From positions 96,001-160,000 of IMG/VR virus record IMGVR_UViG_3300023199_000127: 64,000 nucleotides of DNA; one strand, 5' to 3'. The notes beneath the pieces were generated by a model that was not told the DNA's origin, did no database searches, and was given only the letters and a program-made list of their open reading frames with translations. The DNA comes from a virus. A program made the translations under genes and the position numbers. Shown one piece after another: positions 1 to 64,000 of this stretch. Within the stretch, counting starts at the first letter, position 1. Each line of letters starts with the position of its first letter.

Positions 1-678
1 TTGCCCGTGTCCCAGAGCCTCATTATGCTCTCGGAAGAAGAAACTACAGGGCACCACATAAGGATCACCCATGATTCCGCAATGAGCAATGATCCATGCT
101 TCCGCACATGCACCAGCATGCATGGGATAGTCACATGCCCCAGAACTCACAAACGGTTCACGCTTCACTAGGAAGCTGTAGACGGGCAACGTAGGTCCAG
201 TCGCAGGCACCATCTTAGTCGCACGATCAAAATCGTGCAACACCCTGCGATTCTCCTGGCCACCGGCATTCACAAAGATCGTCCTGCCACAGAATGACCA
301 ATCGCGCTGCCACTTCTGCATTCCCTCAATCTGCATAGAGATGCGAGACCGACTACTGTAGTCATCAGAAAACTGATAAGCCACATAGTCTGCCTTGCTG
401 GTAAGCGCATGCTCAAAGAACGGACGGTGGATTGCACCAGGCCTCCAGTTGGACCGACCAGGTCCAAACTGGAGTCGCACAGTCCGTTCTCTGGGATGCA
501 TTCTAGCAAGCTCAGCCCACCTGTGAGCAAGAGCTGCAGTTCCATCAACAGACTGATCGTCTACCAGCAACACATCAATAGACCCATCATAGTCTTGGTC
601 AACCAGACTCTTGATGCACTGGTCCAAAGTATGTTCTCTATTCCATATCGGAATGACGATGCTGACTGTAGGTAGCAT
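1..678 (-). CDS. GT2-family glycosyltransferase (3' end runs off the window)
   Basis: Missing from the ORF track because it is open-ended. My translation from ATG at 678 gives MLPTVSIVIPIWNREHTLDQCIKSLVDQDYDGSIDVLLVDDQSVDGT, the classic GT2 N-terminus (IP..N...L..C..S...Q.Y...VDD.S.DGT). Confidence 0.9.
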   Translation of the reverse strand, partial: MLPTVSIVIPIWNREHTLDQCIKSLVDQDYDGSIDVLLVDDQSVDGTAALAHRWAELARMHPRERTVRLQFGPGRSNWRPGAIHRPFFEHALTSKADYVAYQFSDDYSSRSRISMQIEGMQKWQRDWSFCGRTIFVNAGGQENRRVLHDFDRATKMVPATGPTLPVYSFLVKREPFVSSGACDYPMHAGACAEAWIIAHCGIMGDPYVVPCSFFFREHNEALGHGQ

Positions 679-1400
679 TAGTATCCTAGCTGACGGAAGT
701 CCTTATGAAATGACAAAGACAGCAACCGATAAGCATCAGGATGGTAGAAATAACTAGGGAAGGGAACCTTCCCATTCTTATGCTTACACCGTTGCTGTAG
801 ATGTTCGACCGTATAGTCCCACAACTGAGACTCATTTACACCAAAATAGGCCATGGCATTTTCGACCTTTGGCCAGGGAGTGCCGTAGTAGCGAGCAAAA
901 TCCCTCACTGCCAACGGATCCTCTAGCGGGATGATCACTGTATCCCCAGAGGTTCTGGTATTCAAATCCCAACCAAGAACCTGAGGTTGGTAGTGTGCAT
1001 CGAGCGCGTACGGGTCGTATCTACAGACGGCCCGTACGAAGTCGAGGAAACACCAGTTCTTAAAGTCTTCCTGGTACACACAATTACGGTCAATGTAGAG
1101 CAGATCTTGCTGAATGAACTTGTTCAAAAATGCACTGACCAGACGATCCCAAGGATGCCTGGTGAACACATAAAAGTCCTTCTTGTAATCCAATCGATGG
1201 ATAGGACACCACCACTCAGAATTCTCGGCATATCCCATGCAATTATGCAGCTCGCCAATGCCCATTTCATTAGCTCCAGACAAGCCAATAAGGTTAGCCC
1301 ACCACCTCTTGATTGTGGTGCAACCAGCCCTCTGCTTCCAGGCAATTGCTAGCTGATGCTCATCACTAGAGAAAACGTTGTAGGAGTACTGGGTGCTCAT
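678..1400 (-). CDS. Sulfotransferase (Sulfotransfer_2 / HNK-1ST-like)
   Basis: PAPS-binding motifs KQRAGCTTIK (5'-PSB) and FVFTRHPWDRLVSAF-like YVFTRHPWDRLVSAF (3'-PB), plus a downstream HYQPQ motif. Confidence 0.8.
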   Translation of the reverse strand: MSTQYSYNVFSSDEHQLAIAWKQRAGCTTIKRWWANLIGLSGANEMGIGELHNCMGYAENSEWWCPIHRLDYKKDFYVFTRHPWDRLVSAFLNKFIQQDLLYIDRNCVYQEDFKNWCFLDFVRAVCRYDPYALDAHYQPQVLGWDLNTRTSGDTVIIPLEDPLAVRDFARYYGTPWPKVENAMAYFGVNESQLWDYTVEHLQQRCKHKNGKVPFPSYFYHPDAYRLLSLSFHKDFRQLGY

Positions 1401-2143
1401 CTCTGTCTAAACCCACTAACCCACAACCACTCACCATGATCATCAATCGGTTCCGTCTCCCAGGTGTTTAGCGCATGAAGGCCCGCCTCCTCACATACCC
1501 GGACAATTTCCTCATGTGTGTAGGCGCATCCCTCCTCGGCTTGGAGGTGTTCAGGAAGCTCATCGTACCCAGTGGAATCTGGCTCCCCACTGGCCGGCGG
1601 GACATAGTCCCACGGCCGTAGACCATCTCGATACTTCTTCACCTGCAAGGTAAACCAGCCACCCTGCACCAAACACCGTCTCCACGAAGCCAAAATGCTC
1701 CGAACCACAGAATGATCGGCGATGTGCTGGAAGGTGATCACCGAGTAGATATGGTCCACACTGTGGGGTTCCACAAATCCCTCAGGAATACCATCGCCGT
1801 CAGCGGTGGCTACTCCTGCTACGTTATCAGCATCTCCATCCCCAATCTTGTCGGAAACAACCTGAATCATATCTGGGGAAATATCAACCCCGTACCAAAT
1901 ACCACCAAGTTGTGCAGAAAGGGGCAGCAGAAGACGACCAACACCGCAACCATAGTCCAGGATGGTCTCAGCAGGACAGCTACCCACAGCATCCAGTCCA
2001 CCATCTAGCATATGATCGAAGATCTGCTCACGATACCAGTCAACGCTGGCTTTATCGAACTGGTTGTAGCCAACACGATGCTTGAGTTCTTCTTCTCCAC
2101 CAAGCCACCGCTGTCGAGCACCCTTAAGGTACTGGTTGGTCAT
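1397..2143 (-). CDS. Class I SAM-dependent methyltransferase
   Basis: ILDYGCGVGR motif I, GVDISPDMI, and DHIYSVITFQH. Confidence 0.9.
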   Translation of the reverse strand: MTNQYLKGARQRWLGGEEELKHRVGYNQFDKASVDWYREQIFDHMLDGGLDAVGSCPAETILDYGCGVGRLLLPLSAQLGGIWYGVDISPDMIQVVSDKIGDGDADNVAGVATADGDGIPEGFVEPHSVDHIYSVITFQHIADHSVVRSILASWRRCLVQGGWFTLQVKKYRDGLRPWDYVPPASGEPDSTGYDELPEHLQAEEGCAYTHEEIVRVCEEAGLHALNTWETEPIDDHGEWLWVSGFRQR

Positions 2144-2961
2144 GCACGTGCTCCTGAAACAGAAAGCATACGGTCATAGCTGGACCACTCAAGGAAATCC
2201 TTCGGGTCTACGCCAGCTTCCCGTGCGCCCTCGGCAAACACCTCACCCCAGTGTATGCCGTAACGACGCTCCAACTCATAAAGCATGTTATTGCGAGCTT
2301 TCTTACGCATTTCTTCGTTCGGCTCGACCTTGGCTTTTTCGTGGTTGATATGCGTGGTACCTGGTTGGTGCAAAATACCTACATCCTGATGGATGTACGA
2401 CTTGAATCCCAACCGATGGCCCAGGTAGGCCATCTCGTAATCCACGCCCCAACCATACATGAAGTCCTTGCTAATGCCGGGCATCTTGAACTCTTCAAAG
2501 CAGCTACGAACAAAGGAGCCACTCAGCAAAGGACAAACAAACTCGACAAAAGAGGTATTCCGTACACCAGATCCCCTTTTCCCCTGCGCACTAGTTGCAG
2601 GATGGCTCTTCTGGTACGGATGAATCTGCGCAGTCGCCGGCGGCATGTCGGCGACAAGCCTATCTAGCGTTCCATCGTCCACAATCTGAGCATCATTACA
2701 GAGACACCAGTAATGGTCAAAATTGTACTCCCCATTGAACCAGATTGACTTAATAGCCTCATGGAAAGACCAGGCCCAACGATTGTTCTCACGCAACATC
2801 AGGTTGTGGTCAGCATTCCTAGTCACCTCGTCAGCATCCGAATCGGCATCGATGTTGAAGATCGTTACTTCAACATCATGCGTGGTCTGACGGATACTGT
2901 CGATCAGACTTTCGGTCATCTCACGCATATTGCGATTGAGTACCAGTGCTGCTACGTTCAT
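2140..2961 (-). CDS. GT-A fold (GT2-like) glycosyltransferase
   Basis: CLCND, CPLL and YGWGVDYE...ILH motifs. Paralog of the next gene. Confidence 0.7.
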   Translation of the reverse strand: MNVAALVLNRNMREMTESLIDSIRQTTHDVEVTIFNIDADSDADEVTRNADHNLMLRENNRWAWSFHEAIKSIWFNGEYNFDHYWCLCNDAQIVDDGTLDRLVADMPPATAQIHPYQKSHPATSAQGKRGSGVRNTSFVEFVCPLLSGSFVRSCFEEFKMPGISKDFMYGWGVDYEMAYLGHRLGFKSYIHQDVGILHQPGTTHINHEKAKVEPNEEMRKKARNNMLYELERRYGIHWGEVFAEGAREAGVDPKDFLEWSSYDRMLSVSGARA

Positions 2962-3692
2962 TCCATGATCCTCTTATGCCAATTAGCCCCGTACTTCTCC
3001 GTGAGACGCTTATTCATCTCACTGTAGGCGCTCTTGTAGAACTCCTCCACACTCTCTGGCGCCACACCGCTGCTATATGTCTTGGAGGCTTCATGTTTGA
3101 CAGTGATGTTGTCATCAATGACCACTCGATAGCCTCTCCGACGGGCTTGGTAGCAGGTGTCATAATCGATACCCCAACCCCTATACAATTCAGGGTCAAA
3201 GACAGGCACATTAGCCTGGGGACCGATCATTTGCCAGATCAAGTTGATGTTCAAAGCAGGACAGATGGAATCTGTCATCCGAACATCTCTAAGCCCAATG
3301 CCTTGATAGAACATCCAGGGGTACGCATACCCCTGGATTCGTTCAACCGCGGGGTGCCACCACCCAACATCATTCTTCAAACGATGATGGAAGAAGTCCG
3401 GCGATGGAACTCCGCCGGTGATCTCGAAGTCGTTGGTACACAACCAGAGCCAGTCAATAGACTCACTCCTGTGCTTTTTTACAATGTAGTTCCAACCACC
3501 AGTCATACGCAAGTTGCCACCAGTGAAATGTGTGACATACTGTGACACATCACTATGACTCTCGTCTTCGCTACCATTCTCGTAAACAAAGAGATTCCTG
3601 CCTATTTCCCATCCACAGTTGAGAAGATTGTCAACTGTGCGATCGGTTAGCTCAGCCATCTTGTAGCTGAGAATGCAGCAATGAGCACTCAT
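2958..3692 (-). CDS. GT-A fold (GT2-like) glycosyltransferase
   Basis: VYENGS, LCTND, CPAL and RGWGIDYD...VKH motifs. Confidence 0.7.
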   Translation of the reverse strand: MSAHCCILSYKMAELTDRTVDNLLNCGWEIGRNLFVYENGSEDESHSDVSQYVTHFTGGNLRMTGGWNYIVKKHRSESIDWLWLCTNDFEITGGVPSPDFFHHRLKNDVGWWHPAVERIQGYAYPWMFYQGIGLRDVRMTDSICPALNINLIWQMIGPQANVPVFDPELYRGWGIDYDTCYQARRRGYRVVIDDNITVKHEASKTYSSGVAPESVEEFYKSAYSEMNKRLTEKYGANWHKRIME

Positions 3693-4501
3693 AGGTAATC
3701 AGGACTCCTGCGAGGGATAGGTCCACCATTCCTTACCACTGTACGTTGACCAGGTTTGAAGTGATGAGACGCCGTCTGTGGGGTCCGCAAGTCATGATCC
3801 AGATGATACACAAGAGCATCAGTTCTGTGGAAGGCCAGGCCAGAGCGGTGCAACCGCTCGGCCATATCTTCATCCTCACCACCCCAGCCTATGAAGGACT
3901 CATCGAAACCACCCATTCTTCGCATCGCATCTGCCGATGCAGAGAAATTACACCCCCAGCAGACCACCCAAGGATTGGGCACATCGGGCAGCTGGGCATA
4001 GGTACGGCCAAAGACGGTGCTCTCGTCGAGCCTGATGTCCTTCACAGTGGCATTCTCAGCCCAGAAGCTATCATGGACCCTGATATCCAAAGACCCCTCT
4101 ACGAGGCTCTGAGGCACCCTAGAACGAAGGCCCACAAAAACGTCTTTGGGCCGGCCTTCCTGTCCATGTTTGTGGACAAACCTGGTCTCCGGGACAGTAT
4201 CACAGTCGCAGATGATTACCCGGTCTCCTTCAGCATGGCTCAGGCCCATATTTCGGGCCTGGGCTAAGCGGAAGTCTGAACTTCGAGGATGCAGGTAGTG
4301 ATACTGCAGACCGGCAAAGCCTGCTGCATCCTGCATCCAGTTGTTGGCGTAGTGGACCGCATCTCGCGTATCACCATAGCCACCGTCGTTTACAACGATC
4401 AGTTCCCAGAGAGGAGCATCAACCTGCTGGCTAAAGCCACGCAAAGTTTGGAGCAGTCGAGCATTGTCATTACAGACTGTAAGGACGACTGAGATCTTCA
4501 T
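3689..4501 (-). CDS. GT2 glycosyltransferase with GT7C-like C-terminus
   Basis: IVVNDGG, ARNMG, ICDCD (DxD) and MGGFDESFIGWGGEDEDMAERL. Confidence 0.9.
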   Translation of the reverse strand: MKISVVLTVCNDNARLLQTLRGFSQQVDAPLWELIVVNDGGYGDTRDAVHYANNWMQDAAGFAGLQYHYLHPRSSDFRLAQARNMGLSHAEGDRVIICDCDTVPETRFVHKHGQEGRPKDVFVGLRSRVPQSLVEGSLDIRVHDSFWAENATVKDIRLDESTVFGRTYAQLPDVPNPWVVCWGCNFSASADAMRRMGGFDESFIGWGGEDEDMAERLHRSGLAFHRTDALVYHLDHDLRTPQTASHHFKPGQRTVVRNGGPIPRRSPDYL

Positions 4502-5097
4502 TAGTGTTTCACCCTCAGGCTATGCTCGCTTACCACTACTACCTTCTTACCAGTGCGGAGCACGGGAATGTTCCTCTTACGCAACTCCGGAATCAGCAGA
4601 CGACCCTTCTCAGCATCTTGCTTGTGCTCGACCTCTTCATAATCCTCACAGTCATCAAGAGCAATGATGCCACCCGACTTACAGAGTCTCTCAGCCTGCT
4701 CAAACAATTTGAGCGTGTACTCAGCATCATCTGGTCCATCCAAGTAGATGAAATCGAAGAAATTCCAGGTATTCTGCATGAACTGCAGACCATCATGCTG
4801 AACCAGGTTTACATCATAGCGCAACCCTGCCTCTTCCAAAGCAGCATCGGCACAACTGATGTCTAGGTCAACACTAGTGAAAATGGATTCAGTATCCTGC
4901 GCAAACTGAGCAAAGTGCAAGGTACTATGACCATCGCCCTTGGCATATTCCTCGGTGTTGACCCGCATGGATCCGATCTCAAGGATTTGAATCCCACCAT
5001 GCTCCTCAACAAGAGTCTGCATAGGGATCAGTAGATTCCACGCTCGATGCGCAGGATCATGAAGCTGGAAGATCCGGTCGGTGTCTTGAAGAATCAT
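4501..5097 (-). CDS. SAM-dependent methyltransferase (Methyltransf_24-like)
   Basis: ILEIGS, FTSVD, DFIYLDG and GGIIALDD motifs. Confidence 0.8.
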   Translation of the reverse strand: MILQDTDRIFQLHDPAHRAWNLLIPMQTLVEEHGGIQILEIGSMRVNTEEYAKGDGHSTLHFAQFAQDTESIFTSVDLDISCADAALEEAGLRYDVNLVQHDGLQFMQNTWNFFDFIYLDGPDDAEYTLKLFEQAERLCKSGGIIALDDCEDYEEVEHKQDAEKGRLLIPELRKRNIPVLRTGKKVVVVSEHSLRVKH

Positions 5098-5873
5098 TAG
5101 GGGTAGCTTGCAACGTTACCCGCATTGCGGATCACGTACTTTCCAGGGTTAGGGTCTTGATTAATGGGCAGGTTATTGAAATGCTGGTCATGAAACTTAG
5201 GTGTCGCATGTACACCACCTTCACGACCGATATGATTACTACGAGAGAATGCAGGCGTTAGGGTCATCAACGGCTTCTCTATAGCCATCATTGATGTAAT
5301 TGCCCAGTCCCAGCCTATATAGTGTTTACCCCATGCCTGTTTAGACTTGGAGTCATCATGCCAACTAGGCTTGAACCATCTCTCCCAACTGGGTCTAGTC
5401 ATTACCACGCCCAGAGCATTGAACGCCTTAGACTCCAGCAGACCAACAGGGTCTGCTGGGTTACTCCCATTATGGAAGTAGTTCAGACTAAGCCATCGTT
5501 CCTGATCAGCACGCGTAATATCCCAATACCAGTTCGCCATGCGTATTGCATCTTTCGAGAGGACTACATCCTCCTCCAGGTAGATGTTCATCTTTGAGTC
5601 GTCGTTAAACACACGACAAAGGGCAGCAAAAGGATTCTCTCGTACACCCATCCGTTTACGGTTAACGATGATCTCTTTGTGGGGCCAATCGAACTCTTCA
5701 CACACCTTCACAGTCTCAGCACATCCCGGTTCCAGAAAGCAATAGAGCTTCCAGTCCTTAAGCTTCCTGGAGTCCGGCGATTTCAGATCATTCTGCGCCA
5801 GGGTTTCCAGGGATTTTCTGAGATAGTGAGGCCTCTTCCAGCCTGTGATAGTAATCGTTCGCAGATCGGACAT
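5097..5873 (-). CDS. GT-A glycosyltransferase resembling GT13 (GnT-I-like)
   Basis: WKRPHYLRKSL, IYLEEDV, WDWAI and SRSNHIGREGG resemble the EDD / WDxW / SRxxHIG pattern of GnT-I-like enzymes. Confidence 0.6.
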   Translation of the reverse strand: MSDLRTITITGWKRPHYLRKSLETLAQNDLKSPDSRKLKDWKLYCFLEPGCAETVKVCEEFDWPHKEIIVNRKRMGVRENPFAALCRVFNDDSKMNIYLEEDVVLSKDAIRMANWYWDITRADQERWLSLNYFHNGSNPADPVGLLESKAFNALGVVMTRPSWERWFKPSWHDDSKSKQAWGKHYIGWDWAITSMMAIEKPLMTLTPAFSRSNHIGREGGVHATPKFHDQHFNNLPINQDPNPGKYVIRNAGNVASYP

Positions 5874-5887
5874 TCTCTTGAGTCATT

Positions 5888-6232
5888 CTATCCCGCATGA
5901 ACTCGAAAAACCTGATCGAACCGCATGAAGTTATACATACAGCCCCCATCTACTATAGGACACTTAGGACCTGACAAAATGTACACAACGTCATCCACAT
6001 GAGTAGCTATAGGCGGCTGTTCTCCACCAATAATCCAGATGCCAGATTGACAAGTCAGGTACTTCAGATGGACACGTAGATTGCGCATAAACTCATGCGT
6101 CACAGCAATCTTTGCACCCTGCTTTTTACCAGAACGATTAAAATACCTACTATTAGGTCGATAATCGGATCTGATCACATCAGCATAGGGCAGAGGACGC
6201 TCTCCAGCTACTGCATGGACCATCAACGCCAT
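5888..6232 (-). CDS. Hypothetical protein
   Basis: ORF fills the gap in a tightly packed minus-strand run. Confidence 0.6.
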   Translation of the reverse strand: MALMVHAVAGERPLPYADVIRSDYRPNSRYFNRSGKKQGAKIAVTHEFMRNLRVHLKYLTCQSGIWIIGGEQPPIATHVDDVVYILSGPKCPIVDGGCMYNFMRFDQVFRVHAG

Positions 6233-6234
6233 AA

Positions 6235-6615
6235 CTATTTCCTGGGCAGATCAGGCCGGCTAGCATTCTCCTGGGAGAGAATAGCATCCTTGGACGACGA
6301 AGGGATAATGATCTGAGACCCATTCGGATCATCGATCATCCTATTATCGTTCTCGTCAGCAGGATTCTCAAACCAGCGTGCATGACGGCAAAGGACATCA
6401 TGTCCTAGCTGCTTGATGAACCGATACTCGTTCCGTTCAGCGGCAACCAGATTAGACCACAACGCATACCCCTTATCCAGGGCCTCAGGCGAGAGGTAAA
6501 CCTCCTTGCCACGTGTGTAGTCAGAAATCCATGCCAATACATCCGGATCTGTATCATTCATCTGTAGCACTTGCTCAATGCCTAGTGCAATGCATTTCAC
6601 TCTGAGTTCGGTCAT
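6235..6615 (-). CDS. Hypothetical protein
   Basis: Start overlaps the stop of the upstream gene (TAATG). Confidence 0.7.
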   Translation of the reverse strand: MTELRVKCIALGIEQVLQMNDTDPDVLAWISDYTRGKEVYLSPEALDKGYALWSNLVAAERNEYRFIKQLGHDVLCRHARWFENPADENDNRMIDDPNGSQIIIPSSSKDAILSQENASRPDLPRK

Positions 6616-7682
6616 TAAATGGGACTCCCTTCGGTATCCTCCACCGGCTTAGGCTCAGCAGGAGCCAAGCTGGTGGGATTCTCCTGACGGATAGGACCGC
6701 CAGCCATGTGTTTGATGCCATGCTTGCACAAGGTATAGAACTCGCAGTACCTACACTGCCAGTCCCCCTTCTGAACGAGCGGATTACTATCATCCTTCAA
6801 TCGCTCAGGATCCTTCTTCACTGCATTTAGCACAGCCTTAGTCTGAGTCTTGTTCAGCTTGTCCCACCTACCGTGCTTGGCATACGTGTGGATACGAGCG
6901 TTGCTCCACTGGTCCACATAGTCCCCCTCAGGAACCTCCTTAGCACGAATATGCTTGACCAGTTGCTGGACTCGCTTGTACACCCCACGAACCGTTAGGT
7001 GCTTGAGGTTCCACAAGCCAGTCTCATTCTCCACACGAATGAAACGCTGATCATCCTCCACCTTTATGCCATATGCACCCTGGCCACCAAAGTACACAGT
7101 GTGCTCAACATAGTCCATGGAGTCACGGCACAGATAAAGCAGAGTACCCTTGATGTTGGGAATGAACTGACTATAGTAGTCTAAGTAGGGGATCATCTGC
7201 AACAGATGATCCTCCTTCGGAGTCATCTTGTTATCCACCGGCTGCATACAGCCCCTGGTACCCCAGAGACCAGTAGTCTTCATTTCGGTAGGGACCAGAA
7301 CCTCACCGTTCTCGGTGTTAACCGTCGGATCCGCAAGCCAGAAGTCGATCCGGCCTGAGATATTGAAACGAGGGTTCTTGAAGCTGGTTTCTGAACCACG
7401 CCAAAGCCCTGTCAGCTTGAACTTCTCCTCAATCATGTCCTGGAGATAGTTACCAGCCTCCATCTTCAACATGCCAGGTCCATCACGCTCAGTGTTGGTA
7501 GGTACGGCGCCGGTCAATCGATAGTACTGCTTACGCAGACAACCGCCAGCCACCTCCCGAAGCCCTGTATTCTCATCTGTGTAAGCAATGGAAGACTCAG
7601 AGGCATACAGACTAGTCGACTTGCGCTGGCTGGAGACCGGCGGGTCTACGATTGCTTGGGTGAGATGTTTCTTGAAAATCAT
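6615..7682 (-). CDS. Cas4-like PD-(D/E)xK exonuclease with 4Fe-4S iron staple
   Basis: CLRKQYY, GRID, EMKT, Q...Y and CRYCEFYTLC motifs. No CRISPR array nearby. Confidence 0.8.
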   Translation of the reverse strand: MIFKKHLTQAIVDPPVSSQRKSTSLYASESSIAYTDENTGLREVAGGCLRKQYYRLTGAVPTNTERDGPGMLKMEAGNYLQDMIEEKFKLTGLWRGSETSFKNPRFNISGRIDFWLADPTVNTENGEVLVPTEMKTTGLWGTRGCMQPVDNKMTPKEDHLLQMIPYLDYYSQFIPNIKGTLLYLCRDSMDYVEHTVYFGGQGAYGIKVEDDQRFIRVENETGLWNLKHLTVRGVYKRVQQLVKHIRAKEVPEGDYVDQWSNARIHTYAKHGRWDKLNKTQTKAVLNAVKKDPERLKDDSNPLVQKGDWQCRYCEFYTLCKHGIKHMAGGPIRQENPTSLAPAEPKPVEDTEGSPI

Positions 7683-7873
7683 CAGATGTCTTCTTGGCTA
7701 GGGGCATCAGCAGGACGCAAAATGATTTCATCAATGCGTCCCGGCACACCGATCAGGTCTGTAGTAACACCTTTGCCGGCATGCTTGTCATAGATGCGTT
7801 CGAGTTGTCGTTCCTCACGACTATTCTCAGGAATCAAATGGACGTCGTAGCCCTGGGTAATCTTCACTTTCAT
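7682..7873 (-). CDS. Small hypothetical protein
   Basis: ATG at 7873 lies 1 nt after the primase-helicase stop; shorter than the ORF-track call. Confidence 0.6.
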   Translation of the reverse strand: MKVKITQGYDVHLIPENSREERQLERIYDKHAGKGVTTDLIGVPGRIDEIILRPADAPSQEDI

Positions 7874-7874
7874 A

Positions 7875-10382
7875 TCAGAATTCTGGGGCTTCTTCTTGGT
7901 GATCGGCAACCCCAATGATGTTATCCACAAGGGCACCACTGTCTACAGATGTCATCTTCTTGATCTCATCCTCAACTTCCTCTCGCGAGGTAGGTATGAG
8001 ACGAGCACTCTCTTCATGAAACTTAAACCACAGGGTGCCCTTGAAGCTGTTTACCTTATTCTTCTCAATCTCCATCTGGACGACAGGGCGTTTACGAAGC
8101 TCCAGCTGCGGATTGTCAGCCTGATCCAACCAGTAATGCTCTGCCTTCTCTCTACGGTCATGTAGCTCGTTGTACAACACACCAACAAGCTTAGCACCAT
8201 AGGCGATCTTAGCCGTTTCGGCAGCATGCCAGAAACGGCCCTTCCCCTCAAACCCAGCCTTGGTCATCTCAAGAGACCAAAGCGAGGTGTAGTCAAGATG
8301 ATCAGAGCTATCCTGCGCCCACTGGAAGGCAGCCTTGAACCTAGCTCTATCTTCACCCTCACCACCGATATTGTGGAAGGAGTCACCGAAGAGAATCACC
8401 GGACGTCCGGTCTGATCCTGCACCGTTTTAATGAGTCGCTCAAAGACCTTGGTACTGTTGCCCAGGTTCGTACCCTGGATCACCAGCCGGCCAGAGTCGA
8501 CCCACTCGAGGATCTTGTCGCGCCACTGAACCCAGATGCGCTTCTGGTCCTCGTCCTTCCACACTCTCTCGTTAGGGAAGATCACGTCCTGAATGTTAAA
8601 GCCAGAGGCAATAGCCATAAGCTTAGCGAGAGTAGTCTCCCGCGGATCATCCAGGGACAAGTAAATGCACGCAGGTTCTGCGTTGTGCTGAATGATACCA
8701 GTGCACAAATTCCCTAGCGATGCTGACTTACCAACGTTAGGTCCCCCAAGAAAGCAGTAAACCTCCTTGGATTTCTTCAACCCCTTAAGGTGATGGTCCC
8801 AATTAGACATGCCAGTAAGCCAGCCAAGTTCACCTTCCTGGGTATTGGCGAACTTCTCAAAGGCTCCACGAGCAAACGACACAGTCTCGTCGGGGCGAGC
8901 CACCTCATCCTTCTCTCCCATGGTCTCAATAGTATCAACGGCATGGTAGAGCAGGTTCTTTTTGCTCCTGGAGTCCCTAGCACGACGCAGGTCCCACATG
9001 AGACGCTCAATTGCTGTCTCGACCTCCTTGTCTTCAATCGTATCGATCTCAGACCTGATGTCCTGTTCAGGAACGCCAGTGACATCTGCCAACTTACGGC
9101 AGAGCAACCCACGTTCAATAGGACTCTCCTCATTGAGGATGAAGCCAACCATCTCCTTGACGATATCCAGAGAGCCCATATCAGGCTCCTTCTGATACAC
9201 ACCAAGCTGATAGTCAAAAGCTGAAGTAGGCTGGTGGGCAAAGAAATTCGACAGGCCCTCTACAAGGTTAGGCCATGCACGAATATAGAAGTCAACATCC
9301 CTATCACTAGGAGGTGTTGCCTCATTGAAGGTCAGGAACATAGCCGTGACCCGTAGGCCCTTCTGGTTCCTGAACTTCTCGAGGTACTTGATCATGTTGG
9401 TCCGACCAACCTCATCTCCGTTAAGGACGAGGTTCACATGTCGGAAACCACATTCTCGAATTACCTCTACTTGCAAGTCAGTCAGTGCAGTGCCGCAAAG
9501 AGCGGCACAGCACGGATGACCTGCTAGGACTGCAGTAGCCCAGTCCATGTAGCTCTCGAAAACATCGAGACGCTTCATGGGATGCTGCTTGGCAACATGA
9601 ATGCCATACAGCAAGGTCTCCTTGCGTAGAATCATGCACTTCTCCTGCGAAGTAATCTGATACTTCGGAGGATAGTACTGACCAGCCGCCATATAACTCT
9701 TGTACTCTTCCTTGTCGAACAGAGTATAGCGGCGGTCAAAGCCCACGATCTTTCCCTTGAAGTCGCGAAGTGTAATCGTCATGCGATCCAGGCCAATTTT
9801 GTCCTGGTTAATGCCTGAAGACTTCACGTACTCACGGGAAAACCCGCGGTTCTGGATCTCAGTGATGAACTGCTCCCAGTTCACCACACCGATCCCATGT
9901 TCAAGCTGGAAGCCATGTGGAATCCCTCTATTTCTCACGTACTCCTGGTTCTCAGGGTACTTCTCGATGAGGTCCACAATAATCTCTGCTGCAGCAGTAT
10001 AGAGACGTTCCTGTTTAAGCTCTTGCAACTCTTGCTCAGAAAGCTCCAGCTTTTCATGAGGAATACGATACTTCTCTGCCAGGAAGTACACGTTATCGAA
10101 CAGGAATCCCTTCCCATCCAACGGTTTGCCATCGAAGATATTAGCCGCATGGAAGATATCAAGCACACGACCACACCCGAAACACTTCAAGAAGGTTTCA
10201 GGCTCAGTATCGTTGCGCTTCAAGTACCCCATTGAAGGGGTCTTGTCATTATGCTGCGGATGAATGCAGCACGTCTTGCCGGCCTGCGTAAAGGTTACTC
10301 CATGTTCCTGGAGATAATCGGGCAAGTATGCCCGAACCTTCTTTAGCAAGGCCTCAAATGCGGGATCGTCTCTACGGCTCAT
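7875..10382 (-). CDS. DnaG-type primase fused to a DnaB-like helicase
   Basis: Zn finger C.H...DKTPS...CFGC, Toprim FESYMD and LNGD, Walker A GGPNVGKS, Walker B ILFGDS, and IEKNK arginine-finger region. Confidence 0.9.
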   Translation of the reverse strand: MSRRDDPAFEALLKKVRAYLPDYLQEHGVTFTQAGKTCCIHPQHNDKTPSMGYLKRNDTEPETFLKCFGCGRVLDIFHAANIFDGKPLDGKGFLFDNVYFLAEKYRIPHEKLELSEQELQELKQERLYTAAAEIIVDLIEKYPENQEYVRNRGIPHGFQLEHGIGVVNWEQFITEIQNRGFSREYVKSSGINQDKIGLDRMTITLRDFKGKIVGFDRRYTLFDKEEYKSYMAAGQYYPPKYQITSQEKCMILRKETLLYGIHVAKQHPMKRLDVFESYMDWATAVLAGHPCCAALCGTALTDLQVEVIRECGFRHVNLVLNGDEVGRTNMIKYLEKFRNQKGLRVTAMFLTFNEATPPSDRDVDFYIRAWPNLVEGLSNFFAHQPTSAFDYQLGVYQKEPDMGSLDIVKEMVGFILNEESPIERGLLCRKLADVTGVPEQDIRSEIDTIEDKEVETAIERLMWDLRRARDSRSKKNLLYHAVDTIETMGEKDEVARPDETVSFARGAFEKFANTQEGELGWLTGMSNWDHHLKGLKKSKEVYCFLGGPNVGKSASLGNLCTGIIQHNAEPACIYLSLDDPRETTLAKLMAIASGFNIQDVIFPNERVWKDEDQKRIWVQWRDKILEWVDSGRLVIQGTNLGNSTKVFERLIKTVQDQTGRPVILFGDSFHNIGGEGEDRARFKAAFQWAQDSSDHLDYTSLWSLEMTKAGFEGKGRFWHAAETAKIAYGAKLVGVLYNELHDRREKAEHYWLDQADNPQLELRKRPVVQMEIEKNKVNSFKGTLWFKFHEESARLIPTSREEVEDEIKKMTSVDSGALVDNIIGVADHQEEAPEF

Positions 10383-10557
10383 CCTCTATTTTGGCTTTCT
10401 GTAACCACCTCGGTAGTCTATTCCGCCCCACCCGGAGAAAGGTGGCAACCTTTCTACGGGAACCTAGACGTTCTAGCAGATACCGCAGGTAGTGCTCTCC
10501 TGTGGTGTCCTCAGCGAAGAGCAGCTTACGCAGACTTCGGGCTGAGGGTTCCGGCAT
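10372..10557 (-). CDS. Small Fis-like helix-turn-helix protein
   Basis: YLLERLGSRRKVATFLRVGRNRLPRWLQK fits a Fis-type HTH. Start taken at ATG 10557. Confidence 0.5.
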   Translation of the reverse strand: MPEPSARSLRKLLFAEDTTGEHYLRYLLERLGSRRKVATFLRVGRNRLPRWLQKAKIEDEP

Positions 10558-11749
10558 TGTACAGCTCAGCCATCCGCTCGGCAACAAGCTTTGCGATGGC
10601 AGGGATGCTACAGGTCTCTTCAACAGCTTCTTGTCCAGCCTGACGCATGGCATCCACCTTGTCACGATCCCACTGCATGGCTTCAATGATCCTTGCAGTA
10701 GCTCCGTACATATCAATACGAGCCCACCATTGATCAGCTCGATACCACGGGTTATAACTCATCCCGTAAACCGGCTCCATGGTAAAAGGCAAGAGGATGC
10801 CAGACTCACCATCCTGGATATAGTCCGTGGGACCTCCCCAGCCTGTATGGGCAGCAATGCAACCCGAGGCCATAGCCTGTACGACGGGGAAGGCAAAGCC
10901 TTCACCACGGCTAAACGAAACGTACATATCCACAGTCTGGAACCACTGAGCAATCTCATCATCAGAGAGATGCTCAGTGAGCATAAAGATGTCGGCGCCT
11001 TTCACCTCCTCAGGACCAAACTGCACTAGGCTACGACATGCTTGCACACGATCGAAGACCTGTTGCTGCTGGCTACCTTCAATGTGACTTCCATAGGTTT
11101 TGATCAGACCAGCGACCTTCTTGCCGCTGAACTGAGTCATCAACCAGATAAGCCACTCCTCAATGTTCTTACGCTTGGTCCACTGGCCCATAAATCCGAT
11201 GACAAACGGACGCTCCTCTCGGGGAATCTCATTTCCCATAGCGTCCACAGTCAGACCAGTGATAGGCAACTCTTCCAAACCAGATCGATGTAGAGAAGTA
11301 TCTACGGGACCAGGCATCACAGTTACAGGAACTGTGACTCCACTACGTGAAAATGCCTTCTTCGCATCTGTACTAGAAGTCCAGATCTCGTCCATACGAT
11401 TCATCTGTGTGACCCAGTTCAACCTGGGCTGTCCATGCATGTCCGTATCTGGGATGCGAGTAGTCTCCCACTGCGTGAATCCAATGTTATACCGATCCGG
11501 CTGGGGATTGTAGAACTCTGGAGTCTCGAAGTGGATAGCCACATCAGGATCATCCCACGATTTTGAGGCAAGATCCTTGTAGTGCTGACGCTGCGCAGAA
11601 TCCATGCGAATAGTAGCAGAATCATGCTTGTTCGGCTGTAGCTTGATATCAAGATCTTCAACAAGCTCCATAGACTTGAGAAGATTACGGGCGTGAGTCG
11701 AATAGCCAGAAGGGCTATCGATGTCGGTAACAAATAGAACCTTAATCAC
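10526..11749 (-). CDS. GT4 (GT-B fold) glycosyltransferase
   Basis: SGYS, RKNIE and FSRGEGFAFPVVQAMASG motifs. Confidence 0.9.
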   Translation of the reverse strand: MIKVLFVTDIDSPSGYSTHARNLLKSMELVEDLDIKLQPNKHDSATIRMDSAQRQHYKDLASKSWDDPDVAIHFETPEFYNPQPDRYNIGFTQWETTRIPDTDMHGQPRLNWVTQMNRMDEIWTSSTDAKKAFSRSGVTVPVTVMPGPVDTSLHRSGLEELPITGLTVDAMGNEIPREERPFVIGFMGQWTKRKNIEEWLIWLMTQFSGKKVAGLIKTYGSHIEGSQQQQVFDRVQACRSLVQFGPEEVKGADIFMLTEHLSDDEIAQWFQTVDMYVSFSRGEGFAFPVVQAMASGCIAAHTGWGGPTDYIQDGESGILLPFTMEPVYGMSYNPWYRADQWWARIDMYGATARIIEAMQWDRDKVDAMRQAGQEAVEETCSIPAIAKLVAERMAELYNAGTLSPKSA

Positions 11750-13086
11750 AGTCGAACTCCGAAAGCAGAACGCCCCTCCTGGGCAGCTAAATCATCAAGC
11801 AGTTTCTTCCACTGAGCAGCAATGATGGTGTAGTCAAAATTCTCTACCACTGAACGTCGTCCTGCACGTCCCATAGACTTACGCATCTCCTTGTTCTGCG
11901 CAAGCAGGTAACAGTGCAAGACACACTGTGCAATATCAGGAATCACCCGCTCGATACCTGAGCCGTGCTCCGTAATACGAGCAGCCTCCGGCACAGCAAT
12001 GCCACCAATCTGTTTCCCAACCTCTCCTTGTCCAGAGTAGTCTGAGTAAATCACAGGCACGCCGGCTGCGGCAGCCTCAATCAGAGGCATGCCGAAGCCC
12101 TCACCACCAGACATCGACACATACATGTCGAACAGGTTGTAGACGTCGTTCATGGCCCCATCATCAAAGCCCTTGGTGTGACCCAGGCCTTGCGTGTAGA
12201 TCACTTCGCCCTTCTGGCCCCACAGTTCCTCCTGGTAGGGGAAGTTGATACCTCCCTCCTGAGCAAAACTGTGCACCCAGAAACGCATGTTCGGCATAGC
12301 CTTGGGATGAATCCAGTCACCACTCGTATTTCCTTGAGGTGCATATCCCTTACGTGCATTGCGATCGTAATGTCCAAGTTCCACGCCACCATCTGCCTTG
12401 TACATCCAATTTCCTGAACGCAGATAATACTGAATCGGGTATATGATCCAGGGCATCTTACGAAACTGATTCTTACCAACGAAGCCCATCACGATGGCAT
12501 CCTTGGAGTACCGTGAGCCCAGCGCATGCTTACGCAAGTTCTCTCGCTGATCATCGGATAGAGGCTTAAACACCTCAGGATCTACACCATGATAAACAGT
12601 CTCCGCAGAACCACCAGTCAAACTCTGCATGGCCTTAGAACCCCACTTGGTGACACCCACCAGCAGATCACACTGCTGCAGGGTGTCCTTGTACACCGAG
12701 GGGATCGGCTCTCCATCTATGGGAATCCACAGTGCAAGCTTGAAACCCATAGTGCGACGCCACTCTGCAAGGTGTTCAATCATGTATGCATCAGCCAAAG
12801 ACCAGACAATGTCTGGTCTCATCTGATGCACCAGACGACCAAAGGACTGTGCTCCATATCGATCCCCCTCCTGTAGCATCGGTCGACCCTCAGGATCGAA
12901 ACCTGCATTGGTGGGGTAAATCTCAAAAGGAACCTCTAGTCCTTCGATCGTCTTCTGATGGAACCACGCATGCTGAGCAATACGATACTGACCTGTCTGC
13001 AAAAGTGCAGTCCAGAGGTCGCGAGTAATGCGACCAAAAGACGTGTGCGTTGCAGCACTGTAAGTGGACAACAGGATCTTGGTCAT
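11746..13086 (-). CDS. GT4 (GT-B fold) glycosyltransferase
   Basis: YHGVD, FVGKNQFRK and SGGEGFGMPLIEAAAAG motifs. Confidence 0.9.
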   Translation of the reverse strand: MTKILLSTYSAATHTSFGRITRDLWTALLQTGQYRIAQHAWFHQKTIEGLEVPFEIYPTNAGFDPEGRPMLQEGDRYGAQSFGRLVHQMRPDIVWSLADAYMIEHLAEWRRTMGFKLALWIPIDGEPIPSVYKDTLQQCDLLVGVTKWGSKAMQSLTGGSAETVYHGVDPEVFKPLSDDQRENLRKHALGSRYSKDAIVMGFVGKNQFRKMPWIIYPIQYYLRSGNWMYKADGGVELGHYDRNARKGYAPQGNTSGDWIHPKAMPNMRFWVHSFAQEGGINFPYQEELWGQKGEVIYTQGLGHTKGFDDGAMNDVYNLFDMYVSMSGGEGFGMPLIEAAAAGVPVIYSDYSGQGEVGKQIGGIAVPEAARITEHGSGIERVIPDIAQCVLHCYLLAQNKEMRKSMGRAGRRSVVENFDYTIIAAQWKKLLDDLAAQEGRSAFGVRL

Positions 13087-13952
13087 TTCATTCGGTTCTT
13101 CAGAACTTCAATATCGTGCTTATGCACGCGCCCTGTGTGGGCCTCGTTGCAGATTTTCTGGAATGGACAGGTTCTACACCTGCTCATATGCGGGGTCTGA
13201 AATACCACATTCTCCTGCATACCCCGCACCAGATTTTTCAGTGTAGCAGAGAAGCCACGATTTCGCACCCTGATGGTCTTTATCTCTGGAGACTGGGATC
13301 TATGCCAGGGACTGAAGGAGACGTGATGAATCTGAGCCTTGGGCTCCGCGTCCCGCAATACCGCCTGAGTCCAGGCCCCCTTGATAGGGTAGAACCGTGG
13401 AGAGGACAAGGAACTCTTCTCATTGGTGATATGGAGGACGATTGGCCCATGACAGTACGTTCTGTCTCGAGCCATCATGATTCCATCCAGCTCACCCTCA
13501 ATGACGTGCCCCCAGAGCTCCACAGCGGCCGGCAGACGGCCTGCAGAGATCTCGAAGTCTCCTCGGTAGCTAGTCCACCTAGCGAACTCCTGGAGGGCCA
13601 GAGAGCCCTCCTGGAGGTACAGGGAGTACTTGGCAGCCTGGTCTAGCATCCCACCAGCTGCACTGAAGCCCTTAGAGAGCACCTTCTTGAAGATCTCGAC
13701 AGCCTGAGAGGCTGGCGATCGCTTCGAATTTGCTCCCACCTCAGTCATCTTGTACGCATAGTGACTAATCGCTTCGCGTACAGATTCGTAGTACACCTGC
13801 TCAAGATCCCGCTCCGCATGGGGCAAGCTCCACTGGTACTGATACCGCCATTTCAATGAACAGTATCCATAGGTCAGGATCTCATTGATGTGCATGAATA
13901 AAGGAGCCCAGGGTGAACCCCCGGGTTCCCCATTGCAAGAAGCATCCTCCAT
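13083..13952 (-). CDS. PD-(D/E)xK-fold (AddB/PDDEXK_1-like) protein, probably catalytically degenerate
   Basis: YCSLKWRY, GELDG and CRTCPFQKIC motifs; the DxK position reads LHIT. The true start may be the downstream MHINE. Confidence 0.65.
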   Translation of the reverse strand: MEDASCNGEPGGSPWAPLFMHINEILTYGYCSLKWRYQYQWSLPHAERDLEQVYYESVREAISHYAYKMTEVGANSKRSPASQAVEIFKKVLSKGFSAAGGMLDQAAKYSLYLQEGSLALQEFARWTSYRGDFEISAGRLPAAVELWGHVIEGELDGIMMARDRTYCHGPIVLHITNEKSSLSSPRFYPIKGAWTQAVLRDAEPKAQIHHVSFSPWHRSQSPEIKTIRVRNRGFSATLKNLVRGMQENVVFQTPHMSRCRTCPFQKICNEAHTGRVHKHDIEVLKNRMK

Positions 13953-13967
13953 GACGAAGGTTTTATT

Positions 13968-14468
13968 CTAGTCGGACTTGGGCTCGATCGCAAGAACATC
14001 TGACCAATCGATCACGTCGATGGACAGAGCCTTGGCGCCAACGGTGAGACCAATCTTCTTCTGCCCAATGGGCGGATAGTAGATGAGATCACCCGTATGC
14101 ACCTCAGAAACCGGGAGGTAGTCCACCTCCAGTTCGAGATTGCTCTTGATGATGTCAAAGCTCAGTGACTCATCCGTCATCTGGAAGCCGGCGGCCTGCA
14201 GCACGCCTGCTTTCAGATGATTGTTCTGGATGATCACAGCAATGTCCTTGCTGGGCCGAATCACCATGCCCTTCTTAGCAGCTGCCTGGTGAATATCCTG
14301 GGCATTCTGGGGCATATAGATTCGGCCGATCTTCTCCTCCTTGGGGAACTCCACAACGAGGATGCGAGAGCCATGAACCTGAAGGTTCTGTGCCTTCTCC
14401 AGAAGGAGCTTCATCTCCTCCTTAGTAAGGGGCTCTTGATTCTTAGGGGCTTCTTGAATGAGATCCAT
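13968..14468 (-). CDS. groES: GroES-like co-chaperonin with internal insertion
   Basis: VHGSRILV..., GRIYMP, VHTGDLIYY and DVLAI motifs. Start at ATG 14468 follows the RBS AGAGG; the ORF-track extension runs through the tRNA. Confidence 0.7.
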   Translation of the reverse strand: MDLIQEAPKNQEPLTKEEMKLLLEKAQNLQVHGSRILVVEFPKEEKIGRIYMPQNAQDIHQAAAKKGMVIRPSKDIAVIIQNNHLKAGVLQAAGFQMTDESLSFDIIKSNLELEVDYLPVSEVHTGDLIYYPPIGQKKIGLTVGAKALSIDVIDWSDVLAIEPKSD

Positions 14469-14479
14469 GTTTCCTCTAC

Positions 14480-14506
14480 AAAAAAGGTGGGGGCCCGAAG
14501 GCCCCC
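14480..14506 (-). terminator. Intrinsic terminator
   Basis: Minus strand GGGGGCC-TTCG-GGCCCCC (cUUCGg loop) followed by ACC and TTTTTT. Confidence 0.8.
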
Positions 14507-14545
14507 GATTCACACAACAACAGGAGTCGCAAACTGGCCGAAGCC

Positions 14546-14621
14546 TGGCTGTGGGGGCAGGAATTGAACCTGCGACCAACGCATTAACAGTGCGCCGCTC
14601 TACCAACTGAGCTACCCCACA
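14546..14621 (-). tRNA. tRNA-Asn (GUU), CCA encoded
   Basis: 76-nt cloverleaf: TGTGGGG/CCCCACA acceptor, anticodon loop CTGTTAA, T-loop TTCAATT. Confidence 0.97.
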
Positions 14622-14633
14622 AACGGGTTGCTC

Positions 14634-14642
14634 AGTGTACCA
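14634..14642 (-). promoter_or_regulatory. Possible extended -10 promoter for tRNA-Asn
   Basis: TGGTACACT (TGn-TAcAcT) ends 12 nt upstream of the tRNA. No good -35. Confidence 0.35.
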
Positions 14643-14659
14643 CTCCCAGACTAACTAGG

Positions 14660-14942
14660 CTAGGCTAGCTTCTCCAAGACTACTTCAGTGATCCAGTCTC
14701 CAGGATCAAGCTGACAACTGCTTACCGTCTCAAAAGGTATTTCTTGAATCTCCAGAAGTTCAAATTATCGAAATGTGGGGCTGTATACCCGGATAAAGAT
14801 CGCAGCTTTGCTAGACCAGGCCCTTGGCGTATTCAGTGGCGTACTCAGCATTGACATAAAGCTTCTTCAGTTTGCTGAAGACACTGGCAGCCGTAGTGCT
14901 TTTACCAGTGCTAGGACCACCAAAGAGATTTACTACCAACAT
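14660..14942 (-). pseudogene. Broken AAA_28/NadR-like P-loop ATPase
   Basis: MLVVNLFGGPSTGKST...EYAKGLV then TAG at 14811-14813; the remnant continues in another frame with a further TAA at 14765-14767. Confidence 0.65.
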
Positions 14943-14945
14943 TGA

Positions 14946-15113
14946 CTACACCACTTCGCCTTCCATATCAGTGCACGTCATAAAGACACCCCAGTGTCCG
15001 AATTCTCGCGCCTGCTTCTTGGCCTCGGCAATAGCTTCTTCCTCAGACTCAGCAATGATTTCCACATGACCCTCGAGAGTGACGCGGAGATCAATTCCGT
15101 ATGTTTTCAGCAT
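14946..15113 (-). CDS. Small hypothetical protein (55 aa)
   Basis: Own translation: MLKTYGIDLRVTLEGHVEIIAESEEEAIAEAKK..., a common phage small-protein pattern (AESEEEA). Confidence 0.65.
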   Translation of the reverse strand: MLKTYGIDLRVTLEGHVEIIAESEEEAIAEAKKQAREFGHWGVFMTCTDMEGEVV

Positions 15114-15116
15114 GAC

Positions 15117-15551
15117 TTAGTCGTGATCGTACTCAGAAATCTCAATACCGTCACGCTTTACTGTGACGGCAACGTGATCACCAAACATGTCCTCGTAAGC
15201 ATCAGTACTAAACAACTCCAGGAACCGGTGAACAGCGTCGCTAACTGCTAGTTGATCTTCTGTGTAATTCGAAGAATCACAGTATAAACCAGGACGCTCA
15301 AACTGTACGATCTCTTCACCATCATTCCATTCCATCTCACCATAGTCAGTATATACTGAGAAGATACAAGCATCTCCATCATTGAAATGGGGGGTGTACT
15401 GATGCCAGCTGAAGCTGACTAGCTTCGGGAACTTAGCAAAGACCTCGTCAACGCCTTCCTGGAAGGCGAGACGAGCTGCTGTCAGAGCAGCTTCCAAAGC
15501 CGCATCAGCGTCTTTCTGCGCTGCCGCATACTTTTCCATGAAAGTAGACAT
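15117..15551 (-). CDS. Conserved phage hypothetical protein
   Basis: WHQYTPHFNDGDACIF motif; RBS TAGGAG. Confidence 0.75.
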   Translation of the reverse strand: MSTFMEKYAAAQKDADAALEAALTAARLAFQEGVDEVFAKFPKLVSFSWHQYTPHFNDGDACIFSVYTDYGEMEWNDGEEIVQFERPGLYCDSSNYTEDQLAVSDAVHRFLELFSTDAYEDMFGDHVAVTVKRDGIEISEYDHD

Positions 15552-15559
15552 TGAAACTC

Positions 15560-16027
15560 CTAATCAACAAACATTCCACCACCGTGGCTGTCTTTCTTAC
15601 TTGAAATACCAGGTTGATAAACAAACTGGTCCCACGACTGTTGCTTGCCAGGAGCAGCGGGCTTCTCCAGCTTCCTACAAGAAGCAGGAGGAGCCCCCTT
15701 GCCCTTCAGCATCCACTCTTCCATTTCTATGTTAGACAGATAGTCCTGAGCCGATGGGATAAAGCGACCGCCAAAGTCCTCAAGCACATGCTGCTCACCA
15801 ACGTCACGTACTGACACCTTCTTGCCATCTGAATTGACAATATACACTCCAAAGATCTTCTCCAGAATGGTGCCAACAAACCAGCTTGTATGAGTCAATG
15901 CACGGTGGCGACTATTTGCTACCGTAGCCTTGGAAGAATCCATCAGGTTATGAATATCCAGATAGTCCTCTACTTTACCGCCGAACTTCTTGACCGAAGA
16001 CTCAGCGTGGATCAACGGCTTGGCCAT
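15560..16027 (-). CDS. DUF6915-like protein
   Basis: P..HA.SS.KKFGG..EDY..IH..MD.SK...HRAL.H...EQHVLED pattern (family name from memory). Confidence 0.65.
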   Translation of the reverse strand: MAKPLIHAESSVKKFGGKVEDYLDIHNLMDSSKATVANSRHRALTHTSWFVGTILEKIFGVYIVNSDGKKVSVRDVGEQHVLEDFGGRFIPSAQDYLSNIEMEEWMLKGKGAPPASCRKLEKPAAPGKQQSWDQFVYQPGISSKKDSHGGGMFVD

Positions 16028-16031
16028 CCTG

Positions 16032-16253
16032 CTATCCCTCTATGCACAGAGCATCAAACAATGTCATCAGATCGATAGGCGCCTTGATATAGATGATGCG
16101 AACATGACCTTATTGTTTGGCTTGCTCTATCTTGTCATCAAACCCCTGAGGATTTGCATCATCAGCATCGAACACATCCCATGCTTCAAATACCTCAGGG
16201 AAATCTTCAGTACGACGCCAAAGAATGATGCATTTCAGTATAGTGGTGGGCAT
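16032..16253 (-). pseudogene. Small ORF interrupted by an in-frame TAA
   Basis: MPTTILKCIILWRRTEDFPEVFEAW...EQAKQ*GHVRIIYIKAPIDL...IEG*. The TAA is at 16110-16112, and the frame fills the gene slot exactly. Confidence 0.45.
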
Positions 16254-16549
16254 TACAAACCTCGGTTCTTAATGAACCTGTTTAGTCGATCAATGAATCG
16301 ACACCCATCCTCGAGACGTGTAAACCACACATTCAGAGAACAATACTCTGAGTCGGGGTGCATCTGTTCGTCGATTACACTAGTATCGATGAGCTTATCT
16401 TCCACGTCCCCATTACCATCACAGTCCTCAAAGAGACCATAAGCTGCGCAGGTCCCTATCATGCTTCTCTCAAAGCACCATAGACCACTATCAGACTGCT
16501 CAATGTCTTCATAGGTGAAGACAGGCATCGTTTCATTCTGGTAGTACAT
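16253..16549 (-). CDS. Hypothetical protein
   Basis: ORF with TAATG coupling at both ends. Confidence 0.65.
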   Translation of the reverse strand: MYYQNETMPVFTYEDIEQSDSGLWCFERSMIGTCAAYGLFEDCDGNGDVEDKLIDTSVIDEQMHPDSEYCSLNVWFTRLEDGCRFIDRLNRFIKNRGL

Positions 16550-16655
16550 TAGCTACACGCTCTCAAAATGTATGCAGTAGCAACACAAAGGAAGGCCAAC
16601 TGGACCACTCGCAGAGTAATAACAGTTATGCATAGCAACCAGTCCTGAAAACTCA

Positions 16656-17162
16656 CTAGATCTTCTCTACCACACGCAGCATGACACCACATTCATTGAT
16701 GTGCTGCACGGAGAATCTACAGGACTCCCTCCACCTATCAGAGACTTCCTGGTCTCTAAAATTATGGTACTCCGGAATGAAGATGGCACGAATGCCGGCC
16801 TGAATCAGGCCTCGAGTGCAATCTACACAGGGCGGCCCGGTGACGAAGGCAACGGTGCCGTCCGTAGCAACGCCACGTCGAGCAGCACCATAAAGCGCAT
16901 TGCGCTCCGAGTGTTCAAAGAAGGCATACTTCTGCGGACGCTGATGACGCCAGCTTACGGCATCATCCATGCCACGAACCATACCGTTGTAACCAAAGGC
17001 CACCTCGTTACGGTTAAGATCGACCAAGACACAGCCACACTGTGTGCTCGTATCCTTGGACATAGACGCTTTCAGACGTGCCTGCTCAATGAAGTGACGC
17101 TGCCACTTCGTAGTAAAAACAAGCTGCACGTCTTCGTGGCACACATCGTTATTTTCCATCAT
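16656..17162 (-). CDS. dCMP deaminase
   Basis: S.D..TQCGCV, GYNG, HSERN and PCVDC zinc motifs. Confidence 0.92.
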   Translation of the reverse strand: MMENNDVCHEDVQLVFTTKWQRHFIEQARLKASMSKDTSTQCGCVLVDLNRNEVAFGYNGMVRGMDDAVSWRHQRPQKYAFFEHSERNALYGAARRGVATDGTVAFVTGPPCVDCTRGLIQAGIRAIFIPEYHNFRDQEVSDRWRESCRFSVQHINECGVMLRVVEKI

Positions 17163-17168
17163 GGGACT

Positions 17169-17540
17169 TTACCGATCTTTGAGCCGATCCATATCCTGGC
17201 ACAGCTCTCGTAGAAGTCGCTCACTGCTCTCAAACCAAATCATGGTGATCTCAGTATCAGGACCAAAGTCCTCATAAGCACCACCATACTTACGCATATG
17301 CTCATAGAACTGCTGAGAGTTGTCATACCCCAACAGAAAAGCATCAGCAAACCGAGCGGTTGTTTTCTCAACACCAAAGATCAAGATAGGCTTCGAGTAA
17401 CTTCTGTCCTCAGAAACAGCACGACACTCACCAGGAATGTAATCACGGAAACCTGCTCTCACCGTTACTCTAATGTCTTCGCTCTTGATGCCAGGCAAAA
17501 GGTCATCTGCGAAGACAAGCGGTGCATTCACAATTTCCAT
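17169..17540 (-). CDS. ASCH-domain protein
   Basis: F......IKS...RVTVRAGFRDY pattern followed by a DA...GY...F helix region. Confidence 0.55.
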   Translation of the reverse strand: MEIVNAPLVFADDLLPGIKSEDIRVTVRAGFRDYIPGECRAVSEDRSYSKPILIFGVEKTTARFADAFLLGYDNSQQFYEHMRKYGGAYEDFGPDTEITMIWFESSERLLRELCQDMDRLKDR

Positions 17541-18728
17541 TCATACATCCTCTCGAAAAGTGATGCCAACAGGTAGGAAAGGCTTTAGGTCCTTGGTCCT
17601 TTGCTGGAATCGCACCGTCAGCTTCCTACCAATGTAGTCATCCTTGTTGGACAAATATCCTTCGCGGATCTGCTGATTACCACGCGGAACGACGTCAAAC
17701 TCCTCGTCATTGACGTCGTTCTTGCAGACAAAGACCACAGCCTTTTCATGCTTGCCCTTACCAGGCTTAGCATCAATAACCATGAACTCCTCGTCCTCGA
17801 ACTGTTTCAACTTCAGCAGTTCGTTAGAGCGATAACCCCATTCATAGAACCCAGTACGAGAGCGTACCATGGCGCCCTCATATCCCCTGGCAACTACTCT
17901 GGTCTCCGCAGCTTTCAGCTCCTGCAGATCATTCACTGTCTTTGAAGGTACGAGACGTATCAACGGCTCGTGCCGGCGGAACTTCTCGCCGTATATGAGA
18001 TAGAGATACTCAGCGCGCTCTGACCAAGGAGCTTCGTCTCCATGCACAGGAATAACCGGCATGTCGAAGATCCAATACTCGAGCTTCACACGATCGTCCT
18101 TCGGGTTCTTGGAATTATGCTTAGGGACCAAGGCATTGATCTCCTCTAGCAGCATCCCATGGATGTACAACTCGCCATCGAAGACACATCCTCGAGGCAA
18201 GATGTTCTGGATGGGGTCCGTGACATGCTCCAGGAAAGGAAAGAGCTTGCCGCTGTTAGAGCGCAAGGTGACCTTGCCCTCCTCCCATTGTGCGGTTGCA
18301 CGGACCCCATCCAGCTTGGGCTGGACATCAAAGCCACTTGAATTGGCCTCCATGAACTTCTTGGCTTTGGAGGTGAGGTGATACTCGCCTTCCTTGTCTT
18401 GCCGATAGAAGGGCTGAGCCTTCATCGGCTGGGACAAGGGTGCCTGAGCATCCTCCACGGTAAGCGAGTATTTGCGCTCCAGCTTATGCTTGTGCTTATA
18501 CAGAGCCTCATTAATAGCCTGCTGCTCTGCTGTAGTCTCATGCTTCTTGCCCACATTTGTCGGCTGAGCGCGTACCTTCGACGTCTGCTTCTTACCGTCG
18601 ATAGTACCGTAGCTAGTGTAGACAAACTGATCCTTAGCCCACACCTGCCACACTCTCATTTCGCCCTTTCTGCCCTTATGGTAGAGAGGGGGGCATGTAT
18701 GCGATGCATCATCCGGAGCGAGATTCAT
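17541..18728 (-). CDS. lig: ATP-dependent DNA ligase
   Basis: QPKLDGVR (motif I), FDGELY, IFDM, YEGAMVR, LLKLK, and an OB domain ending PFLPV. Confidence 0.95.
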   Translation of the reverse strand: MNLAPDDASHTCPPLYHKGRKGEMRVWQVWAKDQFVYTSYGTIDGKKQTSKVRAQPTNVGKKHETTAEQQAINEALYKHKHKLERKYSLTVEDAQAPLSQPMKAQPFYRQDKEGEYHLTSKAKKFMEANSSGFDVQPKLDGVRATAQWEEGKVTLRSNSGKLFPFLEHVTDPIQNILPRGCVFDGELYIHGMLLEEINALVPKHNSKNPKDDRVKLEYWIFDMPVIPVHGDEAPWSERAEYLYLIYGEKFRRHEPLIRLVPSKTVNDLQELKAAETRVVARGYEGAMVRSRTGFYEWGYRSNELLKLKQFEDEEFMVIDAKPGKGKHEKAVVFVCKNDVNDEEFDVVPRGNQQIREGYLSNKDDYIGRKLTVRFQQRTKDLKPFLPVGITFREDV

Positions 18729-18999
18729 GGTACTTCCTTAGAAACCTTTCAACGCCTCTTACAGAAAAAGGCCACACATCCATTTCAGTATAGATCCTGA
18801 CGTTGTCAAAGAAACATCCTCGATATTCAACCGTTCCCGGGTCCTTAGTTTCTTGGAATCTATTCATTCTATACACCAGAATATCAATCTGCTGTACTGT
18901 GAGATACAACACAGGTGCCAGGTGAGCGTCACTGCCAATGGGAACAAAATCAATGTGTTCAGGTATTCTTCTAAGGTTCATTTCATAGCAAGGAGCCAT
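18709..18999 (-). CDS. Hypothetical protein
   Basis: ORF in gene-sized slot. Confidence 0.5.
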   Translation of the reverse strand: MAPCYEMNLRRIPEHIDFVPIGSDAHLAPVLYLTVQQIDILVYRMNRFQETKDPGTVEYRGCFFDNVRIYTEMDVWPFSVRGVERFLRKYHESRSG

Positions 19000-19081
19000 G
19001 AAACCGTAGCAACCTTCTTCTTTGTACCGCGTGCCCTAATGGCGCGCGGGACTAACGTGTAGTGCCATATCTAAAGAGGAA

Positions 19082-19157
19082 TGGTGGACCCGACAGGATT
19101 TGAACCTGCGACCCCCTGCGTGCAAAGCAGGTGCTCTCCCAGCTGAGCTACGAGCCC
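19082..19157 (-). tRNA. tRNA-Ala (UGC), CCA encoded
   Basis: 76-nt cloverleaf, G3:U70, anticodon loop TTTGCAC. Confidence 0.97.
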
Positions 19158-19174
19158 ATGTTGTTGTGGAAATT

Positions 19175-19357
19175 CCCTACCTGGTCTTTTTGTTCCGAAG
19201 ACAGAGTTCCAGAGCTGAAGTGTATGCGGCCGGCACCACCCATATGGTCTGTCCAGGTTCTGTCCTTAGCTGAAGTCAATGTGGCCACGCCGACAGCTCT
19301 TTTAGGATAGACTAGCCAGTCAACTACCCGTGAACACTTATTCGCAGGCAGGTAGGG
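19175..19357 (-). ncRNA. Unidentified 183-nt closed-stem structured RNA, 6S-like candidate
   Basis: Perfect 9-bp terminal helix CCCTACCTG/CAGGTAGGG and nested internal helices; no ORF. Confidence 0.45.
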
Positions 19358-19365
19358 GTCATCGA

Positions 19366-19513
19366 TCTCTCATCGATTTTGGTCCTTGTGTTTTTTGTGC
19401 AGTCATCAAAGGCCTAAACATTGACTGCTTGTAACTCGCGGTGACCTCTTCAACGGTGCCCTCGTCAACCTATGGTCAACTGCCAGGGTCCTATCCTGTC
19501 GATCACCGAGAGA
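19366..19513 (-). ncRNA. Unidentified 148-nt structured RNA candidate
   Basis: Terminal TCTCTC/GAGAGA and ATCGA/TCGAT helices, plus hairpins GCAGTCA/TGACTGC and GTTGACC/GGTTGAC. Confidence 0.4.
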
Positions 19514-19514
19514 A

Positions 19515-19588
19515 TGGAGGCGGGGTGGGACTCGAACCCACGACCTTCAGCTTATGAGGCTGACAAACTACCACTACTCCACCCCGCC
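19515..19588 (-). tRNA. tRNA with CAU anticodon (Met-type, atypical)
   Basis: Anticodon arm TCAGC-CTCATAA-GCTGA, T arm GTGGG-TTCGAGT-CCCAC, CCA end. The D stem and acceptor are irregular. Confidence 0.8.
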
Positions 19589-19657
19589 GGGTAAAGACTC
19601 AAGCTTAAATGCACAAGGGCGCTTGAGTTGTGCCTATGCTATAGGTGCATCTCTTTT

Positions 19658-20056
19658 TGGTGGAGGCGGTGGGAATCGAACCCACGTGCTGCATCGTCCT
19701 TCCAAGGACATCTACATGTGTGTCTCATTGCTTCGTGGATTAAAGCATTCAAGCGCAATGAGCAAAGCGTCCCTACTAGAAAGCTTTCCCTTACCAGGGC
19801 AGCGCTTTCGCTGAGTCAGCAGTCTTTCCTGCCGTCATCCTCCTGGAACCTGGAGGCAAGGCTTGCGGCCCTTAGGCCGCGAGGCGAGCGACGCCACCGG
19901 AGCTCTTAACGAGCACCGGCACGAGGCTGCCGAGGGTGCGCTTGGAGCGCTTGAAACCGTTCTTTGCGGTTACGTTGTCCAGGGTTTTACGAGGCCACCT
20001 GGAACCTCGACATGCAGTCTCTTTTCAGTAACGACCAGTCGATACCGGTCGCCCCC
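19658..20056 (-). ncRNA. ssrA: tmRNA
   Basis: 5' GGGGGCGACCGGTATCGAC, 3' GTGGGTTCGATTCCCACCGCCTCCACCA, G3:U70, a PK1-like region, and a tag ORF at 19967-19872 ending LAA*. Confidence 0.95.
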
Positions 20057-20087
20057 ATGTTGTTAAAGACCAGGGACCCAGTCTATC

Positions 20088-20315
20088 CTAAAGGATGAAC
20101 TGGGTCCAAATATAGAGGGTGTAACCCATCTGTTCAACAAAATGCTTGAATGCTTCAAGGTCATTTTTGATGTCGGGCAGATCTTCCCAATCATCTACTA
20201 TGTACACGTCGAGGATCCAGTCATCATGGATCTCCTTGATCCATTCAAAGAAAATAGGTGCGACTTGCATGATCGCCTGATCCTCAGTACCGCTGGTTCA
20301 TATACGAGTCTTCAT
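20088..20315 (-). pseudogene. Small ORF, possibly interrupted by TGA at codon 6
   Basis: Strong RBS GGAGGAG then MKTRI*TSGTEDQAIMQVAPIFFEW..., in frame with the 20088-20270 ORF. Confidence 0.4.
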
Positions 20316-20574
20316 TCTCCTCCAACTCAATGACCCAAACCTGCGTTTGCTGCAATTCGGTGTCACATACACGAAATGCCATGCTCTGTGTATCTCCAAG
20401 CTCCGTGATTGATGATAGTCCCGTCACGTTTAGTGACCGGATAAATCCGCGACAACCATACGTGAGTAGCCTGCATGTGTCTACGAAATAGACGTCCCTG
20501 CATATAGCCCATGCGACACTCATGCATAGGACTATACACCCACGGCGCAAACCTGGGAGATACGGCAGCTGCCA

Positions 20575-21465
20575 CTAGTATCTCTTGTTGTGTGTCGCTG
20601 GACGCTTGGAGTTCACCTGGAATTTCGCATGAATCTCCTGAGCAAAACGGTACGGAGTCATCTCATGACGCTCGCAATAGCGGCGCACAAAGTCGCAGAG
20701 TCGAATGAACACATCGCTCACCTCCTCCCAGACACCGTCCTTGCCATTCCAGTTTGCAGGCTTCTTGCGGAGAGCTTCAATGGCCTCATGGACCTCACCG
20801 GCCATGAGGGCCAGCATGATAGCAGGATCACCAACAACATCAGCTCTATGCAAAGCTTCCACTGCAGTCTCAATATCCTGCTGCTGGAATCCAGCCTCCC
20901 GCAAAGCTTGACGTGCCATGTTTTTATGGCACTCCCAGAATCCCTTGTTCTCTGACTGCTTACCGCAGGCATCGACAAAGGCAGCAAAGCTACGACAGAA
21001 TGTCTCTACATCCCTATCGTCTTCGTTTAGCTCATCCAGCCACTCCTGGAAGTTCCACTGGTGGCCACCTACATCTCCATGCCACTTCTTAATCCACGTA
21101 TCAGCCTCCTCCAAGGAGTTTGTTACAGGGATATCGTTCTTATGGCAAAAGGTAACCTCACGGTCCGCTCCGGCCGAAAGGCCAGGGATGCGGACCAGCA
21201 TGTCACAACGCAGGATAACCTGCTCATCCATGCCCAGCCAATACTCCCACGTATGGTAGTACTTGCCTTCGTCCAGGATCTGTCCCAGATGGGACAGATG
21301 CGGGACAAAAACTGCAGCACCCATTGCACGGACCTTATCGCCCCACTCAATAGCGGTACGCACATGGTCCATACGAACTTCCTCTTCGAATCCACCATCG
21401 ACATTCCGCTCACCAGAGAGCGGACCAGCAATGTAGATCAAAGGTTCAGAGGGTCTATTGCGCAT
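20575..21465 (-). CDS. DUF4406/nucleoside-deoxyribosyltransferase-like domain fused to a MazG-like NTP pyrophosphohydrolase
   Basis: N-terminal IYIAGPLSG...D.......CD......G.S.GA..E; C-terminal GEVHEAIEALRK...EEVSDVFIRLCD. Confidence 0.75.
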   Translation of the reverse strand: MRNRPSEPLIYIAGPLSGERNVDGGFEEEVRMDHVRTAIEWGDKVRAMGAAVFVPHLSHLGQILDEGKYYHTWEYWLGMDEQVILRCDMLVRIPGLSAGADREVTFCHKNDIPVTNSLEEADTWIKKWHGDVGGHQWNFQEWLDELNEDDRDVETFCRSFAAFVDACGKQSENKGFWECHKNMARQALREAGFQQQDIETAVEALHRADVVGDPAIMLALMAGEVHEAIEALRKKPANWNGKDGVWEEVSDVFIRLCDFVRRYCERHEMTPYRFAQEIHAKFQVNSKRPATHNKRY

Positions 21466-21743
21466 TTGTTTTCCTTTGTACAATGTGAAGCCAGTAATAA
21501 CACTAACGTCAAGTCAAGACCAAATACTTTCTCTGACCATTGCCTTAATGTTCGATATCCCTTGGGTGCCTCTCGTCGCTCATACAAAGAGAAAAACACA
21601 CGCAGTGCCTGATGACGTTTATAAGAAGGAACCTTCCAGGGTTCATTCTTAATCATTCGCGCAGGAATCTATATTCCTATCAGGATCCTGGCATAAGTAT
21701 CAATCGGATCGTCGGGCATTTTATCGACAATACGGATAGCCAT
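21438..21743 (-). pseudogene. ORF with in-frame TAG, or two tiny ORFs
   Basis: RBS GGAGGA then MAIRIVDK...ILIGI*IPARMIKNEPW...; the TAG at 21669-21671 is in frame with the 21438-21656 ORF. Confidence 0.35.
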
Positions 21744-21744
21744 A

Positions 21745-22374
21745 CTATCCTCCGAGCTGATCTTGTAGTTCCTGAGAGATCTGCAAAGCAACGATCTTAC
21801 CACCTCCAGGTCCCTGCATGCGGATAGGGCTAGCAAGACAAATGATGGGCAGAACACGCCCAAGAACTTCCGGCTTCCATCCCCTAGTCTGGTCTTCCCA
21901 TTCCTGAAAATAGTTCGGAGCTTCCCGGTTCGTATGAATGAACATGAAATGACGAGTAAGCTGGCGGAGCCAGTCCATTCCCTGTAGTTCGCTACACAGT
22001 ACAGCTCTGTAGAACGCAGGGAAATCATTCAATGACATGACCATCCAATCCCCTCTTAGGGTAAGGATCATGCGCATCTTATCGAGCGGAAAGCTAGCCG
22101 GGAACTTCTCTCGTTCCTTCTTGTAGCGCTTTGGCCACGTAGCTACATCGCTCTTGAGATTTCCAGTGTGTTTGCACTCGACAATAATCGAGTCAAACGG
22201 CTTAGGCCAATCCTTCTTACCGATGTGCTCATACCACTCGTCAACATCAACCACCACGTCGGACGGCGATGTGCCTGTCCGACGATGATCGTTCTTCAGG
22301 CTCTGTTTATGACGCTCAGTGCCGAAGAGTTTAGCGACAGATCGTTCGTGGACTTTCCAAGCTTTATCTACCAT
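21745..22374 (-). CDS. PD-(D/E)xK nuclease, Holliday-junction-resolvase-like
   Basis: WK.HER.VA, SDVVV and IVECK motifs. Confidence 0.65.
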   Translation of the reverse strand: MVDKAWKVHERSVAKLFGTERHKQSLKNDHRRTGTSPSDVVVDVDEWYEHIGKKDWPKPFDSIIVECKHTGNLKSDVATWPKRYKKEREKFPASFPLDKMRMILTLRGDWMVMSLNDFPAFYRAVLCSELQGMDWLRQLTRHFMFIHTNREAPNYFQEWEDQTRGWKPEVLGRVLPIICLASPIRMQGPGGGKIVALQISQELQDQLGG

Positions 22375-22379
22375 AGCTG

Positions 22380-23153
22380 TTACAGAATACCATGGGCCCT
22401 GATATGCACCATGATCTCCTTATGAATCTCTTCGGCCGGCCTATCTGCCCAGACACGCATCACGGGACCGTACTCGACGTCGTTCCAGTTATGCTCAAAG
22501 AGATTCTCAAAAGCCTCCTGAGTTTTCAGGAGGCGATCGCCCTTCTCGTAAAGACTCTGCTGAACTTTACCACCTGCACCAGCCCCTTCAGCACGACGCT
22601 TGATACGATTCATCGTGACCTCCACAGGCTGGTCCAGCCAGATCCAAAGATCAGGAGCCTTAAGTTTCTCAGCAGCCACGAGAGCCAGCTGCTGGACCTC
22701 GGGGCTGTTGAACTGATAGGCATAAGTGCTAGCCCAACTACGAGACTGAATGACGAAGGTTCTATCGATTTCCTCATTCTCCTTACGTAGCCAAGCAGCA
22801 TGATGCTCATGCTCCTCCAGATCATAAGGAGTCAGCTCACCACGAGATTCCGAATTACTGCCCCAGACCTTACGGTCCAAGGAGATCATATCCGTAAGGA
22901 ACAGTGGAGACGTCATTAGATGTGCCACACTGGGATCCATTCCATGCTCACTGATTTCCTGCCAAGCCTTACGGAGCATCTCGCCATACTGCGTCTGCTC
23001 ATTCTGAGGAAGACCCGGGTCATTACCACCCGTAGGCGTGCGCAGAAAGTAGGGCACCTTCCCATACGTCTGCACATTGGTATGCAGCATTTGAAGCTGG
23101 GTATCCTTACCCGTACCGTCAATGCCCTCGATAATGATGTGGCGTGCACTCAT
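22380..23153 (-). CDS. tmk: Thymidylate (dTMP) kinase
   Basis: IIIEGIDGTGKDTQ, RSWASTYAYQ and PDLWIWLD motifs. Confidence 0.88.
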   Translation of the reverse strand: MSARHIIIEGIDGTGKDTQLQMLHTNVQTYGKVPYFLRTPTGGNDPGLPQNEQTQYGEMLRKAWQEISEHGMDPSVAHLMTSPLFLTDMISLDRKVWGSNSESRGELTPYDLEEHEHHAAWLRKENEEIDRTFVIQSRSWASTYAYQFNSPEVQQLALVAAEKLKAPDLWIWLDQPVEVTMNRIKRRAEGAGAGGKVQQSLYEKGDRLLKTQEAFENLFEHNWNDVEYGPVMRVWADRPAEEIHKEIMVHIRAHGIL

Positions 23154-23196
23154 AGTTTTCTCTGTATGTAAGAACTACTCCTAAGCACTAGACGGC

Positions 23197-23219
23197 GAAG
23201 CGAGGAGTATCCTCGCTTC
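23197..23219. other. Intergenic perfect hairpin downstream of the SSB gene
   Basis: GAAGCGAGGA-GTA-TCCTCGCTTC (10 bp), extendable to CTAGA/TCTAG. No U tract on the minus strand. Confidence 0.6.
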
Positions 23220-23249
23220 TCCCTCTAGCTAGTACTACAGAGTTCAACC

Positions 23250-23867
23250 CTAGAAAGGGATGTCCTCGTCGGGAAGATCGTCACCACCAGCCACCGGCGG
23301 AGTAGCCGGAGCAGCAGGGGCGGCAGGCGCTGCAGGTGCAGCCGGTGCCGCGGGAGCTGCGGGTGCAGCTGGCGGCGCAGCCGGAGTGGTCGGAGCCGGC
23401 TGGGTCGGAGGCGTGGGGCCTCCAGAAGCAGCAGCCGGGGCATTGTTGCCCTTGTCAGGCGCCGGAGAACCGACAGGGAGACCAAGGCGAGCACACTCAG
23501 CCTCATAGTCCTTGATGATCTTGTCGGTGAACTTGAAGAACAAGTTCTTGTCCTCCGGGAAGAAGTAGACGACATTCGCCCACTCATCCTTGCCATTCTT
23601 CTGGTACTTGCGGCTGGGCATGGCAACCCACCACTTGTTCTTGTCCCGGGAGAAGCGGATGATCAGATCCTGGATCGAGACCCAACGCTGTCCACCAGCT
23701 TCCGGTTTCTTGTTGTATACATCGACCGTGACCCGGGCAAACATGCCCTTCTGGATCATAGCCGCCGTACCCAGCTGGACTTTATTTACCAGCCACATAC
23801 GGTTCACATCGCCACCAGTAGTGGCTGCGGCCGCCGGTGCTGCCGGCGGAGGGGGAGGGGTACTCAT
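23250..23867 (-). CDS. SpoVG/PC4-like ssDNA-binding protein with SSB-type acidic tail
   Basis: IQDLIIR...WVAMPSRK matches the SpoVG-type core; Pro/Ala linker; C-terminus DDLPDEDIPF. Confidence 0.75.
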   Translation of the reverse strand: MSTPPPPPAAPAAAATTGGDVNRMWLVNKVQLGTAAMIQKGMFARVTVDVYNKKPEAGGQRWVSIQDLIIRFSRDKNKWWVAMPSRKYQKNGKDEWANVVYFFPEDKNLFFKFTDKIIKDYEAECARLGLPVGSPAPDKGNNAPAAASGGPTPPTQPAPTTPAAPPAAPAAPAAPAAPAAPAAPAAPATPPVAGGDDLPDEDIPF

Positions 23868-24460
23868 ACTTCGGTTTCTCCTTGAGCTTCTTCATGCTCA
23901 TCTATCAAATCGTCCGGTAATGCATCTCCATGAGCGTAGACACTACTACTAATAGTGCCCATCCTCTGGTACATGCGTTCTTCAATCGTTTCTCGTTCTT
24001 TCCCAAGCTTACTAATGAATTTCAGGAAACGCTGGAGACTCAGAACAGTAGGTTGTGCAGTCGACAGGATGTGGATTATGGCACGCAGCCCTACCTGTGC
24101 TCCTACTGCTGCGTATACCATTTCATCTTCACAGTCATCCTCATCGACATGGTCGATGAGGTACCTCACGTCACACTCAAAAATGTCCCAGAGAAGACGG
24201 ACTACGTCAACTATTCTGGGATCATCATTTTGTTCACGTGCATTTTCATAAGCAATGCAAACTGCATTCTCTGCTGCAGCTTGTAACTCACGAGATCTAT
24301 TCAACAAACCCGTTATCGAAGCTCGCAGTTTTTTGGCAACACGTTCATGATCCTGAGCAGACTCAACTAGCAGCATTGCTCGTTGCCACGCTTGGTCTGC
24401 ATCAAGTCCAGTATGCTCTAGATACTCAGGAAGGCCTGCCAGTCCAACACGTTGAGCCAT
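23864..24460 (-). CDS. Hypothetical protein
   Basis: Coupled to neighbours by overlapping start and stop codons. Confidence 0.7.
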   Translation of the reverse strand: MAQRVGLAGLPEYLEHTGLDADQAWQRAMLLVESAQDHERVAKKLRASITGLLNRSRELQAAAENAVCIAYENAREQNDDPRIVDVVRLLWDIFECDVRYLIDHVDEDDCEDEMVYAAVGAQVGLRAIIHILSTAQPTVLSLQRFLKFISKLGKERETIEERMYQRMGTISSSVYAHGDALPDDLIDEHEEAQGETEV

Positions 24461-25710
24461 TAGAAGGGCGTAGTCTCCTCGGAAGTCTCTGACTCAGGAT
24501 CAAAACCATCCTGTACGCCACCAACTTCCTGGAACTCAGTGAGGTTTCTAATGTCATCGCGAATCATCTCGAGAACCTCCGGGTTCTCTACGATGAACTT
24601 CTTGGCATTGTCTTTGCCTTTGATGCGATTCTGACCCTTACTATCCTCCGGGAAGCCCTTGTACTTGTAGTAGGCACCACCCTGTAGGATTACACCAAGA
24701 GCCATAGCGCTGTTAATAGCTGCAGCATCGGTGTCAAAGCCAAGTCCAAACTGGAAGGGCAGAGCAATCTCATGACCTTCCGTGGCAGACTGTTTGGTCT
24801 TATCGATCTTGATGATGCCATTGTAACCAAGCATCACCTTCTTCTTCTGCCCATCCGGCATGACAATATCGCCCTTGCGATCCTTGTCATATTGTCGTCG
24901 AAGAAATAGTCTCAGGTGGGCAAAGTGCTTCAATGCAGTGCCACCCTTCTGCTGGTAGGACGTACGTCCAGTGGGATTAATGTCCTGATACACATGGCCG
25001 ATGAGAATCTGAACCATCGGATTCTCGAGGCCACCAAGCTTAAGGTTAGCAATACCCAGGAACTTACTGAGCACCTTCGGCAAAGCGGCTACCGTATCAG
25101 CGTGTACAGTCTTCGCCACGCCATCCTGGCCAATCTTGGCAGGCTTACTCTGGATCTCCTGCGAGGTGACAAAGCCACCAAGAGAGTCGACCACGTAGCC
25201 AACAAATGCACCAGTCTCACCAAGGTCCAGCAGCATCTGTACAAGATCTTCCATGATGGCAGTGCCAGGCAGAAGCACCAGACGAGTCAAGTCGATGCCA
25301 ATATGCTCAGCATACGACTTGTCGAAAGAGTTCTCCGTATCCACCCAGATCCAGTCACCGATCTCGTTGTTCTGCATCCAGTGAGCAATGATCTGCATGA
25401 TCAAAGTGGTCTTGCCGGCGCCGGGGTTACCGAACACCGTTGTGAACTTGCCCTTCGGCAAACCGCCACCGCTAAGTCTATCAAGCTCCGGGAACGGAGT
25501 GCCAACGCGCTCGTACTCCACGAAACGCTTCATTGACTCATCGTTCGCGTAGCCCACATGTGCGCGCGGGTATTGCTCCTGCAACTTGTTCATAAGAAGC
25601 TTCGCTTTACGCTGCTTATTCGCCTGCTCTTTCTTTAGATCAGGTTGAATAGTTAGTGCCGCCGCCTTTTTAGTGGCCTTCTTCTTCGAGGCCTTCTTCT
25701 TAGCTGCCAT
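24460..25710 (-). CDS. recA: RecA/UvsX recombinase
   Basis: GGGLPKG, GNPGAGKTT, VDTENSFD, VVDSLG and GG.ALKHFA motifs. Start at ATG 25710 after AGAGG. Confidence 0.93.
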   Translation of the reverse strand: MAAKKKASKKKATKKAAALTIQPDLKKEQANKQRKAKLLMNKLQEQYPRAHVGYANDESMKRFVEYERVGTPFPELDRLSGGGLPKGKFTTVFGNPGAGKTTLIMQIIAHWMQNNEIGDWIWVDTENSFDKSYAEHIGIDLTRLVLLPGTAIMEDLVQMLLDLGETGAFVGYVVDSLGGFVTSQEIQSKPAKIGQDGVAKTVHADTVAALPKVLSKFLGIANLKLGGLENPMVQILIGHVYQDINPTGRTSYQQKGGTALKHFAHLRLFLRRQYDKDRKGDIVMPDGQKKKVMLGYNGIIKIDKTKQSATEGHEIALPFQFGLGFDTDAAAINSAMALGVILQGGAYYKYKGFPEDSKGQNRIKGKDNAKKFIVENPEVLEMIRDDIRNLTEFQEVGGVQDGFDPESETSEETTPF

Positions 25711-26050
25711 GGTCCTCTTTTCTATAGTCATCCAGTTCCTCATACAGTCCAATGAAATCATCCCAGCGCAGGACAGCGAAGGTATCACCACGCTTAGTCC
25801 TATGTACCATGAGAGGCATTTTACTGTGGAGGAGGGACACTCTCAGGGTTTTCTCGATCCATTCCCTACGAAAGGCTACGCCCTCAGCGTAGCCGTTCTT
25901 CGCCTCGATCTGAAAATCCTTGGTCTGCAGGTCCGCGTCACTAAAGACAGCACCTGAGTTCAAGGTTTCTCTGATGTCATCAGGGAGGGGCCAACTGTTC
26001 TTAATGAACAGTTCCAGATCATCTCCCTGAGTCTTGTTGGGATTAGTCAT
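25700..26050 (-). CDS. Small PD-(D/E)xK resolvase-like nuclease
   Basis: SGA...DADL....FQIEAK motif. Confidence 0.7.
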   Translation of the reverse strand: MTNPNKTQGDDLELFIKNSWPLPDDIRETLNSGAVFSDADLQTKDFQIEAKNGYAEGVAFRREWIEKTLRVSLLHSKMPLMVHRTKRGDTFAVLRWDDFIGLYEELDDYRKEDHGS

Positions 26051-26055
26051 GCTAT

Positions 26056-26478
26056 CTAGGTAGAAATTACCAAAGGAAGGGTAAATGCTACATTATCCCT
26101 ATCACGATCTGTCTTGTCGTGAGGAGGTGCCGGGGGCGCTACAGCAGGATGCCAGTAGCCCCTGAACTTACCATGGCATCTAGCAAAACGTCCTAGATTT
26201 GTACGCTTGTAGATCAGGCTGTTCCCTGCACGATTCACTCGCACCCTATACGGCCCAGTCATGAACCTCACCCAACGCCGTTGGCGATAGGCATAGATCT
26301 TTGCAAGCCAGACTTTACCCTGGGCTCCCTCGTTACGACACTCGGAGTACCAATACCAGCCGTTCTTCTCCGGCAGTTCATCGCTCCAAAGAGAAGAGAA
26401 TGCACGACCAGAATCGATCCTCGCGGCCATGTTCCATTCCTTAACAATAGTTTCAGTCTGTCTTTGTGTACTCCACAA
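26056..26478 (-). CDS. Hypothetical protein
   Basis: Fills slot; Trp/Arg-rich. Confidence 0.6.
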   Translation of the reverse strand: MWSTQRQTETIVKEWNMAARIDSGRAFSSLWSDELPEKNGWYWYSECRNEGAQGKVWLAKIYAYRQRRWVRFMTGPYRVRVNRAGNSLIYKRTNLGRFARCHGKFRGYWHPAVAPPAPPHDKTDRDRDNVAFTLPLVIST

Positions 26479-26757
26479 CTACCCATAGTCTGGCGCCCAC
26501 CCCATTTCAGGCCCATCGTAGAAGACGTCATCATCGCCTCCATCTACAATATCGTCGCCAGATCTACCAGAAAGTACTAGACCGGCAGGCTGAGTGGGAT
26601 CCAGACCAAGCGCAGCTCTACGTGCGCCAGCACGTTGAGTAATGCGTTTCTTGGCCGCATTCCACGTCATCCATGACACATCACGCACGATCAAACGTAG
26701 TAACGTGTAGGCGAAGAGGCCTGCTACCTGTCTAACCAGATAGTGAGGGGAACTCAT
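26479..26757 (-). CDS. Hypothetical protein
   Basis: Coupled ORF. Confidence 0.55.
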   Translation of the reverse strand: MSSPHYLVRQVAGLFAYTLLRLIVRDVSWMTWNAAKKRITQRAGARRAALGLDPTQPAGLVLSGRSGDDIVDGGDDDVFYDGPEMGWAPDYG

Positions 26758-27215
26758 TCGAAGTCAGATTCTAGATCAATATCATCCGGAACTGAATCGA
26801 TCTTAGGATCCTCATCAGGGGGAAGATCATCTTCCGGCGACTTAGGCTCCGGATAATCAAGCACCGGAACCATGTTGTGCGGATCCAGATGCGAGCGTCG
26901 CTCTCCCATGTACAAGCCAAAGAGAAACGCCTCCATGAGGTGCTTGTGAATCAAGACCGCAAAGAAGGGGTGCTGAGCGAATAGACCTTGTAGCCTACGG
27001 CCCAACTGATTGACAGTGGAGTAGTGAACCTCCTCTGCATAGTCCATCAAGGCCGGTTCCTTGTCGTAGCAACGACTCTTCCATGCTTCGGAACGACCCA
27101 GGTGAGTGGCGATCTGGGAAAATTCCTTGATCACCTTCTCGCTGATCAGGCCACGGTCATCAGGCGCCGTTGGCCGAGGGGTCTTGTCCGGGATGGGGTT
27201 CTTGTCCTTGCTCAC
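26754..27215 (-). CDS. Hypothetical protein with acidic tail
   Basis: Coupled ORF. Confidence 0.65.
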   Translation of the reverse strand: MSKDKNPIPDKTPRPTAPDDRGLISEKVIKEFSQIATHLGRSEAWKSRCYDKEPALMDYAEEVHYSTVNQLGRRLQGLFAQHPFFAVLIHKHLMEAFLFGLYMGERRSHLDPHNMVPVLDYPEPKSPEDDLPPDEDPKIDSVPDDIDLESDFE

Positions 27216-27690
27216 GAATTTTAGCCTCGATGCGTTCTCGTTCTTCTTGATTGATATCTCTAACTTCCACGCGTACTTCGCACTTCTTGTTTTTCAAGAA
27301 CCGGCCTACCAGTAGACCATGCGTGAAGTAGGAGTGGAAATTACCCATTGCTGCTCTAATGCCTCCGTCGGCAAAGCCTACGAAGGCATAGAAGTTTGTC
27401 AGAGCCATGTCAGGGTACTTCTTCTGCGCAGTATCTACATCCTCCGCAGTCACAACGGGTTCACCATCCTCTTCCTCGTCAGGCCTAGTATCCTCGTTGC
27501 GTTTCTCAATGATTCTCTTCACCGCAAGACAGATCTCTTTGCTAAGCCAACGTCGTGTCTCACCTTCCCCACCAGGGATTACTGAGACAATGATCAGCTC
27601 TGTCTTCTTGCCTCGATAGAGATCCCACAAAGTATCTGTGCTCTCATCGAAGTAGTGAGTGGCGATCTGATTTGCGCCTTCAAAATTCAT
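27160..27690 (-). CDS. Hypothetical protein
   Basis: ATGA overlap with the upstream gene. Confidence 0.65.
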   Translation of the reverse strand: MNFEGANQIATHYFDESTDTLWDLYRGKKTELIIVSVIPGGEGETRRWLSKEICLAVKRIIEKRNEDTRPDEEEDGEPVVTAEDVDTAQKKYPDMALTNFYAFVGFADGGIRAAMGNFHSYFTHGLLVGRFLKNKKCEVRVEVRDINQEERERIEAKIREQGQEPHPGQDPSANGA

Positions 27691-28808
27691 GAGTCCAACT
27701 CTCGCAGTGCATTCACGGGATCAAGTGAAATGACCTCGTGACTTTCCTGATCCACCAAGTGTAGCATAGGCGAACCCTCAATACCCAGGTTCTCCTGGAT
27801 CTTGATAATGATCTTCTTGAATGAGCTATTGCTCACAGCATTCAGAAGCCGACTGCCAGTAACACCAAAGGAATAGTTCTTCTGGAGGGTTGAAGTTGCT
27901 TCCAGATCGAACGCAACCTCATTACCCTCTTCTTCACCAAACCAATAGGCTTTGCCGTCCTCAAGACGACAGGTGATCAAGGCTTCCTTGCCTAGCACCT
28001 GTACTGCAGTACTCAGTTCGCTATGTAGCTCCTTTTTGTCCAGCTCCACCGAATCTACGAAGGTGATATTCTGGAACATCTCGAGCACTTGAGAAACGAA
28101 CTTAGGTTCCTTCTGCTGTTTCAGGGCAAGCGTATTGCCCGGAGATGACATGACAAGCCACTTGTCGGAGAGCCTTACGGTGATGAATTCACCGAGGGTA
28201 CCCAATCGTACAAGTTCCTTTCCGGCTACGAATGCACGTTTGTCCTGAGGTAGGAGGTCGCAGTCGACCATAATGATCTGGTCTACCCAGGCAGCCAAAA
28301 GCTGCCTGGGGAGAACCGTTACACAACGCGCAGTCAGAGGTCCAGCAGAAGAGGACGCAAAGCAATGCTCTGCACGCTCGATGTTCGGAATGGGATTAGA
28401 GATCCCGTCAAGCACCTTCTCTGCCTTGGTAACACCCTCGGGGAACCTACCAAACATGGTAGGTTCGAAGGTAGCTACCTTGATCTTGCCGAACTTGATA
28501 CCGGTCTTGAGAAACCGGATTTCTTGGACACCCTTGGCCTTTGCCAGTTGTCTAGTTGCAGCCAGCAACTTAGGACCCTCTACTGCCACTCGAATAGACT
28601 CCTCCGGACCCTTCTCCACTTCCATTGAAAGCTGGAGGATAGCCAGATTAGACTGGCTACGGAAGAAGAGTCTGCCGTCCTTGTAGACGACGGCGACCAT
28701 ACCACCCGTTGCAGTGTCTTTCTCAGTACGAGCAAGACGCTCGATTTCGACGACAATGCGTTTGAGTTCGACCGTATCCAGAGAGATCTTGATGCCAGTA
28801 GACGCCAT
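27687..28808 (-). CDS. Probable sliding clamp (DnaN/beta-like)
   Basis: 373 aa with three repeats of a helix-plus-strands pattern (ELKRIVVEI / IERAEHCF / LDKKELHSEL), and a DnaE in the same window. Divergent. Confidence 0.55.
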   Translation of the reverse strand: MASTGIKISLDTVELKRIVVEIERLARTEKDTATGGMVAVVYKDGRLFFRSQSNLAILQLSMEVEKGPEESIRVAVEGPKLLAATRQLAKAKGVQEIRFLKTGIKFGKIKVATFEPTMFGRFPEGVTKAEKVLDGISNPIPNIERAEHCFASSSAGPLTARCVTVLPRQLLAAWVDQIIMVDCDLLPQDKRAFVAGKELVRLGTLGEFITVRLSDKWLVMSSPGNTLALKQQKEPKFVSQVLEMFQNITFVDSVELDKKELHSELSTAVQVLGKEALITCRLEDGKAYWFGEEEGNEVAFDLEATSTLQKNYSFGVTGSRLLNAVSNSSFKKIIIKIQENLGIEGSPMLHLVDQESHEVISLDPVNALRELDS

Positions 28809-28810
28809 AA

Positions 28811-29272
28811 CTAACGAGGCTTCAGAATAGTCATCGCTTTGTTGGCCTCACCATAGACACCAATGACAGCCTGAACGTCACGAGTGTGCAGATGCTGCAC
28901 CACGTTCTCGGCCAGCTCCTGAAGATTCTCCTCAGGGACATCGGCAGCGATCACGATGCGACCAGAACCGACCTGAATAGGCATCGGATCCTCGACATGC
29001 GGGTCACGGCGACAGGTGACATAAAGGTCACCAGTGGCGGGCTGCACCCAGGCAGTGTAGGGAACAAACTTCGGGTCGATACCGAAAGCCATGAGGGCCT
29101 CAAGACGCGGGATCTTGAAGGTACCATGCTCGACCTCGTTCACATCGAGAGTCTTGGTACCCTTCACCAGCTCCATCTCTGCCATGATCTCCGCGGCTTC
29201 GCGTCGTTCCCCTTCCGGAATCTTGGCAAGCAGCTGCTTGGCCAGCTTCTTGCTATCCACCTGTTCGGGCAT
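28811..29272 (-). CDS. Hypothetical protein
   Basis: Start at ATG 29272 after AGGAG. Confidence 0.7.
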   Translation of the reverse strand: MPEQVDSKKLAKQLLAKIPEGERREAAEIMAEMELVKGTKTLDVNEVEHGTFKIPRLEALMAFGIDPKFVPYTAWVQPATGDLYVTCRRDPHVEDPMPIQVGSGRIVIAADVPEENLQELAENVVQHLHTRDVQAVIGVYGEANKAMTILKPR

Positions 29273-29951
29273 TGCTATACTCCTGCTTGTGCTGACGTTG
29301 TGCAATCTTTTCTAGCTGATCCGCAAACCGGGTGATTGCAAAGTACCCATTGCGAATGACACTCGCGACAGTCGCTGTCTGGCGACTGTCTTCATCCATC
29401 TGTTTGGTCACAGCCTTCGAGATGTTATCTGCATCTGAATCTGTCACCACTGTTTTCAATGCATCTCGTGCTCGCTTAGCCACAATGTAAGCGCCAGCAC
29501 GTGAGATCTTGACCTGATTCTCAGACTGTACTGAGACACCGCTAAAGAAGCCAACGATCATACTCAGGCGCACAAGGGCGCCCTGCAAAGTGATCAAGTC
29601 ATCGTTAACGGTGGCCAAGTGGGCCCTGAATCCCTGTTGCTCATACTTCTTAATAATGTCAAAGCAACGATTGAGATCCTCAAAGTACTCATCGCGAACG
29701 AGGATCTCTCGATACGGTTCCGGGATCCTTAGGTCGGTGAAGTCATCCGAGTTCTTACGCACATAGTCCTGCACGTCCTGGATATTCTTCTTGGCTTGTC
29801 GCACCTGCTTAGCAGCTTTACCAGCTGCATCCTTGGTAGCGACATCCTCATCCAGACCCGGAATCTCATCCTCGCAGTCCTCAGGTTCGCCGACGACGAG
29901 ATCCTCTGCGATCTCGGCTTCGGCCAAAGTGTCTTCGATTTCCTTCGTCAT
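29253..29951 (-). CDS. Hypothetical helical protein
   Basis: Long ORF in operon. Confidence 0.7.
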   Translation of the reverse strand: MTKEIEDTLAEAEIAEDLVVGEPEDCEDEIPGLDEDVATKDAAGKAAKQVRQAKKNIQDVQDYVRKNSDDFTDLRIPEPYREILVRDEYFEDLNRCFDIIKKYEQQGFRAHLATVNDDLITLQGALVRLSMIVGFFSGVSVQSENQVKISRAGAYIVAKRARDALKTVVTDSDADNISKAVTKQMDEDSRQTATVASVIRNGYFAITRFADQLEKIAQRQHKQEYSNARTGG

Positions 29952-31639
29952 ACCATGTCCCCTAGAAGTTCATCGATCAAATCATCGCCGCCTTCGACAT
30001 TGATCTCGTCGTTGCCGCCGAACTTAACCGATTCATGAGGGGCCAGTGTATCATTCGGAAGAGACACCGGCAGCTTCGTATTGCTTGTCAGGTAATAGAA
30101 AGGACCATGTGAAGTGGTCTTATGACCATTCTCCTGAATGGATTCCACCAACCCTTCCAGCGTGAACATCTTAGACACGTAATTCGGACGCACAATCGAG
30201 TCCGCATACGTGTGGTAGAGGAAGAACATGGAGAACATGAAGTCCATCAAGATGGGCTCAGTGTTATGGGGCATGAAGACCTCACGGGCTTCTTCCCATT
30301 TCACAGACTCCTCATTATTGAGGAAGTGCTTGTGCTCCAGCTTAGGCACTCTGATTAGCGTGATACCCTCGAGAGCCTCGCACATACGACGGTCAAACTC
30401 AGGATACTGATCAACAATCCACTGTACCAAGCGAGGCCACACCTCTTCTTTGGTTCCCTTGTGGTCAATCCCATGATTGAAACAGATGTTTCTGATGCTA
30501 TCAAGAGTGATCTTACTAAGGGAATCACACCCACTGTGCTTAATCAGCTTCGGTAGATCTTCATTAGACAGGATCTGTACACCGGTCCTGATTGTGCCAG
30601 GGTATGCTGAGAAAACGTGCTTCTCAAACTCGTCCCATGACATCTTAATGGGGATGGTATGAGCTTGATCAATGTGCTCACTATCCATCTGTTTACGAAT
30701 AGCCGGCATGGTACGCCCAGCCTGAGGCTGTAGTTCCACGCCGGCTGAAGACACGTTAGCTTGCCAGGGAATTGTGCTGTCCTTTGTGGTATACACCACC
30801 CAGTCGGACAGCATAGTCTTTCCCTGAATCGGGTTCTGATAGTCGTTGCGCAAAAAACCATTCGGGGTTAGCACAACTTTGCTAATGGCATCCCAATCGT
30901 ACAAGCTATCACTCATCATCATGCTGATGAGGATGTCCTCCATGTCCTCAAAGTCTGCAGGTGCAAAGACCTTAGACAGCTTCATGGCACGAAACACATC
31001 CCAGCTAGCCAGTTTGATTTCTGGATTCAGCTCCTTGAGGACAGCTCTGATCTCCTGCAACGTAGGCATGATCTGATCGGAGTCATCTCCAGTACCGATT
31101 CTGTAGATGAGTTTGCGTACAAAATCATCAGTCCAGATATCAGGATTCTGCATGCGCTCTACAGCTAGCTGCAGGATGTGCTTATACTTTGCACCCTTCC
31201 TCACTACCAGCGTCTTTGGGTCACGCATCTTGAGAACAAACTCGCTGGGCATCAAAGAAAGCGATTGCTTAAACTTTACCGTGTTGTACCTCTGCAGTGA
31301 GGTTCTAATCTCATTCGCATAGCGAAGATATTCACCAGTAACACCTGCCTCCTGCACACGGACACTCATCCAGTCCATAAGAATAGAGACATTCTTCAGA
31401 CTCTCACCACGTGCAGCCTGTGCCAGCGTTGTCTCTGATACTTGACGGGTCAAAGTCTCAAACTCGCGATTGGGATACTCTGCACTGAACTCCTTCACAC
31501 ACTGATTCACAGGAGTTAGCAGATAGTAACCGTTTAGCACCGACTCCTTCATGGAGACGTCAACAAGCTGGCACTCGATGGTGCCAATTTCTTCGCTAAT
31601 TGCTAGCGGCTTGAAGCGCATGCTCAGCGCCAGCATCAT
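29948..31639 (-). CDS. Large hypothetical protein (563 aa)
   Basis: Long ORF directly downstream of the MoxR ATPase; acidic C-terminus. Confidence 0.8.
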   Translation of the reverse strand: MMLALSMRFKPLAISEEIGTIECQLVDVSMKESVLNGYYLLTPVNQCVKEFSAEYPNREFETLTRQVSETTLAQAARGESLKNVSILMDWMSVRVQEAGVTGEYLRYANEIRTSLQRYNTVKFKQSLSLMPSEFVLKMRDPKTLVVRKGAKYKHILQLAVERMQNPDIWTDDFVRKLIYRIGTGDDSDQIMPTLQEIRAVLKELNPEIKLASWDVFRAMKLSKVFAPADFEDMEDILISMMMSDSLYDWDAISKVVLTPNGFLRNDYQNPIQGKTMLSDWVVYTTKDSTIPWQANVSSAGVELQPQAGRTMPAIRKQMDSEHIDQAHTIPIKMSWDEFEKHVFSAYPGTIRTGVQILSNEDLPKLIKHSGCDSLSKITLDSIRNICFNHGIDHKGTKEEVWPRLVQWIVDQYPEFDRRMCEALEGITLIRVPKLEHKHFLNNEESVKWEEAREVFMPHNTEPILMDFMFSMFFLYHTYADSIVRPNYVSKMFTLEGLVESIQENGHKTTSHGPFYYLTSNTKLPVSLPNDTLAPHESVKFGGNDEINVEGGDDLIDELLGDMV

Positions 31640-33191
31640 CTTCCTCCCCAGTTTCGGTAATCATTCGGCCCAGCCTGTTGCATTTCATGGCCACATCTTC
31701 TTCAAGGGCCTGCACCTGAGACTCATTGATAGCATTCATTCCAGCATCAGCGGTCTTCTCAAGCCACTCATTCACAATAGCAATGGCCATCAAACGCTGC
31801 GGCATCTCATCATTGTTCTTGGAGTACTTACCAACCAGTGCCGCAAGACGGTCGGCATACTTCATCTGATTATCCTGGATCGGATGAATCTCCGGAGTCA
31901 CCAGACTTTCGTCCAGTTTCTTCGTAAGCTGGTCGACCACATTCGGGGGCAAAGTGCCCTCCCTATGGGCTTCGATCTGCAGAGCAACCAGAGCAAGCAC
32001 AGAGATATCCAAGCCCTCCTGATTAAGAACTCGGGTCCAGCCCGAGTTCTTATTCTGTGTCCCGAGACACTCCTCGTTCAGGAGGATCTCCACCTTTCGG
32101 GTGATGTCCCGAGTAGCAAGAAGCTCGAACAGGATGTCTAGCTTGTAGGGATCACGCTCCTCCTCCAGATATGGCTGGAGGTTGCGGAATACCTTCTCGA
32201 TCTGTGCCTCCTGCTCGGAGTTCTTGGCCCCCGTATCATTCAATCCCGTCGGAATAGACGAGAGGATGACACTCAGCGCAGTCTCCTGAAGCTTCTGCAT
32301 CTTGGCGCCACGCAGATTTGCCACTGCCAACTCCACCGCTCTGGTAGATAGAATGGCACGATAGATCAGACCTAGCCGGCGACCATCAAGGATGATCGGC
32401 TCACTCTTCTCGTCCTTGGTCGTTGCCTTGGAGGTCATCTCTCGTAGAGACACAGCGAAACGAGAGAGGAAGTGCCTAATGTACTCCATGTCATGGCACA
32501 TCTGCACATACAGAGGAGCAGCACCCATCAGGATCTGCTTAATCTCCTCACCCACATTCTCGTAATTCGTAGTGTCCCATACGGATCCATTTCCCTTATG
32601 CAGGGATGTCGCATCCGTCCAGTGCAACAGAGCCGGCGCATCATCTTCGGAAACCTTGGCGATGACAGCTTCGCGAGCGGCCTCGCTCATATCCAAGACA
32701 TGCGTAGGGTACAAGAACATGGCGAACCTGCCGATATAGGCAGGATCCATCACATTCGTGCCCTCATAGTCCACCGGGTTCATAGCGCCAATGATCCACT
32801 TGCAGTCAGTCTCATAGCCCATTATGGTACGGCCCCGGATGAACTCCAACCACTTGGACTGCATCTCCGGGTCTGCACGATTCACCTCATCGATGAGCAC
32901 AAGTTCCTTGTTCCAACAAGTGACCTTCGACTTGACGAACTCGATCTTGCCATGCTTCAGCTGCTCTGGGTTAGGGAAGCCGATGATGTCTTCGAACATG
33001 GACTTGGCAGCATCATAGACGCCTACCTCCACGTCGAGGGCACGACCGATAGCCTTGGCCAGCGCGCTCTTCGCGCTGCCAAGGGTCTGGACCATCAAGA
33101 TGGGATCGCCAGTCAATAGCGATCCAAGTACCTTGTTCTCGCTGGACTGTGTCCAACCATAGATACCGAGTTTGTTAAAAATGAGACTCAT
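31596..33191 (-). CDS. MoxR/RavA-like AAA+ ATPase
   Basis: GDPILM..LGSAKS (variant Walker A), LIDEVNRA, GAMNP and DRF-like GRF motifs. Confidence 0.85.
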   Translation of the reverse strand: MSLIFNKLGIYGWTQSSENKVLGSLLTGDPILMVQTLGSAKSALAKAIGRALDVEVGVYDAAKSMFEDIIGFPNPEQLKHGKIEFVKSKVTCWNKELVLIDEVNRADPEMQSKWLEFIRGRTIMGYETDCKWIIGAMNPVDYEGTNVMDPAYIGRFAMFLYPTHVLDMSEAAREAVIAKVSEDDAPALLHWTDATSLHKGNGSVWDTTNYENVGEEIKQILMGAAPLYVQMCHDMEYIRHFLSRFAVSLREMTSKATTKDEKSEPIILDGRRLGLIYRAILSTRAVELAVANLRGAKMQKLQETALSVILSSIPTGLNDTGAKNSEQEAQIEKVFRNLQPYLEEERDPYKLDILFELLATRDITRKVEILLNEECLGTQNKNSGWTRVLNQEGLDISVLALVALQIEAHREGTLPPNVVDQLTKKLDESLVTPEIHPIQDNQMKYADRLAALVGKYSKNNDEMPQRLMAIAIVNEWLEKTADAGMNAINESQVQALEEDVAMKCNRLGRMITETGEEDDAGAEHALQAASN

Positions 33192-33196
33192 TGTTC

Positions 33197-33484
33197 CTAC
33201 TGTTGCTGTTGTCTATTAACACATTCGAAGGGAGCTCGATAACTCAGCTCCAACATCGCACATGTATTGTGAAAGTACTGGTACTTAGTCTCATAGGAGA
33301 TACCAAATTGATCCTTGGCTTCAGGTACCTCTATAGGGAGCATGACCGGAATGTACCGAATGATCTCCTTGCATTTGGCGCAGTATACTACACTGCCCTG
33401 AGCACAGAAGACTCCATCACGTACGGTCTTCTCTCTGCGTTCCTTTGTCCACCTGATCAGGAAAATCAGAATCCTACGGATCAC
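33197..33484 (-). CDS. Hypothetical protein with CxxC
   Basis: YCAKC...HNTC. Confidence 0.55.
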   Translation of the reverse strand: MIRRILIFLIRWTKERREKTVRDGVFCAQGSVVYCAKCKEIIRYIPVMLPIEVPEAKDQFGISYETKYQYFHNTCAMLELSYRAPFECVNRQQQQ

Positions 33485-33693
33485 TTATCCACCCGAATCA
33501 AGCCTATGCTAGCGGGACCCCACTCATAGAGCTTGCCCTTGAACTTCTGGGGAATGGCATCCCCACTCTTGATGTTCTTGTTACCCCACTTCTTTGCCTT
33601 CTCATGATTTTCGAAGGGACCGAACATCAATGCAGGGATCTTTGGGTTGTCGAAACGTACGACGACCCAGTGTCTAGTTGTGGGAATGCTCAT
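33481..33693 (-). CDS. Hypothetical protein
   Basis: ATGA-coupled; FGPF motif. Confidence 0.6.
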   Translation of the reverse strand: MSIPTTRHWVVVRFDNPKIPALMFGPFENHEKAKKWGNKNIKSGDAIPQKFKGKLYEWGPASIGLIRVDK

Positions 33694-35171
33694 TTGAATA
33701 GATCGTCCAGTGCTACCGACCTCTTATAGTGCTGATTCCAAAACTCCTCAGTTGTACCACCCTTGGTCTGAATCACCATAGCCTTTTCAATGTTAGCGAG
33801 AGCCATGGCCTTCCTCTTATCATCACAGCCGGCGTATCCGTCTGTGATGATAAGAACCCTACGATGCTGGTTTTGCACAGCATGATCAATGATACAGTTG
33901 TAATCTGTACCACCCGTGGTATTCAACTTACCCATCGCCATGTCGTGTATGGAAGTCTTGACGACCTTGTTCGAGAACTGGTAGATATCCTCAATCTCCC
34001 TACGCATAGCATGGCACAAGCCACAGATACGAGGCAGTTCACTACACACAGACCCTGACACATCAATGTACATGGCAAGACCACGATGCTTAATGCCCTG
34101 GATGATGCGGTCCATTCTCCAGAAAACAGGGATAAACCCAGCACCAAGTAGTGTGGCATCCCGCCGACCGATGCCTCCACGAGGCACGACCGAACGCTTA
34201 GGTTTACGGACGTTGTAGTACGTCTTAATCTTAGCGAGTTCTGTATCTTCGGAGAACTCTTCAAGCAGCTTGGATACCAGAGTGCTATTACAACGGATGG
34301 TTTTAATCACCATCTCGGTGAGCCTATCCGAATAACCTCCTTGCTTGCACGCGTCCTCAAGATGATCAGCAATCTCCTTACCGATGCGAGATTTCACTTC
34401 GGCTGAGATTTCTTCGCAACCATCTCCATGGACAGGACAATTAGGATCACGACCTTGATCCTGTTTGTCCTGTTCATCCTGCCCTTCGCCCTCACCATCT
34501 TCCTTATCACCAGGCTTCTGGCATGTACAGCTACCATTACCAGAACCGTGGCTACCAATGAGCTTTACCGTAGCAAATCCTGACTGGGGCAGGAACAATC
34601 GAAGAATCTCAATCAGTTCAGCAATAGAGCTGAACTGACCCTCCTGCATCTCGGTATTCTGTCCCACATGTCCGATGTGACCTGCAGTACGGTTCCAGAA
34701 GCCCCATATCTGTTGATAACAGGGACGCAGCTTCTGCATCTGTGCTTTCACCTTTGTCTCGGGGCGCAAAAGCCCAGAGATGCCACCCTCCTTGTCGGGC
34801 AATGCATCTGGGTAAAAGGACTTCATCAGGTCACAATGTCCCAACGTACGTCCAATCGTAGCATTGATGACCATGTCAGCAGCTATATTGTTCAGTGCAT
34901 CTAGTGACCTGGTGAAGTCACCAAAAACGTGATGAAGCAGCTCATGAAACAGAACCTCCTCAAGCTTGTTCTCGGTATTCACATTCTTGACGAAGAACTC
35001 TCGGTTCCACCACAAGGTGCCATTACCATCAACCGCCAGCGTTTGAATCTGGCTCTTCTGCGGTGCTTCCTCCACCCTCTGGATAAATCCAGTGGAGATG
35101 AAGGCATTCATACCGAAGCGACGTTGAAGCACCATCGTAACAGTGCTAAGGTCGAGGGATGTGGCAATCAT
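33690..35171 (-). CDS. HExxH metallopeptidase-like plus VWA domain protein (DUF2201-like)
   Basis: TLAVD, HELLH, NIAAD..IN, DVSGS (MIDAS), GGTDY and IITDG motifs. Confidence 0.85.
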   Translation of the reverse strand: MIATSLDLSTVTMVLQRRFGMNAFISTGFIQRVEEAPQKSQIQTLAVDGNGTLWWNREFFVKNVNTENKLEEVLFHELLHHVFGDFTRSLDALNNIAADMVINATIGRTLGHCDLMKSFYPDALPDKEGGISGLLRPETKVKAQMQKLRPCYQQIWGFWNRTAGHIGHVGQNTEMQEGQFSSIAELIEILRLFLPQSGFATVKLIGSHGSGNGSCTCQKPGDKEDGEGEGQDEQDKQDQGRDPNCPVHGDGCEEISAEVKSRIGKEIADHLEDACKQGGYSDRLTEMVIKTIRCNSTLVSKLLEEFSEDTELAKIKTYYNVRKPKRSVVPRGGIGRRDATLLGAGFIPVFWRMDRIIQGIKHRGLAMYIDVSGSVCSELPRICGLCHAMRREIEDIYQFSNKVVKTSIHDMAMGKLNTTGGTDYNCIIDHAVQNQHRRVLIITDGYAGCDDKRKAMALANIEKAMVIQTKGGTTEEFWNQHYKRSVALDDLFK

Positions 35172-35629
35172 GCTAGTCCTGCAGGGTCAGGCAGTTCTGA
35201 CCATCTCTCCTGTGAGTTGTACCACTCTGGGTAAATACGTTCGACATCTGCTCGTGTACGTAGTCGAGAGCGGTTCTTGTTAACAAAGTGAGACCATTGG
35301 CGGAGGAGTTCATGCTCCTCCTTTGGATCCAGCGTAGTCAACTGGCATGTATCGTCCCAGAAACCTGGGTTACGAGACCACAATACCAAGAGATCATCTT
35401 CAGGCTTCAGCTTGAAGCAACGCTTAATAAAGCGTTCGATGATGTACTTAACTTGCGGCGCTGTGTTGTCCCCAAATAGGGGGAAGATCACAGTCTGCAG
35501 CTTGTCGTAGTAGATCTTGTCGATGTGCTGGAATACCTGGTCGATACTGACTTCGTGTAGACACTCTCGCATCGTCACAAGCCGGAAATCTTCCAGCCAT
35601 ACCAGTTTGATGAACCATCTAGGTGTCAT
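35168..35629 (-). CDS. Hypothetical protein
   Basis: Start taken at ATG 35629; the ORF-track start lies inside the terminator. Confidence 0.65.
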   Translation of the reverse strand: MTPRWFIKLVWLEDFRLVTMRECLHEVSIDQVFQHIDKIYYDKLQTVIFPLFGDNTAPQVKYIIERFIKRCFKLKPEDDLLVLWSRNPGFWDDTCQLTTLDPKEEHELLRQWSHFVNKNRSRLRTRADVERIYPEWYNSQERWSELPDPAGLA

Positions 35630-35632
35630 GAT

Positions 35633-35664
35633 AAAAAACAAGAGGCTCCCCAAAGGGAGCCTCT
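35633..35664 (-). terminator. Intrinsic terminator after nrdJ
   Basis: AGAGGCTCCC-TTTG-GGGAGCCTCT followed by TGTTTTTT. Confidence 0.85.
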
Positions 35665-35687
35665 CAACAGCAACTACGCCCTACCAC

Positions 35688-37922
35688 CTAGATCGTACAC
35701 TTATCGCCTTCACAGGCAGGTACTAATGCTAGGTCGGTCTCGTCGCTTTCTTCCTTGAATTCTGACCAATCGATCGGCTTCCAGAGCTTAATCAGCTCAT
35801 TCCACCGAGCATCGTCTGTGATCTCCTCGCGCGGAGCATAGGGGTAAATCGTATCGAGGGTGTATGGTGCGAATGACATCGCAGCAATGCGATGACGATT
35901 CTGCCACACCGTATCCTCAACGTACTTCTGTTCCTCGGGACGTACAGTCACCGTACAGCTCACATTATGTGTGAGCCCCTCGGAGCTATCAGGTCGAGCC
36001 GTTCCCGGCACGACCCAGTTCTCATAGGTAGAGAACACACGCTCCATGAAGTCCTCCGCGGGTTCCTCCTTAACGGTAATTGCATTGTCCGGTACCTCAA
36101 CCGGGAAGATCAGAGACCAATCCCCGTTCTCCTTGTACTCGACAGCATGCGGATTGTGTTCCCTAAAGAACTGTGCCGGCGCCTCAAGCGGGTTAGCAGT
36201 GATACGTCGGAAGTATCGGCGAGCGTGGTGCGGGTGAATACCCGAACCCACGCAGCCAGCCTCGAGGGACGACGTCCCACTCGGCTTAATAGTGGTACAA
36301 CGAGCTGCCGGAGAAATTCCAATAGCTCGTGCAATCTGCTGGTTGGTCTTAACTACCAGCTGTGCACCCTCTCGCTGAGTCTGCGGATCCAATGCAATGT
36401 CAGGCTTATCAACCATACCTGTAATACCCACACCGATCAGAGCTTCACGCTCTGCAATCAGCTTGGTCACATCGGTAAGGTAATCAAAGTCCGTAAACCC
36501 TGCCTGCAGCGTCCCAATAATGGAAGCCGCACGACACGCCTCCAGGAATTCCTTCTTGGTATTGCAGTTAGCTGCAACAACCTCAGTAAGGTTACAGAAC
36601 GCAAAGCCCGTCAGCCTCACAGGAGCGTGATGCTTCGGGCTCAGTGTGAGATAGGTTGGGTTCAATCCGATCTCACTACACGGGTTGGTACCAAAGTCGA
36701 GGTTGCAGGTGAAAAAGAACCCGGGTTCACCGAATCCCTCATTAGCAATCCTCAGAACACGATTGAACTCATCACGTGTCACCCTGTCGCGCAAGAAGAT
36801 GGCAGAGTTGTTGGCCATCATGCGCTGCAGGTTCACACCCTGCTTCGGGTTGAAACCAGGCGCTGACTTGGCATACAACATCTCCGTGTCCTCCGGGGAG
36901 AACAAACAGATGAGGCTGGACCGTCGGATACCACCGGCGAGGACAGCCTCAGCCACATGGCAAATGATGTCGTGACATTCAATGGAGCGAAGCTTTCTAC
37001 CCTCAGCTGTACGCAGGATCTTTCTTACCCGCTCTAGGCAACGCTTCAGCGGGATATGTCCCGGCGCCTTGCCACCAGAGGTTTGTAGTGCCTCACCCTC
37101 TGAACGAATCTCGTGGTACGCAAACTCTACGTAGTAACCCTCCATGTAACTCTTAAATAGCTCACCAAGAGAGTCAGCCCATCCCTCGATTGTATCGGGG
37201 ATGACAAAGTGACGCACATCTTCTTCGTTCACACGATTCAGACGGGGCAGCTTATCAACATGAGCAAGCTGCACTGAATATCCAACGCCACAACCACAGA
37301 GCAGCAACCAAAAGATCTCCTGGAATACACGGATCCGATCAACCAACGTGAAAGAACAGTTGTAGATCCGTGCGTTCTTCTTAAGGATAGCAGGTCCCCC
37401 GAACTGCATTGAACGCATCGAGGGGAACACCTTCTTCTGGGCAACGAGATCGAAAGCCCAGTTGATCTCCTTGATCAGGTCCTCACCGCAGTCCTTGTAT
37501 TTCGTCAGATGCATCTGACGATCACGCTCTACGGTTTCTTCATACACCTCACGCCGGCCAAGATCTTCTCGGTACTTGGCGTACTTGCCAGCGTGAATGT
37601 AGTCAGCAATCCACTCAGGCTTAGGTCGCTGTCTTGCGGCACGAGCTTCTGCTCTCTTCTCTCGGTAGATTACAAAGGCTCTAGCAACCTCCGGGTAGTT
37701 CTTCATCAGGACCTCTTCAATTTGGTCCTGAATATCCTCAATGGGAATGAGGTCTTCAGGCAATTCCTGAACGACCTCGTCAAGCAGCGGGCGAATGTCC
37801 GGGAGTTTCTCTGGACCAACCTCCTGAAATGCCATGAGCATGGCACGGGCGATCTTGCGGGGCTGGAATTCCTGTAGGTTTCCATCCCGCTTCTGAATGC
37901 GGCGCAAAGTTCTCTCCTTCAA
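35688..37922 (-). CDS. nrdJ: Class II (B12-dependent) ribonucleotide reductase with ATP cone
   Basis: KRDG...IQDQIE..L cone, NCSF, TNPCSEI, CNLTE, TIKPSGT and C-terminal CEGDKC motifs. Confidence 0.95.
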   Translation of the reverse strand: MKERTLRRIQKRDGNLQEFQPRKIARAMLMAFQEVGPEKLPDIRPLLDEVVQELPEDLIPIEDIQDQIEEVLMKNYPEVARAFVIYREKRAEARAARQRPKPEWIADYIHAGKYAKYREDLGRREVYEETVERDRQMHLTKYKDCGEDLIKEINWAFDLVAQKKVFPSMRSMQFGGPAILKKNARIYNCSFTLVDRIRVFQEIFWLLLCGCGVGYSVQLAHVDKLPRLNRVNEEDVRHFVIPDTIEGWADSLGELFKSYMEGYYVEFAYHEIRSEGEALQTSGGKAPGHIPLKRCLERVRKILRTAEGRKLRSIECHDIICHVAEAVLAGGIRRSSLICLFSPEDTEMLYAKSAPGFNPKQGVNLQRMMANNSAIFLRDRVTRDEFNRVLRIANEGFGEPGFFFTCNLDFGTNPCSEIGLNPTYLTLSPKHHAPVRLTGFAFCNLTEVVAANCNTKKEFLEACRAASIIGTLQAGFTDFDYLTDVTKLIAEREALIGVGITGMVDKPDIALDPQTQREGAQLVVKTNQQIARAIGISPAARCTTIKPSGTSSLEAGCVGSGIHPHHARRYFRRITANPLEAPAQFFREHNPHAVEYKENGDWSLIFPVEVPDNAITVKEEPAEDFMERVFSTYENWVVPGTARPDSSEGLTHNVSCTVTVRPEEQKYVEDTVWQNRHRIAAMSFAPYTLDTIYPYAPREEITDDARWNELIKLWKPIDWSEFKEESDETDLALVPACEGDKCTI

Positions 37923-37925
37923 GAG

Positions 37926-38537
37926 CTAGGTGACAAAGTCGGCAACAACGTAGAGCATTTCTACGCCGTCCGGCCTCTTCGAGGCTAGACGGCCACGCAC
38001 GTAGACAGGCTGACGCTCCTGCAATCCAAGCTCTTGACCGGTATACACCCAGATTTTCCGGGTATTCCACTCGTTCTTGAACGGATTACGATACGACTCC
38101 TCAACGAGAAGCCACCCTCCTTGTGCGGAGAGAACCTTACCACAAAGAATCACCAGATTCTCAGGGTGCAGAGGTGTGTTGCGCACACGGAAGTTAGAGA
38201 TCGAGAACTCAAGGCTCCAGACCTCTGTCTGGTGCTTCTTGCTGAAGTAACTCTTCAGCGTACCGTCGGTCGCAATGAAGTAGGCTCCGTTCTGGTGTCC
38301 TAGTCCATTGAGAACCGCGTTCAAGATTTTCTGGTTCTCCATCTGCTTCTGTGACACACGAATGTTGCAGAAGAGAGTAGTAGCAGGAACAGCTACTTGC
38401 TGATCATCCCATTGCACATTGAACCCGGGGAGCTTGGTGCGTACCCAGAACTGGGGGTACTGTCGCCCATTGCCGGGCGGGTTGTACTTGTATTGCTCAA
38501 CCTGAGTTGCTAGATAAGCACTGTTGACATCAGCCAT
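37926..38537 (-). CDS. Hypothetical protein, possible tandem OB folds
   Basis: Strand-rich; VILCGKV...PVYVRGRL resembles an SSB-type OB fold. Confidence 0.45.
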   Translation of the reverse strand: MADVNSAYLATQVEQYKYNPPGNGRQYPQFWVRTKLPGFNVQWDDQQVAVPATTLFCNIRVSQKQMENQKILNAVLNGLGHQNGAYFIATDGTLKSYFSKKHQTEVWSLEFSISNFRVRNTPLHPENLVILCGKVLSAQGGWLLVEESYRNPFKNEWNTRKIWVYTGQELGLQERQPVYVRGRLASKRPDGVEMLYVVADFVT

Positions 38538-38968
38538 TACTCGAACAATCTCTTCTCCCCCTCGCGCCAAAAGACACTGTTGGGGTTGTCGCGATGCTGC
38601 ATCGAGTGCAGCAGCGCAGCCTGATAGGCTTCAGTGCTAGCGATCTTCTTCACGATCGCATTAGCAACATTGCGACGGGCATTGGTACGCTCATCCTCGG
38701 GCATGTTGCAGATCAAATCCTGCAGCGCACGCACATCGTAGGTGTACGAGATGAAGTAGTCGAACATCTCATACTGAGCCTTCCCCTTCTTCTTCTCGGA
38801 TCGACTAACAGTAAACTGCGTCAGCTTAATGCCATCATTGATCCGGGTGGCGATCTGACTGGGAGTTACCGCTTCACCATTCAAAAGGGTAAGCGCCTCC
38901 TCAGTCTCTCCCTGAGGGGTCTTCGCCGCATCCTTGGTCTTGGTGACCTGCACATCCTCTTCACTCAT
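38537..38968 (-). CDS. Hypothetical protein
   Basis: Start at ATG 38968 after GAGG. Confidence 0.65.
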   Translation of the reverse strand: MSEEDVQVTKTKDAAKTPQGETEEALTLLNGEAVTPSQIATRINDGIKLTQFTVSRSEKKKGKAQYEMFDYFISYTYDVRALQDLICNMPEDERTNARRNVANAIVKKIASTEAYQAALLHSMQHRDNPNSVFWREGEKRLFE

Positions 38969-39239
38969 TGTTTCCTCGTTTGTTCTCTTGAATCTTGATG
39001 AGACGCACGCCTTGGGCAAGCGTCTTTAGCTCAAGAATGAATTTCTTGTCCTCCTCAACCAGAAGAGGAGTCTCGGCCATCATCTGTGCCTCGTCTACAT
39101 GGACAGGCAGAATGGTATTGCTTTCAAGCTTCTCTACCTCGCTCCATGAGGGGCAAACTACCAACTCTCGATCGAAGACCTCTTTGCCGGTAGGCTGACC
39201 TCTCTTGCGGCGCCGGATGGCATCGAAGTCCAGTCCCAT
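38961..39239 (-). CDS. Hypothetical protein
   Basis: Coupled ORF. Confidence 0.6.
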   Translation of the reverse strand: MGLDFDAIRRRKRGQPTGKEVFDRELVVCPSWSEVEKLESNTILPVHVDEAQMMAETPLLVEEDKKFILELKTLAQGVRLIKIQENKRGNNE

Positions 39240-39242
39240 GGC

Positions 39243-39923
39243 TTAGAAGAGTTCGTCGAGATCGTCGCCACCACCAGATCCCTCGTCCTCAGACTTGGTC
39301 TCCTCGGTGGTCTCCGACTCCTCGTTGAAGGGGGGTTTCTCGGCCGGCTGAGCCTTCGGCTCTTCCTTGCCGGACCCCCCGGTGGACTCCACAATGTCGT
39401 CCTCCGGCTCGGGAACATCCCCGAAGGCATCCTCGAGCTCGTCACTGCCCCCCTCTTCGCCCTCGTTGTCTTCGGAGGCATCTTCGGACGTCTCGTCCAA
39501 AGTCTCCTCCTGAGGGCTCTCAGAGGCCTTCTCGGGAGTCTCCTCAGTGTCCTCTTCCGGGGACTCCTCGTCTTCGGCAGTCTCCTGCGGATCTTCGTCG
39601 TCCAGTTCGATATTGGACGTAGCCGCAGCCGGGTTAGCTGGCGGAGAGGCAGCGAAGATGTCGTTGGGATCCTCGTCGACTGGCTTCATCTTCTCGACGA
39701 CCTTCAGACGCTTGACGCGTGTGATCTGAACGACAGCGAGAATGTCTCCCTCGGCAGGCTGAATGCGCTTATCGGCGATCAGCTTACGCATCAGACGCTC
39801 GGCTTCCTGGGTGGTGCCACAGGCTTCTTCATTCTTCGAAGCAATCTCAAAGGTGCGCGCCTGGCCCTCGGCAGGCGTCGCGCCATACAGCACGTGAAAG
39901 GGCTTAGAACTCTTGTTACTCAT
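39243..39923 (-). CDS. Protein with small N-terminal domain and very acidic disordered tail
   Basis: C-terminal two thirds dominated by D/E/S/P; ends GGGDDLDELF. Confidence 0.8.
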   Translation of the reverse strand: MSNKSSKPFHVLYGATPAEGQARTFEIASKNEEACGTTQEAERLMRKLIADKRIQPAEGDILAVVQITRVKRLKVVEKMKPVDEDPNDIFAASPPANPAAATSNIELDDEDPQETAEDEESPEEDTEETPEKASESPQEETLDETSEDASEDNEGEEGGSDELEDAFGDVPEPEDDIVESTGGSGKEEPKAQPAEKPPFNEESETTEETKSEDEGSGGGDDLDELF

Positions 39924-39963
39924 GATCCTCTATGTATGGGAAATGCACACATGTGCAGAAAAC

Positions 39964-40989
39964 TTACACCAAATTGGGTGTACCACGGGGAGTGGTAAAG
40001 AGACCATCCTCCGCGTACCTAACAATTGCCTCGAAGTCACTCTCCCACGCCGTATATTCTGAGCAGCTTTGGCCGCCACGACGCAGAATGTAACTCGGGT
40101 GATAGGTGAAGTACACCTTCGGGAATCCCTTGGGTACTCGACGCCGGCTCATGTCCTGCCAACCAAGCTTTGCACCTACTCGAACACGATCAAGATCCAG
40201 GGTGCCATCCTCGATGGCGCTCTTCTCAAAGAACTGTACCCACGCCTCCTTGCCCAGAAGAACAATCACCTTGAGTGTCTTCTGGCCTACGAGGATCTTG
40301 AGCTGCTCACCAAACCTATCACGACACGCCGCCAGCTCCGAGAGCTGCGGCGGGCACACACGGCCAGTCATGGGATCTATAGGACGACAACAGACAGCGT
40401 TCATCAAGTAGCTATCTGTCACTCTATTGATCCCAACCTCATTCAAGATCTTGGTCAGCTCCTCACCAGCAGGGCCTACAAAGGGCCTGCCATTCTGGTC
40501 CTCATGAAAAGCAGGAGCTTGTCCTACGAAGACATACGTTGGATCAATGGGATTACCCGATCCAAGAACGACCTGGGTTCTATTCTGGGAGAGTGGACAC
40601 AGTTGGCATCCACGATACCTTTCCCAAAGGTCAGCCATAGGTCCAATGATGCCAGTTTGTGCTGCACCATAAATGCTCTCTTCAGAAGGACCAGCATTCA
40701 TATCAGTACCAGGACCGGATTCATTACTATCTGAAGGCACACTAGTGACTTCAAAAGAACTCGTCACAAAAGTACCGGGAACTCGAATGTCATCAGGCCC
40801 AAGCATCTCAGTGCCCTGATAAGGATGAAGCACATCAGTCGGCTCGGGCGAGATTTCAACTTCATTCAGAGGAATCATCTCTCTGCGCACCTCTCCAGTT
40901 TCCTTTTGAATAGACTCATCCGCCGCACCATCTCGAAGATAGCGAGCAGATTGGTCTTCCAGGATACGCTCGTACTTATTGTTGCTCAT
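39964..40989 (-). CDS. Family-4-like uracil-DNA glycosylase with N-terminal extension
   Basis: CQLC...GQAPAFHED..GRPFVGPAG, N...CRP, AACR and HPSYILR motifs. Confidence 0.9.
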   Translation of the reverse strand: MSNNKYERILEDQSARYLRDGAADESIQKETGEVRREMIPLNEVEISPEPTDVLHPYQGTEMLGPDDIRVPGTFVTSSFEVTSVPSDSNESGPGTDMNAGPSEESIYGAAQTGIIGPMADLWERYRGCQLCPLSQNRTQVVLGSGNPIDPTYVFVGQAPAFHEDQNGRPFVGPAGEELTKILNEVGINRVTDSYLMNAVCCRPIDPMTGRVCPPQLSELAACRDRFGEQLKILVGQKTLKVIVLLGKEAWVQFFEKSAIEDGTLDLDRVRVGAKLGWQDMSRRRVPKGFPKVYFTYHPSYILRRGGQSCSEYTAWESDFEAIVRYAEDGLFTTPRGTPNLV

Positions 40990-41282
40990 GATTCAAGGAG
41001 GGATAGATCTTTGTACAAGTAAGGCATATAGTTGTCCCAATCAGGTTTCCTAATGTCCTTACGATGAACAAAATTTCCAGACTTATGCGTTGTTGGGAGG
41101 CTACAAGGAGGGTACGATCCGTAGATTCTAATCTGACGAAATGCCATGCTGTTTGTACTCAAAAACAGAACACCAAATTGTCGTATGACTATACGCACAC
41201 CCTTATTGGGAGTCCAATTAGGTAAACGCATACCCATCTCGTAACAGAGAACCTGAGGATGTTCGCTACAACGTAGAGCCAT
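40986..41282 (-). CDS. Hypothetical protein (visibly AT-richer segment)
   Basis: Coupled at both ends. Confidence 0.5.
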   Translation of the reverse strand: MALRCSEHPQVLCYEMGMRLPNWTPNKGVRIVIRQFGVLFLSTNSMAFRQIRIYGSYPPCSLPTTHKSGNFVHRKDIRKPDWDNYMPYLYKDLSLLES

Positions 41283-42634
41283 CAGTCGATCAGTTCCAAC
41301 TCCTTCAGGGAACCTAGAGCAACACGTGCGCTAGCTTCCCAGCTGTACTTACTGCGCACCCACGATGCGCCACGCTCACCGATACTACGGAACTCACCAG
41401 GTGCCATGTCCTGAAGCGTCTCCATCTTATCGATCAGGTGAGACACCGAAGGCTGGAACCAGTTACCCTGGTCACCGTGGAAGAAGATGCGATCATGCGC
41501 AATCTGATCCACGCCTTCGGTCAGGGGCACAAAGATTTCCTCGTTCGGCTCGATGATGGGATTGGAGGTCCCTTCCTCAAGCGGCAGCTCTCCATTGGGA
41601 CCACGCTTACAAAGGAACTCCGTGGCTCCAGAGTAGAACGTGGCGATGGTCGGCAGACCACTCGCCATGGCCTCGATGGTGGGCAGACCCCAACCCTCGG
41701 CATAGAACGGGAAACAAGCAGCATCGCCGGCGCGATAGACGCAGGCGATGTCACGCTTGGACTGCAACCAGGTTGCAATCAGATCGACAACATAATTGTC
41801 GTTGGCACCGTGCGAGAAACGCACCATGCCCTTTTCCTTGTCGACCGTTGCACTCTTCGTATCGAAGCCAGCGTTCTGCAGGGCCATCGAGATAGCCTTC
41901 TGCCAGTTACCCTGGGGACGATCGATAAACGGGTTGTAACAGGAGAGCAGGAGACGAACACGATTCGTGTTGTCCTTGTTCTTCTGCGCCAGCTCGCTGA
42001 AAGCAGACAGAAGCAGGTCGGTACCCTTACGCTTCTCGTACTTGCCAACATTCACCCACGTGAAGTCAAAACTGCTGTCCTTCAGCGGACCGAAGGCCGT
42101 AGCATCCAGTCGTGACTCCATCGGGATCGGAGAGTAAACACTAGCGTCCACTCCCTCAGGCCAAAGCAGAATGGGCGGACGATTCAGGTCTTTGAAAGGA
42201 CCCTCATAGGCATCAAACATGCGTTCCAGTGCTGCCTTGTGCCACATGGAGACAACAGCCACAGCATCAAGCTGCATGAGCTGGTTCAGCTCCTCAGTAC
42301 GAAGCTCGGTACCCTCCCACGTGGTGTAACCAATGCGAAACTTGCCAGCAAATTCAGCAAGCTGATGAGGATGCCAAAGCATGATGCTGACATCAGCATC
42401 ATGACGCATGGTAGCCTGAGCTTCACAAGCCTGACCAAACAGGTTGTCTGCTCCAGTGGGCTGATAGTTCTGCGCGAACTCCTCCCGTGAAATAGAGCCG
42501 CCCCGAGGGACAACTACACTTTCGACGCCCCGCTGCACAAGCTGCGGGACAAGGGCACGAGCCCAATGGAAGAAGTGGGTACCATAGCCAGTGCTATTGA
42601 CCGGACCGAAAAGATTGACGTGCTTTTGACTCAT
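41282..42634 (-). CDS. GT4 (GT-B fold) glycosyltransferase
   Basis: TGYG, PEGVD, VGKYEKRKG and EGWGLPTIEAMASG motifs. Start at ATG 42634. Confidence 0.9.
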   Translation of the reverse strand: MSQKHVNLFGPVNSTGYGTHFFHWARALVPQLVQRGVESVVVPRGGSISREEFAQNYQPTGADNLFGQACEAQATMRHDADVSIMLWHPHQLAEFAGKFRIGYTTWEGTELRTEELNQLMQLDAVAVVSMWHKAALERMFDAYEGPFKDLNRPPILLWPEGVDASVYSPIPMESRLDATAFGPLKDSSFDFTWVNVGKYEKRKGTDLLLSAFSELAQKNKDNTNRVRLLLSCYNPFIDRPQGNWQKAISMALQNAGFDTKSATVDKEKGMVRFSHGANDNYVVDLIATWLQSKRDIACVYRAGDAACFPFYAEGWGLPTIEAMASGLPTIATFYSGATEFLCKRGPNGELPLEEGTSNPIIEPNEEIFVPLTEGVDQIAHDRIFFHGDQGNWFQPSVSHLIDKMETLQDMAPGEFRSIGERGASWVRSKYSWEASARVALGSLKELELID

Positions 42635-43050
42635 TGCGTTCCGTAACCAAATTCGAAAGTAGGTCCTCCTGCACACAGGATTTCCAGGTAACTAATCTTC
42701 ATGGGGCGTCCTATGCCCTTGTCTTTGAGCTTGTCGACCATCTCTTGGCCGGCTACGTGGTTAAGTGTATGAACTATCACAAAAGTATGCTCACTCACTT
42801 TAGTGTGGCCATCGACTATCTGTCGCACTACCTCCATCCCACAGTCTTCGCGTTTCGACGTTACATAAACCTCGCCACCTAGATCGTGGTCCAGGAAAAC
42901 AACGTTGAATTTTTTCTCCTGCAGCTCAGCAATAGCTTGCTGAGCAGTCTCCACAAATACCCCACGATGACCTGCACACCACTCTCTAAACATAGAGAGA
43001 CGACGATGATCATCATCAAGGACGAGAATGTCTAGTTTGTATTCCGCCAT
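42631..43050 (-). CDS. Receiver-like domain, cyclic-phosphate-processing (cREC) type
   Basis: LVLDDD.RR, FLDHDLG, GMEV and IVHTLN..AG motifs; no canonical REC lysine. Confidence 0.7.
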   Translation of the reverse strand: MAEYKLDILVLDDDHRRLSMFREWCAGHRGVFVETAQQAIAELQEKKFNVVFLDHDLGGEVYVTSKREDCGMEVVRQIVDGHTKVSEHTFVIVHTLNHVAGQEMVDKLKDKGIGRPMKISYLEILCAGGPTFEFGYGTQ

Positions 43051-43054
43051 GTAG

Positions 43055-43204
43055 TTACCACAAAATGGTGATGGAAACAGCTCGGTTCATATGTACTAGA
43101 AGAAAAGGATCCTTCAGAGTACCTGCTACCCACATCTCATAGACCCAACGCTCGACGCGGAAAATTTCTCCATTACCGCATCTAATCTCGGCGTAGTTAC
43201 TCAT
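43055..43204 (-). CDS. Small hypothetical protein (49 aa)
   Basis: Own translation MSNYAEIRCGNGEIFRVE...; ATG overlaps the upstream stop. Confidence 0.5.
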   Translation of the reverse strand: MSNYAEIRCGNGEIFRVERWVYEMWVAGTLKDPFLLVHMNRAVSITILW

Positions 43205-43755
43205 CACATATACCAGTTCTTATTGTCTCGACGAGCTAGTCCAGGGCACTCGCTCATGGGTTTACAGTTCACTTCCTTCAAGTAGAATGCACCGCGCTGT
43301 AGTGTCTTCACAATCTCTTCACGAGTGCACCAGCCCACGATGTCCACATCGGGGATATCAAGGGCTGCAAGCACAAAGATCTTTCCCTTGCTACGATTGA
43401 AGATGCCAGAGGAAACTCTACCGCTAAGCGTGTGACCATAGGAGTAATCTTCTCGAGCTGCACACGTGACAACGTGGAACACGTTGTCATTGATCTTCAT
43501 AAGCTCGTAATCAGGCCACCCACTAGCCCGAGCCTTCTGTTCAATCGGGCACCATGCTTCGTATCCTGCCAGGTCTGTCGCATGATAGTAGTAGGTGAAA
43601 GCACGTGCACACAAGTACCAGGTTTGAAACCACTTTACCAGCTCAGGCTTCTTGGTTTTCGCAGCATAGTGAGCACCAATGTTCTCCGCATCCTGTAGAA
43701 AGGTCTGCGGTAGCGGGAAACGGATCACCGGATCTCGATACACTCGGATGTACAT
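43204..43755 (-). CDS. Hypothetical protein
   Basis: ORF; start chosen at ATG 43755. Confidence 0.65.
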   Translation of the reverse strand: MYIRVYRDPVIRFPLPQTFLQDAENIGAHYAAKTKKPELVKWFQTWYLCARAFTYYYHATDLAGYEAWCPIEQKARASGWPDYELMKINDNVFHVVTCAAREDYSYGHTLSGRVSSGIFNRSKGKIFVLAALDIPDVDIVGWCTREEIVKTLQRGAFYLKEVNCKPMSECPGLARRDNKNWYM

Positions 43756-43820
43756 TGAGGGTTTGCTATTCTCCAAAACCAAAAATCGACTGCCTATTTT
43801 TTTCAGGAATTTTAGGCCTA

Positions 43821-46160
43821 TTAGCGTTTCGTCCTATGAGATTTACGCTTATACGTAGCCCGATGCTGTCTCCCTACCTTGGAATCGCCATGGAACTTGT
43901 CCCTGATACCATGCAGGGCAAAGTCATGTCCATCCTTAGGCTTCAAGGAGGATTGCTCAGTGAGACAGATAGCAGAGCAGGCTGAGTCATTCAGCTCAGC
44001 CTGCATGGCCTCACTAAGAGCAACGCGGAACTTATACATCTGACCCATCCTCGGGTCGTCCTGACCACTCAGGTTAATGTCAGTCTGAATTGTCAGTCTG
44101 CGATCACGTGCTGCGATCACAGTCACACGCTTCAGCATCTTCTGCATTGCTGCTTTGGTAGCCGGCCTGATGTTCTTGTTCGTGATCGCTCTGTTGTAGC
44201 AATCAGTAAAGAGCTTGTGTACCATCTGCTTGTTGGCATACCGAGTGTTGAACTCAGCATTGATAGCCCGAGCAACCTCCATGTCCTTGGCGATACGTTC
44301 CCGTGCTTCCTGAATGATCTGAGGATCACGCAGATCCATAAAGGGAATCCATCGCCAGGTACGAGCTGTCTTTACTCTCTCATGGGGGTTGTTCGGGTTT
44401 TTCTTCTTGAGTCTCAGCTCTCTCTTGCCAGCGATCTTGTGCCAATAGAAGGCCCAAGCCAGCTTGTTCCATAGAACAAGCGGGAACTCATTGGCAGGCA
44501 CACAGAAGCTGTAGCTCTGGGAGAAGGTGTGCTGGTCGAACCGTGTCTCCTCCTCGCCAGTGAAGGGATCATTCTGCTTTATCCAGCAACTCGCACAGTA
44601 CTCATTCAGCCGGCGAATGCAGTCAAGCCTATCCTGATCCAAGGGGACGCCAATATTCCCCTGCCAGAGCGTAGAGAAGATGAGTACACCCTGTACATCC
44701 ACCAGCTTAGCTTCGTGCAGTCCTCCTGCCTGAATCTCAGCCAGTTGATCCAGCGTTTCCTGTGCTCTGCGGCGACGTTTCTTACGTTTCTTCTTCTCTT
44801 TCTTCTCGGACTTATAGTCCTCCGCTTCCTCGTCAGTACGAATGTCCATAGCCCATTCATGAGCCAACGTGGCATAATTCGTCACATTGTCAGTAATGTT
44901 GACGAGGTGGAAGGATCCTTTAATCTCCTTCTGGACTACGAGAGAGTCTTCCTCTTCACGGACGACTCGTAGTGTGGTTTCTCGACCATCCTTGAGGACA
45001 AGAGCTCCGCGTTCGCCAACGGCGGGAGCGGAGCTGATCAGGTCCTTAGGGACAGGCTTGAATTTCGAGAGCACACGAGCGCCACGTCCTACCATCTGCA
45101 TCCACAGGCTGCGAGAGATAGTGGGACGGGCCAACATGATAGTGTTCAGACTCTTACAGTCGAAGCCTTCGGTATAGATCATGCAATTGATCAACACCTT
45201 GGACTCTGTGTGAGGACCACTATCCAGCCATTTGATGATGCGTTTGCGCTCTGCTTTATCAGAAGACCCGGAGATCATACGAACATCCAGGTTAGGGTCC
45301 CGCTTCTTGAATGCCTGGACCAGGTCGCGAGCGTGTTGCACATCACAGGCGAAGACCAGTGCTTTACCATACTGGTCCTTCTTGCTGAGATACTCGTCTG
45401 CAATCGCTAGGTTGCGTCGCGGTGTATTCAACCTAGTCAGTGCCTTGGCAGTGTAGTCGCCACCACGAACATCAAGCTTGCCGATGTTCTCGCTCGTCCT
45501 CATCTCATAGTAGATGGGACGAGCGAGATATCCCTGCCGAACAAGATCGATGAAGCCAATCTGATAGAGGATGTTGCCATCATATGCTAGAGGCCTCTCA
45601 TCAAGACGCTCTGGCGTTGCTGTCAGGCCAAGGTTGCGATGGATCAATCCCATCTTCTCAATCTTGCCAACCGTACGAATGTATTCGTTCGTATACTTGG
45701 CCTCATCCTGATGAGGCATAGCAAAATGATGGCATTCATCGATGACTACAAGCCACGTTCTGCCTGTTGCCTTATGCAGTGCCTTGAGCTGAGTTGGCAG
45801 TTTCTTGCAGGACATGATCATGCCCAGCACAACATCGCCCGTGGCATCCTTGGCTTCACTAATAGCCTCCGACTTATCCGCCAAACGAATCTTGTCGGCG
45901 CACCACGTGGTGAGTCGTTTGCCAGGAGCCACAGTGCGGAATGCTTCTGCGGCTTGCTTGATTAGCTCCTCACGATGTGCAATCCAGAGGATACCAACGT
46001 TCATCTTCTTCTGGATTCCAGAGCACAAGAAGCTAGCTGTGAAGGTCTTACCTCCACCAGTAGGGAGAACGACGACGCCCTTAGACAGGCCCTGCTTGTA
46101 GAAGCCATGCACTACAGCTTGTATAGCCTTTGTCTGATAGGGGCGTAGCTTAATCGTCAT
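43821..46160 (-). CDS. SF2 helicase (UvsW/ResIII-like) with long C-terminal extension
   Basis: LRPYQ, PTGGGKT, DECHH, LTATP.R, TEGFD and QMVGRGAR motifs. Confidence 0.93.
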   Translation of the reverse strand: MTIKLRPYQTKAIQAVVHGFYKQGLSKGVVVLPTGGGKTFTASFLCSGIQKKMNVGILWIAHREELIKQAAEAFRTVAPGKRLTTWCADKIRLADKSEAISEAKDATGDVVLGMIMSCKKLPTQLKALHKATGRTWLVVIDECHHFAMPHQDEAKYTNEYIRTVGKIEKMGLIHRNLGLTATPERLDERPLAYDGNILYQIGFIDLVRQGYLARPIYYEMRTSENIGKLDVRGGDYTAKALTRLNTPRRNLAIADEYLSKKDQYGKALVFACDVQHARDLVQAFKKRDPNLDVRMISGSSDKAERKRIIKWLDSGPHTESKVLINCMIYTEGFDCKSLNTIMLARPTISRSLWMQMVGRGARVLSKFKPVPKDLISSAPAVGERGALVLKDGRETTLRVVREEEDSLVVQKEIKGSFHLVNITDNVTNYATLAHEWAMDIRTDEEAEDYKSEKKEKKKRKKRRRRAQETLDQLAEIQAGGLHEAKLVDVQGVLIFSTLWQGNIGVPLDQDRLDCIRRLNEYCASCWIKQNDPFTGEEETRFDQHTFSQSYSFCVPANEFPLVLWNKLAWAFYWHKIAGKRELRLKKKNPNNPHERVKTARTWRWIPFMDLRDPQIIQEARERIAKDMEVARAINAEFNTRYANKQMVHKLFTDCYNRAITNKNIRPATKAAMQKMLKRVTVIAARDRRLTIQTDINLSGQDDPRMGQMYKFRVALSEAMQAELNDSACSAICLTEQSSLKPKDGHDFALHGIRDKFHGDSKVGRQHRATYKRKSHRTKR

Positions 46161-49100
46161 TCTCTTACCTCGCATCCGATCTTGGTAAGCTCGTTGCGTA
46201 TCCTCTTGGTGTTCTGCACCATGCCAATACGCATGGTGATGTAGTGTCTATTCTTGCTGGGCAAAGTTACGAAGAGCGGTACCCGGCCAGGGTATCGCTT
46301 GGATAGGTCAGTCACTTGGCGTGCCATGTCCCAATCCCAAGCGATCACACGTATGCGATGTGTCTCTACATTCTGCCCGGGTTCAACATCTTCGCGATAA
46401 CACCCAGCCAGAAGCTCGATCTCCATTGCCTCACGATCTGCCGCTCGCATCTCTCCAGCATCGGTAACGTCTACAGTATCACTAACATCGAACAAAGGTA
46501 CCGTCTTCACCTGCTTCTTTGCTTGCTGCTTATGCGCCTTGTACAGGTCCTTGAGAGCAGTAAGTAGGCCAAGACGAGAACCCCAGTCATCACAACACCC
46601 AGACTGGATGAGCTTCTCCACATCTACTTGACGTAGGGTGGAGTGGACACGCTTGACTAGGTCAGGCAGATCCTTGAAGGGTCCGCCTGCATTGCGGATC
46701 TCAACAAGCTTATCTGTAGCTGACTTAAGGCCTGCAATAGAGCGCAGGCCAAAGCGTACATTCTCACCCTCAGGAAGTGCGCCGGCACCACTCTTATTGA
46801 TATCCGGAGCTAGTACGAGGATGCTCTGCGTCATGCAGTCACGTACATACTTCTTGACTTGCTTGGAATCCTCGCCATCTACCGTGAGTAGAGCAGCCAT
46901 GTACTCCACCGGGTAGTAAGCCTTCAGATAAGCAGTCTGGTATGTCAGCTTGCCATAGCCTGCACTATGTGACTTGTTGAATCCATAGCGACCAAAGGTT
47001 TCGATCTGATTCCACACCGCATGGGCTAGGTCTTCCGGATGTCCTTGTTCTAGAGCAGCGGGGATGAACTTCTCCTTCTCCTCTGCTACAAGCTCCGGCT
47101 TCTTCTTGGCTGTAGCCTTGCGAATCTTATCAGCCTGTCCATAGGTGTAACCACAGAAGGTCTGAGCAACTGATGTGAGCTGCTCCTGATACACCATGAT
47201 TCCATAGGTCCAATTGAGAATGGGTTCGAAGCTTTCGTGCGGGTAAGTGATCGGAACACGTCCAAACTTACGCTCGATATACTCCGCCTCCATCGTCAGC
47301 CCAGTCTCTGGGCTGACGTAGTCCATCGGACCAGGTCGATGGAGCGCAAGGATAGCATAGAGATCCTCGAAGTTGCGAGGAGCTAGTCGTAGGCATATCC
47401 TGCGCATCCCATCAGACTCGATCTGGAAGACGCCTAGCGTTCTTCCAGAACAAACCAGATCATAGATCTTCGGATCATCATAAGACTCGTCCTTCTCGGC
47501 GGGAAATTCATGATGATGTCCCTGGTTGAGCGCGATGTACTCAGTACATAGTCTGATGACATCCAGATAATCGATGACCAGGAAGTCATACTTCAACAGT
47601 CCTATGTCTTCCAGGTCATCCATTGAAACTTGCGTGAATCGCGGTGCATCCCAGTCCTGAGCCTTGCGTTCACGACTACCGACCATCGTTGGCACATAAT
47701 CCTGGATGTTCTTGTCGGCAATCACAATGCCAGCAGCGTGACCAGAGATAGCACTTTTGGTCTTGTCAATCGCCTCACAAATATCAAGGAGTGCATTGCG
47801 TTCGTCCGGGTTCACCGAGACGAACGCCTTGAGGTCTTCGTTTTCCTCCCGCAACTCAGTCAGGTCGACTCGAAAGTCTCCCTGATCTTGCGGGAGCTTC
47901 TTGGTGAGCTCATTCAGCTCACCAGACTCGATGCCAAAGACCTCACCAGCCTTCTTGATAGCTGACCTGGTCTTAATGCTCTGGAATGTAGCAATCGCCG
48001 CCACATTGTCACGACCATACTTCTGGCGTACGTAGTCGATGACTTCGTGCCGGCGACTAGGTTCAAAGTCGATGTCCAAGTCAGGCATCGATACTCGCTC
48101 CGGGTTCATAAACCTCTCAAAGAGCAGGTTATGTCTGATGGGACAAAGATCTGTGATACCAAGGCAGTAGACCACAATGGATCCACCGCCGGAACCACGA
48201 CCAGGTCCTACCAGAATGCCACGTTGGCGAGCCCAGCTGCAAAAGTCAGCGACAACCAAGAAGTACTGCGCTACCCCAATCTTCTTAATGATCTCCAACT
48301 CATAGCGCACTCGAGACTTGTGCTCCTCAGTAGCTTCGGGGTACCTAGTCTTGAAACCCTCAGCCACGAGCCTGCGAAGCAGAGCATCGTGGTCTGCATA
48401 CTGTTTCAGATCGATCTCTGGAAAGCGGAACACACCAGTTTCGAACTCGAAGTCACACATGTCTGCGATGTACTTCGTGTTCGTCAGCAGGTCATCTCGC
48501 TCACCATTTGGTGTCCAGAGCTGCTGCATCTCCTCGAACCCCTTAAGGTACAAGGAAGAAAGACCAGACCGCATGCCGCCTTGTGCCTTGCCGGATTTTA
48601 CATCACGAAAAGAGTTGATTTGCAAGAGCACATCGTGGGCGGCATGCTGACTGGCGTCCAAGAAGTGGGCGTCGTTCGTAGCAATCATGGGGACCCCAAT
48701 CGCCTTAGCGATGGTGGTCGCATTATCAATGAACGCCCGCTCCATTAGGACTGCTTCTTCGCCGTGGTGCACACACTCAGGGGACATGTGTGACGTGTCC
48801 TCCATGGTATGATCCATGACCTCTACGAAGAAACGGTCCGGAAAGATCTCTGCTAGTTTGCCACCAATCTCGATGGCTTTCTGGACATCGACATCCCACT
48901 TGACCTGCTCGTAGTTACGCCCCACTCGTCTCTTAAACTCTGGGGCACAAATATGGCGGGCAAGTGGTCCATTAATGCAGGCGGAGCTACAGATTACACC
49001 CTCGCTATACTGAGCGAGGAGATCCAAGTCCAGACGAGGCTTCCGATAAAAGTACGGCGGCGTCTGCGCAATGGATAGCATGCGAGAGATGTTCTCGTAG

Positions 49101-49402
49101 CCACGCTGATTCATGGCCAGGAGAACAAGATGATCTGTGGGATTCTCTGGTGTGATCTTCTCCTGTACGGTGTCGTGGGCCATATAGGCCTCGACACCGA
49201 TGATGGGTTTGATCTCCTGCTTCTTGCACTCTCGAGCAAACTCGAGCACACCACACATCATGCCATGGTCTGTGATACCAAGAGCAGGCATACCCAGCTC
49301 TTTGGCACGAGCGACCAGGTCTTTGATGTGGTTCAGCCCATCCAACAACGAATATGTCGTGTGATTGTGCAGGCTGACAAAATCAGCAGGAGTTAGTCCC
49401 AT
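46157..49402 (-). CDS. dnaE: DNA polymerase III alpha subunit
   Basis: PHP motifs HNH.YS..DG, TDHG and TNDAH; GRGSGGGS, PDLDID, KYDFL and FNKSH. No intein. Confidence 0.97.
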   Translation of the reverse strand: MGLTPADFVSLHNHTTYSLLDGLNHIKDLVARAKELGMPALGITDHGMMCGVLEFARECKKQEIKPIIGVEAYMAHDTVQEKITPENPTDHLVLLAMNQRGYENISRMLSIAQTPPYFYRKPRLDLDLLAQYSEGVICSSACINGPLARHICAPEFKRRVGRNYEQVKWDVDVQKAIEIGGKLAEIFPDRFFVEVMDHTMEDTSHMSPECVHHGEEAVLMERAFIDNATTIAKAIGVPMIATNDAHFLDASQHAAHDVLLQINSFRDVKSGKAQGGMRSGLSSLYLKGFEEMQQLWTPNGERDDLLTNTKYIADMCDFEFETGVFRFPEIDLKQYADHDALLRRLVAEGFKTRYPEATEEHKSRVRYELEIIKKIGVAQYFLVVADFCSWARQRGILVGPGRGSGGGSIVVYCLGITDLCPIRHNLLFERFMNPERVSMPDLDIDFEPSRRHEVIDYVRQKYGRDNVAAIATFQSIKTRSAIKKAGEVFGIESGELNELTKKLPQDQGDFRVDLTELREENEDLKAFVSVNPDERNALLDICEAIDKTKSAISGHAAGIVIADKNIQDYVPTMVGSRERKAQDWDAPRFTQVSMDDLEDIGLLKYDFLVIDYLDVIRLCTEYIALNQGHHHEFPAEKDESYDDPKIYDLVCSGRTLGVFQIESDGMRRICLRLAPRNFEDLYAILALHRPGPMDYVSPETGLTMEAEYIERKFGRVPITYPHESFEPILNWTYGIMVYQEQLTSVAQTFCGYTYGQADKIRKATAKKKPELVAEEKEKFIPAALEQGHPEDLAHAVWNQIETFGRYGFNKSHSAGYGKLTYQTAYLKAYYPVEYMAALLTVDGEDSKQVKKYVRDCMTQSILVLAPDINKSGAGALPEGENVRFGLRSIAGLKSATDKLVEIRNAGGPFKDLPDLVKRVHSTLRQVDVEKLIQSGCCDDWGSRLGLLTALKDLYKAHKQQAKKQVKTVPLFDVSDTVDVTDAGEMRAADREAMEIELLAGCYREDVEPGQNVETHRIRVIAWDWDMARQVTDLSKRYPGRVPLFVTLPSKNRHYITMRIGMVQNTKRIRNELTKIGCEVRE

Positions 49403-49408
49403 ATGTAA

Positions 49409-49609
49409 CTATTCTTCCACACCCAGCATCTCGGCAACGATCTTCTCCCACTGTACATAGTGTCTAATCTGGCCAAGATTCTTCATGATCTTCTCACGCC
49501 CAACGTTGGCATATCCACTCGTGGACAAACAGCAGATGATTGCACTGGTCTTGTTAATGGTAGTCTCAGGATACTGTTTCGACGTATTCATCTTGATGTC
49601 TACGGACAA
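49409..49609 (-). CDS. Hypothetical protein
   Basis: Fills slot. Confidence 0.5.
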   Translation of the reverse strand: MSVDIKMNTSKQYPETTINKTSAIICCLSTSGYANVGREKIMKNLGQIRHYVQWEKIVAEMLGVEE

Positions 49610-49884
49610 ACCTCATCAGGCAGATTTCTAGCACGCTCTGCACGTTTCTGTAGATTGTGCAGCTTTTTCTTGTGGTCATCAATGAGATCTTCAAGTCCCA
49701 TAAGATCCCACGTCGTCACAATCTCAGTCTGAGGCTTCTTCTTACGGCACCAGCGTACCTCGACTTTGGTCAGGTGAGCCAAGGTTCTTTTCTCTACGAT
49801 GCTAATGATCTTGCCGAACGTATTTGCACGGTAGATCTTATAGACAATGTCCCCAATCTTCGGGTTATTTCTATCGAACTTCAT
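49600..49884 (-). CDS. Hypothetical protein (SH3/KOW-like N-terminus possible)
   Basis: KIGDIVY...GKII...VEVRW pattern. Confidence 0.55.
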   Translation of the reverse strand: MKFDRNNPKIGDIVYKIYRANTFGKIISIVEKRTLAHLTKVEVRWCRKKKPQTEIVTTWDLMGLEDLIDDHKKKLHNLQKRAERARNLPDEVCP

Positions 49885-50093
49885 TACAGATCAGATCCTC
49901 CCGAAAAACGTGGTGCAGTCCACGTGTCACCATTACGTGCCGATGTGTATTCTAGGTACCATCCGCATCTGGCTGCACAATACAGCAAATGCGGATGGCA
50001 CGGGCCAATGACATCAGTAGGGCGGAAAGCCACACTACATCCGCATTTGGGGCAGCGCATTTCGTCGATTGGCGAGTCAATGCGTTCAGCCAT
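49884..50093 (-). CDS. Small zinc-ribbon protein
   Basis: CPKC...CAARC; start at ATG 50093 after AGGAG. Confidence 0.6.
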   Translation of the reverse strand: MAERIDSPIDEMRCPKCGCSVAFRPTDVIGPCHPHLLYCAARCGWYLEYTSARNGDTWTAPRFSGGSDL

Positions 50094-50156
50094 GATGAAG
50101 TAGACTCCTATTAACAACACACGCAGTGTCGTAGCTCTTACAGGAAAGGACAGAGT

Positions 50157-51374
50157 ATGCACGACAGCATCAAATTCTGTGATCACTGCGATGAGTCCAT
50201 TCCTATGGGAATGGACCGACGCCAAAGAAAGGGCAAGACGAAGTGTGGCCGATGTGCCGATCGTCTTACACGTTTCTGGCGTTTCTGGGTTGTGCTCATG
50301 TTCATTGGTACTCTCACTGCTGCTAAAGCTGTGCACCAAGGGTCTGTGAAGCGAGACAATGTCGTGAAGCAATATGTTCACGACGGTCTTCGCTTTCTAG
50401 ACGGTCGTCTGACCCTGACCATCAAAGCTACCATTCAGGCCCTTGGTGATCTGCAGAGTCAGATGGACATACGTCTTGCAGAGCATCGCAGATTGAAGGT
50501 AGAGCTGGAAAAGGTCAAGCTCGATTTTCAAGCTGCGAAAAAGCAGATTGCTCAGCGTATTACCTCCTCAACTAACAAGGTGGATGAGGTAAAACTTCAT
50601 GTGAAGGAGCGCGTCAGCGTTCTTGAGTCCAAAGCTAAAGCGCTCGCTGCTGAGGTTGATACCATGAAACTCGTAAGCCCTGAAAAGCTTCGTCATGCGG
50701 CTAGGGCTACTGTCGGTATCAACGTTCGTGATAATCGCAGGTTGTGGAGATTCGGTAGCGGTATCATCTTCCACCGAGTCCATGAGGACAAGAAGTGGCG
50801 CTATTACGTACACACCTGCTATCACGTTATTGAAACCCATATCAATACCCGTGAGACGTCTAAGCATAACCCCGTGCTTAAGGTCACTGTCTTCGATGAT
50901 GTTGGCCGCTTGATGCCCACTGGAGAATTCGAGCTTAGAACTGAGACCAACTTCAAACAAGCACAGTCTCATCGAGGTGTGACTGACTACTCAGTGCTTA
51001 GCTTTGTGTCCGAAAAGGAACATGCAATCATCCCCTATGCTACGGACGAGGAAAGCCGGTCTATGCAGATCGGCGATCCTGTCCTTATCACTGGTGTCCT
51101 GCCCACCGAGCGACCTGCCATCTACTATGGAACTGTCGCATCACTGACCTCGTCTGCATCGGGGTGCATGGCTATTCAGGGAATGGCATGGCCGGGAATG
51201 AGCGGTGGAGCCATCTTGGACCGAAGGACGATGAAAGTCATCGGCATCATGCAGATGTTACCCTCGAGGCCGGCGCCAGGTCCCTTCAGAGCTCCTGGTG
51301 CACTGAACAACGGTCTGGGCTACATTACCCAGATCCATCGCATCGACAAACGCTTCAGGCTCAAGATCAAGTAG
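50157..51374 (+). CDS. Membrane-anchored trypsin-like serine protease with N-terminal C4 zinc finger and coiled coil
   Basis: CDHC-x18-CGRC, hydrophobic FWVVLMFIGTLTAA, heptad region, triad TCYHV / DYSVL / GMSGG. Confidence 0.85.
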   Translation: MHDSIKFCDHCDESIPMGMDRRQRKGKTKCGRCADRLTRFWRFWVVLMFIGTLTAAKAVHQGSVKRDNVVKQYVHDGLRFLDGRLTLTIKATIQALGDLQSQMDIRLAEHRRLKVELEKVKLDFQAAKKQIAQRITSSTNKVDEVKLHVKERVSVLESKAKALAAEVDTMKLVSPEKLRHAARATVGINVRDNRRLWRFGSGIIFHRVHEDKKWRYYVHTCYHVIETHINTRETSKHNPVLKVTVFDDVGRLMPTGEFELRTETNFKQAQSHRGVTDYSVLSFVSEKEHAIIPYATDEESRSMQIGDPVLITGVLPTERPAIYYGTVASLTSSASGCMAIQGMAWPGMSGGAILDRRTMKVIGIMQMLPSRPAPGPFRAPGALNNGLGYITQIHRIDKRFRLKIK

Positions 51375-51656
51375 CTTGAGCCAACTACCGGAGTGTTTGA
51401 GGACCTCTTGATAAGATATCAGGAGGCCCTCTTCATAATCGAATCACATTCCGATACCTGATTTTCGTTTCGGTTTCCGAAATTCGAAAATCCGGCTCTC
51501 GTTGTTTTTCGAAAAATTAAGCCCTATAGGGTTTCTACTCTATGTTTCGCAATGACAGTGTAAACCTTGTCTACGTCTATCTCGCCATATCGAACAAAGA
51601 TGACGTCCTGACCAGTTAGATCCATAAAGCAGTTTGCGCTGGTTTTCTCTGCTTAC

Positions 51657-52283
51657 TCATCGACAAATCCCACACAATGCGAATCGCAGCATCGGGATAT
51701 CGTGCTGCCGATCCAAGGCCTTCAGTGCCTTGCAGATCAACTTAAAGTGACGCCTCCACGACCGATTGCCGTGCAGATACTTCTTGATGATGTCCCACGC
51801 TTCCTTCTCAGTGATGTCATCCGTATCCGGATCTTCATCATCATCTTCGCCGTCACTCGGAGGCTGTGGCGCCGAGGGTGGCTCATCCTCCGAACAAGGA
51901 AGGTCGAAGTATTCGACCAACTGAGGAATCTCACACGGATCGTGAATTCCGTTGATCGGGTGCAGGATGCCTAGGGTAGGAGCCCAAAAGGCGCTCGGGA
52001 TGAACGTGCCATCCTCCTTAAACCACTCGAGCGGCAGGGCGTAGTCCTGCAGCTCGTCATACGGGATCACATTGATCTTGTCGTGAACCTCGTGCCAGAA
52101 GAACGCGATGGTATTTCCGCGTTCACTGACACAGAAGATGTACATCGGGAAGTCCTCAGCCGCCGGAATGGCCGGCGTGTTAAACAGGGTACAGTTATAC
52201 GCCTCAAGAGAGTCGTTATCTGACCCGCGATGACACCCGATAGTCGCTAGCGCGACCAACAGAGAAAGCATGGAGTGTTTCAT
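51657..52283 (-). CDS. Putative lipoprotein
   Basis: MKHSMLSLLVALATIG-C lipobox; acidic/Pro linker. Confidence 0.6.
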   Translation of the reverse strand: MKHSMLSLLVALATIGCHRGSDNDSLEAYNCTLFNTPAIPAAEDFPMYIFCVSERGNTIAFFWHEVHDKINVIPYDELQDYALPLEWFKEDGTFIPSAFWAPTLGILHPINGIHDPCEIPQLVEYFDLPCSEDEPPSAPQPPSDGEDDDEDPDTDDITEKEAWDIIKKYLHGNRSWRRHFKLICKALKALDRQHDIPMLRFALCGICR

Positions 52284-52996
52284 AGGACGATTTCAATTTC
52301 GAACTCAGATGAGCTATGGTGTCGCATTTTCATGGTGCGCACCCCTGTCTTTATTCCGATCGGAATTCCCTCTTTGTAGATCGTCTTCAAGCGACGAAGA
52401 TAGAAGACTTGATCGGAATACATGATTGTCGTGGGCCCACCATAGGGCCGCAAACGCATTGGTTGAATGTTCTGACGTACCTGATTGCAGATCAGTACTG
52501 CGGTGTCTTTTGCAGAGGACGCTGCAGCAGCAATCTGCTGATAAGCGTCTTTCACAAAGGCGTTGTAGTCGTCAATGTCCATATCGGCCGTCAGGCCGCC
52601 CAGGGAGTCCACCACGACGAGATTGACGGCTGAGGCACCCACCAGAGCCAAAATCAGCTCAAGGCCCTCCTGGGGCCCTGAGGGCCGTGCTAAGAGGACC
52701 TTATCAAGCTCCACATCCCGATGGGCAGCCATTTGAGCATGGAAAGCATTGTCCAGGTCTATCCACGCGACGCTATAGTCAAGACTGATAGCCGAGGAAG
52801 CCGCAATCAGGGCGAGCTGCGTTTTCCCAGTAGCGGAATCTCCATAGAGCATTGTGATGCCCCCAGAGTAGATTCCGCCACTCAGCTCGTCCAGATCGGG
52901 AATCGTCCACGGGATCTGGCATTGTTCCTCGGACCATTTGGCTCGTTCACGACCCATTTGCTGGATCAGATTCAGGGAAAGCTGTAGATTATCCAT
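52280..52996 (-). CDS. Short RecA/RadB-like ATPase
   Basis: GGIYSGGIT...GDSATGKT, IDLDN, VVVDSLG, ICNQVR and YGG motifs. Confidence 0.88.
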   Translation of the reverse strand: MDNLQLSLNLIQQMGRERAKWSEEQCQIPWTIPDLDELSGGIYSGGITMLYGDSATGKTQLALIAASSAISLDYSVAWIDLDNAFHAQMAAHRDVELDKVLLARPSGPQEGLELILALVGASAVNLVVVDSLGGLTADMDIDDYNAFVKDAYQQIAAAASSAKDTAVLICNQVRQNIQPMRLRPYGGPTTIMYSDQVFYLRRLKTIYKEGIPIGIKTGVRTMKMRHHSSSEFEIEIVL

Positions 52997-53672
52997 GGAC
53001 GAGAGTTCCCCACATGGTGCACATGGCAGGCGCTGGCTGACTATATGTGAACTGGCCTACGTGCTTGTACTTCCATCCTGCCGTTCGGTTGGCACGACTG
53101 TGGAGTGCCTTGCGCACCTCCCACATCTGACGGCGAGCTGCATCGCTCGCCGGCTTGCCCTCCGGGCCTTGCTTGATGAGCCTGTTTTTACTGAACCGCT
53201 TGTTCATCTCTGGAAAACGATTCCACATCTGGAAGGTGATTGCGAAAGGTACTCGTTCATCATCAGCAGTTAGCTTATGATGCAAACGGCCCAAACCTTC
53301 CACCATACTAGGGACAATCTCTCCACAAAAATCGAGGTAGATGCCATTGTACTTCTTACGGTACAGGTTCTCGTCTTTGGTGGGATGATCCATTCGAAGG
53401 AACTCAACAATGTCTCCACGAATGGTGCAAGCGCCTACATTTTTCGGTGCAGTAACACGTACCGCATGGAAGATATCATGAGACTTCTCCCAGCCATGGA
53501 TACAAACAATATCTTGGTCTTGCTCCTTCAGACCCTTCTCCCACATCCAACCAATCCCAGGAAGCACTAAGAGATGGGCGGGAAATCCGTCTATCTCTTT
53601 CTTGAAGTGATCAATGACAGGGGCACGTATCTCACCCTTGTATTCGCGGTTGCTCTCGTAATACCTGGTCAT
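52989..53672 (-). CDS. Possible SAM-methyltransferase-fold protein
   Basis: LLVLPG..., IHGWEK, GDIVEF and IYLDFCG motifs. Confidence 0.45.
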   Translation of the reverse strand: MTRYYESNREYKGEIRAPVIDHFKKEIDGFPAHLLVLPGIGWMWEKGLKEQDQDIVCIHGWEKSHDIFHAVRVTAPKNVGACTIRGDIVEFLRMDHPTKDENLYRKKYNGIYLDFCGEIVPSMVEGLGRLHHKLTADDERVPFAITFQMWNRFPEMNKRFSKNRLIKQGPEGKPASDAARRQMWEVRKALHSRANRTAGWKYKHVGQFTYSQPAPAMCTMWGTLVHG

Positions 53673-53817
53673 TGTGTTCTAGTCTCTTACCGCAGCGAAT
53701 GCAGTAATAGTAGCGGTGACCATCCAGTAGAACGATGATGTGGGGCGTCGTACGTCTACATTCGACCTTGCGATCTCCGTAACCGGTACTGCAGTAGTAG
53801 CTGATGTACTTGCCCAC
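53632..53817 (-). CDS. Small Cys-containing protein
   Basis: C...C.....H...CIRC. Confidence 0.45.
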   Translation of the reverse strand: MGKYISYYCSTGYGDRKVECRRTTPHIIVLLDGHRYYYCIRCGKRLEHNDQVLREQPRIQG

Positions 53818-53829
53818 AGCATCATTCTA

Positions 53830-54354
53830 CTAGAACTCTTCGAGACCGAATTCGGAAATCGCCTTCATCGCCTTATCGGCATCACCCAACATGATCTCAT
53901 CCTGGGTGGCCTGACAACGAATTTCTAGATTGGCCAGACGCTTTCTGAAGCGACTTACGATCTCTCTCTCGACCTTCCTGCCTTTCTCTTGGTATTCATC
54001 ATGACGCTTTATCAGCTCTCCAAGCAAGGCATCGAAGCCATCAAAAACATCGTTGAGCTGTAGCTGGGGCTGCCCATTATGGCCGATGTTTTTGTAGATA
54101 CGCTTCTCGATCTCCGTCTCGAATCGAATCCGAATTGCCCTTGACTGAATTGCCCTCTTGAACAGCTTTACACGCTCTTCATTGGTCAGATCTCTCCAGA
54201 GACTGGGAGCATTTGCCCTATGCTCAGCGCTGATCTTCTCTATCTCTTGATACTTTTCTGATTCGATCTTAGCGCGCTTGTCAAATGCAATATCCCTAAT
54301 GCGCTTACAAGCGTAATTCTTCTGCGTCTGGTTCATGGTCTTGATGACCTTCAA
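53830..54354 (-). CDS. Hypothetical coiled-coil protein
   Basis: Helical ORF; true start may be ATG 54336. Confidence 0.7.
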   Translation of the reverse strand: MKVIKTMNQTQKNYACKRIRDIAFDKRAKIESEKYQEIEKISAEHRANAPSLWRDLTNEERVKLFKRAIQSRAIRIRFETEIEKRIYKNIGHNGQPQLQLNDVFDGFDALLGELIKRHDEYQEKGRKVEREIVSRFRKRLANLEIRCQATQDEIMLGDADKAMKAISEFGLEEF

Positions 54355-54388
54355 AAAAATAGCCCGCAGGTCGTTAAACCTGCGGGCT
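54353..54388 (-). terminator. Intrinsic terminator after the RNAP operon
   Basis: AGCCCGCAGGT-TTAACG-ACCTGCGGGCT followed by ATTTTTTT. Confidence 0.85.
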
Positions 54389-54438
54389 TTGGATGTCGTC
54401 GTTGATAGACAACGACGGGGAAGCTTTAGCTAACCCCT

Positions 54439-54930
54439 TTAGGGGTTGTCATTTGAATGTGGTTGTGAATTGGACCAATTGAGGGAAACAAACTTCCCCC
54501 AAAAGAATTTCCAAGTCGGGTATGTGAGCGGCTCCCATCTGTCATTGAAGATCATTGGGTTTGCTCTATTGACTTGATAGAACTGATCACGTGACGCAAC
54601 CAGTCCGCCAGGATTCGTGTCCATGAGCTTGTTGTACATCTGCCTACTAATGTGGATTCCCTCGATGTGAATCCACATCACTGCTTCACCTGCAAAAATA
54701 CAGGTGAAGGTGGTTGCCTCTGCACACATGCGGCCGTGACTCATAGTCACTAGCCGATTTTGCAGGTCGTCCCAATGGATCCGATAATTGGAATCCTCTG
54801 GACAGATGTAAATGTCACCATCCAGAAAGGTCCAGTCTTTGAATTGCTGGTACTCTTTCATGTAATAGTGATCACGAATAGCTCGAATGATGTGATCTGA
54901 CTTTGCGGTGGGATCGGAGGTGCTACTCAT
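54439..54930 (-). CDS. Hypothetical protein directly downstream of the RNAP beta-like gene
   Basis: ATG 54930 overlaps the stop of the beta-like gene. Confidence 0.7.
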   Translation of the reverse strand: MSSTSDPTAKSDHIIRAIRDHYYMKEYQQFKDWTFLDGDIYICPEDSNYRIHWDDLQNRLVTMSHGRMCAEATTFTCIFAGEAVMWIHIEGIHISRQMYNKLMDTNPGGLVASRDQFYQVNRANPMIFNDRWEPLTYPTWKFFWGKFVSLNWSNSQPHSNDNP

Positions 54931-56695
54931 GAGCAAATTTCTCCGGTTCCAGCACGCTAGCGACACTGCTGAAGTACTTCACACCAGCCATGTTCTCTCG
55001 CAGGGACGCATCGACAATATCGACGAGCCCATGAGATTCCATGGCGATCAGCTTTGCTAGGTCGCGCTTCTGCCCACCCAGACGCCCGCTATTGATCGGT
55101 ACGCCGTGGTGGTTGGTTGCCTGAGCGCCAGTCTGGACAGTTGCCTGCTCTTGAGCCAGCTTATCCAGCCGAATCATGTACACAGGAGCGACAAAGGTGC
55201 ATTCGGGCAGCGGCATCTTCTTCAAGAAGAGCTGCTCCTTGGCGCCATAACCCTCTTGCACCAAAGTCTCGAAAGACGGCGCATCATGGTTGTACTTCAA
55301 GAAGAGCTGTTGACCATGAGGCATAATAAAACGCCTGCCCAACATGGAGCACTTCTTGTTTGCCATCATCTCCCACAGAAGTCCCATCGCCTTCCGGGCG
55401 ATGATGGACTCCGGGCTAATGCAGGCATCCACGGTCTTGCCCTGCACAGTGTGCGGCATCTGATGATCCGGAACCACTCGCACCACTCCCTTGGTTCCGA
55501 ATCGAGTAGTCACCTTGTCCCCAGTCTGCAGGGGGGCACGGCGAGCCAACCAGAAGCGCCACCTGAGAACAGGCTTGTCCTGCTTCATAGAGCTAGTCAC
55601 CGTGATACGGTCGACCCAACCCTCGGTAAGCAGACGCTTGGAGTAGAACTCCACGCGCTGGCCATCGACATCAGTGCCGATAGCCAACAGGGCGCCTCGT
55701 TCCACCTCGTTACCCTGCTTGACCTTCAGTTCGAGCTTGCCATATGTTTCAATGGTCTCCGTGTGATAACGAATGGCCGCAGATTGCTTGGCGCAGGATT
55801 CACTGACGACAATGCAATCCTCCCACGTATAGCTCCTGAAATTCATCAGGGCGACATTCCAATGCTGGCCATCCAGATTGTGTAGCTCACCTGAGACCCA
55901 CGGCTCATCCGGGTTCTCCATCTCCAGAGAACCTTCGAAAGAGGTTCTCAGGAGATGTGTGCGCAGATTCATATCCACCGCCAGGGCATTGGCCATGTTT
56001 GTGCCACACAAGGGCTTGTTGCTAGGGATGGCTTGTCCAGTAAGCTTGTCGATCTTCACGCCCTCGCACATGCGATAGGCGCGATTGATCTTGGAGCCCT
56101 GAGAAGTACTGGTGGGATCCAGGATGCCGAGCAGTTCCTCCGGGAAACGAAGGTCTTCCAGATCGAGGCTACTCGGGACATCAAGGTATACCAGCTCATG
56201 AAGCGACTGACGTGCCATCTTGTTCTGAGGCAAGATCGGGAAATATACGCTATCTGCGAAGATCTTCCGGATCTTGTGACGCGCAGTTTCATTGTGCGGA
56301 GGGGTACCGGTGAAGTAGAAATCCCGCAGGACATCGCTCATGGCCTTCTGCAGTTGGTCAATGACCACCTGAGCCGGCGTGCGAAAGATCCAGCGTCGCT
56401 GTCCCGGGGGCGCTTGCATATCGGGATAACACCGATGTACCACAACGCGCTCACCGTCACGAAGCATAAAGCTCCCGTCGGGGTTGAACTTCGGCAAAGC
56501 GATGAGCAGCTTGCAGCTCTTATACTGCGTGCCACCACACAACCAGCCATAGAACTGGACCTGATACCAGTTCTCCTCCGGACGCACATACTCTGCAGGG
56601 CAATCCACATCCTTAATGGCCGGTGCCTTAACGGACTGGATCGCACACTGCATTCCGTGTGGATTCAAGTAGTGTTCGAGGACTTTAGTGTCCAT
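54923..56695 (-). CDS. rpoB: Miniaturised RNA polymerase beta-like subunit (590 aa)
   Basis: DGSFMLRDGERVVV, GILDPTSTSQG, YTWEDCIVVSES, GDKVTTRFGTKG, DACISP, YMIRL and GGQK...AMESHG align in order with RpoB conserved regions. Confidence 0.9.
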   Translation of the reverse strand: MDTKVLEHYLNPHGMQCAIQSVKAPAIKDVDCPAEYVRPEENWYQVQFYGWLCGGTQYKSCKLLIALPKFNPDGSFMLRDGERVVVHRCYPDMQAPPGQRRWIFRTPAQVVIDQLQKAMSDVLRDFYFTGTPPHNETARHKIRKIFADSVYFPILPQNKMARQSLHELVYLDVPSSLDLEDLRFPEELLGILDPTSTSQGSKINRAYRMCEGVKIDKLTGQAIPSNKPLCGTNMANALAVDMNLRTHLLRTSFEGSLEMENPDEPWVSGELHNLDGQHWNVALMNFRSYTWEDCIVVSESCAKQSAAIRYHTETIETYGKLELKVKQGNEVERGALLAIGTDVDGQRVEFYSKRLLTEGWVDRITVTSSMKQDKPVLRWRFWLARRAPLQTGDKVTTRFGTKGVVRVVPDHQMPHTVQGKTVDACISPESIIARKAMGLLWEMMANKKCSMLGRRFIMPHGQQLFLKYNHDAPSFETLVQEGYGAKEQLFLKKMPLPECTFVAPVYMIRLDKLAQEQATVQTGAQATNHHGVPINSGRLGGQKRDLAKLIAMESHGLVDIVDASLRENMAGVKYFSSVASVLEPEKFAHE

Positions 56696-56701
56696 GCTTC
56701 C

Positions 56702-57034
56702 CTAACCTCCGTTGCTCTTGTTGTATTTGTTGAGCTTGGCGTAAGCTTCCTCCGTAGCTTTCCAGCCAAGAGCCTTGCACACAATGTCAATGGTCTCCAT
56801 ATCGACTGAGGGCCCACCAGCGACTTCGATAGTGACTTCCCTATCGGTCAGCTCCCGGCCTTCGTTGTCATACACCTGACAGGTGAGCTTGACCATGCCG
56901 ATATAGCGACTATTCTCGTGGACCTCATCGTACTCAATGTAGTCAAGGAGATCTTTGTGTATCTCCTTGTTCTCTTCGTTCAAGATCTCGTGCTCCCTTT
57001 CCTTGTCGAAGTGTCTATCCTGTTTGCTGCTCAC
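56702..57034 (-). CDS. Small acidic protein between the two RNAP subunit genes
   Basis: GTG start at 57034 chosen to minimise overlap. Confidence 0.6.
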   Translation of the reverse strand: MSSKQDRHFDKEREHEILNEENKEIHKDLLDYIEYDEVHENSRYIGMVKLTCQVYDNEGRELTDREVTIEVAGGPSVDMETIDIVCKALGWKATEEAYAKLNKYNKSNGG

Positions 57035-58700
57035 TGAGCACCTTCTTGAGACGCTCAGTGTGAAGCGTCCATGCCTTGTTACAGACACCAAACTTGTCAG
57101 TGTCGCCATGTCTGAGGAGTCGCACAGCCAGACCCTGGCTGTAGCGATCTCCCGAAATCATTTCGTGGATGGGGCAGTACCGCAGGGAAATCTGCGTAAG
57201 TCCCACGAATCGCTCCGGCAACATGTTGTTGAACCGCTCCATCATGTTGATGCCGAACTGCTTGCGCAACTTCTTGCGCAGCATATCGAAGATGGTATCG
57301 GCGGTCATACTACCAACTTGTCGAAGGAGACGCATGTAGGACTTCTTCTCCTTGCCTGCCGGCAAGATCTCATCCAGGACTATTCGTGCGGGATACACGA
57401 GATAGATGACCTCAATCATCGTCTTTGCTTCCCGCGGCTCAATGTCCAGTTTCTGCAGCTCGGCAAGTGCTTCCTCTACAGATGCTTGTGCCCATGCACC
57501 GGTCTGATTGAGGATCTTCAGGACATGGAAGGGGTCATATCCTGCTTCGTGCTTGGAATCCAGCAGGATTTGCTGCAGTCGCTCCGAAAGATAGTTTGCT
57601 GAACGGAGCCACGTACGATTCCAACCAGCCAGCACCTTCAGGCGATTGGAGGCTGCTCCGATGGGACCCAAAAGGGTCTTCATCTTCAGCATGTCATGAT
57701 TCTTATCGAGCGTCCTCTCCCACCACTCATCGACTTCCAGAGCCGATGCCATCTCATCGCACGCCTCATGGAGGCCTTCCTTGCCGCTTGTGCGATCGAT
57801 AGTCTTCCAGCCATCGGGACATGCATCCAGAACCTGCTCAGGTGAGATCGAGAAACCAGTTGTGACAAACCGCTCCTTACCATCCTCCTTGGCACGCTCC
57901 CAGTCAACCACTTGGCTGGGATTTTCGTACAGAGCCTGCTTGGACCAGCCGCCATGCACGAGGCAAAATTCCATCAAATGGTCCTTTGCCTCCTGCTGGC
58001 ACTCCGGCGTATCTGGAATCGGGAACCAATAGAGACAATCACCATCGCAGTCTGCACCAAGCTGCTCAAAGAGCAGCGGATGCATCTCGATGACGTCGTC
58101 AGGGCTCTTCATAGCTCTGACGATCTCCAGTGACCCGTCCCAGATAGTGGGATCGCGGCCGATCATGATGAAATCACCATGCTGCAGTTCTGCATGGTCG
58201 AAGAACTTGCCCGGCAGCGCAACGTACTCCGGATCATGGTTAGCGTTCGGGACGAGCACAGCTCGTCCAGATCGCTTCACACGTGCACCGACAATCACGT
58301 TACGAATCAGGCCATTCTTCGAGGCCAGATGGCTGATGGCTCGCTTCTGATAAGCTGACACCATCGCCTGAATGGCCTTCTCCGGCGCCTCCCCTTCCTC
58401 ATACTGAAGGAGTACCCGCGCCAACTGATTGGCAGTGAACATCAGCGGGTGCACTGTCCACAGGCCCTGGTTATTCTGGACCTCGATGGGCGGCACACGA
58501 ACCCGGTTGATCTGCCGGCCTGCGTAATCCGCTACTGCCACTGGCAGCTGGATCCACGCACCGTTCTTACGGATCTTCGGATCCAGAACGGTACCATCGA
58601 TGTTCTGCACCTTCTCCGGATCAATGATCGGAGGTAGGTCATCGGTGAGGACGGGCCTACCGTCCACATTGGTTTCGGCGATGATTACCGGATGAATCAC
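57015..58700 (-). CDS. rpoC: Miniaturised RNA polymerase beta-prime-like subunit (561 aa)
   Basis: KNGLIR...GARVKRSGRAV, GRDPTI, MHPL....GADCDGD; later bridge-helix-like and trigger-loop-like segments. Confidence 0.9.
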   Translation of the reverse strand: MIHPVIIAETNVDGRPVLTDDLPPIIDPEKVQNIDGTVLDPKIRKNGAWIQLPVAVADYAGRQINRVRVPPIEVQNNQGLWTVHPLMFTANQLARVLLQYEEGEAPEKAIQAMVSAYQKRAISHLASKNGLIRNVIVGARVKRSGRAVLVPNANHDPEYVALPGKFFDHAELQHGDFIMIGRDPTIWDGSLEIVRAMKSPDDVIEMHPLLFEQLGADCDGDCLYWFPIPDTPECQQEAKDHLMEFCLVHGGWSKQALYENPSQVVDWERAKEDGKERFVTTGFSISPEQVLDACPDGWKTIDRTSGKEGLHEACDEMASALEVDEWWERTLDKNHDMLKMKTLLGPIGAASNRLKVLAGWNRTWLRSANYLSERLQQILLDSKHEAGYDPFHVLKILNQTGAWAQASVEEALAELQKLDIEPREAKTMIEVIYLVYPARIVLDEILPAGKEKKSYMRLLRQVGSMTADTIFDMLRKKLRKQFGINMMERFNNMLPERFVGLTQISLRYCPIHEMISGDRYSQGLAVRLLRHGDTDKFGVCNKAWTLHTERLKKVLSEQQTG

Positions 58701-58945
58701 GCCGCACCTCCGACGGACTGCAGGACCTTGCTACGCTGCAACAAAAGCAGCTTGTGCTGGTCCTTGGCATCGGACTGCTCGATCACGGCCACGAAGGCTC
58801 GGAAGATCCACTTGAATCCGAGGACATTCCACACCAGGTAGAACAAGGTGTAGGCGCCACGGAAGAGCAGCTTTTCCAAACCTTCAATGAGTGCAAGGAC
58901 GACATCCAGACATGCGTTCATGGACTTCTTACTCCTGTTGGTCAT
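58697..58945 (-). CDS. Small hydrophobic hypothetical protein
   Basis: Coupled by GTGA overlap to the beta-prime gene. Confidence 0.6.
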   Translation of the reverse strand: MTNRSKKSMNACLDVVLALIEGLEKLLFRGAYTLFYLVWNVLGFKWIFRAFVAVIEQSDAKDQHKLLLLQRSKVLQSVGGAA

Positions 58946-59213
58946 AGCTTCCCTTCGATTCCCAATACCGCTGACAAACGGATTTGAGGAATACTATCAA
59001 ATCTGCGTGGGATGAAAACACCGTGTCACCGGTGATCATTACTCCACCTAAGGCTTGGTCCGACATAATGCGGACCTGAAGTTGGGTGTCACCAATCTCA
59101 TCAAGCATCGTGAGGAGACTGGCAGGTGTATCGCGAGTGAACTGCGTGGTTTGGCCCTCGGCCAACCACGTGCCATCGCTAGGAGGTTTCGGAGGCAGCG
59201 AACTCTTCGACAT
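58929..59213 (-). CDS. Hypothetical protein
   Basis: Overlapping ORF in run. Confidence 0.55.
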   Translation of the reverse strand: MSKSSLPPKPPSDGTWLAEGQTTQFTRDTPASLLTMLDEIGDTQLQVRIMSDQALGGVMITGDTVFSSHADLIVFLKSVCQRYWESKGSYDQQE

Positions 59214-59562
59214 CCTCGTCCACTTCCTCGATCGGCTCGTCGTAATTCTCGATGGTGCCGACGAGGAACGGGATGATGACGAGCAGCTGCGCTGCTCCCG
59301 GCCCGCGTGACGACTGGGTCATCCGATACACCGTACCGCCCATATTCAGGCTCACAATCGGCTGACCACGATCTGTGTACCGCTTCTTGATGCGGTATCC
59401 GGAGATGATGCGCTCGTCGTCATCGGAGAGGAGAAACTGAAATCCCTCTTCGAGGACGCGCTTCACATGTATATCGTCGACTTGTCCGCCTCCGATTTCG
59501 GCGACAAAATCGGAGCCGCCATGGAATACGCGTCCCGTGGCGGCTTGTCTTTGCTTGCCCAT
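59179..59562 (-). CDS. Hypothetical protein
   Basis: Start at ATG 59562 after GGAGG. Confidence 0.65.
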   Translation of the reverse strand: MGKQRQAATGRVFHGGSDFVAEIGGGQVDDIHVKRVLEEGFQFLLSDDDERIISGYRIKKRYTDRGQPIVSLNMGGTVYRMTQSSRGPGAAQLLVIIPFLVGTIENYDEPIEEVDEDVEEFAASETS

Positions 59563-59627
59563 TGCTTCTACCTCCTGGTTGAAATTTGGAACACGATTAA
59601 GTGTGGTGACACCCAACCGACGTTGCA

Positions 59628-59996
59628 CTAAGCGACGGCGGTCTGTTCTTCGAAGAGTGTTTGTGCCGCCTCTTCCAAAGTCTGAAACACAGTCCCATCA
59701 ATCACGATCTTTCGCATTACGATCGTGAATTGCGTAGGATCTGCTTGGCTAGGAACTTCTAGCTCTGCCCAGCTGATCTCATGCCCAGCTCTAACGAGCA
59801 TGGCCCACGGATCATCCGATTGCCAAGCATTCTGTTGAATCACACTGATCTTAGCCATGTCATTATGTAGCGTGACATGTCTCTGTCCAGTGCTAGATAG
59901 CACATGGATCTCCCAGCGATTTTTCGATGTTTCAAAGTGGTCGGATTCACTATGCAGAGCTTTGTGTGCGAACTCCGCAACCTTATCAAATTTCAC
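59628..59996 (-). CDS. Hypothetical protein
   Basis: Coupled ORF. Confidence 0.65.
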   Translation of the reverse strand: MKFDKVAEFAHKALHSESDHFETSKNRWEIHVLSSTGQRHVTLHNDMAKISVIQQNAWQSDDPWAMLVRAGHEISWAELEVPSQADPTQFTIVMRKIVIDGTVFQTLEEAAQTLFEEQTAVA

Positions 59997-60523
59997 TATT
60001 CGAACACTCCTTCTTCGTGCTGAGCGATGAACATGCTAATCTCTTCATCGCTATCCGCGGCGTTTGCGATTGCGCCTGCGACCTTGATATCGGGCACAGC
60101 CATCATCTCCATTACCTCTCGGATCTTTTGCACCTCGTCCTGCTGGGCTTCGTAGACGATCACAATGCTCGTACGCCATACGCCGCGGTCATTTGTTCCA
60201 ATACGGCTAATGGCGCAATTCAGAATCCTATTCTCCTTGAGAAGCCGGGCAATGATAGGGGCATAGTTCTTTGGGATGTACCCGATACGCTGCGAAGCAG
60301 TATCGGGTACATCCCTCGGCTTGCCTCTAGGTGGTACCCAGACACTCACCGCGTTCTTGTCTTTGGGATTGCTAGGTTCTGGTAGAAGGTTCACCGCTTG
60401 CTTCGGGAGGAGCAAGCGGAGAAGTCCCCGGTCTTCCTGGTAATCCGTGCCAAAGACTGGAAGAATGATTTCCTCGGGCCAAGATTCGGGGCGAGGATTC
60501 TGAAGTACGTCTTGTTGAGCCAT
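59996..60523 (-). CDS. HIRAN-domain protein
   Basis: V.GT.Y, L.PEPSNP.DKNAV.V and IGYIP motifs. Confidence 0.85.
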   Translation of the reverse strand: MAQQDVLQNPRPESWPEEIILPVFGTDYQEDRGLLRLLLPKQAVNLLPEPSNPKDKNAVSVWVPPRGKPRDVPDTASQRIGYIPKNYAPIIARLLKENRILNCAISRIGTNDRGVWRTSIVIVYEAQQDEVQKIREVMEMMAVPDIKVAGAIANAADSDEEISMFIAQHEEGVFE

Positions 60524-61146
60524 AGCTTACGTTCGCTAAGAGAGGCAACCTTTTCCTCTCCTTCATGAATGGTGTGGACGTCGAACCTGAGGAAACCCAT
60601 ATAGGTTTTCCGCTTACCTGCTGCAGCTCTTGCCTCATGGGCAAGCTCATCACAGATCTCATTGTTATGATTGCCGTCGTGTCCCTTCACATGCTTGAGT
60701 CTTACAGATCTCCAGCGCTGCTTAGCTCTTCGACAACTCTTGATCAGTTCGACGTTCTTCTTGTTCTTGTACTTACCGAGGATGCTATTAATGCACCACT
60801 CGGAGTCTGTGTGCAAGATGGCTGTGTCGGTTCGTTCCTCCTCTTTATCAAACTGATCAAAGGGATGAATCATTTTCTTGCTGGCACGAACCAAAGGACT
60901 TGTAGCCTTGAATAGTGCCAGACCGACTCTAATCGCCATCAGCTCTGCGGTATTGTTGGTGGGCCCATCAGGGGCCATCAACTGACCCGGTGCAAAACTG
61001 ATCTTCACACCCCATGTACCTTCATGGGTACGTAGATCAGGCTGCCACAGGGCAACAATTCCACAACCAGTAGCGTGGCCACGATGGTGGCCACTGCCAT
61101 CGGTCCAGATTGAGTAATACTGCTTACTAGGACGCGCTTCCAACAT
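60391..61146 (-). CDS. rnhA: Ribonuclease HI
   Basis: WTDGS, TNNTAEL, TDSEW, KN.EL and HVKGH.G...NE.CD.LA motifs. Start at ATG 61146; the 3' end overlaps the HIRAN gene. Confidence 0.92.
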   Translation of the reverse strand: MLEARPSKQYYSIWTDGSGHHRGHATGCGIVALWQPDLRTHEGTWGVKISFAPGQLMAPDGPTNNTAELMAIRVGLALFKATSPLVRASKKMIHPFDQFDKEEERTDTAILHTDSEWCINSILGKYKNKKNVELIKSCRRAKQRWRSVRLKHVKGHDGNHNNEICDELAHEARAAAGKRKTYMGFLRFDVHTIHEGEEKVASLSERKLWLNKTYFRILAPNLGPRKSFFQSLARITRKTGDFSACSSRSKR

Positions 61147-61618
61147 CTGCGGAAGCGATGCGTTGATGTACTTCAACGTAGGTTCCCTTACCGGGGTTAG
61201 GCTCTGCAAAGTGCTTCTTGAAGAAGCCATAGACGACTGTAGGTAGGATGTCGTCCTGTCCTGCCCCCGGCAGGAAACAGGCGACCGACTTCGCCTCCAA
61301 TGTCTCCGCCTTCTCCTTGAGTTTGCCCAACACCTCATCGATGTACTTGTACTTGATGCCCTGTTCATCAGAGATGTTGGCGAAGATAACCTGCATGTTC
61401 GCTGGGAGCGCCACATGCATAGCCTTCTTCTTGTCATCCTTTAGAAGAGCCATCATGCCTGGCTCCCACCGAGGGTTCTCCTCAAGCTTCTTGAGTCGTT
61501 CCCAAACGATAGCAGGAATGACACCCTGTACCTCAGAAGGGAAGTCGTTAATGTTGAAGATCAAGAGAGTGTCACAAATACACTCTTTCAGATCTGCATT
61601 CTTTATCAGCTTGAGCAT
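61127..61618 (-). CDS. Degenerate macrodomain-like protein
   Basis: PG.M.L...IFAN......Y..I...L..L...A......SVA...PGAG pattern resembles Poa1/TARG1-type macrodomains. Confidence 0.45.
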   Translation of the reverse strand: MLKLIKNADLKECICDTLLIFNINDFPSEVQGVIPAIVWERLKKLEENPRWEPGMMALLKDDKKKAMHVALPANMQVIFANISDEQGIKYKYIDEVLGKLKEKAETLEAKSVACFLPGAGQDDILPTVVYGFFKKHFAEPNPGKGTYVEVHQRIASADVGSAS

Positions 61619-61812
61619 GATTTGTTCTTCTTCAAACGATGAAGTAGCCGCCGGTACATGACCTTAGGTCTACCCCTAGAACTGTCTAGGTAGACTACAT
61701 ACTCCTGGTCATCTTGAAAGCCACAGCATGCTGCAAGATCGTTCAGAGTTTTCGTTGCAATCTTACGATCGGCTAGATGCTTTGGTGCAGCAATGTAGTG
61801 ATCTTCATACAA
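61606..61812 (-). CDS. Hypothetical protein
   Basis: Fills slot. Confidence 0.5.
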   Translation of the reverse strand: MYEDHYIAAPKHLADRKIATKTLNDLAACCGFQDDQEYVVYLDSSRGRPKVMYRRLLHRLKKNKSCSS

Positions 61813-61952
61813 TGTATCCTTGAATTTCGCCCCCCGGGCGATTGCGAGTTTTGCAGCGGGTCACAATCGAGTGATCTCACCTTCCTTGTTGCCCCGACCC
61901 CAGTGTATGTCAAAGTAGTCGGCTTTCTTCAGCGCAGCTTTCACTTCCTTAA

Positions 61953-63092
61953 TTACCTGCTTGCTTCTCTGCACGGTTTTCCTCTTTCTTTAAGCCTATT
62001 GGCGATGGCCTTGTAGATCTGTTCGGTGGTGTCTTTCTGATCGAACATTGAGAAGAGCATGCCGCGGACCTCCGCGGGTGCTCTATCCTGTACAGCAAGA
62101 GCAAACGCCTTCCTGTTACCCTTTAGGTGGAGTAGGTCGCGCCACAAAGAGTCCACCAGTTCCCGGATTTCCCAGAATGCCAGGTTCAACTGGCCGATTA
62201 AATCGTCGAACTCATCCACCCTGTGGTCAGGAAGGCCCTCTCTGAGCTCCTGGACGAGTGTTTGCAGGTCGCCGGCCGGTGAGATACCCTCGTCCAGATG
62301 ACGCGTCCTGAGGGCCCCCAGGAGCCTCTTGAAGGTCACCTCGTCGACCAGCCTATGCATTTCCACATAGTCGGGGCTCTTAATCTTTACGCGGAGACCA
62401 TTGTCCCAGCGCACGACATAGCCCTCATGGTTCTCTCGGAAGGTGGGATTGGTCAGGTCGTGGATGTCGTACAGCTCTGGAAGTCGCATGCCCAGTCTGC
62501 GTGCATACCGCTTCAAGACGCTCTGAGAGACCTCGAGTCCACTACGGGTATGGATGACCCCAAGGAGCACCAGCTCCTTGCGGTCCTTGTAATCCACCAC
62601 AATACGGTTCTCAGGGTAAATGATCTCGGTCAGTATGGTCACATTCTTGGGAATTTCGTCGAAGTTGTAACGGCGCCGGCCGAAGTCCTGTGCCCACTCC
62701 GCCTGTTCACTAGTGAAGCTGCCACGGGTGCTACAGTACCAGTCTCCCTCCCAGTTCCACCAGATCCCCAAGCTACCGTCTATCTTCTCCTCGGCTTGAT
62801 AGCCGATGAGCCACGGGTCAGGAAAGTTCTCTGGTGAAGAGACGGGCATCTCGCCAAGATTAAAGAACTTACGGAAGGGACGAGCAATCAGCTTGTCCCC
62901 ATGAGAGTGGAGGATCAGACCACGGGATTGAGTAGTGACATCATCCCATGCACGTTGAAACGCGCACTCGTTGGTGTAGTTGTAAAGCGTGAGAGGAAAA
63001 ATCGGGTGCGACTGCTTGCTAATAAGACCGCGCTCGATATATTCGTCGAGCTCAATCCTAAGCGGTGCACGATCTGTCTCAAACTCAATCAC
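61953..63092 (-). CDS. T4 Rnl1-type RNA ligase
   Basis: LYNY, RGLI, RPFRKFFN, EKIDGSLG, STRGSF, EGYVV and RVKIK..Y motifs. Confidence 0.93.
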   Translation of the reverse strand: MIEFETDRAPLRIELDEYIERGLISKQSHPIFPLTLYNYTNECAFQRAWDDVTTQSRGLILHSHGDKLIARPFRKFFNLGEMPVSSPENFPDPWLIGYQAEEKIDGSLGIWWNWEGDWYCSTRGSFTSEQAEWAQDFGRRRYNFDEIPKNVTILTEIIYPENRIVVDYKDRKELVLLGVIHTRSGLEVSQSVLKRYARRLGMRLPELYDIHDLTNPTFRENHEGYVVRWDNGLRVKIKSPDYVEMHRLVDEVTFKRLLGALRTRHLDEGISPAGDLQTLVQELREGLPDHRVDEFDDLIGQLNLAFWEIRELVDSLWRDLLHLKGNRKAFALAVQDRAPAEVRGMLFSMFDQKDTTEQIYKAIANRLKERGKPCREASR

Positions 63093-64000
63093 CGTCTGAC
63101 CTCCACAGTATCGAAGCCCTCCTTAACGAGCTTCTCTCTGATCTGCTCGTCAGTGATCCTGGCCATCTGGCCACCCAGACTGGTGCACAGGTTACCGTGC
63201 ATCTGCTTGATGACACGCTCCGGGACCTTGCGCTCGCGCAGCTCATTCTGGTCGAGCGCCACCTCAACCGGATGGGCAAATACAACAGCCGTGAACTTCA
63301 GACCTTCGATCTGGCTGTTGTACCAGTCCATAGTGGACTTGCGATGATGTGCCACACAATTCGTCTGGTCAAGGATAGGGATGTCTCCACGACCGATCGT
63401 CGCAAGCGCCAGCTTGCGAACGATCTGCGTTACAACCTCCTCCTGATGCTCCAGGTACGAACCGAGCTGCCAACGAACCTCGTCCCTGCAGATACGAGTA
63501 TAGACATGGCTATCGCCATTATCATTACTCTCAGCAATCTCCTTGGCCCAGGTCGTCTTACCAACGCCCGGAGGACCAAGTGTCATGCAGATTCTGCCAG
63601 GACGAGGGTCACAAGAGCTCATAAGACTAAAGGCCTTATGGATCATATCCTCAGACACTTCCATCTCTGCTCTGCCACCACGATCACACTTATTCAGATC
63701 CTGCAGGTCCTTGAACCACGGGTGCTCCTCAAGCTCCTTGCGCTTCTGCTTCTTCATCTGGCTATTCTCATAGAAGAAGTAGCGCATATGATTCGCGACC
63801 AACCAGTGAACCTTGCAAGTCACGTCACTGCAGATCATCTTGGCGCCACGATAAGCGTGCTCACGCCACTTCTGACCGTCGGTAGTATTCTTTCCGACAT
63901 CATGCAGAAGGGCGGCCATCTGAAACCCCCAGTCATTGGTACGTCTCAGAGCTGCCAGGAGCCATGTCTGATAGAGATGGCTCATGACATTGGGCTCCGG
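63089..64000 (-). CDS. HD-domain phosphoesterase fused to polynucleotide kinase (HD-Pnk), 5' end outside the window
   Basis: Frame is open to the window edge (PEPNVMSH); AALLHDVGK, GPPGVGKTT, CRDEVR, DQTN and R..P..VI..M motifs. Confidence 0.88.
   Translation of the reverse strand, partial: PEPNVMSHLYQTWLLAALRRTNDWGFQMAALLHDVGKNTTDGQKWREHAYRGAKMICSDVTCKVHWLVANHMRYFFYENSQMKKQKRKELEEHPWFKDLQDLNKCDRGGRAEMEVSEDMIHKAFSLMSSCDPRPGRICMTLGPPGVGKTTWAKEIAESNDNGDSHVYTRICRDEVRWQLGSYLEHQEEVVTQIVRKLALATIGRGDIPILDQTNCVAHHRKSTMDWYNSQIEGLKFTAVVFAHPVEVALDQNELRERKVPERVIKQMHGNLCTSLGGQMARITDEQIREKLVKEGFDTVEVRR

Follow-up and report, generated by a model that had tools for sequence, protein, structure and literature searches.

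The RNAP gene pair and its operon

The window analyzed, 64,000 nt of an uncultured phage genome (linear record of ∼181 kb, ∼93% complete), contains a minus-strand run of genes around two ORFs whose sequence match to the catalytic subunits of RNA polymerase (RNAP) is well above chance. The ORF list contains the 590-aa and 561-aa ORFs exactly as the initial annotation described them. We designate the encoded β-like and β′-like proteins P0001 and P0002, respectively; the features of the locus are listed in Table 1.

Table 1. Features of the RNAP locus (positions in the window)
Feature	Position	Strand	Remarks
Intrinsic-terminator-like hairpin	54361..54388	−	12 pairs (8 G-C), then T run; consensus scan only
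175-aa ORF	54439..54966	−	Overlaps 3′ end of β gene; last gene ahead of terminator-like hairpin
β-like catalytic subunit P0001, 590 aa	54923..56695	−	ATG start; GGAGG 6–9 nt upstream
Small ORF between β′ and β genes, ∼93 aa	56702..56983	−	TTG start, GGGAG upstream; maximal ORF to 57109
β′-like catalytic subunit P0002, 561 aa	57015..58700	−	GTG start; GGAGG 6–9 nt upstream
82-aa hydrophobic ORF	58697..58945	−	Stop overlaps β′ start (GTGA)
94-aa ORF in operon	58929..59213	−	From ORF list
P0200, conserved, ∼127 aa, acidic C-terminal tail	59179..59562	−	Extendable to 59628 from GTG

The β′ gene precedes the β gene, the reverse of the bacterial order, and the two are adjacent in this order in all six loci examined. 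In this phage the lineage-specific ∼93-aa ORF fills a gap of 319 bp between them. L007, the closest relative, has an insert of 275 aa whose C-terminus resembles this ORF weakly. This ORF is absent from four other loci (L003, L005, L008 and L013), where the β′ and β genes abut or overlap. The 82-aa ORF is conserved in L007 and weakly in L005; the overlap of its stop codon with the β′ start suggests translational coupling. Relatives of the 94-aa and 175-aa ORFs were sought and none were found. The hairpin, to judge by its sequence, probably marks where the RNAP operon ends; a search for a shared promoter motif was negative.

A family of compact subunits

Clustering at 50% identity (E ≤ 1e-30) divides the relatives of the pair into at least 84 groups with a median length of 538 aa; at 90% identity there are 32 and 18 clusters, of uniform length and 30–62% identical to the query. 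The DxDGD signature is present in all full-length members. The family is conserved, has no name and is known from metagenomes alone: it was not found in INPHARED phages, PHROGs, BFVD or the searchable literature, and tblastn against phage records gave no match for either protein.

The 590-aa protein matches Pfam RNA_pol_Rpb2_6 above the gathering score (E 8.8e-22, 78 bits), while the match of the 561-aa protein to RNA_pol_Rpb1_2 is just under it (E 1e-4, 23 bits); the latter protein also matches phrog_2987 (E 3.5e-11). Family profiles searched against PDB matched bacterial β (E 2.7e-19) and β′ (E 3.6e-15), and hhalign gave probabilities of 93.7% with E. coli RpoB and 97% with RpoC, in both cases over the barrel. 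Bacterial and plastid RpoB/RpoC are the best sequence matches, although the scores lie far under the NCBIfam equivalog cut-offs (55.2 bits versus 896, and 14–15 bits versus ∼960–1117).

The catalytic motifs could be placed in the family alignments. In β′, a double-psi β-barrel (DPBB, residues ∼140–240) carries SGR (144–146), GRDPTIW (181–187), HPL (207–209) and GADCDGD (215–221), so that the DxDxD metal loop is preceded by R-x-SGR and R-x-P motifs. GADCDGD, SGR and GRDPTIW align with Thermus and E. coli β′, and the residues are invariant across the family, among them D217, D219, G220 and D221. The initial annotation had likewise seen all three catalytic Asp retained in a loop changed from NADFDGD to GADCDGD. 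Its description of the enzyme by an ADCDGD active site is correct for this phage and does not extend to the family: DCDGD is a trait of a sub-lineage, and NADFDGD, NADCDGD and other variants occur among the same compact proteins. Nor is the Cys without precedent, as LEF-9 of AcMNPV reads NTDCDGD; its presence in a baculovirus LEF-9 makes a Cys in the metal loop compatible with activity.

The DPBB of β contains two conserved lysines (GDK...KG), an ED pair and an SBHM (flap) insert. GDK (392–394), K402, G403 and D293 are invariant and E292 is conserved in at least 90% of sequences, in agreement with the earlier reading of the GDK, GTKG and ED motifs as retained; GGQKRD lies at 540–545. The observation that the HHL position reads DKL was reproduced by hhalign, which sets LDKLA against LNHLV of E. 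coli. In the same comparison the ‘DDKxHAR’ segment is exchanged for LDKLAQEQ, and with it a class of residues by which bacterial RNAP touches the initiating NTP is gone, a point against the RNAP reading given below.

Fold of the two subunits

AlphaFold models were obtained with pLDDT of 83.1 for β (the tail, 536–571, has low confidence) and 89.4 for β′. Over nearly its whole length the β model aligns with cellular subunits (Z 21.9–26.8, ∼490 residues): residues 1–521 match Rpb2 50–1061 (Z 26.8, 497 aligned) and residues 1–526 match Xanthomonas β 40–1311 (Z 21.9); Foldseek paired the model with Thermus β (E 6e-28, TMq 0.6). The β′ model likewise aligns near its whole length (Z 14–18, ∼400–450 residues), with residues 1–547 matching Rpb1 40–1462 (Z 18.3) and 438 residues aligned to Mtb β′ (Z 14.1). 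The modeled folds are thus collinear with whole cellular subunits, which places the pair in the multisubunit class.

In the β model, residues 1–157 form a β1/protrusion-like module, and the flap is a minimal SBHM core of ∼80 aa (307–386; Z 7.3 and 7.0 against the E. coli and Thermus flap domains). In the β′ model, residues 1–82 form a clamp-core sheet with no Zn ribbon, helices 85–125 make a hairpin where clamp helices would sit, and the C-terminus is helical; the long helix 323–358 is a candidate for the bridge helix and LLDSKH, within 362–397, for the trigger loop. By sequence or alignment the β2 lobe, the Zn sites and the large insertions are clearly missing and the flap is cut to its core. 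Loss of lobes and of most of the clamp had been proposed earlier; the β2 lobe is indeed missing, but a reduced clamp, matching an archaeal clamp domain with Z 7.8, is retained.

Each protein therefore models as a miniaturized whole subunit of ∼40% of bacterial size. Differences from RpoB/RpoC lie in this size, in the missing Zn sites and β2 lobe, in the minimal flap and in the lack of phage α and ω; the full-span fold and the catalytic residues are in common. No further RNAP fragments, paralogues or Rpb1_5 domains were found in the 93%-complete genome and, with both models spanning the whole cellular fold, the enzyme is minimal, not split, as the initial annotation had it.

That the genes are a decaying relic, or part of a split enzyme with fragments elsewhere, is very improbable and largely refuted. 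The small size of the proteins, with one Pfam domain recognized in each, and the 93% completeness of the record would fit such a reading. However, besides the full-span folds and the lack of extra pieces, both reading frames are intact, each with an SD site, and length is uniform over at least 84 divergent clusters in which active-site residues are invariant. Conservation of the catalytic motifs is 0.91–1.0 versus a mean of 0.36–0.46, and one homologue (P0069) has an intein in the catalytic loop; both speak against a relic.

Another reading assigns the enzyme to replication: it would make primers or origin R-loops for a DnaE-type replicase, processed by the adjoining RNase H. The conserved surroundings suit this idea, as the pair lies among replication genes (RNase H, HIRAN, RecA-like and SF2 helicase) and a DnaE-type polymerase follows downstream in loci whose flank reaches that far. 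Still, transcription and replication genes are routinely mixed in phage early/middle modules, and a whole elongation apparatus (cleft, candidate bridge helix and trigger loop) goes beyond the needs of priming; we regard this role as decidedly improbable.

Comparison with known RNA polymerases

The non-virion RNAPs of AR9 (PDB 7S00) and phiKZ (PDB 7OGP) are likewise phage-encoded two-barrel enzymes of the multisubunit class without α or ω; their specificity subunit is not a σ. Over the barrels the structural agreement is strong: the β model matches AR9 βC (Z 22.8) and phiKZ (Z 20.4), the β′ model matches AR9 β′N (Z 12.3), and a profile match to 7s00_C of AR9 has E 1.5e-16. In AR9 and phiKZ, however, β and β′ each consist of an N and a C polypeptide, whereas here there is one chain per subunit; the AR9 and phiKZ chains cover only residues 227–522 of the β model and 1–262 or 73–262 of the β′ model. 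A split RNAP of this type was ruled out, since each protein covers both halves and no extra fragments were found in the 93%-complete genome.

Weinheimer and Aylward 2020 (PMC7481178) described the mReC phages, tailed phages with separate β and β′ genes that branch deeply as a viral clade. They were selected for subunits of at least 800 aa, the motif NADxDGD and good COG0085/COG0086 scores (PMC7481178). With 590 and 561 aa and GADCDGD, the present pair is set apart from them by these selection criteria, and some compact-family members do have the mReC-type motif (NADFDGD or NADCDGD). The 800-aa minimum excludes the compact family from the mReC set, which disposes of the earlier concern that described mReC proteins might share its size. 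TerL of this phage matches Pfam PF03237, as does that of mReC phages.

LEF-9 of baculoviruses and nudiviruses is a very small β′ homologue, and it is in AcMNPV LEF-9 that the same Cys variant is found. The baculovirus RNAP is an insect-virus enzyme of four subunits, including capping functions. In Foldseek a nudivirus LEF-9 matched weakly (E 1.9e-6), and no specific affinity was demonstrated.

Slimmed-down viral enzymes also occur among single-chain two-barrel RNAPs (the fused P0135 and P0136, YonO, crAss gp66, P23-45 gp64/gp96). Fused β–β′ proteins of 1583–1662 aa are the next tier of matches after the compact family (E ∼1e-22), while P23-45 gp96, P74-26 gp62 and QDE-1 matched with Z 8.5–10.0, weaker than the multisubunit enzymes. 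The single-chain type (YonO, gp66, gp64/gp96, QDE-1) was ruled out, as the barrels lie in two ORFs, each with its own SD site. The compact family may be the smallest natural transcription enzyme of the β/β′ type.

Possible accessory subunit and promoter recognition

We estimate at ∼80% the probability that the pair encodes the catalytic core of a phage-made, non-virion, multisubunit-class DNA-dependent RNAP, miniaturized yet full-span. We infer RNA polymerase activity and sufficiency of the heterodimer (1151 aa, its interface deduced from homology), as well as the assignment of elements, the identity of the specificity factor and the role in temporal expression considered below.

Genes for α (PF01193) and ω (PF01192) were not found in the 93%-complete genome; being linear and incomplete, the record could lack a gene. 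The initial annotation had recognized no α, ω or σ homologue in the window. For α and ω this extends to the genome, but a σ70-family (RpoD/RpoS-like) gene with regions 1.2, 2 and 4 lies outside the window, at genome positions 5453–6205.

Its presence raises the alternative of a hybrid enzyme, in which the mini core borrows this σ and/or host α and ω for assembly and promoters. Such an arrangement would agree with the hairpin that β′ appears to keep where the clamp helices, to which σ region 2 binds, would be expected, and with virions of Salmonella phage Arash, in which β, β′ and a σ were all detected (PMC10585845). On the other hand, Sigma70_r2 found no match in a complete relative of 193 kb that encodes the same β′/β pair. 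The phage σ, moreover, shares only ∼31–35% identity with the best tblastn matches listed, among them a cellular RpoS and phage-encoded σ genes, and looks made for bacterial RNAP. The ∼80-aa all-β flap core has no flap-tip helix evident in the model, and α-binding surfaces of the bacterial type would be largely deleted. We consider the hybrid unlikely.

A stronger case can be made that the core needs one or more small operon-encoded subunits for assembly or promoter recognition, comparable with the fifth, specificity subunit of the split enzymes (phiKZ gp68, AR9 gp226); this overlaps with the main reading, is not exclusive of it, and in our judgment has somewhat less than an even chance of being right. 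The foremost candidate is P0200. In 6/6 loci examined, a P0200-type gene is found directly or almost directly upstream of the β′ gene, overlapping its start in three (L003, L008 and L013), and the family comprises 13 clusters of uniform length (123–132 aa), several of them on contigs with the same recorded length as contigs that encode β′. The coupled 82-aa ORF is another possible candidate. Against these points, P0200 belongs to no known family, with no Pfam, PDB or Atlas match and no recognizable resemblance to RNAP subunits or solved chains; conservation of the 82-aa and 94-aa ORFs does not extend past close relatives; and neighboring genes frequently have products that do not interact. P0200 may thus be an accessory, specificity or third subunit. 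The two-subunit composition first proposed fits the catalytic core, while the holoenzyme may include the P0200 product; taken as a whole, the earlier interpretation is partly supported.

Proposed mechanism

In the compact-core reading, two DPBBs would pack face to face, the β′ Asp triad D217, D219 and D221 would hold the catalytic Mg2+, and β K394 and K402 would touch the 3′ end of the transcript and the incoming NTP. The β′ helix 323–358 and the LLDSKH segment that follows would serve as bridge helix and trigger loop, with the cleft closed by the reduced clamp and the β1 protrusion. The β2 lobe, Zn sites, jaw, lineage insertions and most of the flap would have been lost, and assembly would need neither an α dimer nor ω. 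It may be aided by co-translation from a tightly coupled operon (small ORFs, β′, β, the 175-aa ORF, putative terminator).

Promoters would probably be chosen by a small phage factor, not a canonical σ, with the acidic-tailed P0200 as the best candidate. The enzyme's targets would be phage genes of one temporal class, and the phage RpoD/RpoS-like σ may redirect host RNAP to another gene class. The phage σ and host α or ω could, in principle, also take part with the core.

Two adjacent genes for a compact RNA polymerase

The beta-prime/beta gene pair represents a new lineage of phage RNA polymerases (RNAPs) of the multisubunit class, widespread but uncultured; it falls outside the survey criteria for mReC, the phage RNAP clade of survey PMC7481178, and its architecture is uniquely compact and unsplit. 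The observation itself is real. Both ORFs (561 aa for beta-prime, 590 aa for beta) were found where the initial annotation had placed them, each with GGAGG upstream, and every motif it had listed is present in the translations. In hhalign comparisons the barrels align with E. coli RpoB and RpoC (probability 93.7% and 97%, respectively), and the DKL that had been read in place of HHL is borne out, with LDKLA aligned to E. coli LNHLV. The ED and GDK motifs of beta are ∼100 aa apart. The 590-aa protein matched the Pfam family RNA_pol_Rpb2_6 (E 8.8e-22); the 561-aa protein matched phrog_2987 (E 3.5e-11) and, slightly below the gathering score, RNA_pol_Rpb1_2 (E 1e-4). Since no Cys clusters occur in the beta-prime sequence, neither Zn site is present.

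Features of the window and of the whole virus genome (G000:C1, own coordinates)
Feature	Position	Strand	Remarks
DnaE-type Pol III alpha, phage replicase	window 46157-49402	-	full-length; PHP, NTPase, finger, HHH domains
Trypsin-like peptidase, 405 aa	window 50157-51374	+
174-aa ORF	window 53830-54354	-	just downstream of operon terminator
beta, 590 aa	window 54923-56695	-
beta-prime, 561 aa	window 57015-58700	-
∼127-aa protein	window 59179-59562	-	acidic C-terminal tail
T4 Rnl1-type RNA ligase adjoining HD + P-loop kinase (AAA_33) protein	window 61953-63092 and 63089-63985	both -
Sigma-70-family protein, 250 aa	G000:C1:5453-6205	+	RpoD/RpoS-like; regions 1.2, 2, 4
Large terminase (Terminase_6N) split by intein	G000:C1:12937-16122	+	Hint + Intein_splicing domains; outside window
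1631-aa virion-block protein	G000:C1:40192-45087	+	outside window
Pentapeptide-repeat protein gene	G000:C1:170060-170614	-	15-nt periodic GCCGACCTG... repeat; outside window
22-bp unit (TAGGTAGCTGTCCATAGAGCAC), at least 4 tandem copies	G000:C1:∼175250-175330		intergenic; outside window

Predicted structures span whole subunits

AlphaFold2 models built on the family alignments reached pLDDT 89.4 and pTM 0.80 for beta-prime and pLDDT 83.1 and pTM 0.76 for beta. Residues 1-521 of the beta model matched residues 50-1061 of Pol II Rpb2 (Z 26.8, 497 residues aligned), while ranges from 1-512 to 1-526 matched the plastid, vaccinia, Pol I, ASFV and Xanthomonas second-largest subunits (Z 21.9-23.8); the Foldseek match to Thermus beta had E 6e-28. 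The betaC chains of the jumbo phages AR9 and phiKZ, whose RNAPs are split, covered residues 227-522 only (Z 22.8 and 20.4). Individual domains were also matched: an isolated beta1 (protrusion) domain by residues 1-157 (Z 7.3 and 6.6) and the flap core by residues 307-386 (Z 7.3 and 7.0), the flap being all-beta in the model.

The whole beta-prime model aligned with the largest subunits of Pol I, Pol II and vaccinia (Z 17.2-17.6) and with Mtb beta-prime (Z 14.1, 438 residues aligned); its residues 1-359 matched residues 26-828 of archaeal A' (Z 17.6). AR9 beta-prime-N covered 1-262 only and cyanobacterial RpoC2 283-548 only. An archaeal clamp-domain construct was matched with Z 7.8, and the single-chain enzymes P23-45 gp96, P74-26 gp62 and QDE-1 scored lower (Z 8.5-10.0). 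Full-length alignment to cellular subunits, together with partial coverage by the AR9/phiKZ chains, indicates that each protein corresponds to both phiKZ/AR9 halves with less than half the residues. The earlier proposal of an enzyme cut to under half the cellular size is thus upheld by structure alignments of the models, which span the whole-subunit fold and not a fragment. Within the beta-prime model, a helical hairpin (85-125) probably occupies the position of the clamp helices, and the bridge helix and trigger loop are tentatively assigned to a 36-residue helix (323-358) and the LLDSKH segment after it.

A family of compact polymerases in metagenomes

We refer to half-size, full-span beta-prime/beta pairs as the compact family. 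In a word-indexed search, 31 more clusters resembled beta-prime (338-584 aa, all of at least 494 aa except one of 338 aa) and 17 more resembled beta (526-626 aa), with 30-62% identity to the queries and all unnamed. At ∼55-62% identity, even the closest relatives are saturated at synonymous sites. An exhaustive profile search among 1.84 billion cluster representatives returned 84 at E ≤ 1e-30, with a median of 538 aa and a range of 428-618 aa, plus one intein-bearing member of 859 aa. DxDGD is present in every full-length member among the 84 representatives. At the position x, C is most frequent, followed by F; S, H, N, Y, A and R occur as well, and such variability makes DCDGD a sub-lineage trait. 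The ADCDGD active site reported for the window protein is there, but it is not family-wide: some members of the compact family carry the canonical NADFDGD. For the Cys variant, AcMNPV LEF-9, a baculovirus beta-prime homologue, offers a precedent with NTDCDGD (PMC3280521).

In the family alignments the catalytic motifs are conserved at 0.91-1.0, compared with 0.36 overall for beta-prime and 0.46 for beta. The 859-aa metagenomic beta-prime homologue (P0069) has its intein at the catalytic metal loop. Both the motif conservation and the location of this intein indicate a working active centre, and catalytic competence of the pair is strongly implied by these sequence patterns.

Neither protein matched any of 50,697 phage records (megablast and tblastn). 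Of two distant family members compared with the phage records, one had no match and the other aligned solely with the barrel of a 1527-aa protein from Vibrio phages D69, D181 and D148. Foldseek found no compact viral homologue in BFVD; overall, PHROGs v4, NCBIfam, BFVD and the phage records gave no matches or partial ones confined to the barrels, with NCBIfam scores (55 and 14 bits) far short of cut-offs near 900. The nearest tier of matches outside the compact family was formed by two metagenomic fused enzymes, P0135 and P0136 (1583 and 1662 aa), which differ in being single-chain beta::beta-prime proteins with many recognisable Pfam RNAP domains.

The searchable literature, including a jumbo-phage review and the P23-45 paper with its supplement, does not describe the compact family: split (phiKZ/AR9), fused and single-chain enzymes are described there, but not a full-span two-gene enzyme of such size. 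Beta, beta-prime and sigma were reported in virions of Salmonella phage Arash (PMC10585845); tblastn of the window proteins against the phage collection found no match. To enter the mReC survey, subunits needed at least 800 aa, NADxDGD and good COG scores (PMC7481178), a design that excludes the compact family. An entire lineage of phage RNAPs has escaped surveys that rely on such length and score cut-offs.

Search for further subunits in the genome

The source record is linear, 180,792 bp long and 93% complete according to CheckV; the window corresponds to its bases 96001-160000. A split enzyme with further pieces encoded elsewhere would be an alternative to a compact one. HMMs of both families found no paralogue of beta or beta-prime among all genome ORFs, and six-frame searches, with all controls positive, found no Rpb1_5, alpha (RNA_pol_L) or omega in the genome; accordingly, no further RNAP pieces were found elsewhere in this 93%-complete genome. 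The initial annotation had recognised no alpha, omega or sigma in the window. For alpha and omega this holds genome-wide, but for sigma it does not: a sigma-70-family gene, the sole one in the genome, stands outside the window at the head of the structural (+) arm. Sigma co-occurrence was searched in one relative, a complete IMG/VR virus (192,957 bp, direct terminal repeats, same gene pair), where Sigma70_r2 had no match; sigma is thus probably not an obligatory partner of the compact family. The phage sigma may instead redirect the host RNAP.

The 1631-aa virion-block protein was considered as a second, single-chain RNAP. It had no match in PHROG, PDB, the Atlas or phage tblastn and did not resemble fused beta-beta-prime proteins; the only hints were sub-threshold, namely the beta-prime HMM at aa 950-1030 (E 0.38) and a collinear ...RDLDFD at ∼1110-1115.

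Operon organization and promoters

Six loci were compared: the window, four metagenome contigs of 55-142 kb and the IMG/VR relative. Beta-prime precedes beta in all six, an order opposite to that of bacterial rpoB-rpoC, and the two genes usually overlap. The 319-bp gap between them in the window holds a small lineage-specific ORF, weakly related to a 275-aa insert of the closest relative and absent from the other loci. The neighbourhood includes RNase H, HIRAN, a RecA-like ATPase, SF2 helicase, glycosyltransferase and UDG. Wherever the flank reaches, the DnaE-type polymerase lies downstream of the pair. Four loci show this synteny, and no such gene is found within the stretch of the other two.

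Immediately or nearly upstream of beta-prime, all six loci have a gene for an acidic-tailed protein of ∼127-132 aa. Its family comprises 13 clusters, uniform in size, of which several come from contigs that match in recorded length those with beta-prime; it had no Pfam, PDB or ESM Atlas match, and in PHROG only one at E 0.006. As an accessory or specificity subunit, this protein is the strongest candidate. A complex prediction that paired it with beta-prime and beta 281-590 gave no answer (score 0.00), which is no evidence on binding in either direction.

Downstream of beta lies a 175-aa ORF, and behind it a strong terminator-like hairpin. The 174-aa ORF is shared with the closest relative (28% identity) and weakly resembles a PHROG family annotated as 'transcriptional regulator' (E 1.2e-3).

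No convincing shared promoter motif emerged from repeated words or from k-mers enriched in intergenic regions, both examined over the whole genome, and a sigma-70 consensus scan around the operon gave no excess over shuffles. The repeated words were traced to the pentapeptide-repeat gene and the 22-bp tandem repeat, and were rejected as a promoter motif. The 22-bp repeats may be iterons or an origin.

A possible minimal polymerase

Large size and heavy decoration characterize cellular RNAPs, and how much mass is required for accurate, processive and promoter-specific transcription is a long-standing question that bears on the pre-LUCA enzyme. The pair could be the smallest natural RNAP of the beta/beta-prime type, a possibility to which we assign a probability of roughly 0.3. 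It would be a self-sufficient heterodimer of ∼129 kDa, assembling without alpha or omega, initiating without sigma or a TFB-type factor and choosing promoters with the help of at most the ∼14-kDa acidic-tailed protein; it would belong to a deep and so far unnamed viral lineage, separate from mReC, phiKZ/AR9 and the single-chain enzymes. If this is true, the minimal structural core of the universal transcription enzyme would be defined experimentally. A complete beta/beta-prime topology in 1151 residues, without alpha, omega or Zn sites, would offer a natural minimal model for structural, single-molecule and evolutionary work and possibly, for synthetic biology, an orthogonal transcription module of compact size. 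It would also be a further route for large phages to independence from host transcription.

Genome setting

Among the sequencing runs listed, the window stretch is present in four DNA runs of one study and in no RNA run. The + strand arm of the genome, up to ∼92.5 kb, carries structural and packaging genes, including the intein-split terminase, which is of T4 type; the - strand arm, from ∼92.5 kb on, carries nucleotide-metabolism and replication genes, with the RNAP pair inside it. The trypsin-like peptidase gene lies on the strand opposite to the surrounding minus-strand arm. The RNA ligase and the HD/AAA_33 kinase look like an RNA-repair pair of the type used by phages against anticodon nucleases.
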